Shown here piece by piece: positions 1 to 64,000 of a stretch of DNA of 64,000 bases. Below the pieces are notes generated by a model, which ran no database searches, was not told the DNA's origin, and worked only from the letters and a program-made list of their open reading frames with translations. The position numbers were made by a program, and so were the translations under genes. The number at the start of each line of letters is the position of its first letter. The stretch's first letter is position 1. The DNA lies in assembly GCA_038231135.1 (NCBI GenBank), contig JBBRLX010000017.1:1-64000 (forward strand), in the 5' to 3' direction. The stretch comes from Candidatus Eiseniibacteriota bacterium. GTDB lineage: Bacteria; Eisenbacteria; RBG-16-71-46.

Positions 1-44
1 ACTTCATGCTTTCGCTCCGAGCGCTTGCCGAGTACCTTGCTCAT
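1..44 (-). CDS. Probable 5' end of a gene running off the left edge (MSKVLGKRSERKHE...)
   Basis: ATG at 44-42 preceded by AAGGAG (complement of 51-56); only 14 codons visible. Confidence 0.35.
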   Translation of the reverse strand, partial: MSKVLGKRSERKHE

Positions 45-171
45 CGAAGGCTCCTTGTTGGTGATGCGTCGATCCACTCGCCAGTGAACCGGTGCATCCT
101 ACTTGGAGCCGTCTTCTTTCAACGAAGGTTAGCACTCACTCAACCAGGGCGCTTACGCCGTCAACTCAGAC

Positions 172-660
172 GTGCGCCCACGAAAATCTGAGAGGAGCCT
201 TAATAATACGGATGCATTAGGCTTGTCCGTTGGTGACGCGGGGGTCGGTGGAACGCGATCTGGGTTACAAATCTTGGAGGACATAATTGGTAACTTGCCG
301 ACGCCGTCGCAGGCAGTCATTGACGGTGCCAGTGGATTTGGCGATGGTGTGTCGTTTGGGATTACAAAGTTAATTCGACGCGTTGAGGGAATTGACAATA
401 TTGTGGACGAGTGTTCGTCGACATACGGTGCGGCGCATTTGGCTGGGGTGCTTTGGGGAGTGGCAACAAATTTAGAGGGGTATGCGACAGGGTATGAAAT
501 ACGGTTGGGGAAGAATTTGAGGATTGCACCGTGGGGTAATCGCACAGACAATCCAAATGGCGAATTACCGCATTACCACCGAAGAACAGTCGAACCAGAT
601 GGTAGTGTGCCGCCGGATGGTGGGATAAAGTGGCATCGGCCGTGGGAAAAGGGGTGGTAG
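172..660 (+). CDS. Orphan Rhs-type C-terminal toxin tip
   Basis: LNNTDALGL resembles the DPxGL end of the Rhs core; followed by a roughly 145-aa domain ending PHYHRR...GGIKWHRPWE; visibly lower GC; no Rhs core upstream. Confidence 0.6.
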   Translation: MRPRKSERSLNNTDALGLSVGDAGVGGTRSGLQILEDIIGNLPTPSQAVIDGASGFGDGVSFGITKLIRRVEGIDNIVDECSSTYGAAHLAGVLWGVATNLEGYATGYEIRLGKNLRIAPWGNRTDNPNGELPHYHRRTVEPDGSVPPDGGIKWHRPWEKGW

Positions 661-662
661 GA

Positions 663-986
663 ATGGTCGTTGGGCCGATTGTGGTGTTTGAGGACAGAGA
701 TTTGTGCGTATATGAGTCTGTGGAGGAGCTCGCACGTCATCTGGAGGCGCCGGAGATTATTGAAGGTCGCTATGATGCGTTTGACGTGGAGGGAAAGCGG
801 TTAGTTCTAGAAATGCAAGGGAAAAGAGTTGGCGTGGTGGAGGCAGAAGGTGGGGAGAGAAAGTCCTCTGAGCTTGAGGCGAGGTTGCGGGAGTATTTGC
901 GAGAGGTCAATGATCTGCGGGCAGAGCAGGGGGTGCATGATCTGAGGGAGTTGGTCAAGATGTGTGCCGAGCATTCGAAGGCATGA
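663..986 (+). CDS. Putative cognate immunity protein
   Basis: Small acidic ORF (MVVGPIVVFEDRD...) starting 2 nt after the toxin stop, same base composition. Confidence 0.55.
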   Translation: MVVGPIVVFEDRDLCVYESVEELARHLEAPEIIEGRYDAFDVEGKRLVLEMQGKRVGVVEAEGGERKSSELEARLREYLREVNDLRAEQGVHDLRELVKMCAEHSKA

Positions 987-1210
987 TGTCTTGGTAATGA
1001 GGAGAAATGCGCTGCGGTTAGGGTATCAGCGCACGTTTTAGCGACAGCGTGCAGTGGGTCGGGCAAACTCACCGAATCTGTTGAAACGGGGCTGATTCCT
1101 GAAGTCGCGGCCACGAGCCGATCCTAGACTGAAGCGCCCGAGCGCGCTAGTGTGAATTCAGAGCGGCCGCGCCTGTGGCCCAAAACCAGCCTGACTGCAC
1201 CTTTTCGCTA

Positions 1211-2393
1211 GGGAGTGTAACGTCTTCTGTGTAAGTGGCCATGAGGTAGTTTCCTCGAACGGAGGGTTCTCATGGCCAAGGATGACGAGCTGGACCAGAT
1301 GCTGGATCGGATGATCCAGGGCAAGACGCCAGAACAGGTGTTGGGCGCGGGCGGCCTGCTCAAGGATCTGACCAAGCGCCTCGTGGAGCGGATGCTGAAC
1401 GGCGAGCTGACGGAACACCTGGGCTACGCGCCGCATGCGCCCGAGGGGCGCGGCAGCGGTAACTCCCGCAACGGAACGACCTCGAAGCGGGTGTTGACCG
1501 AGAGCGGCGAGGTCGAGTTAGACGTGCCGCGCGACCGCGTCGGTGACTTCGAGCCGCAGGTAGTGAAGAAAGGTCAGCGCCGCCTGCCCGGGTTCGACGA
1601 CAAGGTGATCGCGCTGTATGCGCGCGGTCTGTCGACCCGCGACATTCAAGGACACCTGCAGGAGATCTACGGGGTCGAGGTATCGCCGTCGCTGATTTCG
1701 ACGGTCACGGATGCGGTGCTCGACGACGTGAGGGCATGGCAGGCACGGCCGCTCGATGCCAGCTATCCGATCCTGTACATGGACGCGATCCACTTGCGGG
1801 TGCGGGACGGTGGAACGGTGCAGATGCGCGCCGTGTACGTCGCGCTCGGCATCCGGATGGATGGCCACAAGGAACTGCTGGGCCTGTGGCTGGGCGAGCG
1901 CGAGGGTTCGAAGTTCTGGCTCAACGTGTTGACCGAGATCAGGAATCGCGGCGTGCAGGACGTGCTCGTCGCCTGTATCGACGGCCTGACGGGGTTCCCG
2001 GACGCAATCGCCACGGTATTTCCTCAGACCCAGGTGCAGTTGTGCATCGTGCACCTGGTCAGGAACTCGCTGAAGTACGTTGGCTGGAAGGACCGCAAGG
2101 CCGTCGCCCGCGACCTGCGGGCGATTTACACCGCACCGACTGCCGACGCGGCCGAGTTGGCGCTCGAGGGGTTTGACGAACAATGGACCGCGCGCTTCCC
2201 GTCGATCGCCAGGCTGTGGCGGGCGGCATGGCAGCACGTCATCCCGTTCTTCGCGTTCCCGGCGCCGATCCGCAAGGTGATCTACACGACCAATGCCATC
2301 GAATCGATCAATGCTTCGTTGCGAAGCGTCATCCACAAGCGCGGCGCGTTTCCCGATGGCGACGCGGTGCGCAAGGTGCTGTACCTCGCGATT
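1211..2393 (+). mobile_element. IS256-family insertion sequence, right end missing
   Basis: Left end GGGAGTGTAACGTCTTCTGTGTAA at 1211 resembles IS256-family termini; no matching right inverted repeat seen. Confidence 0.8.
1272..2393 (+). pseudogene. IS256 (Mutator) family DDE transposase, C-terminally truncated; ORF reads on out of frame to 2753
   Basis: Motifs NSRNG, VPRDR, LYARGLSTRDI, YMDA, ACIDGLTGF, QLCIVH, YTTNAIES, KVLYLAI; homology stops near 2393. Confidence 0.85.
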
Positions 2394-3240
2394 GCCGATC
2401 TCCGCGGGCACGGTGGAAGACGCCGCGCGGAGGTGGCTTTCGAATTACGTCCCGACGGTCCGCGGCGAGCGCGATCAGAGGCTCGCCGAACAGCGGGTTC
2501 GGGATTACCTGTTGCCGAACCTCGGGCATGCGCTGCTCCAGAAGGTATCGGCCGAGCATATTCGGTCCTACCGGCTGGTCTTGGAACGGTCGCACCTGTC
2601 CGTGCAAAGCGTGCGGCATGTGCTGTCGGATCTGCGGTGCTTGCTCAACTGGTGCGAGGATGCAGGGCTCTTGGATCGCTCGCCGTTTCCCCGGCGAGTG
2701 CTTCCCAAGATTCAAGAGCGTCCGCCAGACCGGTTGACGGACAGCGAAGTTGATCAAGTGTGCGGTTTGCCGGATCCATACGGCTTTCTTGCTCGGGTAC
2801 TGGTGGCAACGGGACTGCGCTGGGGTGAGCTCGTCCGCGCGACAATGACGGATGTGCACGGCGCGACGCTGACCGTTCACCACACCAAGTCCGGCAAGGT
2901 GCGCCGCGTGCCGCTGCCGCCGGCCGTCGTGGACGAGATGCGACTGCGGGTTGGGAAGCTCAGTCCGGTGCGCTACGCCGACGGATTCAATCTCTACGTT
3001 CGGCGGCGAACGGGCGTCGAGGGCTTTCACGCTCATCAGCTGCGGCACACATTCGCGTGCCGCTGGCTGGAAGCGGGTGGGTCGCTCGCGGCGCTGCAGG
3101 AAATCTTGGGTCATTCCTCGATCGTGACGACCCAGCGGTACGGGCGAATCGGTGAAGCGCATGTCCAAGCCGAAGCCGCGCGGATTCAGGGACGAAACGG
3201 CACACCAGACGGCACACCCATCTTGCGCCACTCCCGCTAA
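2392..3240 (+). pseudogene. Tyrosine integrase of element A, lacking about the first 50 aa
   Basis: Catalytic motifs TGLRWGEL, TKSGK, HQLRH, LGHSS, TTQRY; colinear with the 14232 integrase from LPISAGTVEDAA onward; no start codon or N-terminal domain. Confidence 0.85.
3197..3218 (+). repeat. Paired arm-type repeats of element A (ACGGCACACC x2, 12-bp period)
   Basis: Exact 10-mers at 3197-3206 and 3209-3218, at the position equivalent to the repeats in integrase B. Confidence 0.6.
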
Positions 3241-3255
3241 GTCGTGTAAAAGCAA

Positions 3256-3300
3256 CAGCGGAGAGGTGCGAGAGCGGCTGAATCGGGCGGTCTCGAAAAC
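3256..3300 (+). repeat. att site: 45-bp copy of CAGC plus the 5' half of tRNA-Ser(CGA)
   Basis: Identical to 15259-15303; identity ends just after the anticodon loop. Confidence 0.95.
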
Positions 3301-3366
3301 TGATTCGTGTCATGAACCTTGGAGTTCGCTCAAACCCCTCGAAGACATTGCGCGGCAACGAAGTCG

Positions 3367-3409
3367 GAAGAGCCCCATGAGGTTGGCGCCTCATGGGGCT
3401 CTTCGTTTT
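3367..3409 (+). terminator. Intrinsic terminator-like hairpin just inside the left att
   Basis: 16-bp perfect stem GAAGAGCCCCATGAGG/CCTCATGGGGCTCTTC followed by GTTTT. Confidence 0.7.
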
Positions 3410-3453
3410 CCGCGGACACGGACGGACACACGCGGGCAATAAAGGGCGCTGAG

Positions 3454-3473
3454 TCGGTAGCAATTCGGTAGCA
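3454..3473 (+). repeat. Left-end arm-type repeats of element B (TCGGTAGCAA / TCGGTAGCA)
   Basis: Same motif as the tandem pair at 15189-15210. Confidence 0.75.
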
Positions 3474-3637
3474 GGTGACCAACTCAGCCACAGTCTGTCA
3501 GCCGGACTTGGCAGATTCTGAATGGTCCGTGAATCAGGGACGCCGCTGGGCGGATGCGGGGTTTGAGGCAATGTTCCCGGGGAGCTAACCAGCGGCTCCG
3601 CGCGCTCGCCGACGCGCCCCGCGAACTGCAGGCCGAT

Positions 3638-3662
3638 TGCCATCGAGGAAGCGTCGGAAGAA
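3638..3662 (+). repeat. 25-bp direct repeat, copy 1
   Basis: TGCCATCGAGGAAGCGTCGGAAGAA; one mismatch to 4808-4832. Confidence 0.8.
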
Positions 3663-3670
3663 GGCACTCA

Positions 3671-4552
3671 TCAGCGCCCGCCTAGGAACACAGTCCTCCG
3701 AAGCATGTGGGTCGAACCGGCGATGGCGTTCAGGAAATAGATCCCGTTGCTGAGGGCGGCCCCATCCGAGCCATGGCCGCCCCAGTCGAGCGGGTGCACG
3801 CCGGCCGCCATCGTGCCGCTGAACACGGTCGCCACCCGCCGCCCACCTGCGTCGAACAGGGCGACGTCCACCCGCGCCGCGTTTGCGAGCGTGATCGCAA
3901 ACCGCGTTCTCTGCCGGAACGGATTGGGCATTGGCACTGAAAGCAACACGGACGCCAATGGCTGCCCCGGTACGCCGGTCGTCGCGTCGGGGGCATGATG
4001 ACCGAGATGCTGTTGCAGCAGCGCGAGGTCCATGCTCGTGACGATGCCGTCGCCGTCGAAGTCCGCCGTGGGATCCGCCGTGCCGAGCTTGGATTCGACG
4101 ATCGCCGCGTCGGTGTGATCCACCATGAGATCGCCGTTTTGATCGAACGACGCCACGGTGACGTATCTCAGGTAGATGCCCACGACGTCGACGAGAACGC
4201 TGTCTCCCGGACACACACCGCCACCGGCGAACGGAAATGCGGACGCAGTGCCGTAGTTACAGGGGCCAATGGAGGCGGTTCCGGCGGCATCCACGGTGTA
4301 GGGGTGGTTGCCGACGGCCGACAGGCGATAACCGGGACACGAACCGAGGTGGACGTTGACCGGGCCATCGCACCACAGACCGGCGTCGGCTCGACGCGTG
4401 ATCACGACGAACGAATCATCGCCAGCGGGGCAACTCACGATCCGCGGCGGAACAGTGCATTCGCCGGGATCCGGGATGCTTCCGCGGACCGGCGCAGCGA
4501 GGAGGAGCGCGAGAGTCGTCACCACACAGAGGGTCAGAATGGGTCGGTTCAT
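3671..4552 (-). CDS. Secreted protein with dockerin/EF-hand-like Ca-binding loops and a C-terminal FlgD Ig-like domain
   Basis: Signal peptide MNRPILTLCVV...; DQNGDLMVD and DFDGDGIVTSMD; PNPF...FDAGGRRVATV...WGG...GIYFL tail. Confidence 0.75.
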   Translation of the reverse strand: MNRPILTLCVVTTLALLLAAPVRGSIPDPGECTVPPRIVSCPAGDDSFVVITRRADAGLWCDGPVNVHLGSCPGYRLSAVGNHPYTVDAAGTASIGPCNYGTASAFPFAGGGVCPGDSVLVDVVGIYLRYVTVASFDQNGDLMVDHTDAAIVESKLGTADPTADFDGDGIVTSMDLALLQQHLGHHAPDATTGVPGQPLASVLLSVPMPNPFRQRTRFAITLANAARVDVALFDAGGRRVATVFSGTMAAGVHPLDWGGHGSDGAALSNGIYFLNAIAGSTHMLRRTVFLGGR

Positions 4553-4807
4553 GGTCAGACCTTCATTACACCGTAAGTCCCGTCCGGTTCCGAGTGACGT
4601 GGCGACGCATTCACAGCCGCCGTTGAGAGGGCCGCCGAGGGAGCCCGGCAACTACTCGATCCAGAAGCTAACAGGCGAAGATGCGGCCCTGGTGAATTCG
4701 CCAGCATCCGAGCGGCGGCAGCGGCGCCTGTTGCCCCCGTCTTAGTCCGCTACTCCCGGTGTCGAAGTGCCGCCGCGACTCGCGCGGGTGCACGCGCTCC
4801 ATAACGC

Positions 4808-4832
4808 TGCCATCGAGGAAGCGTTGGAAGAA
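4808..4832 (+). repeat. 25-bp direct repeat, copy 2
   Basis: TGCCATCGAGGAAGCGTTGGAAGAA. Confidence 0.8.
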
Positions 4833-4958
4833 TAGGCCAGCCGATGGAGTGGCCGCCGCGCGGTGGTTTCGCCGCTGTGTAAAGGTCCCGGCCACGGGCC
4901 GGTGGTGCCAAGTGGTAGGAGTTGAACGCTGCGACCGCGGGACTCTCCCTCGTTTGTG

Positions 4959-5972
4959 TCAACGGTAATGCGTTTTTAACGCGCCCCAGCTGCTGGGTCG
5001 GGCCTTTGTGGCGCCGTCGAAGGCGAACTTCTGAATGCGGTTGTTCGAAAGATCGGCAACGTAGATGAATCCCGCGGTGTCTACAGCCACGCCCGTGGGA
5101 AAGTGGAACTGGCCATCGCCATCGCCGGTCGTTCCGAACTGCGTCAGGAACTGACCCTGGGGAGTGTAGACCTGCACGAAGTCATGCAGGCCGTCGCCGG
5201 CGAGTACGTGCCCGTTGCCGTCATTGGCAACGCCGCCGGGCCCAAAAATGCAGCATCCAAACGAACTCAACAACGCCCCGTCCGACGAATAGGTCTGAAC
5301 CTGGTGATGCACGAACTCGGCGGAAATGAGGTTCCCGTTGGGTGTCCACTGCACGAATGACGGCCCGAAGATCGAGGGACCGTCGCCCGTAGTGCACCCA
5401 TCGGGACCAATGTCGCCCCACGTCTTGAGGTATCCACCCTCGGAGTCGAATTTCTGGATGCGCCCATCGTGGTCGGATACGTAGACGTATCCGTCCGGGT
5501 CGACGGCAATCCCGCTCGTAGTCTCGAGCTCGCCGGGACATGACCCGAAATGACAGCTCCATTTCTTGATGAACGTCCCGTCATTCGTGAATTTCTGAAT
5601 GCAACAGTTCGGTGTGCGCTCGGCGGTGTAGACCGATCCGTCGGGTCCAACCGCCACGCCGATCAGGCCGCCGAAACCGAATTGGCCATCTCCAGAACCG
5701 GGTGAGCCCCACATTCGGACAAAGTCGCCATTCGACGTGAACACCGAGATGCGCGAGTTCACGTTCTCCGCGACGTAGAGATTGTCCGAATGATCCAAGA
5801 CAATCTGTTCCGGCCCATTCAACTGGCCTGGACCGGCCCCCTGGGTTCCCCACTTTGCGACAAAGGTCACGTTCGTGGCCTTCGGCGCTGCCTCGGAACC
5901 CGCAGCTGTGCAAGCCAAGATCGAAGCCATCTGAACCAGCAGCGCGTACTTACGATATGCCAAGCTGGTCAT
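4959..5972 (-). CDS. Secreted NHL-repeat beta-propeller protein
   Basis: Repeated P.G.AVD..G..YV.D..N.RIQKF units; GGAGG RBS; C-terminal SSWGALKTHYR. Confidence 0.85.
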   Translation of the reverse strand: MTSLAYRKYALLVQMASILACTAAGSEAAPKATNVTFVAKWGTQGAGPGQLNGPEQIVLDHSDNLYVAENVNSRISVFTSNGDFVRMWGSPGSGDGQFGFGGLIGVAVGPDGSVYTAERTPNCCIQKFTNDGTFIKKWSCHFGSCPGELETTSGIAVDPDGYVYVSDHDGRIQKFDSEGGYLKTWGDIGPDGCTTGDGPSIFGPSFVQWTPNGNLISAEFVHHQVQTYSSDGALLSSFGCCIFGPGGVANDGNGHVLAGDGLHDFVQVYTPQGQFLTQFGTTGDGDGQFHFPTGVAVDTAGFIYVADLSNNRIQKFAFDGATKARPSSWGALKTHYR

Positions 5973-6301
5973 ACACAGGCCTCCCGTGGTGTCGAAGATG
6001 CGTACAATTCTAGCAGCAATCGGGGTTTCGGGTAACCCGGTGATTCTGTCAACCTGGCCTTAGAGCCCTCGCCCCCAAGGCTAACGGCATCCCGGCCCTG
6101 GGTCCGAGGCCTTACCGAAAAGGTGGCCCGGTATTCAGAGGCTGGCAGTCATGCAACCAACGACTTCCGCCGCTCTGTTCAGAGTCCCGCAAGGACCTCG
6201 TTTTAGGACGCTCTTGACGCTTGCGTGCTCAGGGCTTGGCGGTGCTATCTTCGGACCCCTCCTGAGAGGCCTCCGAACATTGACCTGTTTCGAACGGAAG
6301 G

Positions 6302-8332
6302 GTGCGCACTTTGGCTAGCGTACTTCAGAAGAAACTCAAAGAGGCGCTCTCAAACATCCGCAGCGGAGCTCTTCGGATCCCGAGTTTTCAGCGCGAGTTT
6401 GTTTGGAACACGTCTCAGGTGAAGGCACTTCTCAACTCAATTCGCAGCGGCATCCCGATCGGGACGGTGACCACCTGGGAGCAGGCCCAAGAGAGCCCTG
6501 ACGAACTCTTTGAAGAGTTCTTTTCCAAGAAGGCATCGGGCAAGAAGGCGCTCTACCGCCCAGAAGTCGAGAACGCAGTGGCGTTTGAGAAGGTTGACGC
6601 AATGCCCACACCGGACAGAGTTCAGGCAGGCGTCATCGACGGTAGACAGCGCCTTACGTCGCTCCTCATGTGCTTCGGTGGCGTCACTACTGCAGACGGC
6701 AGAAGCCCACACGCGGGCCTATGGTACTACGACCTGTCGAAGCCGCTTGATGGCGACGAGTGCCCTTTCGACTTCGAGAAACTGTCGGTGATTGAGCAGG
6801 ACTATCCCTCCATGAGTTCGTGGATCCGCAAGGCCCGGTTTCCGTTATGGCTTTGGGAGCGGCAGGATGTGTTCATTCGTCAGATTGTGAATCCAGCACA
6901 CTACGAAAACGGAAACGTGCCGGCCGACTGCGCTGATCGACTTCAGCGGTTGAGCCAGCTGAACTCCATTTTGAGCGGTTTCGACATCGCATTCTACATC
7001 ATCGACAAGGCAACTGATCTCAGCACCGTGTGCGAGGTATTCGAGCTCTTGAACACGATGGGCACAAAGGTCAGCGTCTTCGACATCATCGCAGCGAAAC
7101 ACTTCGGATCCTCCGAAGCGCGCTTTGACCTTCGAGAACGCGCGAAGGCAGTTTTTGACGAGGACTTGGCCACGCCAAAGGCGTTCCCGTTGCTCTCGAA
7201 GTGGTTTGATGAGAACAATGGGAATGGCGGTAAGGTCGTCTGCAACGTCATAACGGGCGCCTTCCTTAACACCCCCGACAACCTTTCTTCAGAAGGGGGG
7301 CGCAAGTCCGCCGAACTCGGAGGCATAAGTAGTTTCAAGGGAAAGGACCTGATCTCCACGCCCCTGGGGTTCTACTCCGACGTCTTCGACCGCAGGATGG
7401 ACGGCACCGATGTGCCAGGGTTCCCTGGGCTTACGCGCCTTGGTGCAGCTATTGAGGATTTCGCTTCCGCGAGCCGCGGAATAACCTCGAGAGTGATGTG
7501 TCCCTACCCGATCCTTCTGCCCCTGTACCTCTCACTGAGGTATGACCAGGGCCTGGGCGGCGACTTCCCGGTGTCGGCGATCGATGATTCGTTCAGAGTG
7601 TTCTTCTGGCGTACTAGTCTTCTTGGTCGCTATGACCAGGGCTTCCTCACGGGTGCTGTAAGGGACAGGGATATTCTCGCCCAGTTCCTTCGTGGCAACG
7701 CAGCCACCTACGCCACCGATAAGATTGCCTGGTGGAATGAGCTAGAAAAGATCCTCAGACAGATGGACTTGGGCAGCGGGCGGGTCGGGCTCGCTGCTAA
7801 GAAGGACCTCTTCCTGGCAACCGACCTTAGGGGTGCGCGTTCGAAGACGGCAGAGGCGCTACTCTTCGTCAGTTTGCCAAGAGATTTGCACACCCGAGCC
7901 GAACTGCTCCCATACCGTGACGAGGACATTCACCTCCACCACGTCTTCCCTCGCAAATGGGTCAACGACAACTGCGTCGGCGAGAAAGAGCAACTCAAAT
8001 GCTTTGCCGCTCTAGTACCCCTGAGTTCGGAATCAAATGTAGCGTGGCGGTCACAATCCCCCGAGCAACAGCTTGCTACCTGGCACAGTTCGGGCATGAC
8101 TTGGTCGTCGCTCCAACAATTAATGGAATCTGTGCTCATCAATGAATCCAGCTTTGCGTTGCTCGTTGACGCCGCCGGTCAGACACCTGCCGCTCGATTC
8201 AAGGGTTTTATCGACAAACGCGCGCAACACATGGCCGAGGTTCTTGCGGAATTATGGGGATGCAGGGATTTGACTAATGGTTCCGACGTCTGGAGGACCC
8301 ACTTCCGCACGGTTGCTTCGAATCGGCCCTGA
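6302..8332 (+). CDS. GmrSD-like DUF262 + HNH (DUF1524-like) protein; candidate modification-dependent restriction/defence enzyme
   Basis: IPSFQREFVW, IDGRQRLTSL, FELLNTMG in the N-terminal half; HLHHVFP...LSSESN near the C-terminus; GGAAGG RBS. Confidence 0.8.
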   Translation: MRTLASVLQKKLKEALSNIRSGALRIPSFQREFVWNTSQVKALLNSIRSGIPIGTVTTWEQAQESPDELFEEFFSKKASGKKALYRPEVENAVAFEKVDAMPTPDRVQAGVIDGRQRLTSLLMCFGGVTTADGRSPHAGLWYYDLSKPLDGDECPFDFEKLSVIEQDYPSMSSWIRKARFPLWLWERQDVFIRQIVNPAHYENGNVPADCADRLQRLSQLNSILSGFDIAFYIIDKATDLSTVCEVFELLNTMGTKVSVFDIIAAKHFGSSEARFDLRERAKAVFDEDLATPKAFPLLSKWFDENNGNGGKVVCNVITGAFLNTPDNLSSEGGRKSAELGGISSFKGKDLISTPLGFYSDVFDRRMDGTDVPGFPGLTRLGAAIEDFASASRGITSRVMCPYPILLPLYLSLRYDQGLGGDFPVSAIDDSFRVFFWRTSLLGRYDQGFLTGAVRDRDILAQFLRGNAATYATDKIAWWNELEKILRQMDLGSGRVGLAAKKDLFLATDLRGARSKTAEALLFVSLPRDLHTRAELLPYRDEDIHLHHVFPRKWVNDNCVGEKEQLKCFAALVPLSSESNVAWRSQSPEQQLATWHSSGMTWSSLQQLMESVLINESSFALLVDAAGQTPAARFKGFIDKRAQHMAEVLAELWGCRDLTNGSDVWRTHFRTVASNRP

Positions 8333-8410
8333 CCGCCAGTCGCTGACTGGTTGCCAGCTAGGGATTCAGAATCCGCTCAGGGCTGATAGCCTTCGTACTG
8401 ATTCTTGGAC

Positions 8411-8449
8411 CGAGGAGCCCCGGCGTATCTATCCCGCCGGGGCTCCTCG
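8411..8449. terminator. Hairpin downstream of the DUF262 gene
   Basis: 15-bp perfect stem CGAGGAGCCCCGGCG/CGCCGGGGCTCCTCG. Confidence 0.6.
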
Positions 8450-8658
8450 CAACTAGGATCATGAGTGTTTCCAAACCGGGTCGTTCCGGCACATGCGCTA
8501 CTGTGGGCCCGTAAGAAGACGTCGCATCAAGTTACCGGCGCGCCGAGCCTGACGGTTTCTGCACACACCCTTGAAATGGCCTTGGGCGGAAACTCCAGCC
8601 GAGTCCCTAAGAGCCATGCGACGAATTCGGACCCATGGCATACCCCGCGGGGCGCTCG

Positions 8659-9020
8659 CTACGGGTTCGGCCTGTTGATTCCCCGACGGGCTCTATCCTC
8701 CTTCAGGGCTGACAATCCCGATTCGGTTGCGGACCACCAGAGGGTCGCCGCGTAGGTCAATTGGATCGGGTCCTCAACCTCCCGGTCTTTGAATTGATCA
8801 ATGGGATCGAATCGCTGAGGGTCAGTCTCATAGCGGTAGCACTGCATCCAGCCTTTTGTCTGCAGGTCGCGCAGGACCTGAATCATTTCCCCAACGGGAG
8901 GAACCGGGACGTCATCGTCCCAATGACCTCTCTGATCGATTGCAATGACTCATAGTCGTGTCCTGCAATAGCGATCAGCTCCATTTCCAGCGTCGTGAAT
9001 GGATATCGGCCATCACTCAT
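8659..9020 (-). pseudogene. Possible small gene split by a frameshift
   Basis: MSDGRYPFTTLEMELIAIAGHDYESLQSIREVIG... (ATG 9020) overlaps 8886-8659 (MIQVLRDLQTKGW...) in another frame. Confidence 0.3.
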
Positions 9021-9176
9021 AGTCGCCCCCCCCCGAGCAGCCATTCTTTGCCGCCTCCCGCATCACCGACTCATCGCCCAACCTGGTTGCATCGTCACGA
9101 TGCTCGCGTGTCCGAGAAGCCGCTGCAAGCGCGTCCGCCCGGGGTCTTGGGCACATTCCTACTTGTACAACTATCC

Positions 9177-10070
9177 TCACCACCAATGAAGTGAGTAGAG
9201 GCTCCGCGCATCCTCCTGGTCGCCGGCCGAGGAGAAGACGAAGGTTGGGTTGGTTGTGGCCTCGTGACAGAAGCCTTCCCAGTTGAGGCGGCCGCTCGTG
9301 TTGCTGTAGTAGCGCTCGAAACGAAAGACCAGCCAATCGCGCAGGGTGGTGCGCCGCTCAGGCTCGGATAGGTGGGGTCTCGGGTCGCAAATCGACACAT
9401 TGACTCGCTTCTTCCACTTCCGGAACTCCACGGGCAGGACCTCCCGGCTGAGAAGCGCCTTTGCAGCAGCCCGCCCAAGGTGATCACTCTTCACTCTTCC
9501 TCGCGTGAACCGCTCAGCGATTCCCTGGATCACGACCGCCGCGATGATTGGCCCCAGGTTCGGGATGCGCCCCCGTCGCACCTTGACGGCGCTCCGCAGC
9601 CTGGCCGGGGCCGCTGCCGTCCCGGGCCGAGAACCTCGGGCCATTCCCATGAGCAACAATGCCGACGGAACGGTAAACGCCCCATAGGAAACTAGGAAGC
9701 GACGGCGCTTCAACTCACGCCGAAGGGCCCGGCCGGCGACCTCTTCCACGAGGATGGCGTGATTCGGGTCCGAACTGCCCCTTAGCAGCGCGTTTCTGAT
9801 CTTCGCTAGCTCCGCCTCGACGTCAGCATCTGTTGCCGGTCGTGCCCGGAGCAGCCACTCGGCGCCGAGCACCGCCCAAAGAACCATCTCTGGGTCCAGG
9901 CCTAGGCGGTGGCCGTCATGCAGAAGGGCGACCATTTTCTCTTGGTCTATCTCGAGGCCCCCCTTCCACTGACCGGCGACCTCCGAGCGCCAAGCGCGGA
10001 CCAGCCGAGTCGCGTCCGCCACCCTGGACACCAGGGGGGAGGTTTCGGGGACTTCCGCCGAAGAATCCAC
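9177..10070 (-). CDS. Hypothetical protein, divergent from the xis/primase operon
   Basis: 297-aa ORF with protein-like composition and AGGAG upstream of GTG. Confidence 0.55.
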   Translation of the reverse strand: MDSSAEVPETSPLVSRVADATRLVRAWRSEVAGQWKGGLEIDQEKMVALLHDGHRLGLDPEMVLWAVLGAEWLLRARPATDADVEAELAKIRNALLRGSSDPNHAILVEEVAGRALRRELKRRRFLVSYGAFTVPSALLLMGMARGSRPGTAAAPARLRSAVKVRRGRIPNLGPIIAAVVIQGIAERFTRGRVKSDHLGRAAAKALLSREVLPVEFRKWKKRVNVSICDPRPHLSEPERRTTLRDWLVFRFERYYSNTSGRLNWEGFCHEATTNPTFVFSSAGDQEDARSLYSLHWW

Positions 10071-10158
10071 TCCTAGTCTCTCCTAATCCCAGTAGACAAG
10101 GCAACGCGCGCGTAGCCGAGGAAGGATACGCCTCACGCGGCACAGGAGAAACCCACCA

Positions 10159-10362
10159 ATGGATAGGCTGTTTTCAGTCCAAGAGGCCGCTGAGCGCCTC
10201 GGAGTGAGCTTCTGGACGGTGTATCGCATGGCGCGAAGCGGGCAACTCGCCAGCGTGCGCATCGGCCGGCGCCGGTTATTTGCGGTGGCGGACCTCGAGG
10301 AGCTGGTTCGGACGACTCGCCGAGCGGCAACGATGCCGGAACAGTCCGCGACTCAGGAATAG
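10159..10362 (+). CDS. Excisionase-family HTH DNA-binding protein
   Basis: FSVQEAAERLGVSFWTVYRMARSGQLASVRIGRRRL pattern; AGGAG RBS. Confidence 0.85.
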   Translation: MDRLFSVQEAAERLGVSFWTVYRMARSGQLASVRIGRRRLFAVADLEELVRTTRRAATMPEQSATQE

Positions 10363-10454
10363 ACGGCTAGCCCGTTATTCGGGCATCGCGATGTCAGTGG
10401 AGACCGCAATTCAGTGCGACCGAGGGGCCGAGATCCGAGCCCAGCAGCTAGCTC

Positions 10455-10544
10455 TTGGAATAGCGAGTTTCCAAAGGGCCCCGCGCTCGGGGGTGAAACG
10501 GAAACAATTCATTTGTTGATCGTGGAAACGGCTATTTCCACGAT
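10455..10544. promoter_or_regulatory. Two TGGAA-N8-TTCCA palindromes (candidate operators)
   Basis: TTGGAAtagcgagtTTCCAA at 10455-10474 and ATCGTGGAAAcggctaTTTCCACGAT at 10519-10544. Confidence 0.5.
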
Positions 10545-10564
10545 TGAGAGAGGAGCGGCGCCAT

Positions 10565-10885
10565 ATGCGGCGAGATGTGCAGAGGCGGCGAAAAATCCTG
10601 GAGTTGATTGCCGGACGATCAAGAGAGCGACGGACCACCTCATTTCGCACGCTGGTGCGAGAACTGAGTGTGTCCGAGGAATCCGCCTGCGAATACCTCA
10701 AGCGGCTGTGGAGGGAGCGCTTGCTCAAGAGTCCGGATCGCCGCGCCGGTTTCAACTTCCGCCTTGAGGCCGGCGAGAGCCTCCGGGACCTGCGGTTCAC
10801 GATTCACAAGCGGGGCCTTATGCGCCTCAAGTGGTGGAAGGTCGAGGAGGAACAGGACAACGAGGAGGAGGGGTTCTTCTCGTGA
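10565..10885 (+). CDS. Small basic protein, possible winged-helix DNA-binding protein
   Basis: GAGAGGAG RBS before ATG; ILELIA...FRTLVRELSVSEESACEYLKRLWRERLL is helix-turn-helix-like. Confidence 0.55.
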   Translation: MRRDVQRRRKILELIAGRSRERRTTSFRTLVRELSVSEESACEYLKRLWRERLLKSPDRRAGFNFRLEAGESLRDLRFTIHKRGLMRLKWWKVEEEQDNEEEGFFS

Positions 10886-10910
10886 CCTCTTCCCGTCTCG
10901 AAGGTCGCCC

Positions 10911-13418
10911 GTGAACGCACCGAAGTCCGTCCACGAGGCCCAAGCTCGCGGCTGGGCCTGCGTTCCGGTGCGGGGCAACAAGCACCCGTTCTTCCCTTGG
11001 AAGCGGTACCAGGGGGAGGTCCCGCGAAGCGAACAGCTGGACGAATGGGCGGAGGAGTATCGGCCCGAAGCCTGGGCGGTGGTTACGGGTTCCGTCAGTA
11101 GTCTCGTGGTGCTCGACTTCGATGGGGAGAAGGGTCGAAGCCTCCTGGAGCAACTCGGCCTCAACCCCCACGTCCGCACCCCGAGCGGCGGCTTCCACTG
11201 GTACGGGGTCCACGATGGCCGAGCCATCCGTACGCGGAACGGGAAGGCCGCGCGTGAGCTTCGAGAGCAATACCCTGGCCTGGACGTCCGGGCAGACGGA
11301 GGCTACGCGGTCTTTTTCGGGCGCGTTGTCACCGGGGAGTACAAGTCGCTTCGGTCCCCTGGGCCCGACCGGCTTGAAATCCTCCCCGCATCGCTCCGGG
11401 AGTTCTTGGTCGGACCCGCGCGAAAGCCGAAGGCTCATGAGAGGCAGCCCGTGAATTCAACGGACGATCTTCTCCGGAAGGCCCTCGAGCGTGCGGAGTG
11501 GGACGGCCGCAATAATTCGGGATTCCGGTTTGCCTGCCAGATGCGGGACACCAACATGTCTTTCTCCGATGCGCGGGACAACATGCTCGCATTCCAGGCG
11601 CGCGGCCATGCAACCAATCAGAAGGAAGTTGCCGAGCCGTATACCGAGTCTGAGGCCATCGCATCGCTCGAGCAGGCCTACGGTCGGGCACCCTGCGAGC
11701 CGAAGCTGACGAGGGCCGAGTTGCCGTTGACCGACTACGGCAACGCCCAGCGTCTGACCCGCGGACATGGTGTGGACCTCCGTTACTCGCATGCGTGGGG
11801 GGCTTGGCTCACCTGGGACGGACGTCGTTGGCAGCGCGACGCAACGAACGAAGCCATGCGGCGCGCGAAGGCGACGGTCAGAGCGATCTACGAAGAGGCG
11901 GCCAACGAGCCCGACGTCGACACGCGCAAGGCGGTTGCCAACCATGCTCGAAAATCGGAGGCCGAGCCACGCCTCAGACACATGGTGGAGCTGGCGAAGA
12001 GCGAGCCGGGGATTCCCGTCACACCCGAAGAGTTCGACTCCGACCCGTGGCTTCTAACGTGTCTGAACGGCACCGTTGAGTTGAGAACCGGCCGGATCCG
12101 CGAGCACCGCCGCGACGACCTCATCACAAAACTTTCGCCAACCGAATTCGAGTCCGAAGCAACGGATGAGGATTGGGAGCGCGTCCTCTCGGAAGCTTGC
12201 GGGGGAAGCCCCGATCTCATCGCGTTTCTGGCCCGGGCGCTGGGCTACTCCATTACCGGCGACACCAGCGAGGAAAAGCTCTTCTTCATTCATGGGCCGG
12301 CCGCCAGCGGAAAGTCGACGGTCATCGAGGCCGTCAAGGCGGCTCTCGGCGACTATGCAGTTACGACCGACTTCGAGACGTTTCTGAAACGCAACCAGGT
12401 CGGATGCCCACGGAACGACCTCGCCCGGTTGGCAGGTGCACGGCTAGTTACCTCGCTGGAGGTCGAACACGGTAAGCGGCTGGCCGATGGGCTCGTCAAA
12501 CAACTGACCGGCGGCGACACAGTCACCGCACGCTTCCTGCACCGCGAGTTCTTCGAGTTCAGGCCACAGATGAAGCTGTGGCTCGCGGCGAATCACGCCC
12601 CGAAGGTTCAGGCAGATGACGAGGCGATGTGGCGCCGGATTGTGCGGATCCCCTTCGATCACGTCATCCCGGAACAGCAGCGAGACCCGGGGCTGAAGTT
12701 GAAGCTCCGAAACCCAGGTGCGGCGCGCCGCGCGATTCTGGGCTGGCTGGTCAAGGGATGCTTGGCCTGGCAGGAGGAAGGGTTGTCCGTCCCTCCAATG
12801 GTCAAGCAAGCGACTGCTGCTTACCGGGATGAGATGGATCCCCTGCAGGACTTCTTCGGGGAATACTGCATTCTCGAGCCGGGTGCGACGACTCCATCCG
12901 CCTCCCTGTGGACCGCATACCAAAGCTGGGCCAAGGATGCAGGAGAGCGATGGCCGCTCAATCGGAAGAGGTTCGCGGACGCACTAATAGCGCACGAACT
13001 TGTGGACACAAAATTTCGCGGACAACGGGCCTGGCGCGGAATTCGGCTCGGGGACCCGCAAGGTCGAGGCGACGAGGGGTCCAAGATCGAACCGCATGCC
13101 GTCCCTGTGACGCCGGGCAGGACGCATGGGACGGATCGGGACGCGACTTCTACCCATTCTCCCTCTTCGATTCCTGCTCGTGAGGAGAACCTCGAAACTC
13201 ACGTCCCGTTCCGTCCTGTGTCCGCGGCCCAGCTTCCTGACCTCGCCGAATGGGACAAGGTTATGAATCCACGGCTCGAAGAAGGATCCGGCACCGAGGA
13301 ATGCCAGGCGGATTCGAATGCGACCCCGCCCAATCGTGCCGAAAGGCCCGAGGCAGGATTGGAGGCTGATTCAGGGGACTTCGGACCAGGCGAGGAGAAG
13401 GGAGGGTCCAGCCAGTGA
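10911..13418 (+). CDS. Prim-Pol primase fused to a P4/D5-type SF3 helicase (replication protein)
   Basis: LVVLDFDG, RTPSGGFHWY, GLDVRADGGY (Prim-Pol); LTDYGNAQR, WDGRRW (D5_N); GPAASGKST Walker A, VKQLTGGD, AANHAP. Confidence 0.9.
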   Translation: MNAPKSVHEAQARGWACVPVRGNKHPFFPWKRYQGEVPRSEQLDEWAEEYRPEAWAVVTGSVSSLVVLDFDGEKGRSLLEQLGLNPHVRTPSGGFHWYGVHDGRAIRTRNGKAARELREQYPGLDVRADGGYAVFFGRVVTGEYKSLRSPGPDRLEILPASLREFLVGPARKPKAHERQPVNSTDDLLRKALERAEWDGRNNSGFRFACQMRDTNMSFSDARDNMLAFQARGHATNQKEVAEPYTESEAIASLEQAYGRAPCEPKLTRAELPLTDYGNAQRLTRGHGVDLRYSHAWGAWLTWDGRRWQRDATNEAMRRAKATVRAIYEEAANEPDVDTRKAVANHARKSEAEPRLRHMVELAKSEPGIPVTPEEFDSDPWLLTCLNGTVELRTGRIREHRRDDLITKLSPTEFESEATDEDWERVLSEACGGSPDLIAFLARALGYSITGDTSEEKLFFIHGPAASGKSTVIEAVKAALGDYAVTTDFETFLKRNQVGCPRNDLARLAGARLVTSLEVEHGKRLADGLVKQLTGGDTVTARFLHREFFEFRPQMKLWLAANHAPKVQADDEAMWRRIVRIPFDHVIPEQQRDPGLKLKLRNPGAARRAILGWLVKGCLAWQEEGLSVPPMVKQATAAYRDEMDPLQDFFGEYCILEPGATTPSASLWTAYQSWAKDAGERWPLNRKRFADALIAHELVDTKFRGQRAWRGIRLGDPQGRGDEGSKIEPHAVPVTPGRTHGTDRDATSTHSPSSIPAREENLETHVPFRPVSAAQLPDLAEWDKVMNPRLEEGSGTEECQADSNATPPNRAERPEAGLEADSGDFGPGEEKGGSSQ

Positions 13419-14035
13419 AAGTGGCCCTCTATCTTCGAGTCTCCACCATCGACCAGGACCCCGAGTCCCAAGGCCGTGAGGTGCGGCAATTCGTCGCGGC
13501 GCATGGCTGGGAAACAATCGAGACCTATCAGGACGTCGGCGTTTCGGGTGCTCGTGCCCGCCGTCCCGCGCTCGATCAACTCATCAAGGACGCCTGGCAC
13601 GGGCGTTTCGAGGCCGTGGTGGTCTGGGATCTGTCTCGGATGGCGCGAAGCACGCTCAATGCGCTCCAACTGCTCCAGGAGTTCGAGCAGATGAACGTCC
13701 GGCTGATTGCCGTGAAACAGACCTTCGACACCAATACGCCACTCGGGCGCGCGTTCTTCACCCTGGCCGCGATGTTCGCCGAGCTTGAGCGCTCCATCCT
13801 GATTGAACGCGTCCGCGCCGGCATGGCGCGCGCGAAGGCGGAGGGTAAGCGTATCGGGCGCCCGGTACGCCGCGTGGACCTCGAGCAGCTGCGCCGGCTC
13901 CGCGCCGAGGGTCTTTCGATTCGCCAGATTGCCCGTCGCATGGGGACACCCAGCTCCACGGTCGCGAAACGCCTGCAGCTGCTCGCGCCCTCGATCGCGG
14001 GCCCTGCGACAAGCGGGGGTGGCGATGGAGCCTGA
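13415..14035 (+). CDS. Small serine recombinase (resolvase/invertase) with C-terminal HTH
   Basis: YLRVST catalytic Ser, D.GVSGA, LSRMARS, ERVRAG...GRP. Confidence 0.9.
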   Translation: MKVALYLRVSTIDQDPESQGREVRQFVAAHGWETIETYQDVGVSGARARRPALDQLIKDAWHGRFEAVVVWDLSRMARSTLNALQLLQEFEQMNVRLIAVKQTFDTNTPLGRAFFTLAAMFAELERSILIERVRAGMARAKAEGKRIGRPVRRVDLEQLRRLRAEGLSIRQIARRMGTPSSTVAKRLQLLAPSIAGPATSGGGDGA

Positions 14036-14231
14036 GCTCCGCGCCGCGATCAGCCCTCTCGAGCAGTTCCTGACTCTTCGCGAAGTCGCGGCGCTGCTCC
14101 GGATGGACGAGCGCACCATCCGGCGCTGGACCGTCTCGAAAGGGTTTCCTTGCGTGCGATTGGGGACACGCCTACGGTTCTGCCAGCGCGATGTCCTTCG
14201 ATGGGTTTCGGCGAGGAAGGAGGGCCGGTAG
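14025..14231 (+). CDS. Excisionase-family HTH protein
   Basis: LTLREVAALLRMDERTIRRW...FPCVRLG...RF; directly upstream of int. Confidence 0.8.
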   Translation: MEPELRAAISPLEQFLTLREVAALLRMDERTIRRWTVSKGFPCVRLGTRLRFCQRDVLRWVSARKEGR

Positions 14232-15233
14232 TTGCCGAAGCTCTTGAAGGGAATGTTTAAGCGCGGCAGAAGCTTCTATTACCGCGTGCGAGATAATTAT
14301 GGCGATCGGTGGATTTCCCTGGGGCCCGATTATGACGAGGCCTGCCGGCGCCTGCGGGAACTGCGTCGGGGGAGTATTCCGGTAAGTCGGGAAACCGTGG
14401 AAGACGCTGCGGGAAAATGGCTGGAGGGTTACGTGGCGACGGCGCGAAACGAGAAAGGAGTGGAATTGGCGCGTCAGCGCGTGCGCATGTATTTGGTGCC
14501 GTTTTTCAAGTACCGGCCACTGGCGGCAGTCACCACGGAAAATGTCCGACAGTACCGGCTATTTCTGGAGCGACAACGAATCTCCATTCAAACCGTCGCT
14601 CATCTCCTGTCCGATGCCCGATGTTTTTTCAATTGGTGCGAGGCGGAGGGGTTAATCACAAAATCGCCCGCACCGAGGAAATTGCTTCCGCGGATTCAGG
14701 AAAGGCCTCCGGACCGGCTAACGAATGAGGAAGTGGCCGCAGTGCTCAAAATCCCCGAACCATACCGCTTCGTGATTCAGTTCGGCCTCGAGACCGGTTT
14801 GCGGTGGGGCGAGCTGACGCGCGCCCTAAGCAGAGACGTTCACGACGGGGTGCTCGTGGTAAGCCGGACCAAGTCGGGGAAGCTGCGGCGGGTGCCGCTG
14901 TCACCCGAGATGTGTAAGGAGCTGAGACTGCGGGTCGGTCGTCTCGTGCCGATGCGGGACTCCACCGGGTTCACGCGCCAGGTGCGGCGGTATTCGGGCG
15001 TGAAGCGGTTTCATCCTCACCAGCTCCGTCACACCTTCGCCTGCCGCTGGATCGAAAATGGTGGAAACCTCGCTGCGCTGCAGGTCGTGCTCGGTCATTC
15101 CTCGATCGTGACCACGCAACGGTATGCGAGGCTCACCGACGACCACGTCCGAGCGGAGGCCGAGCGCGTTTTCGCGAAAGCGGGAAATTCGGTAGCAATT
15201 TCGGTAGCAACCGCTCCAGCAGACCTTGCGTGA
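14232..15233 (+). CDS. Tyrosine integrase of element B (intact)
   Basis: N-terminal beta-rich arm-binding-like segment; TGLRWGEL, TKSGK, HQLRH, LGHSS, TTQRY. Confidence 0.92.
   Translation: MPKLLKGMFKRGRSFYYRVRDNYGDRWISLGPDYDEACRRLRELRRGSIPVSRETVEDAAGKWLEGYVATARNEKGVELARQRVRMYLVPFFKYRPLAAVTTENVRQYRLFLERQRISIQTVAHLLSDARCFFNWCEAEGLITKSPAPRKLLPRIQERPPDRLTNEEVAAVLKIPEPYRFVIQFGLETGLRWGELTRALSRDVHDGVLVVSRTKSGKLRRVPLSPEMCKELRLRVGRLVPMRDSTGFTRQVRRYSGVKRFHPHQLRHTFACRWIENGGNLAALQVVLGHSSIVTTQRYARLTDDHVRAEAERVFAKAGNSVAISVATAPADLA
15189..15210 (+). repeat. Right-end arm-type repeats of element B (TCGGTAGCAA x2, 12-bp period), inside the int 3' end
   Basis: Exact 10-mers at 15189-15198 and 15201-15210. 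Confidence 0.75.
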
Positions 15234-15256
15234 AATGGCGTAAGTCGTTATAAGCT
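15226..15256 (+). promoter_or_regulatory. Candidate element-borne promoter for tRNA-Ser(CGA)
   Basis: TTGCGT-N17-TATAAG (or TAAGCT 2 nt later) ending just before the tRNA. Confidence 0.45.
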
Positions 15257-15262
15257 CTCAGC

Positions 15263-15352
15263 GGAGAGGTGCGAGAGCGGCTGAATCGGGCGGTCTCGAA
15301 AACCGTTAAGGGCGCAAGCCCTTCGAGGGTTCGAATCCCTCCCTCTCCGCCA
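15263..15352 (+). tRNA. tRNA-Ser(CGA)
   Basis: GGAGAGG/CCTCTCC acceptor stem, CTCGAAA anticodon loop, long variable arm, GGTTCGAATCC, GCCA end. Confidence 0.97.
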
Positions 15353-15388
15353 GCTTCGCCGACGCCACCGAAGCACGGCCTGATTGTC

Positions 15389-15426
15389 AGAAACCCGCCG
15401 CGGATGCACGCCCCCGGCGGGTTTCT
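15389..15426 (+). terminator. Terminator-like hairpin after the tRNA
   Basis: AGAAACCCGCCG/CGGCGGGTTTCT stem. Confidence 0.6.
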
Positions 15427-15473
15427 CAATATTGCCAGTCATCGACATCGGCAGGGCGCTTCGCCAGCGCCGC

Positions 15474-15869
15474 CTATCCCCCCGCCACGCACAGAATATT
15501 CCCATCCGGATCCTTGAACCACGCGGCGTGCATGCACCGCGACACGTGGACGTCACCTTCGAGCTTCGTGTTCGGCATGTCATAGTGCTCGAACGTGACC
15601 CCTTTGTCCTTCAGCGCGTGCACGATGGGACCGATCTCGTCGGCGCCCACCACCCACGTTGCCGACGTGGCCTTGTTCGTTCCGCCGTTCGGTGACTCGT
15701 AGACGACCATGACGGAATTCCCGCACTGGTAGTTGGCCACCGAGGGCTCGCCGTTTCCCTTCGGGGTCAGGCCGAGTGTGCCCTCGTAGAACGTCTTCGC
15801 GGTGGCGAGATTCTTGACCGCTATGGTCGCCGAAACGTCCTTGGTTCCCAGCAGCATCGTTCCCAGCAT
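15474..15869 (-). CDS. VOC/glyoxalase family protein
   Basis: IAVKNLATAKTFYEGTLGL ... AWFKDPDGNIL; GAGGAG RBS. Confidence 0.85.
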   Translation of the reverse strand: MLGTMLLGTKDVSATIAVKNLATAKTFYEGTLGLTPKGNGEPSVANYQCGNSVMVVYESPNGGTNKATSATWVVGADEIGPIVHALKDKGVTFEHYDMPNTKLEGDVHVSRCMHAAWFKDPDGNILCVAGG

Positions 15870-16105
15870 GTGCGGCTCCTCTCGTGAAGGGTGTCGCGGC
15901 CCGCGCAACCGGGGCCGGCAAGGTCTCATGTTCGATGGCAGCCGCGTTATTCCCGAGCCGAAGTTTTCGGATTACGTGCCCGTCAACTGCCCCCCGCAAC
16001 GCGCGTGTATCCGCGGCTGCGCGCCATGGTTGGACGACCCGATCGCAACGTGATACCCGTCTGCACTTCACCATTGCTGCCAGGCCGTCCATGGGAGCCC
16101 CTCCA

Positions 16106-16579
16106 ATGCGTTACATGTGTCAGCTCAAACGCATCGATCCCCAGCCGATGCTCAGCATCCGCGGCACCACTTCGATCGCCGATCTCCCGAAGACCATGGG
16201 GACGTTCCTCACCGAGGTCTGGACGTACATCGAGAAGCACGGCGGGCAGCCGGCGGGGCCGCCATTCACGCGCTATCACTCGACCGAGAACATCGAAGCG
16301 CTCGATCTCGAGGCGGGCCTGCCGGTGAGGCGGGCCATAAAGGGCGCGGGCCGCATCACGGCGGGATCGCTGCCGGGGGGCGAGGTGATCGTGACCGACC
16401 ACATCGGCACCTACGAAACGCTGCCCAAGGCGGGCCAGGCGCTGGCCAAGTGGTGCGACCTCCACGGCCGCACCCCGGCGGGGCCGAACTGGGAGGTCTA
16501 TTGGACCGGTCCCGGCGCCGGGAAGGATCCGTCCAAGGTGCGCACCGAGGTGATCAAGCCGCTCGCGCCGCAGAGCTGA
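16106..16579 (+). CDS. GyrI-like small-molecule-binding protein
   Basis: PAGPPFTRYH, LPGGEV...HIGTYETL, WEVYWT...RTEV. Confidence 0.8.
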   Translation: MRYMCQLKRIDPQPMLSIRGTTSIADLPKTMGTFLTEVWTYIEKHGGQPAGPPFTRYHSTENIEALDLEAGLPVRRAIKGAGRITAGSLPGGEVIVTDHIGTYETLPKAGQALAKWCDLHGRTPAGPNWEVYWTGPGAGKDPSKVRTEVIKPLAPQS

Positions 16580-16619
16580 CACATCGCTCCGCAGGAGCCA
16601 CGGCGGCCGAAGCGCGTTC

Positions 16620-17861
16620 CTACTCCAGCAGCGACTCCACCTGCGCTTCCAGGATCTCGTCGATGTTCTCCGCCACGCCGACGTTCAGGAATCGGATCCG
16701 GCCCTTGGCGTCGATCACGAACACGGTGGGGAACGCCTGCACGTTGAAGCCGGCCACGGCCGACTGTTCGGGGTCGATCACCACCGGGAACGTCAGGTTG
16801 TTCTGCGTCATGTAATCGCGCGCGAGCTGGGCGTGCTTCTCCTTCTCGCGCTCCCAGTTCACGCCGACGAACCGGACGCGGGCGTCGTCCCGGTGATGCT
16901 GGTAGAGCGCCTCGAACAACGGCAGCTCGCGCCGGCAGGGGCCGCACCACGATCCCCAGAAATCCATCACCACGATCTTGCCGGCGAGGCTCTTCGATTC
17001 GACGGTCTTGCCGTCGAGATCGACGAGGCTCCAGGCGGGTGCGGGGGTGTCCTGGCGGCGGGGCTCGAGCGCCACGTTCGTGCGCGATTCGTTGCGGGCG
17101 GTGGCGAGCCGCGCATCGAGGCCATTGGTCGTGTGGTAGCGTCGGATATAGAGCGCACGCAGTGCGCCGGCGCCGGTGGTGTCGTGAGCCGGGAACACGG
17201 TGATCGCCCGCACGTACGACGAGATCGCCCGGTCGAGATCACCCTTCTTCGCGTAGCTCTCGCCGACGTAGCGCAGCACGGACTGGCTGTCGGCGCTCAC
17301 GGGCAGGATCATGTTGAAGATCGCGATCGCGCTGTCGGGGTTGCCGAACTTCATCTGCACGAAGCCCAGGGCCTTGAACACGAACGCGCCGACCGGCGTG
17401 CCGGGATTGGGATCGGGACCCAGCTCGCGCATCCCGCGGCGGGCGTAGGCCAGCGACTTCTTGGGGTCGCCACCGCGGTCTGCCATCACCTGGGCGACCG
17501 AGGCGAAGAACGGGGCGCGCTGCTCGGGCTGCGGGCCGAGGTACGGCACGATGCTGTCGGCGGCGAGCGACACGGCGCGCATGGAGGCGTGGCTGTTGAT
17601 CAGCGCCCGTAGCAGCATCTGGCGCATCATGCTCGTGTACGACGAATCGGGCGCGGTCACGATCATCGAGCGGAGATTCGGGATCATGCGGGCGGCGGTG
17701 GCGGTGTCGGACACGGCCTGGTTCATCTGCATCAGGTCGTCGCGGCTCATTTCGGCCCTGGCGCGCGGCGCCAGCGTCGCGAGTGCCGCGACGGCGAGCG
17801 TTGCAGCCAGCACAGGGCGAATGAGCGGACGGCGGAATCGAGGGGTCGCGAGTGCGGACAT
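16620..17861 (-). CDS. Exported TPR + TlpA-like thioredoxin (redoxin) protein
   Basis: Signal peptide, helical repeats, DFWGSWCGPC, AFPTVFVID. Confidence 0.85.
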   Translation of the reverse strand: MSALATPRFRRPLIRPVLAATLAVAALATLAPRARAEMSRDDLMQMNQAVSDTATAARMIPNLRSMIVTAPDSSYTSMMRQMLLRALINSHASMRAVSLAADSIVPYLGPQPEQRAPFFASVAQVMADRGGDPKKSLAYARRGMRELGPDPNPGTPVGAFVFKALGFVQMKFGNPDSAIAIFNMILPVSADSQSVLRYVGESYAKKGDLDRAISSYVRAITVFPAHDTTGAGALRALYIRRYHTTNGLDARLATARNESRTNVALEPRRQDTPAPAWSLVDLDGKTVESKSLAGKIVVMDFWGSWCGPCRRELPLFEALYQHHRDDARVRFVGVNWEREKEKHAQLARDYMTQNNLTFPVVIDPEQSAVAGFNVQAFPTVFVIDAKGRIRFLNVGVAENIDEILEAQVESLLE

Positions 17862-17994
17862 GGGCTCTCCGGAATGGGTCGGGGCGCTGGCGCGAGGAGG
17901 TGCGCGGGCCCAGCATACATTGTAGTCGAACGCGGCGCCGCGCGGTCGAATATCGCCGGGACGCGGCGGGCCCCAGCGAGCCGCCCCGTGCCGG

Positions 17995-19359
17995 CTAGCG
18001 CCGCGCGGGCCGCCTCGGCGAGGCGCCGAAATCGAATGGGCCCGTGAGCGGCGCCGCGTGCGCGTCCCGGGTGCTGAGGGGAAGCAGGCCCCAGCGCTTC
18101 TCGATGAGCGCCAGGATCGACGTGGTGTCGTAGGTGGTGTGGTCGATGTAATGGCGCCGGGCGAACGGCGCGATCACGATCGTCGGCACCCGCGAGCCCG
18201 GACCCCAGCGATCCACGATGGGCGGGGCGATGTGGTCCCAGAACCCGCCGTTCTCGTCGTACGTCACCACGATCGCCGTGCTGCGCCACTCGGGCCCGGC
18301 CTGAATCGTACGGATGAGCTGAGCGACGTGCCGCTCGCCGGTGAGCACATCGGCGTAGCCGGGATGCTCGTTGTTCTCGCCCAGCGGCTTCACGAACGCC
18401 ACGGCCGGGAGCCGTCCGTCGTGCGCGGCCCGCACGAACTCCGTCTCGTCCTTCAGATGTTCGCGGCGTGCCGCGGTGCCGTCGCCGTAGCGGCGGAAGT
18501 ATGCGAACGGGTTGTGGTGGAACTGGAACGTTTTGGCGGGATGCCCTGCCAGCGCGTCGTCCCAGCCCCCGGAGTACCAGGCCCACGACACACCCTTCCC
18601 GCTCAGGCGGTCGCCAATGTTCGGCAGATCGATCGGCGGGATGCGAATGGAATCGGGTGTGGACGCCGGATGCGGCGTGTAGATGCTATACGAGGTGTTC
18701 ACCACATAGTCGTCCGGGGTCACGAAGCCGGCGTGCACGACGTGTCCGTGCGCGTCATAGCGGATCCGGACCGACTCGGGCGCATGGGGGAATTGCGGGG
18801 ACGCGGCCGCGACCAGCCACATGTGACTCAGCAGCGAGCCTCCGATGGCGGCGTGGAAGAACCGGTCGCACAGGGTGTACTCCGAGGCGAACGCGGCGAG
18901 CGGCAGCTTCATGGTGTGGTAGTAGCCGAGCGCCAGCGCCTTCTGCTGGTTGATGCACACGAAGCGGTCCATCCGTCCGCCGTCGAGCTCCTCGCGCTCG
19001 TCGTCGTACGCGTGCGACAAGTCCTCGGTCTTCTCGTCCGCGGGCACGTAGGGTTCGATCGCGAACGGCCGGTTCGGCAGGCCCGGTGGCACCCGGCTCT
19101 TGGACGTGACCGGCAGCGTCGCATACGGCGTCCCCGAGGAATCGACCTGGAGCAGGATCCTCGCCGTGGCGAATCCATCGGCGCCCGGGAACTCGCCATA
19201 TAGATTGTCGAAGCTGTGGTTCTCGAGATCGATGACGACGAGGTGCTGGAACCGCAGGAGTCCGTGCCCGACCGGCTTCGTCGCGTGGGTGGCGGCCACG
19301 GCGACCGGCGCGGTCACGAGGACGAGCCATGTGGTGATCAGGGCGGCGACTCGGCGCAT
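17995..19359 (-). CDS. Phosphoesterase family protein (acid phosphatase AcpA/phospholipase C-like)
   Basis: ENHSFDNLYG, LCDRFF, NEHPG, VTYDENGGFWDH, GPGSRVP. Confidence 0.88.
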   Translation of the reverse strand: MRRVAALITTWLVLVTAPVAVAATHATKPVGHGLLRFQHLVVIDLENHSFDNLYGEFPGADGFATARILLQVDSSGTPYATLPVTSKSRVPPGLPNRPFAIEPYVPADEKTEDLSHAYDDEREELDGGRMDRFVCINQQKALALGYYHTMKLPLAAFASEYTLCDRFFHAAIGGSLLSHMWLVAAASPQFPHAPESVRIRYDAHGHVVHAGFVTPDDYVVNTSYSIYTPHPASTPDSIRIPPIDLPNIGDRLSGKGVSWAWYSGGWDDALAGHPAKTFQFHHNPFAYFRRYGDGTAARREHLKDETEFVRAAHDGRLPAVAFVKPLGENNEHPGYADVLTGERHVAQLIRTIQAGPEWRSTAIVVTYDENGGFWDHIAPPIVDRWGPGSRVPTIVIAPFARRHYIDHTTYDTTSILALIEKRWGLLPLSTRDAHAAPLTGPFDFGASPRRPARR

Positions 19360-19467
19360 GGGGAGTGTGCGGGCCTCGGGACGGGATTGGAATGCGCGGC
19401 GGCCCCAGTCTGCCACCCGGGGCGCTCCGGGTCCACGCGTTCCCGCATCACTCGCGGAGCCGCATGC

Positions 19468-20637
19468 TCAGGTCGTGATGTTCGTGAGGCCGCCCGCAGG
19501 CGTGACGCGGACGATCAGCGGCAGCGCGCCGCGCATCCACCCGATCCACGCCAGCGTCCACACCACGCCGCTCACGCCGAGCAACTCCATGCGGGGCGCG
19601 GGCGGGTACTCCGCCCACGCCCGCGCGAGCGCCGCGAGCAGCACCGCCGCGACCTGCCAGGCCGGCAGCAACCGGCGCTCGAGTATGATCGGATGACGCC
19701 CGTGCGACACCACGACGCGCGTCGCGATGCCCATGGTCAGGAGACCGAAGCCGCCGATGAACATGACGTGATGACCCGCGATCGCGTGACGCGGCGCGAG
19801 TGCCGCGAGCCACAGGCCGGCGAGCACGCAGCCGCCGGCGATGCGCAGCGCCACCGAGAACGTGTCGTTGCGGGCCGACGGCGCGGGCAGCTTCCAGACC
19901 CACAGCAGCACGATCGTCGCCACGCCGGCGCGCATCGCCGCGCCCGCGGCCGCATGGCCTGAGGCCTCGAGCCCGAACGCCGCGACCAGCAGCAGCGCCA
20001 TGACGAGATACAGCGTGCGCCGGCCGCCGCGCTCGTGAGCCCGGGCGAGCCCGGGAATCGCGAGCGGGTCCGCGATCCCCGCGAACGCCGGCACCAGCAG
20101 CGCGCCCAGGCCGAGCACGAGCGACAGCATCATGCCGAGCGACACCAGCCGCTGCGCAAAGTATGGCGTGGGCTCCAATACGGTCCCCGCGAGCAGCAGC
20201 GCGTTCCAGATCGTGCCCGCGATGCCGAGCGCGAGGCCGAGCCCGACGAACATGAATTCCTCGGGCGGCAGCACACGCTTCGCGATCACGCGCCGCACCA
20301 GCGCGAGCCCGGCCCACGCCATGGCGGCGGCTCCGCACGCCGCCGCGGCGACGAACGCGCCCGCGGCGGCGCTCACGCCGAGCGCGAGCATCAGCACCGC
20401 GGCCGTGACCAACTCGAACGGCCGGGCCTTGGGGCCATGCGTGAAGCCCGGCATCGCGGTGAACAGGAAGCCGAGCACGAACGACAACTCGAAGCCCTGC
20501 ATCATTAGCGCGCGGTGGGTCGGTCCGGGGTAGGGCAGCCATCCCGCCAGGGTGAGCGGCCATACCAGCGCGCCCCACAGCGCGAACGCCACGCCGAACG
20601 GGAACAGGATGCGATAGGGATCGGGCCAGCCGGTCAT
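19468..20637 (-). CDS. NnrS family membrane protein
   Basis: PYRILFP, H..MM.GF...GFLFTAMP, H..FIGG...RV...HG; many transmembrane segments. Confidence 0.75.
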   Translation of the reverse strand: MTGWPDPYRILFPFGVAFALWGALVWPLTLAGWLPYPGPTHRALMMQGFELSFVLGFLFTAMPGFTHGPKARPFELVTAAVLMLALGVSAAAGAFVAAAACGAAAMAWAGLALVRRVIAKRVLPPEEFMFVGLGLALGIAGTIWNALLLAGTVLEPTPYFAQRLVSLGMMLSLVLGLGALLVPAFAGIADPLAIPGLARAHERGGRRTLYLVMALLLVAAFGLEASGHAAAGAAMRAGVATIVLLWVWKLPAPSARNDTFSVALRIAGGCVLAGLWLAALAPRHAIAGHHVMFIGGFGLLTMGIATRVVVSHGRHPIILERRLLPAWQVAAVLLAALARAWAEYPPAPRMELLGVSGVVWTLAWIGWMRGALPLIVRVTPAGGLTNITT

Positions 20638-20743
20638 GCGCAACCTCGGTTCGCTTAGTCCAACCTGCGCGGCGGCCTCGGTTTGAGGCCGCTGATCGTG
20701 CTCAGACTAGGAGAGCAGGTTCCATCCGTCGAACCCGCCGCAC

Positions 20744-21100
20744 GTGACCCGCATCGTCCCACGCTCTGCGACCGATGCCGCCGGCGCGAACGTGCTGGGC
20801 ACCCTGGGCGCCGACGACGACAGCTATCCCGACTTCCCGACCCGCCGCGACTTCGCGCACATCGAGTATCCCGCGCCGCCGCTGCGGTCGGGGGCAGCGC
20901 GCACGATTTTCGCCGAGACCCGCGGCTGGTACGAAGTCCACATGCACCGCACCGGGCCCCCCGACCTCGCCGCCATCGCGCGGCTCACGAACGAGCCCGG
21001 GTTCGTCGTCCGTCGCGGGCTGCACGACTACGCCCGGTTCCGCCGCACCGGGCAACTCGCGGGAGTGGAGGCCGACACCAGCGGGGCCGGCATGCGCTGA
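20744..21100 (+). pseudogene. Probable C-terminal fragment of an unknown gene
   Basis: Host-like codon usage (GWYEVHM...EPGFVVRR) but no clear RBS or N-terminus. Confidence 0.35.
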
Positions 21101-21230
21101 GCGCGAGCGGCCGGGATCGCCGCGTCGCATGGACGAGGCTTGCCGCGCGGCAGGCGTCCCGGGTACGGTAGCGCCATGTGATTCGCCGGGCAGGGGTCAA
21201 CCCCCGGCGAACCCGAAAATGCAGTGTTGC

Positions 21231-21321
21231 GGAGAGGTGTCCGAGTGGTTGAAGGAGCACGATTGGAAATCGTGTAGGCGCTCATACCGTCTCGTGGGTT
21301 CGAATCCCACTCTCTCCGCCA
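21231..21321 (+). tRNA. tRNA-Ser(GGA)
   Basis: Cloverleaf with TTGGAAA anticodon loop, long variable arm, GCCA end. Confidence 0.97.
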
Positions 21322-21373
21322 TCTCCTTGAGTGACCTGGCCTCCGCGACCGGCGCCGGTGCGCGATCCCGGCG

Positions 21374-22093
21374 TCAGGCGGCCCGCGGCTCCCCGCGGTC
21401 GGCCTGGAGCGCAAGGTGCGCCAGCATTCCCGAGTTCACGTCGATGAACGCGTGCGCGGCCATCGGCAGCCACAGGGAATGGGTGAGGGCATAGAGGCCC
21501 GCCATCGCGAGGCCGGCAACCCCGGCCTTCACGGCGCTCACGCGATCGAGATAGCCGTGGGCGATGCCGAACACCGCCGACGACGCGAACACCGCGCCCG
21601 GGAACCCGATGAACGCGGCCAGCCACGTCATGAGGAAGCCGCGGTAGAGAATCTCCTCGCACACGCCGGCGGTGACCGACAGCGCGACGAAGCCGCGCAA
21701 TTCCTCGGACGTGTGCGGCAGCAGCGGAATCGCCGGCGCGAGCGTCGCCCGCACGCGGCCGAGCGCGGCGCGGTTCGCGGCGAGCGCCCGGTGCTGCACG
21801 ACGAGGAACCCCGTGAGCGCCGCCACGAGCGCCGCTCCGATCCAGAATCCGGCACCCGCCGGCGCCGACAGGCCGATCCCGGCCGCTGGCCGTCCCGGGC
21901 GGAGCCACGTGACCACGGCGAGCGTCGCGAGCGTCCATTGGATCGCGATCGCCTGCGCGTAGGCGCGCATGCGGACTCCCGGCGCTCCCGATGCCAGCCG
22001 CCGCTTGAAACGCGGATACCCGACGAACGCCTCGTACGACGGCCACATTACGGCGAACAGCGCGACGAGCACGTGATCCATCGGCAACGGCAT
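21374..22093 (-). CDS. CPBP (CAAX/Abi) family intramembrane metalloprotease
   Basis: EEILYRG, FGIAH, HAFID motifs; GGAGG RBS. Confidence 0.88.
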   Translation of the reverse strand: MPLPMDHVLVALFAVMWPSYEAFVGYPRFKRRLASGAPGVRMRAYAQAIAIQWTLATLAVVTWLRPGRPAAGIGLSAPAGAGFWIGAALVAALTGFLVVQHRALAANRAALGRVRATLAPAIPLLPHTSEELRGFVALSVTAGVCEEILYRGFLMTWLAAFIGFPGAVFASSAVFGIAHGYLDRVSAVKAGVAGLAMAGLYALTHSLWLPMAAHAFIDVNSGMLAHLALQADRGEPRAA

Positions 22094-22136
22094 GACGACA
22101 CCTCCGGAACTGGCAGCTGCAGCAGGCTTCGGTTCG

Positions 22137-22160
22137 ATTGTTCAACTAAACTTGAATAAT
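22137..22160. promoter_or_regulatory. Palindromic operator candidate in a divergent promoter region
   Basis: ATTGTTCAA-ctaaac-TTGAATAAT in an AT-rich gap. Confidence 0.5.
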
Positions 22161-22201
22161 CGAGAATTGTCCAATGGTTTTTTCGCGGCTATGGTGGGGC
22201 G

Positions 22202-22942
22202 ATGACCCCGCCCCGCATGACCCGGCCCCGAGCGACCGCCACCCGCCGCCCGCGACGCGGCGCCTCGCCGGCGGCCCCGCTGCCGCGCGCGGCGCGCCGG
22301 CTCCGCGCGGCCGCTGCCCCGCCCGGCACCTACACGCTCGAGCGCCTCGACCAGGTGCGGGTGCTCGCGCATCCGCTGCGGCTCCGGCTGCTCGAATTTT
22401 TCGCCGCCGAGCCACACACCACGAAGCAGGCGGCGGAGGCGCTGGGGGAGAACCCGACGCGGCTCTACCACCACGTGAACGCGCTCGCGCGCGTGGGGCT
22501 GGTGGCGCTGCGCAGCACGCGCAAGAACCGCGGCACCACCGAGAAGTACTATGGCGCGGTGGCGCGGCGGGTCGCGGTGGGCAGCGGCGTGTTCGGCGCG
22601 GCCGCCGCGGCCGCTCCGGGGCTCGAGCCGCCGATGGTCACGACACTGCTCGACACGCTGCGCAGCGAGCTCGCTGCGGCGGCCCGGTGCGAGCCGGCCG
22701 GGTCCGACTCGAACCGCGCGACGCTGATGCGGGTCGTCCTCGAAGGGGATGCGGCGAAGCTCCGGTCGCTCCGGCGCCGGCTGCTCGAATACGTCGAGGC
22801 GCTGGCGCGGGACTGCCGCGAGGATGCGGCGGGCGCTGGCCGGGCGGGAGGGTCGGCTGCCCCGCGCGAACGCTGGACGATGACGCTGGCCGTCGTTCCG
22901 GCCCCGTCGCCGTCCGGTCCGGCCCGGCCGCGACGCCGATGA
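22202..22942 (+). CDS. ArsR/HTH_20-type transcriptional regulator
   Basis: LAHPLRLRLL...TTKQAAEALG...LYHHVNALARVGLV...EKYY. Confidence 0.8.
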   Translation: MTPPRMTRPRATATRRPRRGASPAAPLPRAARRLRAAAAPPGTYTLERLDQVRVLAHPLRLRLLEFFAAEPHTTKQAAEALGENPTRLYHHVNALARVGLVALRSTRKNRGTTEKYYGAVARRVAVGSGVFGAAAAAAPGLEPPMVTTLLDTLRSELAAAARCEPAGSDSNRATLMRVVLEGDAAKLRSLRRRLLEYVEALARDCREDAAGAGRAGGSAAPRERWTMTLAVVPAPSPSGPARPRRR

Positions 22943-22968
22943 GCGCGAGCGACTGCGCTGGCATGCGC

Positions 22969-22996
22969 TTGACCGCCCGGCCGCCCCTGATAATAT
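22969..22996 (+). promoter_or_regulatory. Candidate sigma70 promoter for tRNA-Ala/ffs
   Basis: TTGACC-N16-TAATAT. Confidence 0.5.
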
Positions 22997-23055
22997 ACGC
23001 GTCCGGTTGGCGTGCCGGTGCCCATGGGTGCCGCGTGCCAGCCCTGAATTTTCGT

Positions 23056-23131
23056 GGGGATGTAGCTCAGCTGGGAGAGCACCTCGTTCGCAACGAGGGG
23101 GTCGGCGGTTCGAGCCCGCTCATCTCCACCA
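23056..23131 (+). tRNA. tRNA-Ala(CGC)
   Basis: 76-nt cloverleaf, G3:U70 pair, TTCGCAA loop, ACCA end. Confidence 0.97.
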
Positions 23132-23137
23132 TAGATT

Positions 23138-23237
23138 GGGCCAGGCGCAGCGCAACCCGAACTTGTGAACCCCGTCAGGACCGGAAGGTAGCAGCGGTAA
23201 GCAATCCCTCGGGTGTGCCGCTGTTCACCCTGGCCCA
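23138..23237 (+). ncRNA. ffs: SRP RNA (4.5S)
   Basis: Conserved TCAGGACCGGAAGGTAGCAGC core within a long hairpin (GGGCCAGG...CCTGGCCC), directly upstream of dnaX. Confidence 0.93.
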
Positions 23238-23246
23238 TTGAGTCCC

Positions 23247-25247
23247 ATGGCCCATCGCGCACTGACGCTCAAATACCGGCCCCAGGTCTTCACGGACATG
23301 GTGGGCCAGGACCATGTGAGCACGGTGCTGATGCGCGCGCTCGAGGGCGGGCGCGTCGCCCATGCCTACCTGTTCACGGGCGCGCGGGGCGTGGGCAAGA
23401 CGACGAGCGCCCGCATCCTCGCCAAGGCGCTCAACTGCCAGCGCCGCGCGGCGGGCGTCCAGAAGAGCGCCGATCCCTGCAACGCGTGCACCGCCTGCCT
23501 CGAGATCACGGCCGGCGTGTCGCTCGACGTGGTCGAGATCGATGGCGCCTCGAATCGCGGCATCGCCGACGTGCAGGCGCTGCGCGAGAAGGTGCGGTTC
23601 ACGCCCACCAGCGGCAGGTACCGCGTGGTGATCATCGACGAGGTGCACCAGCTCTCGAACGACGCGTTCGCCGCGCTGCTCAAGACACTGGAAGAGCCGC
23701 CGCCGCACCTGGTGTTCATCTTCGCCACCACCGATCCGCAGAAGCTGCCGGAGACGATCCGCTCGCGCTGCCAGCGGTTCGACTTCGCGCGCGTGCCATT
23801 GCGCAAGGTGGCGGACCGGCTGTTCGAGATCCAGAAGCGCGAGGCCCAGGACACGGAGGGCGTGAAGTTCTCGCTCACCGAGGGCGCGGCGTTCCTGATC
23901 GCGCACAAGTCCGAAGGCTCGATGCGCGACGCGGTGAGCGCGCTCGACCAGGTGATCTCGGCGGGCGAGCACGACGTCACCGACGAGCTGGTGCGCCGCG
24001 TGCTCGGCATTCCCGACCGCGAGTCGTTCTTCCGGGTGGCGCAGGCGATCGTCGAGCGCGATCCGCAGGCGGTGCTACGGCACCTGCACCAGGCGTTCGA
24101 TCGCGGGCTCGATCCGCGCGAGCTGGCGGAGGGGCTGTCGGAGCACATCCGCCACATTCTCGTGCTCAAGGTGGACCCGCAGGGCGTCGAGCTCGTGGCC
24201 GCCAGCGGCGAGGAGCTCGAGCGGCTGCGCGCGCAGGGCGACGGCTGGAGCGAGCCCGATCTGCTGCGGCTGCTCAAGATCATCTCCGAGGTGCCGTGGG
24301 TGATGCGCGACAGCCCGCAGCCGCTCGTCCATCTCGAGGCGGCGGTGCTGCAGATGGCGACGCTCGAGACCGGCGACACGCTCGCGAACCTGCTTGAGCG
24401 GCTGGAATCGCTGGAGCAGCGGCTGGGCGGCGCCCCGGCGACGCCGCGTCCGGCGGGTGCGGGGCCCGCGTCGCGTCCGGGGCCAGGCTCCGGCTCCAGT
24501 TCGCGCAGCGCGGCGACGGACGCGCCGTCCGGTTCGCGCGCGACGCCCGACGCCGTCGCGGATGCGCCGGGCGCAGCCCAGCGGTTTCCTGGCTACCGCC
24601 CGCAGGGCGGCGGCGCCGCGCCGAGCGCCAGCGTCGGGACGCCCGCGCCGCGTGTGACGCCGGCTGTCGTCGAGGCTCCGGTCGCCACCGCCGTACCGGT
24701 CGCCACCGCCGGACCCGTCGCCACCGCCATTCCCGTCGCCACCGCACCCCTTGCCGCCACGTCCATGGCCGCAGCTCCCGCCACCGCTGTCGCGATCGCC
24801 GAGGCCCCGTTCGACGAGACGAGCGCCAACGAGCCGCTGCCGCGTGACGAAGCCACCGAACTGCTGTGGCGCGAAGTCGTGAACCGCGTGAACGGACGCA
24901 AGCGCATGCTGGGCGCGTTCCTCGAGGAGAGCCGGTTCCGGGGCCGCACGGAGGCGGGTCTCGAGCTCGAGGCCGACGCGCTCCACGCCAACGTGATCGA
25001 CGAGAAGGACAACCGCACAGTGCTGGCCGACGAGATCCGCAGCGTGTTCGGCGGCCCGGTCGCGTTCCGCTGCGTCAAGCCGACCGAGCCGCTGCCGTCG
25101 GCCCGGATCCGCACCAACGCCGACGTGCAGCCGATGATCGCGCAGGCCATCGCATTCTTCGACGGCGAGGCGGTCGACATGACTCCGCGTCCGGGACCCA
25201 CCGTGCCTCCGCGCCGCGGCGAGGGCTACAGGAAGGACAAGGCCTAA
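23247..25247 (+). CDS. dnaX: DNA polymerase III subunit gamma/tau
   Basis: KYRPQ, GARGVGKTT, Zn-binding cysteines, EIDGASN, IIDEVH, SRCQRF. Confidence 0.97.
   Translation: MAHRALTLKYRPQVFTDMVGQDHVSTVLMRALEGGRVAHAYLFTGARGVGKTTSARILAKALNCQRRAAGVQKSADPCNACTACLEITAGVSLDVVEIDGASNRGIADVQALREKVRFTPTSGRYRVVIIDEVHQLSNDAFAALLKTLEEPPPHLVFIFATTDPQKLPETIRSRCQRFDFARVPLRKVADRLFEIQKREAQDTEGVKFSLTEGAAFLIAHKSEGSMRDAVSALDQVISAGEHDVTDELVRRVLGIPDRESFFRVAQAIVERDPQAVLRHLHQAFDRGLDPRELAEGLSEHIRHILVLKVDPQGVELVAASGEELERLRAQGDGWSEPDLLRLLKIISEVPWVMRDSPQPLVHLEAAVLQMATLETGDTLANLLERLESLEQRLGGAPATPRPAGAGPASRPGPGSGSSSRSAATDAPSGSRATPDAVADAPGAAQRFPGYRPQGGGAAPSASVGTPAPRVTPAVVEAPVATAVPVATAGPVATAIPVATAPLAATSMAAAPATAVAIAEAPFDETSANEPLPRDEATELLWREVVNRVNGRKRMLGAFLEESRFRGRTEAGLELEADALHANVIDEKDNRTVLADEIRSVFGGPVAFRCVKPTEPLPSARIRTNADVQPMIAQAIAFFDGEAVDMTPRPGPTVPPRRGEGYRKDKA
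24678..24749 (+). repeat. 4 x 18-bp tandem repeat (PVATAx) in the DnaX linker
   Basis: CC(G/C)GTCGCCACCGC repeated with an 18-nt period. Confidence 0.8.
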
Positions 25248-25251
25248 TTCC

Positions 25252-25560
25252 ATGATGAAGAGTTTCGGGGACATGGTGAAACATGCCCAGAAGGTTCAGA
25301 AGCAGATGTCGGAGCTGCAGGAGCAGCTCAAGGACGAACGGTTCGAGGCCAGTGCCGGCGGCGGCATGATCACGGCGATCGTCGACGGCAAGCAGATGCT
25401 GAAGGAGCTCAAGATCTCCCCCGAGGCGCTCAAGGACGGCGACGTCACGCTGCTCGAGGACCTGATCCTCACGGCGGTGGGCGAGGCGCAGCGGGCGTCC
25501 GAAACGCACATGAACGACGCGCTCGGCAAGCTCACCGGCGGCTTCAAGCTGCCGTTCTAG
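25252..25560 (+). CDS. ybaB: YbaB/EbfC nucleoid-associated protein
   Basis: AQKVQ, ASAGGGM, LEDLIL; lies between dnaX and recR. Confidence 0.93.
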   Translation: MMKSFGDMVKHAQKVQKQMSELQEQLKDERFEASAGGGMITAIVDGKQMLKELKISPEALKDGDVTLLEDLILTAVGEAQRASETHMNDALGKLTGGFKLPF

Positions 25561-25576
25561 GCGTCCGGCCCCCGGC

Positions 25577-26176
25577 ATGTACAGCTCGAAGTACCTCGAG
25601 CTCCTGATCGAGGAGCTCACGAAGCTGCCCACCATCGGCCAGAAGAGCGCACAGCGGCTGGCGCTCCACCTGCTGCGCGCGCCGCGCGAGGACGCGCTGC
25701 GGCTCGCCGAGGCGATCCGCGCGATGCGCGAGCACGTCGGGTTCTGCTCGGTGTGCGGCAACTTCAGCGAGCAGGATCCCTGCCTGATCTGCACCGACAG
25801 CCGGCGCGACGGCAGCCTGGTGTGCGTGGTCGAGCAGCCGGGCGACGTGCTGGCGTTCGAGCGCACCGGGCAGTTTCGCGGACGCTACCACGTGCTCGGG
25901 GGCGCGCTGTCGCCGCTCGAGGGCACGCACCCCGACAACCTGCGCATCCGCGAGCTGCTGCTGCGGCTCCACGGCGGCGAGGTCCGCGAGGTGATCCTCG
26001 CCACGAATCCCAACGTGGCGGGCGAGGCGACCGCGCTGTACCTGTCGCGGCTGCTCCAGCCGCTCGGCATCAAGGTCACGCGCATCGCGCGCGGGGTGCC
26101 GATGGGCTCCGATCTCGAATACTCCGATCTCGTGACGCTGGCCCGGGCGCTCGAAGGCCGCAGCGAGGTGGAGTAG
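25577..26176 (+). CDS. recR: Recombination protein RecR
   Basis: LPTIGQKSAQRLA, C4 zinc finger, CVVE, YHVLGG, TOPRIM. Confidence 0.97.
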   Translation: MYSSKYLELLIEELTKLPTIGQKSAQRLALHLLRAPREDALRLAEAIRAMREHVGFCSVCGNFSEQDPCLICTDSRRDGSLVCVVEQPGDVLAFERTGQFRGRYHVLGGALSPLEGTHPDNLRIRELLLRLHGGEVREVILATNPNVAGEATALYLSRLLQPLGIKVTRIARGVPMGSDLEYSDLVTLARALEGRSEVE

Positions 26177-26201
26177 CCGCGCCGCCGGCGACCCCTCCGC
26201 C

Positions 26202-27293
26202 ATGCCCCATCTATCCGATTTCCTGACGCTGATCGCGGTCCCGTTCCTCGTGCTGCTGAACGGGTTCTTCGTCGCGGCCGAGTTCTCGCTGGTCACGATC
26301 CGCTGGACGCGGGTCGAGGAACTGGTCGAGGAGGGCCGGTTCGGCGCGCTCCCGGTGCGCGCGGCCGTCGAGAAGATCGAGAGCACGATCGCCGCCACCC
26401 AGCTCGGCATCACGTTCACGAGCCTGGCGCTGGGCTGGATCGGCGAGCCGGCGATCGAGCACATCATCGCGCCGCTGTTCGCGTTCCTGCCCACGATCTG
26501 GCACATCGCGGCGTCGCACGCGGTGTCGGTCACACTGGCGTTCCTGTGCATCACGTTCCTGCACGTGGTGCTGGGCGAGCTGGTGCCCAAGGCGCTGGCG
26601 CTCGAGCGCGCCGAGCAGGTCGCGCTGCTCACCTCGGCGCCGCTGGTGCTGTTCGGCCGGGTCTTCCGGCCGTTCATCCGGCTGATGAAGAACAGCGCCG
26701 CGATCGTGATCCGGCTGCTGCGGCTGCCGCCGCTCGACAAGGCGTCCGACGTGCACTCGGTGGACGAGCTGGCGATGCTGGTCGAGGAGACGCAGGAGGC
26801 CGGCGTCATTCCCGAGCAGGAGGCGACGTTCGTCCAGAACGTGTTCGAGCTGTCGGACAAGGTGGTGAAGGACATCATGGTGCCGCGCGAGAAGGTCGTG
26901 ACGGTGCCGATCAACGCGACCGAGGACGAGGTGCTGGCGACCGCGCGTGACACGGCGCACACCCGAATGCCGGTGTGGGAGGGCACGCCCGACCACATCG
27001 TCGGCATCGTGAACACCAAGGACCTGTTCCACCTGTTCAGCCTGCGCGGGCTCGTCGTGCTGATGGACGCGGTATACCCGCCGATCTTCGTCGCGCCCGA
27101 CCGTCCGGTGGCCGAACTGCTGCGCACGTTCAAGCGCGAGAAGCGCCCGATGGCCGTGGTGTGCGACGCCCGCGGCAAGTTCATCGGCATCGTCACGCTG
27201 GAGGACATTCTCGAGGAGATCGTGGGCGAGATCGAGGACGAACACGACATGCCGCGACCCACGACGATGGGCCAGGTGCTGCCTCGTCACTGA
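26202..27293 (+). CDS. HlyC/CorC (CNNM + CBS) family membrane protein
   Basis: NGFFVAAEFS, TQLGIT, GELVPK, CBS pair, TLEDILEEIVGEIEDE. Confidence 0.9.
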   Translation: MPHLSDFLTLIAVPFLVLLNGFFVAAEFSLVTIRWTRVEELVEEGRFGALPVRAAVEKIESTIAATQLGITFTSLALGWIGEPAIEHIIAPLFAFLPTIWHIAASHAVSVTLAFLCITFLHVVLGELVPKALALERAEQVALLTSAPLVLFGRVFRPFIRLMKNSAAIVIRLLRLPPLDKASDVHSVDELAMLVEETQEAGVIPEQEATFVQNVFELSDKVVKDIMVPREKVVTVPINATEDEVLATARDTAHTRMPVWEGTPDHIVGIVNTKDLFHLFSLRGLVVLMDAVYPPIFVAPDRPVAELLRTFKREKRPMAVVCDARGKFIGIVTLEDILEEIVGEIEDEHDMPRPTTMGQVLPRH

Positions 27294-27396
27294 ATGTCAC
27301 TTGTGCAGCGTCCTGCCATCATGGTAGTTATCCGTTTGGAACAAGGACGTGCCACGGAGTTCCAACGACCTCAATCCGCCCTGTGCGGGGGGTTTC

Positions 27397-27897
27397 ATGC
27401 CTCAGTGGACTCTGTTCGAAAATGACTTTCGAACGATCGATCTGGTATTGAGCGAGCTGCTGGAACGGACCAATGCGCTGTCGGTGCATCTGGTCGATCG
27501 TTCGGGCCAGCTCATCACTTCGGCCGGTCGCACCGGTGACTTCGACGCCACCGCGTTCGCGAGCCTGATTGCGGCCGACTTCACCGCCAACGCCGAAATC
27601 TCGCAGCTGCTGGGTGAACAGGGCGTGGAAGCCGTCGTCAGCGAAGGCGTCCAGCGCTCGGTGTACTCCGTCATGCTCGCGGGCCGCGTGATCCTGTGCA
27701 CGGTGTTCGACCGTCGCAGCACGCTCGGCATCGTGAGGTTCCGCGCGCAGCGCGCCGTGAACGGGCTGGAACCGGTGTTCCAGGGCCTGTTCGAGAAGGT
27801 CGGGCTCACCGAACCGTCGCTGACGGTGCCGGAGTTCGCGTCGAACGACTTCGCTTCGGCCGCGGCTCAGGAAGTGGACGCACTGTTCGGGGATTGA
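27397..27897 (+). CDS. mglB: Roadblock/LC7 protein, MglB-like GAP
   Basis: LVDRSGQLI, FASLIAADF, FDRRSTLGIVR; adjacent to MglA. Confidence 0.8.
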   Translation: MPQWTLFENDFRTIDLVLSELLERTNALSVHLVDRSGQLITSAGRTGDFDATAFASLIAADFTANAEISQLLGEQGVEAVVSEGVQRSVYSVMLAGRVILCTVFDRRSTLGIVRFRAQRAVNGLEPVFQGLFEKVGLTEPSLTVPEFASNDFASAAAQEVDALFGD

Positions 27898-27961
27898 CGG
27901 GAGGCCAGGGATCTCGCCGTTCCGCCGTCATCGGGCGGACGGCAGGGCGCGGGGGCAGAGT

Positions 27962-28774
27962 GTGGCGCTGATCAATCATCGGGCGCGCGAGATCCATTTC
28001 AAGATCGTCTATTACGGCCCGAGCCTCGGCGGCAAGACCACGAATCTCAAGGTGCTGCACGACCGGCTGCCGGCCGATCGCCGCGGCAAGCTGCTGTCGA
28101 TCGCGACGGATCACGAGCGCACGCTGTTCTTCGACTTCCTGCCGTTTGCGCTCGGCCAGATCCAGGGCTACACCACCCGTATCCATCTCTACACCACGCC
28201 CGGCCAGACCTATTACCGGCTGTCGCGCCGCGCGGTCCTGCAGGGGCTCGACGGGCTGGTGTTCGTCGCCGACTCGCATCCCGCCCGTGAGACCGCGAAT
28301 CGCGAATCGCTCGAGGACCTGCACGAGCACCTGACGGCGCTCGGCGTCACGCCAGACCAGCGCGCGAAGATCGGCTGGATCTTCCAGTACAACAAGCGCG
28401 ACCTGCCGAACGCGCTGCCGGTCGACCGGCTGCGCCGGCTGCTCAACCCGGCGCGCGCGCCCGAGTTCGAATCGACCGCGTCGTCGGGCGGCGGCGTCGC
28501 CGAAACGCTGCGCGCCGCGTGCAAGGCAGTGATTTCGCAGGTGACGCTCGGCGATCCAATGCGCCCGGCGGAACCGGTGGCGCCGCCGGCAACCGTGATG
28601 CGCCCGGCCGCCACCACGCCGCCGCCGCCGGCCATGACGCCGGCGCTCGCGATCGTGCCCGCGCCGGGCGGGACCGTTCCCGGCCGGCCGCCCGCACCCC
28701 GCGCGCCGGCGACGCCGGCGGCGAAGGTCGCACGGCGACCTCGTTCCCGCGCGGCACGCCGATCGCGCGCGTGA
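27962..28774 (+). CDS. mglA: MglA-family small GTPase with a Pro/Ala/Arg-rich tail
   Basis: KIVYYGPSLGGKTTNL, ERTLFFDFLP, LYTTPGQ, FVADS, QYNKRDL. Confidence 0.88.
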   Translation: MALINHRAREIHFKIVYYGPSLGGKTTNLKVLHDRLPADRRGKLLSIATDHERTLFFDFLPFALGQIQGYTTRIHLYTTPGQTYYRLSRRAVLQGLDGLVFVADSHPARETANRESLEDLHEHLTALGVTPDQRAKIGWIFQYNKRDLPNALPVDRLRRLLNPARAPEFESTASSGGGVAETLRAACKAVISQVTLGDPMRPAEPVAPPATVMRPAATTPPPPAMTPALAIVPAPGGTVPGRPPAPRAPATPAAKVARRPRSRAARRSRA

Positions 28775-29226
28775 ACCCGCTGGTCCGCGGCCTCGCGACC
28801 CTGGGGCCGGCGGGATACGCTCCGATCGCACCGGCGACCGCGGGCAGCGCGCTCGTCGCGCTCATCGGCTGGTTCCTGCCGGTGCCGCCGCTGTGGGTTA
28901 CACTCGTGCTGCTCGCGCTGGGCACCGCGATCGCGATCGCCGTCGCCGGGGCGGCGGAGCACGAGTTCGGACACGACGCCAAGCCGATCGTGATCGACGA
29001 GGCGGTGGGGCAGACCGTGGCGCTGCTGTTCGTCCCGCACGTGTGGTGGATGTTCGCGACGTCGTTCGTGCTGTTCCGGATCTTCGACGTCTGGAAGCCG
29101 CTGGGCGCACGCGAGGCGCAGGTGCTGCCGGGCGGCTTTGGAGTGGTCACCGACGACGTGATCGCCGGGCTGACCGCGCTCGGCGTGTTCCATCTGGGAG
29201 TCTGGGCGGCGCATCGCTGGGTGTGA
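28771..29226 (+). CDS. pgpA: Phosphatidylglycerophosphatase A
   Basis: APATAGS, IVIDEAVG, FRIFDVWKP, GVVTDDVIAG. Confidence 0.9.
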   Translation: MNPLVRGLATLGPAGYAPIAPATAGSALVALIGWFLPVPPLWVTLVLLALGTAIAIAVAGAAEHEFGHDAKPIVIDEAVGQTVALLFVPHVWWMFATSFVLFRIFDVWKPLGAREAQVLPGGFGVVTDDVIAGLTALGVFHLGVWAAHRWV

Positions 29227-29527
29227 TGCCCCGGCCCGCCGGCCGGTCACGGCGCCGCGCCGCGCAGCCGTAGTCGCCTCCGAAATCGCGCAACGCGCAT
29301 GCGAATTCCGTGCACGCTGAACGGCGCGCCGCATCCTGCCCCGGTCGCGGGTCGCTCAACCCGTTGCGACACAACATCGCGATACCGAAACCCGTCTGGC
29401 ACCGCGGTTGCAACTACCACGCCCACCTATCAGTGGAGGCAGCGGGATTGCGGAATACGAGCATTGCATTGCGAAATCCCGATGCCGCATGCACGGAAGT
29501 TCGACGAGTCCAGCAGGAGCTACGATC

Positions 29528-29821
29528 ATGAACCTCAATTCCAGTTCGCATTCGGCAGGCCGTCTGCCGCGTTCGCGGCGATCCGTGAAGGCGCCCGCGA
29601 CCGCGCGTCCCGTGAAGACCTCGGGTCCGGTGGATCGGGGACTGTGGTGGATCATGTGGGTGGCGCTGGTCGCGGCACTTGCGACCGGCATCCAGTCCAT
29701 GACCACGGCCGACCTCGACGATTCGCAGGCGAGCGTCGAGTCGCAGTATCCGATCCACCATCGGCTGCCCGCGCGCCCCCAGGCGCACCAGGCGCAGCAG
29801 GACTCCGCCGCCACCTCCTGA
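29528..29821 (+). CDS. Small hypothetical protein with one transmembrane segment
   Basis: AGGAG RBS; hydrophobic GLWWIMWVALVAALATGI. Confidence 0.45.
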   Translation: MNLNSSSHSAGRLPRSRRSVKAPATARPVKTSGPVDRGLWWIMWVALVAALATGIQSMTTADLDDSQASVESQYPIHHRLPARPQAHQAQQDSAATS

Positions 29822-29950
29822 TTCGGGCCGTCGTGCGGTCCCGCAGCCAACGGGACCGCCGGCGGATCCACCGCGGCGCGCATCGATCACGAGCCTCCGT
29901 GACGATGCGCGCCGCACTCGTTGGGGCGGTGGCGCCCGTCACCCGCGGAT

Positions 29951-31867
29951 TCACTGCCCGCGCATCGCCTGCAGGCACGCGTTGCGCAACGCGATCCCGG
30001 TCGGATAGCCCGGCGACCACTTGAGGATGCTGTCGGCGTGTGCCAGCGCCGCCGGCAGGTCGCCGCGCTGGTACGCGGCCAGCCCCAGCACGCCATGGGC
30101 CGGGAGATTGGGACCGAATAGCGCGCACGCCCGCCGCGCTTCGGTTTCGGCCGCCGCATGTTCCCCGCCGAGATACAGGTACTTCGAGCGCTCGCCCGCC
30201 ACCAGGCCGTGGAACACGCGGGCGTTGGGATCGCGCTCGAGCGAGTCCGCGCGGTCGAGCAGGGCTCCCGCGGCGCGCCAGCCGGGGCCGGACATGACGG
30301 GCGCCGTCGCAAGGTAGGCCCGCATGGCCGCGGGTTCGACGATCGAGGCCTGTGGTGTCGCATCGGGCTCGAATTCGATGATCGCGGCCAGCCGGGGTTC
30401 GGCGTGTTCGCGGATCCGCTGCATCGGGTCCCATTCCAGCGTCGAGTCCGCGTACCACGCGCGGATCGCGTGGGAGCCGCCGAACGCGTATTCGGCACGG
30501 CGCGGCAGGTAGTGGATGCCGATGTGTGTGCCCGGCGCCGGATGCGGCAGTCGCGCACGCAACGCGTCACGGCTGACGCGCATCAACCGCTGCAACCGCA
30601 CCGCCTGCTCGAAATCCATGAACGCGCCGGTGGTGGCGGCGTCGTTGGTGATCCGTGGCGGCGGCGCCGGCGCGATCCCCAGCGCCACGAGCCGCGCGGC
30701 CACGATGGCGCCGAGCATCATGGGATGCGCGGTCCATGCGAGCTCGGCCGTCATCGCGAGCAGCCCGAGCGAACCGAAACCGCTGCGATTCGGCATCCAG
30801 AACGGGTAGACGGCGGTGAGCGTTGCCGAGGCGCCCAGGAACCAGGCGCCGCCCCACAGCACCCAGGCCAGCGCCTGGGACCAGCGGGCGCGGCCGCGCC
30901 GGTGCCGCAACGCGACCGCGACCCATAGCAATGCCACCAGCGCCAGCAGGGACCCCACCGCGCGGTCGTTGTTCGATTGCACGAGCGGCAGGCTCATGAT
31001 CGCGCGCAGGCTGTTCGCGATCGACCAGCCCAGGCGCTCGAACCAGGAGGCGGTCGCGAGCGTGTGCTCCATGTCGTGCGGCAGCGACAGCTGCGCGTGC
31101 GTCCGGATGCTCACGTAGGCCACGCCCCACAACGCCGCGACCGCCGCGCACGCGGCCGCCAGCCGCAACCGCGGGCGGTTGTCCCGCGGACCGATGCCGG
31201 GCATCAGCGGCAGCAGCACCGCGGCGATCACCGCCACCTCCTTGCACAACAGCGCGCCCAGCAGCGCCGCGAGCCCGGTGACCCAGCGGCGGTACGCGAA
31301 CTCGTGCGCCGCCAGCGCCGTGAACAGCCACAGGCCGAGATCCACGAAGTGGCTCGGCCAGCCGATCAGCGTGCGCGTCGACTCCGACAGCAACGGCGCC
31401 GTGGCCACCACCGCCGCCCACGCGCCGGGCCGCGCCACCCGGAACGCGCGGTAGAACAGCAGGCTCGCGAGCGCCAGCAGCGCGACGTGGATGCCGGCGA
31501 CCACCGCGGGATGCGCGAGCATCAGCCGGCCGAACGCGAGGTAGTAGAGCTGGTGCGGGATCGGCCGCCAGAACGCCTTCGACCCGCCGCCGTCCAGCAG
31601 CGAGAACGGTCCGAACAGCGCGCGCTGCAGGAAGTCGAAGTCCTCGGCAAACGGCTCGCCGAGCGGGGCGCCGAGCGATTTCACCAGCAGCGGCAGCACC
31701 GCGGCGAGCGTGATCAGGCCCCAGGGATCGCGCAGCAGCGGGCGTTCCGGCGCCGCCGTGGCGGGCCCGTCGGCGGCGCGCGGGGACACGGGCGGCGTGC
31801 GCGGGGGCGGAGCGCCAGCGACGCTGTTGGGGCGGGTTGGCGCGCGATCGCGCGAAGGGCGGGGCAT
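29951..31867 (-). CDS. Multi-pass membrane protein (GT-C-like N-terminus) with C-terminal TPR-like helices
   Basis: FAEDFDFL, FWRP, LLCKEVA motifs; many transmembrane segments; start uncertain. Confidence 0.6.
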   Translation of the reverse strand: MPRPSRDRAPTRPNSVAGAPPPRTPPVSPRAADGPATAAPERPLLRDPWGLITLAAVLPLLVKSLGAPLGEPFAEDFDFLQRALFGPFSLLDGGGSKAFWRPIPHQLYYLAFGRLMLAHPAVVAGIHVALLALASLLFYRAFRVARPGAWAAVVATAPLLSESTRTLIGWPSHFVDLGLWLFTALAAHEFAYRRWVTGLAALLGALLCKEVAVIAAVLLPLMPGIGPRDNRPRLRLAAACAAVAALWGVAYVSIRTHAQLSLPHDMEHTLATASWFERLGWSIANSLRAIMSLPLVQSNNDRAVGSLLALVALLWVAVALRHRRGRARWSQALAWVLWGGAWFLGASATLTAVYPFWMPNRSGFGSLGLLAMTAELAWTAHPMMLGAIVAARLVALGIAPAPPPRITNDAATTGAFMDFEQAVRLQRLMRVSRDALRARLPHPAPGTHIGIHYLPRRAEYAFGGSHAIRAWYADSTLEWDPMQRIREHAEPRLAAIIEFEPDATPQASIVEPAAMRAYLATAPVMSGPGWRAAGALLDRADSLERDPNARVFHGLVAGERSKYLYLGGEHAAAETEARRACALFGPNLPAHGVLGLAAYQRGDLPAALAHADSILKWSPGYPTGIALRNACLQAMRGQ

Positions 31868-31923
31868 GGCGGCTCGACGGCTCACGCTAGCGCGAAGGGA
31901 ACGCGATGTCTAACATGCGGACA

Positions 31924-33183
31924 ATGGAAATCGAGATCATCACGATCGGCAACGAGATCCTGTCGGGCCGCACCGTCGACACCAATTTCGCGTGGCTGGC
32001 GCGCGAGCTGGAGGCCGCGAGTGTGCAGGTGGCGTGGCACAGCACGGTGGGCGACACCGCCGAACGGATCGGCGAGGCGCTCGCCCACGCGGTGTCGCGT
32101 GCCGACGCCGTGGTGATGACGGGCGGACTCGGCCCCACGCCCGATGACGTCACGCGCCGGGCGGTGGCCACGGCGCTCGGGCGCCGGCTGCTGCTCGACG
32201 AGACGGTGCTGGAGTCGATCCGCGATCGCGCGCGGCGACTCCACCGCAAGCTGCCGGCGTCGGTCGAGAGCCAGGCGCTGATTCCGACCGGCGCTTTGGT
32301 GTGGCGCAACCGGCTCGGCACCGCGCCCGGGCTGCTGCTCGACCAGGACGGCGTGCCGGTGATCCTGCTGCCGGGGGTGCCCTACGAAATGGAGGGGCTC
32401 GCGACCGAATTCGCGATTCCGCATCTGCGCGAGCGCAGCGGGCGGCACGTCGAGGCGTTCACGCTGCGCACGGCCGGCATGTTCGAGAGCGCGCTGCAGG
32501 AGCGGATCGCCGAGCTGCCGCAGTGGTGGCACGGCGCGACGCTCGCCTACCTGCCCGGCTACGCCGGGGTCGATCTGCGCGTGACGGTCGCGGGGACCGA
32601 TGAGGCGACGGTCGCGGCGACGGCGCAGCAGGCCCGCGAGGAACTGCGCCAGCGCGTAGGAGCGGTGGTGTACGCCGAGGGCATCACCGGCATGGAACAG
32701 GTGGTGGGCACGCGGCTCATCGAGTTGGGCCAGAAGCTCGCCACCGCGGAATCGTGCACCGGTGGCCTGCTGGCGAAACGCCTGACCGACACGCCCGGCT
32801 CGTCGCAGTACTTCGAGCGCGGGATCGTGACCTACTCCAACGCCAGCAAGATCGAGCTGCTCGGAGTGAGCGCGGCGGACCTCGAGCGGCACGGCGCCGT
32901 CAGCGCCGAGGTCGCGTTCCAGATGGCGGCCGGCGCCGCCGAACGCGCGCACGTGGCCACGGCGCTCGCGATCACCGGCGTCGCGGGGCCGGGTGGCGGC
33001 AGCGACGCGAAGCCGGTGGGCACGGTGTTCATCGCTGCCCACGGCCACGGCACGACCGTGGTGCGCCACCACCACATCGGCGGCATGCGGGTTGCAATCC
33101 GCGAACGCTCGGCGCAGGCCGCGCTCGACCTGCTGCGACGGCATCTGAGCGGCATGCCGCTCGACGCCACGTTCGAGCCGTAG
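31924..33183 (+). CDS. cinA: Competence/damage-inducible protein CinA (MoCF-like + PncC)
   Basis: IGNEILSG, GGLGPTPDD, LPGVP, AESCTGG, TGVAGPGG. Confidence 0.93.
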   Translation: MEIEIITIGNEILSGRTVDTNFAWLARELEAASVQVAWHSTVGDTAERIGEALAHAVSRADAVVMTGGLGPTPDDVTRRAVATALGRRLLLDETVLESIRDRARRLHRKLPASVESQALIPTGALVWRNRLGTAPGLLLDQDGVPVILLPGVPYEMEGLATEFAIPHLRERSGRHVEAFTLRTAGMFESALQERIAELPQWWHGATLAYLPGYAGVDLRVTVAGTDEATVAATAQQAREELRQRVGAVVYAEGITGMEQVVGTRLIELGQKLATAESCTGGLLAKRLTDTPGSSQYFERGIVTYSNASKIELLGVSAADLERHGAVSAEVAFQMAAGAAERAHVATALAITGVAGPGGGSDAKPVGTVFIAAHGHGTTVVRHHHIGGMRVAIRERSAQAALDLLRRHLSGMPLDATFEP

Positions 33184-33288
33184 TCGAGGGCGGCGCGACC
33201 TTCGATGGCGCCGGGCGCCGCGGTTTCGCGTCGATCGGATCGCCGTGGTCGAGAGCCGGCTCGCGCCCGGGGGCTCAATCTATGGCAC

Positions 33289-33317
33289 TTTACCCCGACT
33301 GCCCAAATGTGTAGTAT
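33289..33317 (+). promoter_or_regulatory. Candidate recA promoter
   Basis: TTTACC-N17-TAGTAT. Confidence 0.5.
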
Positions 33318-33407
33318 GCGCTGCATGAGCAACGTGGCGCCCGGTTTGGGGGCGCGACGGCAGACGGAGCCCTCACCAGCCACGCCCCTGCGAAGGAGAC
33401 GCGGAAC

Positions 33408-34574
<1,167 letters not shown>

Positions 34575-34643
34575 ACCGTCCGGGCCGGCGGCCATCCTAA
34601 GGGTGGCCGTCGCGCCTGGAGCGTTCCACCCGCCCCCCAAGAC

Positions 34644-35204
34644 ATGGCGACGAACATGGATTCGACAGCCACCAGACCGCGCTCCGCAACGCGGGCGCCG
34701 CGCGGACCACGCACGGTGTCGCCGGAGCGCGCCGCCGATCCACAGGCCGCGCGCGAGGCTGCGCTCAAGCTGCTCGAGCGCACCCGGCGCACGCGCGCCG
34801 ATCTCGCACGCCGGCTCAAGGACAAGGGCTACGTGGCCGCGGCGATCGGCCCCGTGCTCGAACGGCTTGCCGGCGTGGGCCTGATCGACGACGTCGAGTA
34901 CGCGCGTGCCTACCTGCGCGGGCGCTGGGGGCGCCGCGCGGCGGGCTGGCGGCGTCTCGAACAGGAGCTGCGCGGCAAGGGCATCGGCGTCGAGGACATC
35001 GTGCTCGCGCGCCAGGCGCTCGAGGCCGAGGTGGGAGCGGTCGACGAGATCGCCGGCGCCCGCCGGGTGATCGAGCAGGCGGCCCGGCGCTATCAGCGAC
35101 TCGAGCCCCGGGTGAGGAGCCAGCGGCTCTATGCCCTGTTGCAGCGCCGCGGCTTCGACGGCGACGTGATCCGCCGCGCGCTCGCGATCCGCGACGAGGA
35201 CTGA
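34644..35204 (+). CDS. recX: Regulatory protein RecX
   Basis: ALKLL...GLIDDVEYA...ELRGKGI...LQRRGF; follows recA. Confidence 0.88.
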   Translation: MATNMDSTATRPRSATRAPRGPRTVSPERAADPQAAREAALKLLERTRRTRADLARRLKDKGYVAAAIGPVLERLAGVGLIDDVEYARAYLRGRWGRRAAGWRRLEQELRGKGIGVEDIVLARQALEAEVGAVDEIAGARRVIEQAARRYQRLEPRVRSQRLYALLQRRGFDGDVIRRALAIRDED

Positions 35205-35318
35205 CTGAGTCGGCCGCGTGCATCCGCGCTGCCGAATCGCTATCTTCGGGCGTTCGCACCGTCACCTTAGGGCTCCCCGGCGACCACGGGCGGCCAGCGG
35301 CCGGCAACCGGAGACCGG

Positions 35319-38078
35319 ATGAGCGCTTCGCCCACGTCCTCCAGCCTCAAGACGTCCGCCGAGTTGCGCCGCGCGTTCCTCGAGTTCTTCGTGGCGCGCG
35401 GTCACGTGGCGGTGCCATCGTCGCCGCTGGTGCCGATGGGCGACCCGAGCCTGTTGTTCACCACCGCGGGCATGGTGCAGTTCAAGTCGTTCTACACCGC
35501 CGGCGACGACGTGCCCTACACGCGCGCCGCCTCGGTGCAGAAGTGCCTGCGGCTCACCGACCTCGACAACGTCGGCCTCACCCCCCGGCACGACACGTTC
35601 TTCGAGATGCTCGGCAACTTCTCGTTCGGCCCCCGCGAGCGCGGCGCCTATTTCAAGCAGGAGGCGATCGCGTTCGCCTGGGAGTTCATCACCCAGGTGC
35701 TGGGGCTGCCCACGGACCGCCTGTACGCCTCGATCTTCGAAGGCGAGGGCAACCTGCCGCGCGACGACGAGGCGATCGCGCTGTGGCAGAAGATCGGCGT
35801 CCCCGAGAGCCGCATCGTGCCGCTCGGACGCAAGGACAACTTCTGGGGCCCGGCCGGCGGCCAGGGCGCCTGCGGCCCATGCACCGAGATCTATTTCGAT
35901 CTCGGCGAACGGCGGCCGGCGTACCTGCCGGAGGGCGCGTTCTGGGGCGAGCGGCCGGGCGATCCTGGCGATCGCTTCATGGAGTTCTGGAACCTGGTGT
36001 TCCCGCAGTTCGACGCCCAGCCCGACGGCGCGCTGCGGCCGCTGCCGCGGCCCGGCATCGACACCGGCATGGGCATCGAGCGCCTGTCGCTGATCGTCCA
36101 GGGCAGGAACACGATCTTCGACACCGACGTGTTCGAGCCGATCGTGCGCGCCGTGCTCGACCGGCGGCCCGGCAGGCGTGCGACCGCCCCGCCCACGGCG
36201 GTCGAGCTGCGCGACGCGCGGATCGTCGCGGATCACGTGCGCGCGCTCACGTTCGCGCTGTCCGAGGGCGCCCAGGGCGCCGAGGGCGCGCTGCCCGGCA
36301 ACGAGGGTGCGGGCTACGTGCTGCGCCGCCTGCTGCGCCGGGCGGTCACGCGGCTGCGCTCGCGCCAGGGGCTGGGGATCGAACACGACCTGCTCGCCGA
36401 GCTGGGCGGCGTGGTGGTGCGACATTTCGGCGGCCACTACGCGGAGCTGGAGCAATTCGGGGGGGAGATCGCGCAGATCCTCGAGCGCGAAGAGCGGAGC
36501 TTTGCCGAGACCTACGAGGCCGGCCTGCGCCGGCTCGAGGCGCAGATGCAGTCGGGCGGCCGCGTGATCCCGGGCGCCGACGCGTTCGCGCTGCACGACA
36601 CCTACGGCTTCCCCGTCGAGCTGACCGAGGAGATCGCCGCCGAACGCGGGCTCACCGTCGATCGCCCGGGCTTCGACCGCGCGATGGAGGAGCAGCGCAC
36701 CCGCGCCCGCGCCGCGAGCCGCTTCGGCAAGTCGGCGGACGGCGCCGCCCGCGCGCCGTGGACCGAGGTCACCGTCGGGGCCGATTCGGAATTCCTGGGT
36801 TACGACGAGCTGAGCGCCGAGCGGCTCACGCTGCGCCGCTGGCGGGCCGTGGAGGATGGCGTGCTCGAGCTGGTGCTCGATCGTACGCCGTGCTACGCCG
36901 AATCGGGCGGCCAGGTCGGGGATCGGGGCACCATCGCCGGGGGTGCGGCGAGCGGCGAGTTTACCCACGTCTACAAGGAGGGCGGCAGCACCGTCCATCG
37001 CGTGCGGCTCACGATCGGCGACGCGGCCGCGCTGGTCGCGGCCGGCGCCACAGGGACGCTCGCGGCGCACGTGCGCCCCGAACACCGGCTGCCGGTGACG
37101 CGCCACCACACGGCGACCCACCTGCTGCACGCGGCGCTGCGCGCCACGCTGGGCACCCACGTGCATCAGGCCGGCTCGCTGGTCGCCCCGGACCGGCTGC
37201 GGTTCGACTACACGCACTTCGAGGCGCCGTCGCGCGAGCAGCTCGACACCATCGAGCGCATGGTGAGCGAATGGGCGCTGCGCGATCGCGAGGTGAGCTG
37301 GCGGCTGATGCCGATCGACGACGCGAAGGCGCTGGGCGCGATGGCGCTGTTCGGCGAGAAGTACGGCGCCGAGGTGCGCATGGTGTCGGTGGCGGGCGTG
37401 GACGACTCGAGGCTCGCCGCGAGCCGCGAACTGTGCGGCGGCACCCACGTGAGCCGCACCGGCGAGATCGGCGCGTTCACGATCGTGTCCGAGTCCGCGA
37501 TCGCGAGCGGCGTGCGGCGCATCGAGGCGCTGTGCGGTCACGAGGCGCTGGCGCACTTCCGCGCGCAGTCGGACACGCTGGCGCGGGCCGCGGCGGTGCT
37601 GCAATCCGCCCCCGCGCAGCTCGTCGAGCAGCTCGAGAAGCACAAAGCCGAGTTGGAGCGGCTGCGCCGGGAGCAGGCGGAGTCGAAGCGCGGCGGGCTC
37701 GAAGCCGAGATGGCGAGGCTGGCGGCGGCCGCAACGCAAGCGCCCGGCGGCCGTTACGTCGTGGCCGAGCTCGAGTCCGAAGCCGACGCGGGCGCGGCGC
37801 GCGAGGCGGCCGACCGGCTGCGCGGCGCGCTCGGCCGCGGCGCCGCGGTGCTGGCGCTGCGCCACGACGGCAAGCTCACGTTTCTCGCCGCGGTCACGGA
37901 CGATCTCGTGAAGGAGAAGACACTGAACGCCAGCGAACTGGTGAAGCAGGTGGCGCAGGTGACCGGCGGCTCGGGCGGCGGCAAGCCGCATTTGGCACTC
38001 GCGGGCGGCAAGGACGTGGCGAAGCTCGGCGCTGCCCTCGCCGAGGCTCGCCGGCTGCTGGCCGGGGCGCTGGCGTGA
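35319..38078 (+). CDS. alaS: Alanine--tRNA ligase
   Basis: LLFTTAGM, FFEMLGNFSFG, DTGMGIER, HTATHLLH, ELCGGTH, GGGK. Confidence 0.98.
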   Translation: MSASPTSSSLKTSAELRRAFLEFFVARGHVAVPSSPLVPMGDPSLLFTTAGMVQFKSFYTAGDDVPYTRAASVQKCLRLTDLDNVGLTPRHDTFFEMLGNFSFGPRERGAYFKQEAIAFAWEFITQVLGLPTDRLYASIFEGEGNLPRDDEAIALWQKIGVPESRIVPLGRKDNFWGPAGGQGACGPCTEIYFDLGERRPAYLPEGAFWGERPGDPGDRFMEFWNLVFPQFDAQPDGALRPLPRPGIDTGMGIERLSLIVQGRNTIFDTDVFEPIVRAVLDRRPGRRATAPPTAVELRDARIVADHVRALTFALSEGAQGAEGALPGNEGAGYVLRRLLRRAVTRLRSRQGLGIEHDLLAELGGVVVRHFGGHYAELEQFGGEIAQILEREERSFAETYEAGLRRLEAQMQSGGRVIPGADAFALHDTYGFPVELTEEIAAERGLTVDRPGFDRAMEEQRTRARAASRFGKSADGAARAPWTEVTVGADSEFLGYDELSAERLTLRRWRAVEDGVLELVLDRTPCYAESGGQVGDRGTIAGGAASGEFTHVYKEGGSTVHRVRLTIGDAAALVAAGATGTLAAHVRPEHRLPVTRHHTATHLLHAALRATLGTHVHQAGSLVAPDRLRFDYTHFEAPSREQLDTIERMVSEWALRDREVSWRLMPIDDAKALGAMALFGEKYGAEVRMVSVAGVDDSRLAASRELCGGTHVSRTGEIGAFTIVSESAIASGVRRIEALCGHEALAHFRAQSDTLARAAAVLQSAPAQLVEQLEKHKAELERLRREQAESKRGGLEAEMARLAAAATQAPGGRYVVAELESEADAGAAREAADRLRGALGRGAAVLALRHDGKLTFLAAVTDDLVKEKTLNASELVKQVAQVTGGSGGGKPHLALAGGKDVAKLGAALAEARRLLAGALA

Positions 38079-39199
38079 AGGCGCTCGTGCTGGCGGGCGG
38101 GCGCGGCACGCGCCTGCGGCCGATCACGCATACCAGTGCCAAGCAGTTGGTGCCGGTGGCGAACAAGCCGGTGCTGTTCTACGGGCTCGAAGCGATCCGT
38201 GACGCCGGCATCACCGACGTCGGCATCGTGGTGAGCGACCCGCGCGAGATGCTGAGCCCCGACCACCGCACCGGTGAGATCGTCACGGTCATGGTGAACA
38301 GCCAGGCCGAGATCCGCGCCGCGGTCGGCGACGGCTCGCGGTTCGGGCTGCGCGTCACCTACATCGAGCAGGAGGCGCCGCTCGGACTGGCGCACGCGGT
38401 CAAGATCTCGGAGGGCTACATGGCGGGGGAGCCGTTCGTCATGTACCTCGGCGACAACCTGATCAAGGATGGCATCGCGCCGTTCGTGACGGAGTTCACC
38501 GCCGAGAAGCCGAACGCCCAGATCCTGCTTGCGAAGGTGAAGACCCCGCAGGACTACGGCGTCGCCGAGCTCGACGGCGACCGCGTCGTGCGGCTCGAGG
38601 AGAAGCCGCCCCATCCGCGCAGCGATCTCGCGCTCGTCGGCGTCTACCTGTTCGACCGCACGATCTTCGAGGCGGTGGCGGCGATCCGCCCCAGCCCGCG
38701 CGGCGAGCTCGAGATCACCGACGCGATCCAGCAGCTGATCGACAGCGGCCGGCGCGTACGTTCGCATGTGATCGGCGGCTGGTGGAAGGACACCGGCCGC
38801 GTCGAGGACATGCTCGAAGGCAACCGCATGATGCTCGGCAGCCTCGAGCCGTCGATGCGCGGCACCATCGATGCGGAGTCGGCGATCGAGGGCCGCGTCA
38901 CGGTGGGCGTGAATACCGTGATCCAGCGCTCGCGGCTGCGCGGGCCGCTGGTGATCGGCGACGGCGCCCGGATCGTGGATTCGTACATCGGGCCGTTCAC
39001 GTCGATCGGCAACGGCGTGGCGGTCGAGCACAGCGAGATCGAGCACTCGATCGTGCTCGAGCGCAGCCGCATCCTGAACGTGCCGGCGCGCATCGAGTCG
39101 AGTCTGATCGGCAAGGACGTGGTGGTATGCGCGAGCGGCACGCGGCCGCACACGCACCGGCTGATGCTCGGTGATTCGAGCCGCGTGGAGCTGGCATAG
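38075..39199 (+). CDS. Glucose-1-phosphate thymidylyltransferase, long form
   Basis: LAGGRGTRLRP, KQLVPVANKP, PLGLAHA, YLGDN, RGELEITD, C-terminal hexapeptide region; GTG overlaps the alaS stop. Confidence 0.9.
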   Translation: MKALVLAGGRGTRLRPITHTSAKQLVPVANKPVLFYGLEAIRDAGITDVGIVVSDPREMLSPDHRTGEIVTVMVNSQAEIRAAVGDGSRFGLRVTYIEQEAPLGLAHAVKISEGYMAGEPFVMYLGDNLIKDGIAPFVTEFTAEKPNAQILLAKVKTPQDYGVAELDGDRVVRLEEKPPHPRSDLALVGVYLFDRTIFEAVAAIRPSPRGELEITDAIQQLIDSGRRVRSHVIGGWWKDTGRVEDMLEGNRMMLGSLEPSMRGTIDAESAIEGRVTVGVNTVIQRSRLRGPLVIGDGARIVDSYIGPFTSIGNGVAVEHSEIEHSIVLERSRILNVPARIESSLIGKDVVVCASGTRPHTHRLMLGDSSRVELA

Positions 39200-39249
39200 C
39201 CGCAAAGTCGCGCGGCGCGGGAACGGGATCCTCTCGAGGAGGAGCACGG

Positions 39250-40044
39250 ATGAGTCCGGCACGATCGAACACCGGCAGCAGCGGTGCCCGCAAGCCCGCG
39301 CGCACCACGGCGGCCCGCGGCCGCAGCGGCACGGGCGGCGCCCGCGGCCCGCTCGAGCTCGAGGCGCGCAGGTCGCTCGCCGATTCGGCGCGGGCGATGG
39401 CGCAGCTCGAGCGCCGGACCGGCGCCGTGGTCGCGGCGGCGGCCGAGGCGGTCGTCGCCTGCCTCGAGAACGGCGGCACGGTGTTCTTCTGCGGCAACGG
39501 CGGCAGCGCCGCGGACGCCCAGCATTTCGCGGCGGAGCTGGCGGGCCGGTTCTTCATCGACCGCCCGTCGCTGGCGTCGATCGCGCTCACCACGAACACC
39601 TCGTCGATCACCGCGATCGGCAACGACTACGCGTTCGACCAGGTGTTCTCGCGCCAGCTCGAGTCGCTCGGCACCCCTGGTGACGTGCTGGTTGCGATTA
39701 CCACCAGCGGGGGCTCGGCGAACGTGCAGCGCGCCGTGCAGGCCGCGCGCCGGCTCGGCATGATCGTCGTGGGGTTCACCGGGGCCCGCGGCGCGGAGTT
39801 CGCCGCGCGCTGCGACTTCGCGCTGATCACTCCCAACACGTCGACGCCGCGCATTCAGGAGGGCCATCTCGCGATGGGGCACGCGCTGTGCGAGCTGGTC
39901 GAGCGCGCGCTGTTCGGCGCCCGGCCGGGCCCGGCGCACCGCGCGCCCGGCGGCCGCGCGCGCGCCGCGGCCGTACGCGGCGGGCGGACGGCCTCGACGC
40001 GCGGGCGGCGCACGGCCCCGCGTCCGGCATCGCGCAGACGATGA
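39250..40044 (+). CDS. gmhA: Phosphoheptose (sedoheptulose-7-phosphate) isomerase
   Basis: CGNGGSAADAQHFAAEL, NDY, TTSG, RIQEGH. Confidence 0.92.
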   Translation: MSPARSNTGSSGARKPARTTAARGRSGTGGARGPLELEARRSLADSARAMAQLERRTGAVVAAAAEAVVACLENGGTVFFCGNGGSAADAQHFAAELAGRFFIDRPSLASIALTTNTSSITAIGNDYAFDQVFSRQLESLGTPGDVLVAITTSGGSANVQRAVQAARRLGMIVVGFTGARGAEFAARCDFALITPNTSTPRIQEGHLAMGHALCELVERALFGARPGPAHRAPGGRARAAAVRGGRTASTRGRRTAPRPASRRR

Positions 40045-40931
40045 TCGGGGCGCTGCTCGAGGCGCTGCGACCCAAGCAGTGGACCAAGAATCTGCTGGTG
40101 TTCGCGGGGGTGCTGTTCTCCCAGCAGTTCGATCGGCCCGCGCTGGTGCTGCGCGCGGCCGCGGGATTCGCAGCGTTCTCGCTGCTCGCGGGCTCGGTGT
40201 ACCTGTTCAACGACATCCGCGATGCCGCCTCCGACCGGCTGCACCCGAAGAAACGCCTGCGGGCGATTCCGTCGGGCCGGCTCAAGCCGGGCGTGGCGAT
40301 CGCGGCCATGGTGCCGCTGCTGGCGATCGTCGCTGCGCTGGCGTGGTACCTGGGCCCCGGGTTCTCGGGCACGCTCGTGGTCTACCTGCTGATCAACATG
40401 GCGTATTCGGTCTGGCTCAAGAAGCAGGTGCTGATCGATGTGTTCATCATCGCCACCGGCTTCGTGCTGCGCGCGATCGCCGGCGTCGAGCTGCTGCGGC
40501 CGGTGTCGCCGGCGACCACGATCTCGCCGTGGCTCCTGGTGTGCACGTTCTTCGGCGCGCTGTTCCTGGCGCTCGCCAAGCGCCGGCGCGAGATCGCGAA
40601 CGCCGGCGGCTCGGCCGCGGGCCAGCGCGAAGTCCTCGCCCAGTACACCCCGGAGTTCCTCGACGGCATGCTGCTGATCTCGGCCGCGTCGAGCCTGATG
40701 GGCTACGCGCTCTATACGATCTGGCCGGCGACGGTCGCCAAATTTCATACCGAGGCGATGCTGTACACCGTGCCGATCGTGGCCTACGGCATCTTCCGCT
40801 ACCTGTACCTGACCAAGGAGTCTGAGAGCACCGAGGATCCCACGCTCGTGCTGCTCACCGACCGCCCGCTGGGTGGCTGCGTGGTGCTCTACCTGATCGC
40901 GGTGGTGATCGTGCTCTACCACCCGTGGTGA
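40041..40931 (+). CDS. UbiA-family decaprenyl-phosphate phosphoribosyltransferase-like protein
   Basis: LRPKQWTKN, YLFNDIRD, DRLHPKK.R, KRRRE, EDPT. Confidence 0.88.
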   Translation: MIGALLEALRPKQWTKNLLVFAGVLFSQQFDRPALVLRAAAGFAAFSLLAGSVYLFNDIRDAASDRLHPKKRLRAIPSGRLKPGVAIAAMVPLLAIVAALAWYLGPGFSGTLVVYLLINMAYSVWLKKQVLIDVFIIATGFVLRAIAGVELLRPVSPATTISPWLLVCTFFGALFLALAKRRREIANAGGSAAGQREVLAQYTPEFLDGMLLISAASSLMGYALYTIWPATVAKFHTEAMLYTVPIVAYGIFRYLYLTKESESTEDPTLVLLTDRPLGGCVVLYLIAVVIVLYHPW

Positions 40932-41902
40932 GCTCCCGGCCGCGGCTCGCTCGCATCGCGTTCGACGCCCGCGCCAAGCTCAACCTCACGCTCGCCGTGG
41001 GACCGCGCAGGGACGATGGCTTCCACGACCTCGTCACCGTGTTCCAGTCGGTCACGCTCGCCGACACCCTGATCGCCGAGCCGCGGGCGCGCGGGTTCTC
41101 GTTGCGGATCCGGTACGAAGACGCAAGCACCGGCGGGCAGCCCGCGGTGCGCGGCGCCGCGGGTTGCGCGGACCCGGGAGACCTGGGCTCGATCCCGGCC
41201 GGGCCCGACAACCTGGTGCTGCGCGCGGCGCACAGTGTGGCGCGCGAGCTCGGGCTCGTGGCCGGCGCGCGGTTCACGCTGATCAAGCGCATCCCGGCGG
41301 GCTCGGGGCTGGGCGGCGGCAGCGCCGACGCGGCCGCGGTGCTGCGGGCGCTGCCGGCGCTGTTCGGCATGCGTCTGCCGCCATCGCGCGCGCGCGCGCT
41401 CGCGCTCGCGCTGGGCTCGGATGTTCCGTTCGCGCTCGCCGGTGGCACTGCGCTGGGGACTGGTCGCGGAGAAACGTTGCGGCGTCTCGAACTCGACGGG
41501 CCGTTCGAGGCCTTGCTAGCCGTGCCTCGATGGCGGGTATCGACCGCGAGCGCCTTCCGCCGGATCGAGCGTGCCAAATATGGCTTGACACCGCGAGAGG
41601 CGACTCTACTATCGTCGCAAATCCTTGGGCGCAAGCGACTAAGCGCGGCACCTTTGATGCGCCTCGGAAACACCTTCGAAAAGGTGTTGGGGGACAGGCG
41701 GTCGGACTTCGACTCTCTCGGCGTGCGATTGCTCCGAGCGGGTGCGGTCGCGTTCCGAATGACGGGAAGCGGCTCCGCGGTGTTCGCGGTCCTCGGGCCT
41801 GGATCTCCAATTCACGACGTCGCAGGCTGTTTCACCGGGAGCGAAACGCTGTACGCGGTGCGCTCCGCCCGAACCGGCTTGAGGCGGCACGCAGTTGCTT
41901 GA
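40925..41902 (+). CDS. ispE: 4-diphosphocytidyl-2-C-methyl-D-erythritol kinase
   Basis: AKLNL, KRIPAGSGLGGGSADAA, LGSDVPF, MTGSGS. Confidence 0.93.
   Translation: MVSSRPRLARIAFDARAKLNLTLAVGPRRDDGFHDLVTVFQSVTLADTLIAEPRARGFSLRIRYEDASTGGQPAVRGAAGCADPGDLGSIPAGPDNLVLRAAHSVARELGLVAGARFTLIKRIPAGSGLGGGSADAAAVLRALPALFGMRLPPSRARALALALGSDVPFALAGGTALGTGRGETLRRLELDGPFEALLAVPRWRVSTASAFRRIERAKYGLTPREATLLSSQILGRKRLSAAPLMRLGNTFEKVLGDRRSDFDSLGVRLLRAGAVAFRMTGSGSAVFAVLGPGSPIHDVAGCFTGSETLYAVRSARTGLRRHAVA
41585..41612 (+). promoter_or_regulatory. Promoter inside ispE
   Basis: TTGACA-N16-TACTAT in a locally lower-GC stretch of the CDS. Confidence 0.6.
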
Positions 41903-42000
41903 GTGGAGGCATGGATGCACGCTCAAGACGTGCGCAGTCGTATCTGGACTGCGGGCTCGAACCGTCGTGACGGTTCGTCGCTACCCGCAGGAGCACCCCG

Positions 42001-42297
42001 ATGATCGAGATCACCGAGGTGCGCGTGTCCCTGCGGAACGACGAAAAGCTCAAGGCGTTCGTCAGCATCACCCTGAATCACGCGTTCGTGATCCGGGGAC
42101 TCAAGGTCATCCGGGGCAACACCGGATTGTTCGTGGCGATGCCGAGCCGCAAGCGGCCCGACGGACAGCACCAGGACCTCGCTCACCCGATCAACGACGC
42201 GACCCGTAAGTACCTGACCCAGAAGGTGATGTCGGAGTACGAACGCGAGCTCGCCAACCCCAGTCACGAGCCCAGCGCCACCAAGGAGTCGTACTGA
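42001..42297 (+). CDS. spoVG: SpoVG family nucleic-acid-binding protein
   Basis: [30 protein letters not shown]. Confidence 0.93.
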
Positions 42298-42558
42298 CCC
42301 AGGCGCGCTCCCGCATCCCCTCGCCCGTTCCCCGCGGACTGCCGCCCGAGAGGCGGTCCCAGAGGAGCCTGCCCGCCGGCGCCTTGACGCCCGGGTCCCC
42401 CGGCCGCTACCTTCCTATCCGCTTTTCTCCCAGATGTTTCTTGGGCCAGTAGCCATCACCCCGACTCGCTTCGAAGGCTGGATCCGATCCCGTTCGCGGG
42501 GTCAGGAACCCGCGTCGAATGGCGAAGACGGTCCGTGACGGATATCCCGTTCTGTTGG

Positions 42559-42633
42559 TGGGGCGTGGCCAAGCGGTAAGGCACGAGACTTTGGATCTCG
42601 CATCCGGAGGTTCGAATCCTCCCGCCCCAGCCA
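42559..42633 (+). tRNA. tRNA-Gln(TTG)
   Basis: TGGGGCG/CGCCCCA stem, CTTTGGA loop, GCCA end. Confidence 0.97.
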
Positions 42634-42807
42634 TTTTGGGGGCGGAGGCTCCGGCATCGATGCGTGAACTCCATGCCGCGCCTCCGCCGCCGCCCGTTCC
42701 GGCTTCGACCGGATTTCCGCTGCGCGGCCGGCGCGTTCCCACGCGCCGGTGACCGGCTGCCGATCCTGGAAACGCATGCTTCACCGCTTTCCAAGGAGTC
42801 CTGAACC

Positions 42808-43734
42808 GTGGACCCGTGTCGGATCTTCGCCGGCAACGCCAGCCGCAACCTCGCGCTCGCGATCTGCGAGCAGCTCAAGGTGCCGCTCGGCGATGCGGAT
42901 GTGACGCGCTTCGAGGACGGTGAGGTCTCGGTGCGTTTCAACGAGAACATCCGCGGCAGCGACGTGTTCATCGTGCAGGCGACGGGCGCCCCGGCGGACC
43001 ACCTGATGGAGCTGCTGGTGATGCTCGACGCCGCGAAGCGCGCGTCGGCGCGCCGGGTCACCGCCGTGCTGCCGTACTTCGGCTACGCGCGCCAGGACCG
43101 CAAGGACCAGCCGCGCGCGCCGATCACCGCCAAGCTCGTCGCCAATCTGATCACGGTGGCGGGCGCGGACCGGGCGCTCACGATGGATCTGCACAGCGCG
43201 CAGATCCAGGGGTTCTTCGACATTCCGTTCGACCATCTGTACGCGGCGCCCGTGCTGATCGACTACTTCACGCAGAAGGGCATCACCGACTGCGTGGTGA
43301 TGGCGCCCGACATCGGCAGCGTCAAGATGGCGCGCGCCTATGCCAAGCGTCTCGGCGCGGAGCTGGCGCTGGTCGACAAGCGCCGGCCGCGCGCGGACGC
43401 GGTCGAGATCATGAACGTGATCGGCGACGTGGAAGGCAAGAACGTGGTGTTCTTCGACGACGTGATCACCACCGGCCGCACGTTGTGCCAGGCCGCCGCG
43501 GCGATCCAGCAGCGCGGCGCGAAGCATATCTACGCGGGCGTGTCGCACGGGGTGTTCTGTGAAGGTTCGTTCGAGCGCATCCAGCAGTCGCCCATCGAGG
43601 AACTGGTGGTCACGGACACCCTGCCCCACGGTCCGCTGCCGCCCAAGATCACCGAGCTGTCCGTGTCCAGCATTCTCGGCGAGGCGGTCGCGCGCATCCA
43701 CGAAGAGCGCTCGCTGAGCTCGTTGTTCGTATAA
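42808..43734 (+). CDS. prs: Ribose-phosphate pyrophosphokinase
   Basis: FEDGE, PYFGYARQDRK, DLHSAQ, DKRR, DDVITTG. Confidence 0.97.
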   Translation: MDPCRIFAGNASRNLALAICEQLKVPLGDADVTRFEDGEVSVRFNENIRGSDVFIVQATGAPADHLMELLVMLDAAKRASARRVTAVLPYFGYARQDRKDQPRAPITAKLVANLITVAGADRALTMDLHSAQIQGFFDIPFDHLYAAPVLIDYFTQKGITDCVVMAPDIGSVKMARAYAKRLGAELALVDKRRPRADAVEIMNVIGDVEGKNVVFFDDVITTGRTLCQAAAAIQQRGAKHIYAGVSHGVFCEGSFERIQQSPIEELVVTDTLPHGPLPPKITELSVSSILGEAVARIHEERSLSSLFV

Positions 43735-43761
43735 CCCCAGGAACCCAGTCAGGAGGGATGT

Positions 43762-44469
43762 ATGGCAGTGATTGCGATGCCGGCCGAGAAGCGTGATGGC
43801 CTCGGCAAGGGCGGCGCCCGCAAGGCGCGAGCGGCCGGGAAGATCCCCGGCATTCTGTATGGCCACGGCGAGACGCCGATGGCCGTCAACGTCGTGGCGC
43901 GCACGTTCCAGCTCGCGCTCCAGAAGCACAAGGGCGGCAACGCCATCGTGAACCTGTCGCTCGACGGCGGCGGCGAGTACACGGCGCTGATCCGCGACGT
44001 CCAGTACGACCCGATCACCCATCACGTGCTGCACCTCGACTTCCAGCACATCTCGCTCACCGAGACGGTCGAGCTCGAGGTCACGGTGCATCTGGCCGGC
44101 ATTCCGGTCGGCGTGAAGGACGGCGGCGGCATCCTCGAGCACATCACGCGGTCGCTCGAAGTGCGCTGCCTGCCCACCCAGATCCCGGCGGCGCTCGAGG
44201 TGGATGTGACGCACTTGAACATCGGCGAATCGGTGCACGCGCGCGACGTCGTCGTGAAGGACTTCGAAATGCTGAGTGATCCCGACGTGACGATCGCGAC
44301 CGTGGTCGCGCCGACGGTGATCGAGGAGACGGCCGCGGTGGAGGGTGCCGTGGCGGCGGCCGAGCCGGAAGTCGTGACGGCCAAGGGCAAGAAGGACGAC
44401 GACGCCGAGGACAAGGACAAGGACAAGGACAAGGACAAGGACAAGAAGGAGAAGAAGGATAAGAAGTAG
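43762..44469 (+). CDS. rplY: 50S ribosomal protein L25 (Ctc form)
   Basis: IPGILYG, HLDF, GVKDGGIL; C-terminal (DK)6. Confidence 0.95.
   Translation: MAVIAMPAEKRDGLGKGGARKARAAGKIPGILYGHGETPMAVNVVARTFQLALQKHKGGNAIVNLSLDGGGEYTALIRDVQYDPITHHVLHLDFQHISLTETVELEVTVHLAGIPVGVKDGGGILEHITRSLEVRCLPTQIPAALEVDVTHLNIGESVHARDVVVKDFEMLSDPDVTIATVVAPTVIEETAAVEGAVAAAEPEVVTAKGKKDDDAEDKDKDKDKDKDKKEKKDKK
44410..44445 (+). repeat. (GACAAG)6 tandem repeat
   Basis: Six exact hexamers. Confidence 0.9.
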
Positions 44470-44472
44470 GCC

Positions 44473-45057
44473 GTGGCGCTGGTGCTGGGACTCGGGAATC
44501 CGGGCGAGCGTTATGCGCGGACCCGTCACAACGCCGGCTGGCAGGTGCTGGAGGAGCTCCGGCAGCGCTGGCATGCGCTGCCGGGGGACGGCACCGGGCG
44601 GTACTGCGAATGGCGGGCGGAGCATCGCGGCCGGACGGTGGCGCTGGTGGAGCCGCTCACGTTCATGAACCTGAGCGGCGAGGCGCTGGCGGACTGGCTC
44701 GGACGCAATCCGGGTCACGACGGGGCGCTGCTGGTGGTGGTCGACGACGTGTACCTGCCGGTGGGAACGCTGCGGTTCCGCGCGCGCGGTTCGAGCGGCG
44801 GGCACCGCGGGCTCGACAGCATCGAACAGGTGCTCGGCACACGGGACTACGAACGATTGCGGGTGGGAGTGGGGGCGGTGGAGGCGTCGGGGCTCAGGGA
44901 GCACGTGCTCGCGGAGCCCGAAGCGTCCGATGCCGGGTTGCTGATGGATACGATCCGCGTCGCGGCCGACGCGGTGGAGTGCTGGCTCGACGAGGGCATC
45001 CTCGCGGCCATGAACCGGTTCAATCGCAGGGCAGACAAGGAGGCAGAGCAACCGTGA
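44473..45057 (+). CDS. pth: Peptidyl-tRNA hydrolase
   Basis: GLGNPG, TRHNAG, TFMNLSG, GGHRGL. Confidence 0.95.
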   Translation: MALVLGLGNPGERYARTRHNAGWQVLEELRQRWHALPGDGTGRYCEWRAEHRGRTVALVEPLTFMNLSGEALADWLGRNPGHDGALLVVVDDVYLPVGTLRFRARGSSGGHRGLDSIEQVLGTRDYERLRVGVGAVEASGLREHVLAEPEASDAGLLMDTIRVAADAVECWLDEGILAAMNRFNRRADKEAEQP

Positions 45058-45407
45058 ACAAATACGAAACGACGTTCATCCTGGAGCCCGGTCTCGACGA
45101 GGGGCGCATCAACGAGGAGATCGAGCGCGTGTCGCAGTGGATTCGCGACCTGGGCGGCGAGATCCTGGAAGTGCAGCGCTGGGGCAAGCGGCGCCTGTCG
45201 TACGAAATCAACAAGAAGCGGGATGGCATCTACACGCTGGTGCTGTACCAGGGCCCCAACGTGGTGGTGAAGGAGGTCGAGCGCCGGCTGCGGATGAACG
45301 AGGCGGTCATGCGCGTGCTGACGGTGATGCACGTTCCGCCGGAACTGACGCAGGCCCAGATCGATCCCGAAGCCGTGGCGGCCGCTGAGGCGGAGGCCGA
45401 CGAGTAA
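45054..45407 (+). CDS. rpsF: 30S ribosomal protein S6
   Basis: YETTFIL, WGKRRLSYEINK; GTG start with AGGAGG. Confidence 0.95.
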   Translation: MNKYETTFILEPGLDEGRINEEIERVSQWIRDLGGEILEVQRWGKRRLSYEINKKRDGIYTLVLYQGPNVVVKEVERRLRMNEAVMRVLTVMHVPPELTQAQIDPEAVAAAEAEADE

Positions 45408-45425
45408 CCGCAGCGAGGAGGGGAC

Positions 45426-45830
45426 GTGACCGAACTCAAGCTCCCCGAAATCAACCGGGTGCTCCTGAGCGGGCGCCTGACACGGGATCCGGAACGCCGG
45501 TATGCCGCCGACGGCACCGAGATCACGAGCCTCGATCTGGCGTTTCACCGCCACTACCGGGGACGTGACGGCAAGCTCGCCGAGCACACCGGCTACGTGA
45601 CGGTGCTGACGTACCTGCGGCTGGCCGAAGTGTGTGCGCAGTACCTGAACAAGGGCAGTGCCGTGCTCGTCGAGGGCCGGCTGCAGATGCGGGAGTGGAT
45701 CACGCCGCAGGGGGCGAAGCGCCAGCGCCTCGAACTCCGCGGCGAAGCGGTGCACTTCCTCGAAAAGAACACCGTGCAACCCGCGCCCGATGCGCCGGGG
45801 AACATTCAGGACGACAATCGGCTGTTCTGA
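45426..45830 (+). CDS. ssb: Single-stranded DNA-binding protein (short)
   Basis: INRVLLSGRLTRDPE, KGSAVLVEGRL; between rpsF and rpsR. Confidence 0.88.
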   Translation: MTELKLPEINRVLLSGRLTRDPERRYAADGTEITSLDLAFHRHYRGRDGKLAEHTGYVTVLTYLRLAEVCAQYLNKGSAVLVEGRLQMREWITPQGAKRQRLELRGEAVHFLEKNTVQPAPDAPGNIQDDNRLF

Positions 45831-45883
45831 GCGGCGAACGCCGCCTCGAGGACGGACCGATCGGGAGGTGAGACTACCGACGT

Positions 45884-46126
45884 ATGCCCAAGGAACGTGA
45901 AGGCAAGAACATCAAGAAGAAGTACTGCAAGCTGTGCTTCGAGAAGGTCGGCATCATCGACTACAAGGACGAGAAGCGGCTCGGCCGGTTCGTGACCGAT
46001 CGCGGCAAGATCGTGCCGCGGCGCGTGTCGGGAACCTGCGCGCGCCACCAGAAGCAGCTCACGCTGGCGATCAAGCGGGCGCGCGTACTCGCGCTGCTGC
46101 CGTTCACCAGTGACGTCTACCGCTGA
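45884..46126 (+). CDS. rpsR: 30S ribosomal protein S18 (Zn-binding type)
   Basis: CKLC, IDYKD, GKIVPRR, CARHQ, AIKRAR. Confidence 0.97.
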
Positions 46127-47093
46127 GCCGCAGCGGTCCGCCGCCCCGTCGTGGTGGCGCACCGCGCTGCTGGTGGTGCTGCTGGCGCTGCTGTCGCTGC
46201 AGGCGCCGTTGCCGTGGTCGTCGCTGTGGCTGATCGTGCCGCTCGCGGTCGCGATCTCGCTGCTCGCCGGCTGGCGGTTCGGTCCGTGGGCGGTGACGAT
46301 TCCGATCGCGCTGTTCGTGGTGGCGATCGTCGCCGACGGGCCGCGGAGCCTGTGGGCCTGGTGGATGCCGGCGACGGCGCTCACCGGGGTATGGATGGGA
46401 TTGCGGGAGGAGGGCGGCGGTCCCTCGGCCGCGGCGCGGGCCTGGATGCTGCTGCCGGTGCTGGTGGTCGCGGTGGCGCTGCCGTGGATGGCGCACTACT
46501 CCGACATGGTGAAGAGCCTCAACCAGGAACTCGCGGCCGGCGACCAGCAGTTCATCGAGATCGCGAAGCAGTTCGGGTCGTCCGGAGCGCGGCTGGCGAC
46601 GATGGAGACCGCGGTGGCCGACAACGCGAAGGTGCGCATCCAGGCGCTGCCGTTCCTGCTGCCGTCGGTGTTGTTCGTATGGATGACGCTGCTGGTGTGG
46701 GCGGGGCGCACGATTGCCTCGCGTGCCGCGGCCTCGCTGAAATGGCCGGGGCTGTCGCGCGCGCGGCTGAGCGGCTGGCGGCTGCCCGACAGCGCGGTGT
46801 GGGTGTTCCTGCTGGGACTCGGGATGCTGGTCGCGCAGTGGACGGCCGCGGCGCCCGCGGCATGGACGCTGCTGCTCGCCTCCGGGCTCGGTTATTGTAT
46901 CCAGGGTATCGCGGTCGTAGAATCGTGGGCGCTCGCCCGCGGCATTCCTCCGTCCGTCGTCGTCGTGACGATGGCGTTCGTTTTCACGCTGGCCACGCCG
47001 GTGTTCATGCTCACCACGATTGCCGTGGGACTGAGTGACGTGTGGCTCGATCATCGGCGCATGGACGCGCGTCCCGATCAGGCAATCTCATAA
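46110..47093 (+). CDS. DUF2232/YybS-like membrane protein
   Basis: Multi-pass; WRLPD, QGIAV, GLSD.W.D; usual position between rpsR and rplI. Confidence 0.75.
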
Positions 47094-47106
47094 CAGGAGT
47101 CTCGTG

Positions 47107-47550
47107 ATGGAAGTGATTCTGCTCGAAGACATGGCGGGCGTGGGCCAGAAGGGCGCCACCGTCAGCGTGAAGCCGGGCTTCGCGCGCAACTACCTGCTGC
47201 CGCGCCGGCTGGCGATCTCGGCCGGCACCAACGCCGGCAACGTGTACAAAGAGATGCAGCGCCAGCGCGACACCCAGACGCAGAAGAACCTGGTGACCGC
47301 CCAGGCCGAGGCCGCGAAGCTCGACGGCGTCGAGATCAACCTGCCGAGCCAGGCGAACGAGGAAGACACGCTGTTCGGCTCGGTGACGAACGCCGACATC
47401 GCCGAGGCACTGGCGAAGGCCGGCCACACGGTCGACAAGCGCGCGATCGACCTCGAGGAGCACATCAAGCAGCTCGGCAAGTACGACGTGCCGGTGAAGT
47501 TCTTCGGGGGCGTGACGGCCACCGTCAAGGTCTGGGTGGTGCGGGCATGA
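47107..47550 (+). CDS. rplI: 50S ribosomal protein L9
   Basis: MEVILLED, VKPGFARNYLLP, LFGSVT, IKQLG. Confidence 0.97.
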   Translation: MEVILLEDMAGVGQKGATVSVKPGFARNYLLPRRLAISAGTNAGNVYKEMQRQRDTQTQKNLVTAQAEAAKLDGVEINLPSQANEEDTLFGSVTNADIAEALAKAGHTVDKRAIDLEEHIKQLGKYDVPVKFFGGVTATVKVWVVRA

Positions 47551-48914
47551 ACCAGCGCGCGGGGATCCGGACCCTGCAGCGGACGCTGCTCGCTCTGCTC
47601 GTAACGGCGTCGGCCACGCTCGCGTTGTCGTACACGGCCGCTGCCGCGGTCGCGCACGCGAAACCGCGGCCGGCCGCACACCGGGCCCTGGGAGCCGCGG
47701 ATTCCAACAGGGTGCTGGTGCGGGTGGGCGCCGAGTCGATCACCCGCGGCGACGTGCAGCGGCGGATCGCGAGCCTGCCTGAGCAGTTCCGCTCCAACTA
47801 CACCACACCCGAGGGCCGGCAGCAGCTCGTCGACCGCATGGTCGAGGAGAAGGTGTGGATGCAGCTCGCGATCAAGGACGGCGTGGCGAACCGCCCGGCG
47901 GTGAAGCAGCAGATCGACCAGCAGCGCCGCGACCTGATCATCCGTACCTATCTCAACGACGTGATGGCCGCGAGCCCGGCGGTGTCCGACTCCGAGGCGC
48001 GCGCCCAGTACGACTCGCACCTCGCCGACTATCGCGTGCCCGGCACCGTGACGCTGCGGCACATCCTGCTCAAGAAGGAAGCCGACGCCAAGCGCGTGCT
48101 GCTGGCCGCGAAGGCGCCGAACGCCAAGTGGGACGACCTCGTGAAGCGCTGGTCGGTCGACACGCTGACGCGGGCCACCGGCGGCAACCTGGGCACGGTG
48201 ACGAAGGAGGGCCAGTTCGCGGCGATCGGCCCCCAGCCGGCGCTCGCCGAGGCCGCGTTCACGCTCGGCGACGGCAAGATCGGCGGCCCATACAAGACCG
48301 ACAAGGGGTGGCACGTCATCAAGGTCGACACCGTGAAGCCCGAGACCACGCGGCCGTTCGATCAGCTGAAGGCGATCATCGCGCGCCAGCTCGGTTCCCA
48401 GCGGCAGCAGGACTACTACAAGGACCACCTCGACCAGGCGCGGCGCTCGCTCGGGGTCAAGCCCGACTCGGCGGCGATCAAGAGCTTCGTGTCCCAGCGC
48501 AAGACCGCGCGCGAACAGTTCAACGAGGCGCAGGCGCTCACCGCGCCCCAGGCGCGCATCGACGCGTACGAGAAGCTGCTGCGCGACTATCCCGACAGCG
48601 AGGTGAGCCCGCAGGCGCAGTTCATGGTCGGCTTCATCAATTCCGAGGAGCTCAAGAGCTACGACGCGGCGGACAAGGCGTTTCACGAGCTGCTGCGCCG
48701 CTGGCCGAAGGCCGAGCTGGCGTCGTCCGCGAAGTGGATGATCGAGCACATGCGCAGCGAGGAAGCGCCCGCATTCATCAACCTCGACGCCGACAGCGCT
48801 GTAGCCGGCGGCGGCAAGACCGAGGGCGAAGGTTCCGTGAAGGTCCAGACGACCGAGCGGACCGCGCCCACCGGTCAAGTCAAGACCCGCAAAGGCGCAT
48901 CGAGAAAACCGTGA
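47547..48914 (+). CDS. Exported PpiC/parvulin-type peptidyl-prolyl isomerase with C-terminal TPR-like helices
   Basis: Signal peptide, LRHIL, GGNLG, KGWHVIKV, YPDSE..PQAQF. Confidence 0.85.
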   Translation: MNQRAGIRTLQRTLLALLVTASATLALSYTAAAAVAHAKPRPAAHRALGAADSNRVLVRVGAESITRGDVQRRIASLPEQFRSNYTTPEGRQQLVDRMVEEKVWMQLAIKDGVANRPAVKQQIDQQRRDLIIRTYLNDVMAASPAVSDSEARAQYDSHLADYRVPGTVTLRHILLKKEADAKRVLLAAKAPNAKWDDLVKRWSVDTLTRATGGNLGTVTKEGQFAAIGPQPALAEAAFTLGDGKIGGPYKTDKGWHVIKVDTVKPETTRPFDQLKAIIARQLGSQRQQDYYKDHLDQARRSLGVKPDSAAIKSFVSQRKTAREQFNEAQALTAPQARIDAYEKLLRDYPDSEVSPQAQFMVGFINSEELKSYDAADKAFHELLRRWPKAELASSAKWMIEHMRSEEAPAFINLDADSAVAGGGKTEGEGSVKVQTTERTAPTGQVKTRKGASRKP

Positions 48915-49456
48915 GCCTCCTGGAAGTCCGGGTGCAGGGCCTGATCCTCGAGCCCAAGTCGCAGCAGAACATCGTCATCCTGCGCGAGCTGGAGGGCGAA
49001 CGCATTCTGCCGATCTGGATCGGTCCCGGCGAGGCCCAGGCGATCCGGCGCATCCTGTCCGAGGAGGCGTTCCCCCGCCCGCTCACGCACGACCTGATGT
49101 TCCTGATCGTCGAGGGACTCAAGGCGAAGGTGGCCCGCATCGTGATCTCCGACCTGCGCGAGAACACGTTCTTCGCGAGCGTGATCATCGAGCGCGACGG
49201 CCAGGTGCTGTCGATCGACGCGCGCCCGTCGGATTCGGTGGCGCTGGCGCTCCGCGCCAAGGCGGCGATCTTCGTCAACGAGGCGCTGCTGCAGCCGCCG
49301 CCCAAGGAGACCGCCGAGGGCGAGGCCGCCGAGGACGACGACGTCGAGGTGGCCGACGAGCCGCCGCGCGTGCTCACCGACGAGGAGAAGGCGGAGCAGT
49401 TGCGCCGGTTCCTCGAGAAGCTGAATCCCGAGGACTTCGGGAAATTCCAGCTCTGA
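48911..49456 (+). CDS. Bifunctional nuclease (DUF151) family protein
   Basis: LPIWIG..EA, RPLTHDL, DARPSDSVALA. Confidence 0.9.
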   Translation: MSLLEVRVQGLILEPKSQQNIVILRELEGERILPIWIGPGEAQAIRRILSEEAFPRPLTHDLMFLIVEGLKAKVARIVISDLRENTFFASVIIERDGQVLSIDARPSDSVALALRAKAAIFVNEALLQPPPKETAEGEAAEDDDVEVADEPPRVLTDEEKAEQLRRFLEKLNPEDFGKFQL

Positions 49457-50892
49457 TGCCCGGTCCGTTCGCGCCGCGCGCGGGCGCCGCCCCGGCGCTG
49501 GCAGCGCTCGCGATCATGCTGTTGTCGATCCCGGGCCCGGCACCCTGGCCGGCGGCTGCCGCCGGGTCGGCGCTCGCGAACGCCGACGGCTGGGCGGCAC
49601 AGCCTCCCGGCCGCGAACGCGACCACATCCTGCTGGGATGGATCGCGAACGCCCCGCTCCCCGAGTTGATGTGGGTGCTGCGCCGGAGCCCGCAGGAGCT
49701 GGGCCCCGTCGAGGCGCCGATCGTCGACAGGGCGCTCGACCGCACTCCGGTGGCGCGCGCCGAGCTGCGCCGCGCGCTGCTGGCACGCCACGTCGCCGTG
49801 ACCTCCGCCCGCGCCCGCAAGCGCGAGGGCCGGCTCGCCGATGTGGTCGCGGCCGCGCCCATTCCCGTGCACGCGTCGGCGTTCCGGGTCGGCATGCTGC
49901 TGCCCGTCGCCGGTGACTACGCCGACTACGCGGCGACGCTGCGGGCCGGTGTCGAAGCCGGGCTCGCGCCGCACACCGCCGCCGGATTCCCGGCCGAGGT
50001 GACCGTGTGGAACACCGGCCAGAACGATGCGCCGCGCATCGCGGCTGCGCTCGATTCGGCGGTGGACCGCTGCGGGGTGCTGGTGGGCGAGCTGACCAGC
50101 GCGCCCACCGAGATCCTGGCCAGCGGCGCCCGGGTGTACGGCACGCCGCTGATCTCGCCCGCGGCGGCGAACGAGAACATCGGGCTCATGGGTCCGAACG
50201 TGTTCCAGATCGGCCCGTCGGGCGCCGAGCGCGGCGAGCGTCTCGCGCACGGGACGGCGCTCGCGGACAAGCGCGTGGGGCTGCTCGTGTCGTCGGACTC
50301 GAACCCGGCGTTCGCCCAGGGCTTCGCGGACGCGGCGGTGCTCGACGGTGCGACCGTGGTGTCGCGCGCAACCTATGCCGCGGGCGTCGTGTCGTTCCGG
50401 ACCGAGGTGCGGGATCTGATCGCGAAGAAGGTGGAAGTGCTGTTCTGGGACGGCGACGCCCGCGAAGCGGATGCGCTGCTTCGCCAGCTCGCGCACGACC
50501 GCGCGTCGATGCGCATCTGCGGCGGTCCGGCGCTCGCGCCCGAGGGACATCACGCCGAGACGCAGTTCCTGCTCGAAGGCGTGCAGTACGTCGGCGAGGA
50601 CTGGACGCTGCCCGAGGCCCTGCGCGCCGCGATCGACAGCGCGAGCACCGCCCGCACCGGCGCCGCCGCGACCCCGGTGTTCGTGCGCGGCTGGATCACG
50701 GGCAACGCGCTGCGCGCTGCGCTCGACGCGGGTGCTTTGTGCCCCGCCGAGATCGCCGCCGAGCTGCGCCAGCGCGTGACGAAGGATGCGTACGCCGAGT
50801 CGCACCGGTTCCTGGACCCGGGAGTGCCGGGCTGCGAGCTGCCGGTGTTCCGCGTGACGCGAGGCGTGGCGGTACGGGTGGCGCAGGAGTAG
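49456..50892 (+). CDS. Periplasmic-binding-protein type 1 fold protein (LppC/ABC substrate-binding-like)
   Basis: VGMLLPVAG, PLISPAA, NVFQIGP. Confidence 0.65.
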   Translation: MPGPFAPRAGAAPALAALAIMLLSIPGPAPWPAAAAGSALANADGWAAQPPGRERDHILLGWIANAPLPELMWVLRRSPQELGPVEAPIVDRALDRTPVARAELRRALLARHVAVTSARARKREGRLADVVAAAPIPVHASAFRVGMLLPVAGDYADYAATLRAGVEAGLAPHTAAGFPAEVTVWNTGQNDAPRIAAALDSAVDRCGVLVGELTSAPTEILASGARVYGTPLISPAAANENIGLMGPNVFQIGPSGAERGERLAHGTALADKRVGLLVSSDSNPAFAQGFADAAVLDGATVVSRATYAAGVVSFRTEVRDLIAKKVEVLFWDGDAREADALLRQLAHDRASMRICGGPALAPEGHHAETQFLLEGVQYVGEDWTLPEALRAAIDSASTARTGAAATPVFVRGWITGNALRAALDAGALCPAEIAAELRQRVTKDAYAESHRFLDPGVPGCELPVFRVTRGVAVRVAQE

Positions 50893-50903
50893 CAGGCGCG
50901 GCG

Positions 50904-51734
50904 TTACGCCATGAACCCGCTGAGCTCCCCGAACGGCGCCGCGTCCTCGCCGAACGTGAACGTGCCGTGGTCCCGGATCTCACGCGCGGCGCGCAGGAAG
51001 CCGCCGAGCGCGGCGCGGTGCAGCGCGGAGCCCAGGCTGATCCTCCGCACGCCGGCGGCCGCGAGGTTCGCCACGGTGAACCCGCCGCCCTTGCCGCCGG
51101 CGAGCGCGTTCACGGGCCGCGGCGCCACCGCGGCGCACACGGCGCGGATCGCGTCGAGATCCGGCAGGCCGGGCGCGTAGAGCATGTCGGCGCCGGCGGC
51201 GGCGTATGCCTGCAGCCGGCGGATCGTGCCGGCGAGATCCGGGCGCCCGTGCAGGAAGTTCTCGGCCCGCGCCACCAGCACGAACGGCGCCGGCAGCGCG
51301 CGGGCCGCGGCGACCGCGGCGGCGACGCGCTCGACCGCCAGCCGCTCGTCGTAAATCGGATCCGCGTCGTCGCCGGTCGCATCCTCGACCGAGCCGCCGC
51401 AGAGTCCGACCGCGCCCGCCATCCGGATCGTCTCGGCGACCGTCTCGGGATCGTCGCCGAAGCAGTTCTCGAGGTCCGCCGCCACGGGCAGGTCGGTGGC
51501 CTGGACGATCGAGCGCGCGTGTTCGAGGGTCTCATCGCGCGACACCCGGCCCTCGCCGTCCCGGCGACCGAGCGAGAACGCATACCCGGCGCTGGTGGTC
51601 GCGAGCGCCGGAAACCCCAGCGCCGTCAGGATGCGCGCGGTGCCGATGTCCCAGGGATTCGGAATGACGAAGGTTTTCGGTTCATCGTGCAGCGCCTGGA
51701 ACGCCCTGGCCTTGTCGCTCTGGCTCACGGCCAT
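50904..51734 (-). CDS. Isocitrate lyase/PEP mutase family protein
   Basis: PNPWD, ALATTSAG, ADLEN, SVED, ARAEN; GGGAGG RBS. Confidence 0.88.
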   Translation of the reverse strand: MAVSQSDKARAFQALHDEPKTFVIPNPWDIGTARILTALGFPALATTSAGYAFSLGRRDGEGRVSRDETLEHARSIVQATDLPVAADLENCFGDDPETVAETIRMAGAVGLCGGSVEDATGDDADPIYDERLAVERVAAAVAAARALPAPFVLVARAENFLHGRPDLAGTIRRLQAYAAAGADMLYAPGLPDLDAIRAVCAAVAPRPVNALAGGKGGGFTVANLAAAGVRRISLGSALHRAALGGFLRAAREIRDHGTFTFGEDAAPFGELSGFMA

Positions 51735-51768
51735 CGCACACCTCCCTGGAGTCGTGGATCGAGCCCGC

Positions 51769-52309
51769 TCAGGTGTTCGCAAACACCGGCACGCGGGTGT
51801 TCAGCGACGGACGATACGTGAACGCCGTGAGATCGCGCCCGGGGTCGAGGCCCGATCCGAGCAGGTGAGCTACGCCCGCGGCGGCGATCGTCGTCGCCAG
51901 CCGCTCCCCAGGACACGCGTGCGTTCCCGCGCCGAACGTGAAGGATCGGACATTCCTCCGGAACAGCACCAGCCGGTCGGGCAGCGGAGTGGCGGCGGGA
52001 TCGCGATTCGCGGCCGCGATCACGACGAGGATGGCGTCGCCGGCGGTCATCTCGTGTCCGGCGATCGTGACGGGTTGCGCGACGAATCGCCGCGTAGGGC
52101 TTCAATGCCGCATGCCGCGGACCGTCGTTCATGCGGACCAGGCGCGCGAACACTTCGCCGGCCGGCGTCCCGAGCAGTACCTGGGGCACGGGTTCTGCGG
52201 GCGGCCGCACCCGGCACGCCTTGCTGAGCAGAACGGCCGACACCGCGTCCGCGCTGGATGCCACCCACATGCCGAGCGACTCGTCGCGCACCAACGGCCG
52301 CTCCGCCAC
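51769..52309 (-). pseudogene. Cytochrome P450 remnant with a large internal deletion and frameshift
   Basis: N-terminal part (VAERPL...RMNDG..H..LK) joined near 52096, in another frame, to TRRFV...AANRDP...FGAGTHACPG; I- and K-helix regions absent. Confidence 0.75.
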
Positions 52310-52347
52310 GGCATCACCCCGCTGCGCCAGGACCGGCGTCGAACGCC

Positions 52348-53043
52348 TCAATAGATCTTGAACGCGAATCGGAACATCGCGTACACGCTCTGGGGCTTGC
52401 CGTCCACGAGGTAGGGCTTGAACCGGCACTTCCACACGGCCTCCTGGGCGGCCTGCTCGAGCGACGCCATCGCTCCGGCGCCCATCACCTCGACGTTCGA
52501 GATCGCGCCCGTGGTGTCGACCAGCGCCAGCACCGCGACCTGGCCCTCCAGGTTCCGGGCCCGCGCCTCCTCGGGATACTGCGGGCGCACCAGCCGGTCG
52601 ATGATGAGATCCTCCGACCGCACCAGCGGCACGTTGAGCAGGTGCGCCCGGGCGCGCGCCTCGCGGTCGACCTCCGAGTTGCCTTCGTCCTCGCGCGGCG
52701 GCTCGAACCGGGGCGGAGCGTTGGGATGCTGCTCCTTTGCGAGCGTGGTGCTGCCGCCGCGCCGCGAAGCGGGGACGTATTCGGCGATCGCTCCGGAATG
52801 GGTCGCGGCCGGACCGGCGTCGCTCTTGAGCTCGATGCGCCGCACGTACTGCTCGGGGCCCTCGTAGCCCCAGTGGAGCATCGGGAACTTCGCGGTCAGC
52901 CGCTCGTCGAGGTCGGTGTGCTGCAGCGCCAGCAGCGCGATCTGGAGCGCGATCGAACCCACGCACACAGCCACGATGGTGCCGCCGAGTCGCCGCTGAA
53001 AGCGCATGCGCTCGAGGAAATACGCATCGATACCGTGTTCCAC
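52348..53043 (-). CDS. TonB family energy transducer
   Basis: N-terminal TM; PQYPEEAR..EGQV.V...VDTTG, WKCRFKP. Confidence 0.8.
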   Translation of the reverse strand: MEHGIDAYFLERMRFQRRLGGTIVAVCVGSIALQIALLALQHTDLDERLTAKFPMLHWGYEGPEQYVRRIELKSDAGPAATHSGAIAEYVPASRRGGSTTLAKEQHPNAPPRFEPPREDEGNSEVDREARARAHLLNVPLVRSEDLIIDRLVRPQYPEEARARNLEGQVAVLALVDTTGAISNVEVMGAGAMASLEQAAQEAVWKCRFKPYLVDGKPQSVYAMFRFAFKIY

Positions 53044-53115
53044 GGAGGGGCCTCCGAGGGCGTCGGCGCGAGCCGGCAGGCGGCACGATGCTGGCAGGCG
53101 CGGTGAACCCCGGCG

Positions 53116-55743
53116 TCAGGGCTCGGCAGGCCCGGTCAATACGGTGCCGCGATCCGAGTCTAGCAGAACCCGGTGCACGCGCAGCCGACCATGTCGTACG
53201 ACGGCTTCGAGCGCACCCGGGTCCGTGCGCGCGAACCGGGCGATGCCGTGCGCGTCGGATTCCGTGACGAGCGCACCGCCCAGCCGCACCGCCGCGCCGG
53301 GTACGGGGAGCCCGCCTAAATCCCGCACGAATACGGAGTCGGGGCTGAAGCCGGCGGCCGCCGGAGACCACTCCATCGCGAGCCCCAGATAGAGCGCCCA
53401 CGCCTCGCGGCGTAACGCGCCGGGCGCAAGCAGCGCGGCCTCGCCCGTGCCCGTGTCCAGGCGTCCCAGCGAGGCGTAGAGCCCGGGACACGAGGTCTGT
53501 TGCAGCGGGTACTGGGCATCCTCGGCGCGCGGCGGCGGCGGCGTGCCCATCAGCTCGCAGCCGCGGGCGAGGTGCGCCGCGCCCGCCGCGCCGGCGGCGC
53601 TGCCGACGTAATAGCCGATGCGCGCCGGCTCGGCACGGTGCCCGATGCGCAGGAACCGGTCGGCGTGGAATGCCTCCGAGATCTGCACCCGCTCGAGCTC
53701 GGACAGCGCGACGTCGCCGTCACGCGTGAGCCGCACCTGGGCGCCCGCGGCGCTCAGCAGTCCGCCCAGCGCGCGCGCCACCTCGAGGTTGAGGTTTGCC
53801 GCGCGCGTGCCGCCGGGTCCGGCGCCGCCGGTCTGATCGCCGCCGCCGTCGGGATCGATCACGATGCGCCGGCCGTGGAGCGCGCCGCCCGCGATCGCCA
53901 CGAACTTAGGCGCCGCGTCGCGCGCGGAGCCCGGCGGCGGCGCGACCGCGCGATAACCCGGCAGCTGCGGCGCGTCGGGCGCGCCGTCGGGCGTGGCGCG
54001 GTCCAGCGCCGCGAAGCCGTCGCGATTGATCCAGGCCAGCGTGGGCGCGGGCTCCCGCGTGCCGGGCGCGTTCGCGAGCGCCGAGTCGCCGGGCATGCGG
54101 CGCACGAACCCGGTCCACTCGGAGGCGCCGGACGGTATGCGCGCGCTCGCGGTGATCGCGTTCGAAGTCGCCGCACCCGCCGCCGTGTCGAGCCGCGCGG
54201 TCACGTCGATCGAAGTCCGCGCGGGAATCGAGGCATACACCCACGCCACGCCGTCGCGCGCCCAGGCCAGCGTGTCGAGCAGGGCGACGTTTCGGCCGGC
54301 GCGCGCACGGCCACCGTGCGTGCGTGTCGCGCGCGATGCGACACGCGACCCGGCGGTGGAGCGGCCGGTGTGCGAGGTCCTGGCACCCACGTCGTGGGCT
54401 GCCGCGGCGCTCGCGCCCCGCGGCCCCGAACGCGTGCGCGCGGACGCCGCCGCCCGCCCGTGCGCGCTCCCGGACGCCCTGGTCTCCACCGCCGTCACGA
54501 TCACGCGCACGCCCAGCGATTCGGGCACCGCGGCACCGACCGTGTCCTCGATTGCGATGCGGAGCGCGAGCAGCCCGCCTGCGAGCGGCGCCTGCGGCGG
54601 CAGGCTCGACAGCACGAGTGCCGCCGGCGGCCGTCGCACGTCGAATGTCACGGCGGCCTCCCGCGCGGCGCCCACGCCGGTGAGCCGCACGCGCAGCGCC
54701 GCGCGGTGGGCGCCCTGCGCCAGCGGCGTCGCCGGTGTCCACGCCAGCCGGTCGCGCGTACGGAGCACCGGCACGACGACGTCGTCCACCCGAAGTTCGG
54801 CGGTGTCGAACTCGCCCGCGATCCGCGCGTCCACCTCGGGCGCGGACGCGTTCGCGCCCGACGAATCCGAAGTCGCCGTCAGCTCGGCGATCACCGGCAC
54901 CGGCCGCGCGAAGTAGCGCGCGAGGCCCATGTACAGCGCCGCCGCCTCGATCGCGCGCTTCTCGGGCAGCCGCAGCTTCGCCTCGACGTCGGGGTTCGTG
55001 AGGTAGCTCGATTCGGTGAGGATCGCGGGCGCTACGCTGTTGCGCAGCACGTAGTAGTTGCCGGGCGCCACCTTGTTCACCGCGATGCCGAGGTTGCGCA
55101 CCAGCGAGCGATGGACGTCCTGCGCCACGTCGAGCGACGGGCCGTCGTCGCCGAGTTTGTAGTACGTCTGGGTCTCGTTCACGTCGTGGCGGCCGCTGGC
55201 GTCGGCGTTGTGGTGCACCGACACGAACAGGTCGGGGTGGAACTCCGCGGCAATGCGCACGCGTTCGGCGAGGTCGGCGCGCAGCGCGCTGTCGGCCGGC
55301 GTCAGGTAGTCGCGGTCGGTATCGTGGGTGAGCAGCACCTCGGCGCCCGCGGCCGTGAGCCGTTGGGCCAGCCGCTGCGACACGTCGAGGTTCACCTCAG
55401 CCTCGGTGAGGCCGTGCGTGCCGAGTGCGCCGCGGAACACCCCGCCGTGGCCGGGATCGATCGCGATGCGCCGCCCGCGCAGTCCCGAGGCGTCGACCGA
55501 ATCGGGCGAATCGACGAGCCGGTCGTAGCCGGCGGCGGGGCGGGAGGGTGCGAGCGGCTGCGGTGGCCGGCGTCCGGCGCAGGACGCGGCGAACATCGCG
55601 AGCGCGAGTGCGGCGGCGGCCATGAGAACGTGCCGTATGCGGGCCACGCCGCGGCTCCGCAGGGCGCTGCGATTCCCCGCCGCCGGCGGGCGACACTCCA
55701 GGCGCGTGGACTGTGCGGGTACCGGGAGCCCACGAACGTGCAT
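53116..55743 (-). CDS. N-acetylmuramoyl-L-alanine amidase lipoprotein with two Amidase_3-like domains
   Basis: Lipobox-like AASC; IDPGHGG, EAEVN, SVHHNA, LTES in domain 1; IDPDGGG in domain 2; start uncertain (55743 or 55623). Confidence 0.8.
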   Translation of the reverse strand: MHVRGLPVPAQSTRLECRPPAAGNRSALRSRGVARIRHVLMAAAALALAMFAASCAGRRPPQPLAPSRPAAGYDRLVDSPDSVDASGLRGRRIAIDPGHGGVFRGALGTHGLTEAEVNLDVSQRLAQRLTAAGAEVLLTHDTDRDYLTPADSALRADLAERVRIAAEFHPDLFVSVHHNADASGRHDVNETQTYYKLGDDGPSLDVAQDVHRSLVRNLGIAVNKVAPGNYYVLRNSVAPAILTESSYLTNPDVEAKLRLPEKRAIEAAALYMGLARYFARPVPVIAELTATSDSSGANASAPEVDARIAGEFDTAELRVDDVVVPVLRTRDRLAWTPATPLAQGAHRAALRVRLTGVGAAREAAVTFDVRRPPAALVLSSLPPQAPLAGGLLALRIAIEDTVGAAVPESLGVRVIVTAVETRASGSAHGRAAASARTRSGPRGASAAAAHDVGARTSHTGRSTAGSRVASRATRTHGGRARAGRNVALLDTLAWARDGVAWVYASIPARTSIDVTARLDTAAGAATSNAITASARIPSGASEWTGFVRRMPGDSALANAPGTREPAPTLAWINRDGFAALDRATPDGAPDAPQLPGYRAVAPPPGSARDAAPKFVAIAGGALHGRRIVIDPDGGGDQTGGAGPGGTRAANLNLEVARALGGLLSAAGAQVRLTRDGDVALSELERVQISEAFHADRFLRIGHRAEPARIGYYVGSAAGAAGAAHLARGCELMGTPPPPRAEDAQYPLQQTSCPGLYASLGRLDTGTGEAALLAPGALRREAWALYLGLAMEWSPAAAGFSPDSVFVRDLGGLPVPGAAVRLGGALVTESDAHGIARFARTDPGALEAVVRHGRLRVHRVLLDSDRGTVLTGPAEP

Positions 55744-55955
55744 GGTGCGGCACACTAGCATCGGCGTCCGAGGCGCGGCAACGCATGTCGCTGGAATCAA
55801 TTGGCTTGCGTCCGCGCGCGCGAGCGTGCTACGTCTACGCGGCTCGGACCCCCTTTACTCATGCTCCGGCAACGGCCGCCCGGCGCTGCGGGTCATCGAT
55901 CCGGCAGGCGAGGCGGGTGGCAGCCGTTCATGCAGCGTTCATTCAGGAGGCGGAC

Positions 55956-57188
55956 ATGAAGTCACGCGCTCTCAGACATACCGGAATCGTCGCGGTGGCG
56001 GCCGCGGGATTGCTCGCCACGGCGCTCGGCCTCGTCGCCTCCGGTTGCGCCAAATCCGGCGGCCCGAGTGAGATCGTCATCGGCGTCTACGGCTCGCTCA
56101 CCGGCAACGATGCCGACTTCGGCCAGTCCACCCGCAAGGGCGTCGAGCTCGCGATGGACGAGCTCACGCGCAACAGCCAGGGCGCGATCGGCGGGCTCAA
56201 GGTCCGTTCGGTCGTCGAGGACGACCAGGGCAAGCCCGAGGAGGCGGTCACGGTGGTGCAGAAGCTCGTGACCCAGGACAACGTGTGCGCGGTGATCGGC
56301 GAGGTGGCATCGAGCCGCAGCATCGCGGCCGCGCCCAAATGCCAGGACGCGGGCGTGCCGATGATTTCGCCGTCGTCCACGAACCCCAAGGTCACGCAGG
56401 TCGGCGATTACATCTTCCGCATGTGCTTCATCGACCCGTTCCAGGGCACGGTGATGGCCAAGTTCGCGGCGCAGAACCTCAAGCTCACCCACGTCGCGAT
56501 CCTGAAGGACGTGAAGAACGAATACTCGGTCGGGCTGGCGCAGTTCTTCAGCCAGGCGTTCATCAAGCTCGGCGGCAAGATCGACGTCGAGTCGGCGTAC
56601 AGCGCCGGCGACCAGGACTTCCGCTCGCAGCTCACCTCGATCAAGGCGCGGAATCCACAGGCGATCTTCCTCCCCGGCTACTACACCGAGGTCGGGCTGA
56701 TCGCGCGCCAGTCGCGCGAGTTGGGACTGACGGTGCCGATCCTGGGCGGTGACGGCTGGGAGAGCGACCAGTTGATCGGTATCGGCGGCGACGCGCTCAA
56801 CGGCAGCTACTACTCGAACCATTTCGCGGCCGACAATCCCGACCCGAATCTCCAGGGGTTCCTGCAGCGCTACAAGGCCAAGTTCGGCATGGAACCCAAC
56901 TCGATCGGCGGCCTCGCCTACGACGCAGCGAACGTGCTGTTCGGCTGCATGAAGCAGCTCCACGACACGGACGCGGCGACGTTCGCGGCGCTGGGCTCGG
57001 CCAAGGCCGGCACGCCCGAGCGGCGCGCGGCCGACAAGAAGCTGCGCGACCTCATCGCCGCCACGAAGAACTACCCCGGCGTCACCGGCACGATCACGCT
57101 CGACAAGGATCGCAACGCCTCGAAGCCGGCCGTGGTGCTCGAGATCAAGAACGGAAAGAAGGTCTACAACACGACGATCGCGCCGTGA
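55956..57188 (+). CDS. Branched-chain amino acid ABC transporter substrate-binding lipoprotein
   Basis: AGGAGG RBS; ASGC lipobox; EDDQGKPEEA, SPSST, FRMCFID. Confidence 0.9.
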   Translation: MKSRALRHTGIVAVAAAGLLATALGLVASGCAKSGGPSEIVIGVYGSLTGNDADFGQSTRKGVELAMDELTRNSQGAIGGLKVRSVVEDDQGKPEEAVTVVQKLVTQDNVCAVIGEVASSRSIAAAPKCQDAGVPMISPSSTNPKVTQVGDYIFRMCFIDPFQGTVMAKFAAQNLKLTHVAILKDVKNEYSVGLAQFFSQAFIKLGGKIDVESAYSAGDQDFRSQLTSIKARNPQAIFLPGYYTEVGLIARQSRELGLTVPILGGDGWESDQLIGIGGDALNGSYYSNHFAADNPDPNLQGFLQRYKAKFGMEPNSIGGLAYDAANVLFGCMKQLHDTDAATFAALGSAKAGTPERRAADKKLRDLIAATKNYPGVTGTITLDKDRNASKPAVVLEIKNGKKVYNTTIAP

Positions 57189-57213
57189 CGCGGTCGTCGC
57201 TGCCGGGAGCCGC

Positions 57214-58116
57214 ATGAGCGAATTCCTCCAGCAGCTCATCAACGGCATCACCCAGGGCAGCGTGTACGCGCTGATCGCGCTCGGCTACACCATGGTGTAC
57301 GGCATCCTGCGGCTGATCAATTTCGCGCACGGTGACGTGTACATGCTGGGCGCGTTCTTCGCCTACTACTCGGCGCGGATGTTCGGGGCCGCGCAGAACC
57401 CGAACCCGGCGAAGGCGCTGATCGTGCTGCTGTCCGCGATGGCGGGCTGCGGCATCGTGGGCTGGGTGATCGAGCGCGCCGCGTACCGCCCGGTGCGCCG
57501 CTCGTCGCGGCTCGCGGCGCTCATTACCGCGATCGGCGTGTCGCTGCTGCTCGAGAACGGCGGCCAGATCCTGTTCGGCGCCGATCCCAAGTTCTTCCCG
57601 CAGATCATCCCGTTGCGCAACATCCCGCTCGGCCACGGCGTCACGGTGTCGAACCAGCAGCTCATCATCCTCACCGTGTCGCTCGGGTTGATGGCGATCC
57701 TCAGGTTCATCGTGATGAACACCCGCACGGGCAGAGCGATGCGCGCGGTGTCGTACTCCCACACCGCCGCCGCGCTCATGGGCATCGACGTGGACCGCAT
57801 CATCAGCTTCACGTTCGTGCTGGGCTCGATGCTGGCGGCAGCGGCCGGCGTGCTGGTGGCGCTGCAGGACCCCAAGATCGAGCCGTACATGGGCGTGCTG
57901 CCCGGCATCAAGGCGTTCGTCGCCGCGGTGCTCGGCGGCATCGGCAACATCCCGGGCGCCGTGCTCGGCGGGCTGGTGATGGGCATCGCCGAGGTGCTGG
58001 TGGTGGGCTACGTGTCGCCCTCGCTGCGCGACGCGATCGCGTTCGTGCTGCTGATCGTGATCCTGCTCGTGCGCCCGGCCGGCCTGCTCGGCCGCAACGT
58101 CACCGAGAAGGTGTGA
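57214..58116 (+). CDS. livH: Branched-chain amino acid ABC transporter permease
   Basis: YALIALGYTMVYG, INFAHG, GRAMRA, AAVLGGIG. Confidence 0.92.
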   Translation: MSEFLQQLINGITQGSVYALIALGYTMVYGILRLINFAHGDVYMLGAFFAYYSARMFGAAQNPNPAKALIVLLSAMAGCGIVGWVIERAAYRPVRRSSRLAALITAIGVSLLLENGGQILFGADPKFFPQIIPLRNIPLGHGVTVSNQQLIILTVSLGLMAILRFIVMNTRTGRAMRAVSYSHTAAALMGIDVDRIISFTFVLGSMLAAAAGVLVALQDPKIEPYMGVLPGIKAFVAAVLGGIGNIPGAVLGGLVMGIAEVLVVGYVSPSLRDAIAFVLLIVILLVRPAGLLGRNVTEKV

Positions 58117-59102
58117 TGCGGCGCACCGTGTGGGCGCTCGCGCTGCTGGCGGTGATCGGCGTCGTGTCCACGGTGCTGCCGCGGCTCGTCAATCCCTACA
58201 TCATGCAGGTCGCGGTGCTGTGCGGCATCAACGTGATCCTCGCCGTGTCGCTCAACCTGATCAACGGCTTCACCGGGCAGTTCTCGATCGGCCACGCCGG
58301 TTTCATGGCCGTGGGGGCCTACGGCGCCGCGATGTTCACGCTGCAACTCGGGCAGCGCTGGGCCGGCGCGATGATGGCGGCGGGATTGCCCCCGGTAGTG
58401 GCACAGGGCGCGGCACTGTGCGTGGCGCTTGCGGTCGGCGGGCTGCTGGCGGCGCTCGCCGGCTACCTGGTGGGGCTGCCCAGCCTGCGGCTGCGCGGCG
58501 ACTACCTCGCGATCGTGACGCTCGGGTTCGGCGAGATCATTCGCGTGCTGATCCTCAATATCGACGCGATCGGCGGCGCGCGCGGGCTGTTCGGCATTCC
58601 GGTGTGGGTGAACCTGTTCTGGGTCGCCGTGGGCGCGGTGGGCGTGGTGCTGCTGTCGCTGCACCTCGCGACCAGCACCCACGGCCGCGCGCTGTTCGCG
58701 ATCCGCGACGACGAGGTCGCCGCCGAGGCGCTGGGCGTCGACACCACGCGCTACAAGGTGCTGGCGTTCGTGCTGGGGTCGTTCTTCGCCGGCATCGCGG
58801 GCGGGCTGTTCGCCCACTTCATCGGCTACCTCAACCCGTCGAGCTTCCAGTTCCTCAAGAGCATCGAGGTGATTGCGATGGTGGTGCTGGGTGGCATGGG
58901 CAGCGTGTCGGGCGCGGTGTTCGCCGCGATCCTGCTCACCGTGCTGCCCGAGGTGCTGCGGCCCGTGAAGGACTACCGCATGGTGCTCTACTCACTGATG
59001 CTGATCATTTTGATGATCACGCGCCCCCAGGGCCTGATGGGCAGTCGCGAGATCTCGTGGGGCTGGCTGCGCGGCCGGCGCCGCGCGCCGGGGGCGGCAT
59101 GA
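58113..59102 (+). CDS. livM: Branched-chain amino acid ABC transporter permease
   Basis: GQFSIGHAGF, LRGDYLAIVTLGFGEI, VLGGMGS. Confidence 0.92.
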   Translation: MMRRTVWALALLAVIGVVSTVLPRLVNPYIMQVAVLCGINVILAVSLNLINGFTGQFSIGHAGFMAVGAYGAAMFTLQLGQRWAGAMMAAGLPPVVAQGAALCVALAVGGLLAALAGYLVGLPSLRLRGDYLAIVTLGFGEIIRVLILNIDAIGGARGLFGIPVWVNLFWVAVGAVGVVLLSLHLATSTHGRALFAIRDDEVAAEALGVDTTRYKVLAFVLGSFFAGIAGGLFAHFIGYLNPSSFQFLKSIEVIAMVVLGGMGSVSGAVFAAILLTVLPEVLRPVKDYRMVLYSLMLIILMITRPQGLMGSREISWGWLRGRRRAPGAA

Positions 59103-59943
59103 GCGCAACCGTTGAAACGAGCGCTGGCGACCACGACTCGACTGCCGGGCGCGCATCCGCGGGGGCGCCGATCCTCAAGCTCGACCGCGTGACCATCCAG
59201 TTCGGCGGCTTGAAGGCGGTGTCGAGCCTCGACCTCGAAGTGCCGGCGGGCGGCCTGTTCGGCCTGATCGGCCCCAACGGCGCCGGCAAGACCACGGTGT
59301 TCAATCTGATCACCGGCGTCTACGCGCCGACCTCGGGCTCGATCACATTCGAAGGCCGGCCGATCCACGGGCTGCGCCCGAGCGTGATCGCGAACCGCGG
59401 GATCACCCGCACGTTCCAGAACATCCGGCTGTTCACTTCGCGCTGCTGCCGCGACAACGTGTGCATCGGCGAGCACATGCACGCGCGGGCCAGCCTGTGG
59501 GACGCGGTGTTTCAAACCCGCCGGTACGAGGAGGACGAGCGTGCCATGCAGCAGCGCGCGCAGGAGCTGCTCGAACTGCTGGGACTCGGCGCCTGGGGCG
59601 ACACGCTGGCCGCCGAGTTGCCGTACGGCCAGCAGCGGCGGCTCGAGATCGCGCGCGCGCTCGCCGGCAACCCGCGGCTGTTGCTGCTCGACGAGCCCGC
59701 CGCCGGGCTCAATCCGCAGGAGAGCGACGAGCTGATGCGGCTGATCGAGAGTCTCTGCCGGCGGCTCGGCATCGCCATTTTGTTGATCGAACACGACATG
59801 CGTGTCGTGATGGGCATCTGCCGGCGCATCGCGGTGCTCGATTACGGCGAGAAGATCGCCGAGGGCGACCCCGCGGAGATTCGCCGCGATCCCAAGGTGA
59901 TCGAGGCCTACCTGGGCGAGGAAGTGCCGGCCGCGGAGGTCCC

Positions 59944-59947
<4 letters not shown>
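59099..59947 (+). CDS. livG: Branched-chain amino acid ABC transporter ATPase
   Basis: GPNGAGKT, RTFQN, LPYGQQR, LLDEPAAG, IEHD, EAYLG. Confidence 0.92.
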
Positions 59948-60720
<773 letters not shown>

Positions 60721-60771
60721 GGCCTTGGCGGAAGCGTAACGCGCGGTTATCGAAAAGTGTCCCCGGTTCGT

Positions 60772-60815
60772 GGCCCCGTAGCTCAGATGGATGGAGCAGC
60801 GCCTTCCTAAGCCGC
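60772..60815 (+). pseudogene. 5'-half tRNA-Arg(CCT) relic
   Basis: GGCCCCG-TA-GCTCAG..GGA..GAGC-A-GCGCC-TTCCTAA-GCCGC: acceptor 5' strand, D arm and anticodon arm; no T arm or 3' end. Confidence 0.75.
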
Positions 60816-63404
60816 CCGCCCCAGCCTCCGCGCCAGCGCCGTATCGATCACCCGCTGCACGTCCTCGATCGTAAACGGCTTCGCGATCACGTCCTCGATC
60901 TCGGTCTGCAGCATCGCGTCGCGCGACACGTCCTCCGCCCAGCCGGTGACGAACGCCAGCATGACGTCGGGGTCCAGCGCGCGCACGACGCCTGCCACCT
61001 GCCAGCCGGTGAGTCCCGGCATGCCGATGTCGGTGATCACCAGTTGGAACTGGCCCGGGATGTAGGCGCTCAGTGCCTCGAGGCCGGTGGAGTACGTGGT
61101 CACGCGGTGGCCGAGCATGCGCAGGATGTCGCCGAGCAGGTCGCGCACCGCCTCCTCGTCGTCGATCACCAGCACTTCGAGTGGCTCTTCCGCGCGGCGG
61201 ATCACGGTCGGCGCGGTGGGTACGGTGACCGGCCGCTGGCTCGTGAGCGGCAGCGACACCTCGATCCGCGAGCCGTGTCCGGGGCGGCTCGACACCTCGA
61301 TGGTGCCGTCGTGGCGCTGCACGATGCCGTACGCCACCGACATGCCGAGCCCGGTGCCGCTCTCGCCCTTCGTGGTGAAGAACGGCTCGAACAGCCGGCG
61401 GCGGGTGTCCTCGCTCATGCCGACGCCGTCGTCCTCGATGACCGTGACCGCGGAGCCCGCGGAGCGGCGCGCGGTGATGCGGATCGTGCCGCCATCGGGC
61501 ATCGCGTCCACGGCGTTCAGCAGCAGGTTCGTGAACACCTCGCGCAGCTCGTGCGGGCGGCCTTGGACCCACAGCCCCTCCGCCACGTCGACCTCCACCG
61601 TGATCGAGCGGCCCGCGGCCAGCGCCTCGTTGGACCAGCGCGGCTTCGTGAACTCGGCCGAGTCGCGAATCACGGCCTCGAGCTCCATGGGCTCGGCCGT
61701 TGCCTGTTCGCCCGCGCGGCCGAACAGCCGCAGCCGGCGCACGGTCTCGGCGCCGTCCTGCGCGACGCGCTCGATGATCTCGAGCGACTGGCACAGCGCC
61801 CGGGGCTCCGCCGTGCCCTGCTCGATCGCGCGCCGTAGCAACTGCGCGCGGCCGAGGATTGCGCCCAGGATGTTGTTGAATTCGTGCGCCACGCCGGACG
61901 CCATCTCGCCTGCGACCCGCAGCATGCCGGACTGGACGAGCACGTCGCGTGTGCGCTCCAGCTCGGCGATCGCGCGCTCCAGGCTGTGGTTGAGACGCGC
62001 GCCGCGCAGCGCCGACGACAGGTGGCTCGCGAGCCCGGCGACGATCTCCGCCTCGCGCCAGTCGAACGCCCCGGGGTTGCGCGACACCAGCACCAGCAGC
62101 GCCGGCGGCCCCAGCTCGAGCGTGAGCGGCACCAGCAGTGCGGCGCGGTGGCCGTCGGCGCGCAGCGCGCGCGCGAACTCGGTGTCCTCCGTGTCGAGCG
62201 CCACCCGCGTCGAGGCCTCGACCGTGTCCACGCGGAACACCAGTTCGTGGTCCAGCGGCTCGTCCTCGCGCAGCACGGACCAGCGGTTCGGCGGGTCGAG
62301 ATAGGCGATCTCGAGCGCCGAGCCGTCCTCGCTCGGTACCGCGAGCGCCACCCCGTCGCATTGCGCCACGCGCCGCACGTGGGTGGCGACGAGCTGGAAC
62401 ACCTCGCGCGGCTCGTGCGTGACACGCGCCTCGCGGGCGATCGCCAGCACGGCGTCGGTGGCGGTGTTCATGCGTCCCGCTTCGCTGGATGCCAGCTGGC
62501 GCGCTTCGCCGAGCGCCTCCGCCATCGTGTTCATCGAGTGCGCGAGCGCCCCGAGCTCGTCGTCGCCCCGCACCGGCAGCCGGCGCGCGAGCTGGCCCTG
62601 GGCGATCTCTTGCGCCAGCTCGCTGGCCTCGCGCAGCGGCCGCACCGCGAAGCCCACCAGCGCCGAGATCGCGAAGAAGCCGAGGGTGAGCGCCCCGAGC
62701 AGCATGAGGAATCCCATCCGCGCCGCCAGCGCCACGGCTTCATCCATGCGCACCGTCGACACCACGAGCCGCACCTTGCCGAGCACCGTGCCCGGCCGCG
62801 GGAGCGGAGGCGCGTCCGTTCCCGGAGGGCCCGCCGCCGGCGCCACCGCGTGCGCGATGATCGGCGCCTCGACGGCGAACGTGCGGGGGCCTGAGGCCCT
62901 GCCGTCCCCGGGCGCCGCCGGCGTGGCGTCGCCCGAGTTCCAGCCTGCGACCCGCTTGCCCGAGCCATCGAACACTGCGATGTCGACCAGGTCGCGATCC
63001 GCTCCGGCGTAACGGGCTTCATTCGCGGTTTCGCGCAGATTCCCGGCCACGAGCGGGCCGGCGGTGCGTTCGGCGAGCTGCTCGGCCGACGCGTGCGCGC
63101 GCGAATGCAGTTCGTGCGTGAGCCAGTTGTGGGCGAGCGTGGTGAGCAGCGCCTCGAATCCCGCGGCCTGCACTGCGAGGCCCGCGAGCAGCAGCAGCGC
63201 CACGCGAATCCGAAAGCCGCCGAGTCGCCGGAGCAGGCCCGACCTCGGCACCGCCGATCCGGACGGCCCCGGGGCGGCGGCGGGCGCCGCCGGCCGTGCC
63301 GCGCGTTGTGCGGCCGAATACGCCGGCCGTGGTTCACGTGGCGGGGAAGCTGCCGTCACCGGCTCGACGTGCGCGGGACTCACGTCGGAGTCGCCGCCCG
63401 TCAC
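60807..63404 (-). CDS. Hybrid sensor histidine kinase (TM-HAMP-GAF-HisKA-HATPase-REC)
   Basis: DELGALA..MN.M, AHEFNN, NLLLNA, DDGVGM, FFTTK, GTGLG, VIDDE, TDIGMP, KPF; start uncertain. Confidence 0.9.
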   Translation of the reverse strand: MTGGDSDVSPAHVEPVTAASPPREPRPAYSAAQRAARPAAPAAAPGPSGSAVPRSGLLRRLGGFRIRVALLLLAGLAVQAAGFEALLTTLAHNWLTHELHSRAHASAEQLAERTAGPLVAGNLRETANEARYAGADRDLVDIAVFDGSGKRVAGWNSGDATPAAPGDGRASGPRTFAVEAPIIAHAVAPAAGPPGTDAPPLPRPGTVLGKVRLVVSTVRMDEAVALAARMGFLMLLGALTLGFFAISALVGFAVRPLREASELAQEIAQGQLARRLPVRGDDELGALAHSMNTMAEALGEARQLASSEAGRMNTATDAVLAIAREARVTHEPREVFQLVATHVRRVAQCDGVALAVPSEDGSALEIAYLDPPNRWSVLREDEPLDHELVFRVDTVEASTRVALDTEDTEFARALRADGHRAALLVPLTLELGPPALLVLVSRNPGAFDWREAEIVAGLASHLSSALRGARLNHSLERAIAELERTRDVLVQSGMLRVAGEMASGVAHEFNNILGAILGRAQLLRRAIEQGTAEPRALCQSLEIIERVAQDGAETVRRLRLFGRAGEQATAEPMELEAVIRDSAEFTKPRWSNEALAAGRSITVEVDVAEGLWVQGRPHELREVFTNLLLNAVDAMPDGGTIRITARRSAGSAVTVIEDDGVGMSEDTRRRLFEPFFTTKGESGTGLGMSVAYGIVQRHDGTIEVSSRPGHGSRIEVSLPLTSQRPVTVPTAPTVIRRAEEPLEVLVIDDEEAVRDLLGDILRMLGHRVTTYSTGLEALSAYIPGQFQLVITDIGMPGLTGWQVAGVVRALDPDVMLAFVTGWAEDVSRDAMLQTEIEDVIAKPFTIEDVQRVIDTALARRLGRAA

Positions 63405-64000
63405 GAAGCGACCGCCGGAAAGACTGCCGCGGGGTGCGCTCCGGGCATCATGAGTTCCTGCCGGCGGCGGCCGCCGGTGATACCCCGAAGGCATTGCATG
63501 TCCGGGTTTTCGGCGGCACGGACGCGTGACGTGAGCATGGGAATCCGGGCCATCCGACCCTGCGCGGGCCGCGGCACTGCGCCGCCAGGCTCCACGCCCC
63601 GGAAACCAGGCCTCCGAAATACGCGGGTCACCGCCCCGATGTCGTTGTCGTGCAACCAAGTGTGTGCACCGTCGCCGGCTGGCGCGCCGCTTGCGATAGC
63701 CATGACAAGACGTCCATCGCAACGTATCGGAACGGGGATCTCGCGTCGCTAGGAAACGGCGCCGCGGAATCCGCGCGGTTCGGGTGCCGCCCACATCGAA
63801 TGATGGCGGGCGGAAAGGGCTCCCGGCCTCTACGAAACCGATGGATGTCAACCACTAATCGCTTCGGGGTCCCGCGAGGGGCCTCGTTCCGTTTTTCGCC
63901 CAGCGACGGGAGACTCCTCTGACCGTTCCCCTCCACATCGCCGTGCCCGCGCTGACGCTCGTGGCCGTCGCCACGCTGATCGAGATGCGCACGCGGCGCG

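Follow-up and report, generated by a model that had tools for sequence, protein, structure and literature searches.

Capture of the 5' part of a tRNA gene by integrative elements has so far been treated as a rare oddity, and integration into the 5' region is, according to the available portions of PMC6563490, considerably rarer than into the 3' region; the work of Zhao and Williams on 5' replacement (2002, J Bacteriol 184:859) is cited there and in PMC1635311. The accessible sections of the Islander description (PMC4383910) give a 5' fragment for 159 of 3919 islands (4%), as well as 125 tandems, and the 5' islands presented in them share with the locus considered here the tyrosine integrase, the tRNA target, the fragment displaced upstream, the restored gene and the A site. 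An integrase subclade inserting upstream of the tRNA, as here, is also known from the Klebsiella arg2 islands (integrase clade I.d; bioRxiv 2020.11.02.365908), whose site, in the portion of the preprint at hand, comprises the acceptor 5' strand, D-stem and D-loop, whereas the site described below reaches the anticodon loop and, unlike the arg2 islands as presented there, belongs to a family with several targets and stacked arrays. Recombination in the 5' region was likewise described for the archaeal CalSub-E1 in tRNA-Ser, but the archaeal 5'-distal integrations stand in the available text (PMC6563490) as isolated cases rather than as a family. Thus, the suggestion of a preliminary description that the present locus is an undescribed system is not supported, since 5' capture was described in these three sources, as far as their available portions go, and tandem arrays in Islander too; what is added here is a family that holds 5' capture commonly, at multiple targets and with a promoter-like motif.

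The window, i.e., the whole 64-kb stretch of DNA analysed, is the start of contig C17 in a 93%-complete assembly of 4.09 Mb and 97 contigs. The exact 45-bp direct repeat reported in the preliminary description was recovered at 3256-3300 and 15259-15303 and is the longest in the window, the longest exact repeats in 20 triplet shuffles being 15-20 bp. The block consists of 4 nt of leader and tRNA nt 1-41, with the anticodon loop at nt 33-39. Its copies begin 15 and 25 nt past the stops of two co-oriented tyrosine integrases and only the right one continues into a full tRNA, both as originally noticed; ARAGORN called tRNA-Ser(CGA) at 15263-15352 alone, and this is the sole Ser(CGA) gene of the assembly, with a 5' half presumably derived from element B and a 3' half from the host. 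The whole tDNA and the 5' fragment upstream of it lie on one replicon in the same orientation and enclose 12.0 kb (within the 2-200 kb of Islander) with a PF00589 integrase inside, as in the Islander definition of a 5' island. Two further copies of the 5' half, on contigs C2 and C14, are each followed by a B-type left end and have no adjacent Ser tRNA. A metagenome scan with the 45-mer returned one locus, from an unrelated organism, with tadA immediately 5' of the whole tRNA. The features of the locus are collected in Table 1.

Table 1. Features of the two integrative elements and their tRNA-Ser(CGA) site (window positions)
Feature	Position	Strand	Details
IS256-family element, 3' end lost	1211..2393	+	transposase ORF from 1272; PF00872, E 8e-122
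Integrase A, tyrosine recombinase	2395..3240	+	PF00589; start codon and N-terminal ~49 residues missing
Element A right-end arm-type repeat pair	3197..3218	+	direct repeat, period 12; putative role
Promoter-like motif before displaced half	3223..3252	+	TTG hexamer, 18 nt, TA hexamer; ad hoc score 9.5
Left copy of identity block	3256..3300	+	displaced tRNA-Ser(CGA) 5' half, nt 1-41; junction of A and B
Element B, extent	3301-15303		12.0 kb, intact
Left-end hairpin and short T run	3367..3404	+	predicted terminator of displaced half
Element B left arm	3414..3473	+	10-11 bp periodic GGAC repeats (predicted Xis sites); arm-type pair at 3454-3473
Secreted cargo protein, dockerin-like and FlgD Ig-like domains	3671..4651	-	PF13860, PF00404
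NHL beta-propeller cargo protein	4959..5972	-	PF01436
GmrSD-domain cargo protein	6302..8332	+	PF03235, E 7e-26
297-aa ORF	9177..10070	-	family-less; divergent from replication operon
AlpA/Xis-like HTH_17 regulator	10159..10362	+	PF12728; phrog_66
113-aa ORF	10544..10885	+	no convincing family (Pfam, PADLOC, PHROG)
Prim-Pol / D5 primase-helicase	10926..13418	+	PF09250, PF08706; phrog_1156, E 5e-141
Serine resolvase	13415..14035	+	PF00239
Xis-like HTH_17 gene, 68 aa	14025..14231	+	PF12728; phrog_66; predicted directionality factor
Integrase B, intact tyrosine recombinase	14232..15233	+	PF00589
Element B right-end arm-type repeat pair	15189..15209	+	9-mer identical to left arm's
Promoter-like motif before working tRNA	15226..15254	+	TTG hexamer, 17 nt, TA hexamer; ad hoc score 10.5
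Right copy of identity block	15259..15303	+	exact direct repeat of 3256-3300
Whole tRNA-Ser(CGA)	15263..15352	+	ARAGORN

Element B has a GC content of 61% vs 71% in the host, and its HTH_17, 113-aa ORF, primase-helicase, resolvase, HTH_17 and integrase genes form a co-oriented run directed into the tRNA. The arm 9-mer pair is present at both ends of B (3454-3473, 15189-15209) and elsewhere in the genome only at element-like ends on C6 and C4; the ends are thus paired independently of the tRNA repeat. The integrase catalytic residues R191, K214, H263, R266, H289 and Y298 are invariant in 17 of 17 aligned sequences, the Pfam arm-binding domain was found in none of the 17, and lambda Int gave a weak match to the integrase profile that begins at position 23 (E 7.5e-6). 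In 11 of 24 other loci, a homologue of the 68-aa Xis-like gene immediately precedes the integrase. The GmrSD-domain protein, with a PADLOC HEC-05 match (E 1.6e-20) in its N-terminal part only, likely serves in anti-phage defence as judged from its domains, while the 297-aa ORF had zero matches in Pfam, PADLOC, PHROG and Atlas. Scanning of the B ORFs with Pfam and PHROG gave no capsid, terminase or relaxase gene as top match, the sole signal in this direction being a weak secondary terS match of the 68-aa Xis-like gene.

According to the available portions of the PICI and PICMI papers (PMC10085698, PMC10803314), B has in common with these satellites the integrase, an AlpA/Xis-like regulator, a primase-replicase, a size of ~12 kb and defence-like cargo, and differs from them in the extra resolvase, in the position of the integrase, which closes the replication operon in the same orientation, and in having no known helper. 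The PICI set of integrase, regulator and primase-replicase is present in B, a capsid or capsid-modifying gene and/or small terminase (within at least four of five core components) was not among the top matches of the scanned ORFs, and the target is tRNA-Ser(CGA) instead of the site next to fis in Vibrionaceae by which PICMI are recognized. By its gene content, B resembles a phage satellite but lacks features by which PICI and PICMI are recognized.

Related integrases were collected from 61 related genomes and from the genome_contigs and viral_contigs collections, the conclusions making no use of the unpublished genome G038, and those with at least 38% identity and reaching the catalytic tyrosine were kept (143, de-duplicated to 117), of which 91 could be classed by what lies within 1.7 kb downstream and 26 could not. 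The record of the captured tRNA half, proposed in the preliminary description together with an integrase phylogeny, placed 56 of the 91 by layout in the 5' type, in which the integrase reads towards a co-oriented tRNA, or a 5' half of one, from its 5' side; 23 face the tRNA 3' end in the usual convergent layout and 12 precede a co-oriented 3' fragment; these shares describe the sample only, because the search was seeded from the window and the kin are non-independent. The 5' type was found by layout at Ser(CGA), Ser(TGA), Arg(CCT), Cys, Lys(TTT) and Val(GAC), and the displaced 5' half itself was seen in 18 of the 56 cases, at Ser(CGA), Arg(CCT) and Cys: 12 directly 3' of the integrase, four more upstream, one at 45 kb (genome G020) and one at 77 kb (G029). 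The other 38 were called from layout only and could have a whole tRNA at the far end. Accordingly, 5' capture appears to be the commonest layout in this integrase family, with 56/91 by layout (six tRNA types) or strictly 18/91 (three types), in contrast to the 4% of 5' fragments in the available Islander text. In a quick unrooted tree of 79 classed copies of at least 200 residues, the 5' label has to change 12 times, with well-supported branches forcing at least five of these changes, and the AU test (LG+G4, two long rows removed) rejects a single 5'-type clade (p 1.5e-5), so that the 5' type is not one clade. A role of 5' capture in sparing the operon genes downstream of the tRNA would agree with the Ser(TGA) and Ser(CGA) cases but less clearly with those at Arg(CCT), Cys or Lys, and locus L041 is a 3'-type case within the Ser(TGA) operon.

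Lambda-type tyrosine integrases recombine through a 7-bp overlap between core sites. Since the identity in the window extends 2 nt past the loop (to nt 41), the crossover is not pinned by the window alone, and it was the comparison with relatives that placed the break of identity after loop nt 39, as for an anticodon-centred crossover (A site). Among 18 Ser(CGA) 5' fragments, each of the last two loop bases is kept in 17, the next base is free (G5 T5 A4 C4) vs A in 38 of 38 whole genes, and CCG partly returns beyond it, a pattern such as would be left by core sites in the stem flanking a 7-bp overlap within the anticodon loop. The arm-to-anticodon distances step by ~11-12 bp (41-45, 53-57, 67, 76-82, 88-94, 99-102, 109-113) in the 35 of 65 copies with a detectable pair and distance, a few of them outside the bands, and this holds in all three layouts; near-matching arm pairs bound the 77-kb unit in G029 and the 45-kb unit in G020. 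The TAAGTCGT motif may be an IHF-like site; three HU/IHF-family genes are present in the host genome.

The left-end layout of hairpin, periodic GGAC repeats and arm pair recurs in 11 of the 18 Ser fragments long enough to show it, and also 3' of the whole tRNAs of 3'-type elements (4 of 37 genes), which points to the same crossing orientation in both. Therefore, the 5' type and the co-oriented 3' type probably differ in the half carried, with no inversion needed, unlike the reversal of target orientation implied by the title of Zhao and Williams (2002). The hairpin of the window has a stability z of -6.4 and covaries, with two-sided changes in 12 of 16 pairs over 15 left ends, and none of 500 shuffles matched it in cells paired and score, the structure having been taken from the window copy, which favours this structure. 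The displaced half together with the left end was considered as a tRNA mimic and found unsupported, the stretch from the loop to the hairpin not being conserved.

An element replacing the 5' half parts the tRNA from its promoter and must, therefore, bring a promoter or rely on read-through. An ad hoc sigma-70 score, devised after the motif was noticed, reached at least 8 at 18 of 36 adjacent 5'-type sites, so that half of these fail, vs 1 of 10 and 0 of 19 in the two 3' types; 6 of 46 host tRNA calls reached it, and in 200 shuffles 4.0 sites reached it on average and 12 at most. With the range widened after the first pass to -36 to -41, a TTG was found in front of 27 of 27 whole copies (from the order or matched contig records) and of 16 of 18 fragments, but of none of the 8 outgroup copies. 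Such a promoter may have originated in an element or been captured from the host. At both window sites, the strict scans for promoters and terminators were negative. A promoter-like motif seems to accompany 5' capture, while several Arg and Lys cases without room for a promoter may rely on read-through, and the convergent phage sites at tRNA-Met have hairpins in place of the motif. The available Islander sections make no mention of promoter replacement, unlike the element-borne promoter proposed here, and narrow phrase searches for promoter supply at tRNA attP gave nothing relevant beyond PMC6563490.

Integrase A aligns to integrase B from residue 50 with 57% identity and is fused to the 3'-truncated IS256, from which another genomic IS256 copy diverges in its 3' sequence from about 2393; the junction is bridged by one contig in each of the sequencing runs X1 and X2, possibly the source of the assembly. 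Integrase A is likely inactive, as its truncation suggests. Elements A and B have different arm repeats and integrases of different subclades. Because the window begins at the contig start, the far end of A is outside view: in the tandem, B has its own integrase and fragment, while A is represented by the integrase remnant, its far fragment lying beyond the contig start. In X2, the flat contig depth is 24.5-24.7 over region A vs 31-33 over B. The end of contig C6, on which tadA is located, carries another decayed integrase and a B-type left end; C6, therefore, probably leads into C17, and the array would then have more than two members. C2 was rejected as the native left junction, its copy being surrounded by FlgD/kelch cargo and IS66, and C14 is unlikely in this role because synteny places tadA on C6.

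Comparison of the locus in related genomes revealed two to four stacked Ser 5' halves in G020, G045, G010 and G002; in G020 and G029, the integrase closest to the tRNA is the intact one. The viral contig L234 contains a terminase, an integrase, the promoter-like motif and an Arg(CCT) 5' half followed by phage genes, with no whole tRNA; by this gene order, it is an unintegrated phage site of the same kind.

Taken together, B is very probably a complete satellite-like island and A the broken remains of an older one, both inserted by integrases of the lambda type with a crossover within the tRNA-Ser(CGA) anticodon loop, and each carrying the 5' half with a predicted promoter in place of the usual 3' half. 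Upon crossover in the loop, insertion would join the promoter and 5' half of the element to the 3' half of the host, and the previous promoter and 5' half would be pushed upstream, where the hairpin in the new left end would stop the transcript of the displaced half. As each insertion would displace the prior half upstream, the array would lengthen on its upstream side, and the latest arrival would lie next to the tRNA. Excision and copying of B would fall to its Xis-like and primase genes; as neither a capsid nor a terminase or relaxase gene turned up in the scans, its transfer would depend on a helper phage. The 5'-half replacement, upstream growth and tandem array of the preliminary description are supported by the arm repeats of B, the stacked halves of the relatives and L234.

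The same final sequence would, however, result if A had inserted later into the left junction of an older B, and the different integrase subclades and arm repeats are compatible with this order. It is nevertheless unlikely, as A is broken and B intact, the tRNA-proximal integrase is the intact one in G020 and G029, and GC3 along the presumed C6-C17 join reaches its minimum close to the tRNA. Accordingly, the earlier view that B is the newest element and that the half at 3260 was once the working half of A stands as likely in view of the decay of A, although the structure itself does not give the order, the reverse insertion having an identical outcome.

An attP with a whole tRNA gene, as in ordinary tRNA-bearing islands, with later loss of the 3' half from the left copy, would account for the 38 of 56 5'-type calls with no fragment seen and for the left ends after 5' halves that match the layout after 3'-type whole tRNAs (4/37). 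It is quite improbable, because the fragments stop sharply at the loop in many genomes and not randomly, L234 carries the 5' half alone, and no whole distal copy was found upstream in the 56 cases, the available upstream DNA being often short. A wrong joining of the 45-bp repeat, of which the genome has four copies, might be suspected from the Logan contigs, which break at both copies, and from the 51 bp that C2 has in common with the A junction; neither a 15303-3301 nor a 3300-15304 joint was present in the X1-X3 contigs, which, breaking at the repeat, are uninformative on this. Such an artefact has hardly any likelihood: the arm repeats pair the ends of B independently of the repeat, B and the right flank are equal in depth (~11 in X1 and 31-33 in X2, the possible source runs), and the layout recurs in other genomes. 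The capture of the 5' half by B next to a decayed A thus remains the preferred reading.

Concerning the wider history of the locus, tRNA-Ser(CGA) lies at most 100 bp from tadA in 7 of 10 same-class outgroup genomes with a tadA match (the anticodon unchecked in G053), the exceptions being G052 (7.8 kb), G056 (3.2 kb) and G054, with Ser(GGA) there. In the order of the window, the distances are 1.9, 11, 35, 51, 68 and 108 kb in 6 of 6 genomes with both on one contig. Few genes are shared in the tadA-tRNA interval (e.g., 4/55, 4/73, 4/64), but the flanks also share few (4/16, 0/12, 4/12, 2/16), so that this is a weak test of lineage-specific accretion. In G020, a unit of 3.3 kb is bounded by matching arm repeats and gave no match to integrase B or A; such a match is also missing from short units in two further genomes, G004 and G045. 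These integrase-less units could be explained by decay as well as by in-trans mobility. It is conceivable, though on balance doubtful, that 5' capturers took over tRNA-Ser(CGA) transcription order-wide: an ancient insertion would have cut the tRNA from tadA, the gene would since have run on an element-derived promoter even without an integrase, the locus would act as a gene trap that expands upstream to as much as 100 kb and also takes in integrase-less units moved in trans, and the family would switch freely among three att layouts.

Narrow literature searches found no paper on promoter hand-over or on a family dominated by 5' capture, although the Islander tables could list relatives, and none of the papers listed for Eisenbacteria integrases or islands mentioned Eisenbacteria. 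Island finders and curators checking only downstream of tRNAs would miss such arrays. The presence of the 5' and both 3' layouts in one family, often at the same tRNA type, makes the acquisition of an attP half directly testable. Finally, the codon TCG is the commonest serine codon (60/129) in the five host genes counted, and 5' capture may, therefore, be a possible route for mobile elements to control the promoter of the host tRNA for the commonest serine codon counted.

The integrase family to which the integrases of elements A and B belong is represented further in the window's own genome, where a 13-kb element at tRNA-Glu(TTC) (L032:2041-15529), with an integrase of 57% identity, is arranged convergently, as is usual, and its 3' block, at 60 bp, is unusually long. 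Two left-end arm-type repeat pairs on contigs C4 and C15 are additional elements of this family (table below).

5' halves of tRNA-Ser(CGA) are also found on contigs C2 and C14, with every Ser tRNA far off. Those of C2 form two stacked units with FlgD/kelch cargo and an adjoining IS66, and that of C14 is placed after a DUF4032 gene; such orphan halves are either array pieces moved by rearrangement or insertions at secondary sites.

Left ends and orphan 5' halves in the window's genome
Feature	Location	Strand	Context
B-type arm pair, identical 9-mers	C4:89040		downstream of tRNA-Arg(CCG)
A-type arm pair	C15:14109		downstream of tRNA-Thr(TGT)
Orphan Ser(CGA) 5' halves, B-type left ends (C2)	L027:10403-10639 and about 13120-13245	-	
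Orphan Ser(CGA) 5' half, B-type left end (C14)	L029:10222-10330	+	

At three loci (L111:16250-17574, L066 and L071), tRNA-Ser(CGA) is used on both sides: it is preceded by a 5'-type motif and followed by a 3'-type left end, possibly an intermediate in switching halves. Small genes lie between the integrase stop and the arm repeats in 20 5'-type copies (L153, L176, L183, L197, L208 and others), and this gap may be a cargo hot spot inside attP.

An orphan, RHS-like, low-GC C-terminal toxin domain (window 172-660, +), either within element A or next to it, is accompanied by a likely immunity gene (630-986, +); a high-scoring Atlas lead points to polymorphic toxin clusters, in which 43% of members carry Tox-HNH-EHHH. 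The repeat at window positions 1-141 recurs at the start of contig C36. Downstream of tadA, a promoter-like motif and a structured-looking stretch (C6:82380-82500) perhaps represent a small RNA or leader.

Seven viral contigs (L225, L229-L231, L233, L236, L238) carry a family integrase, a convergent tRNA-Met site and a hairpin, and are likely temperate phages of Eisenbacteria or kin.
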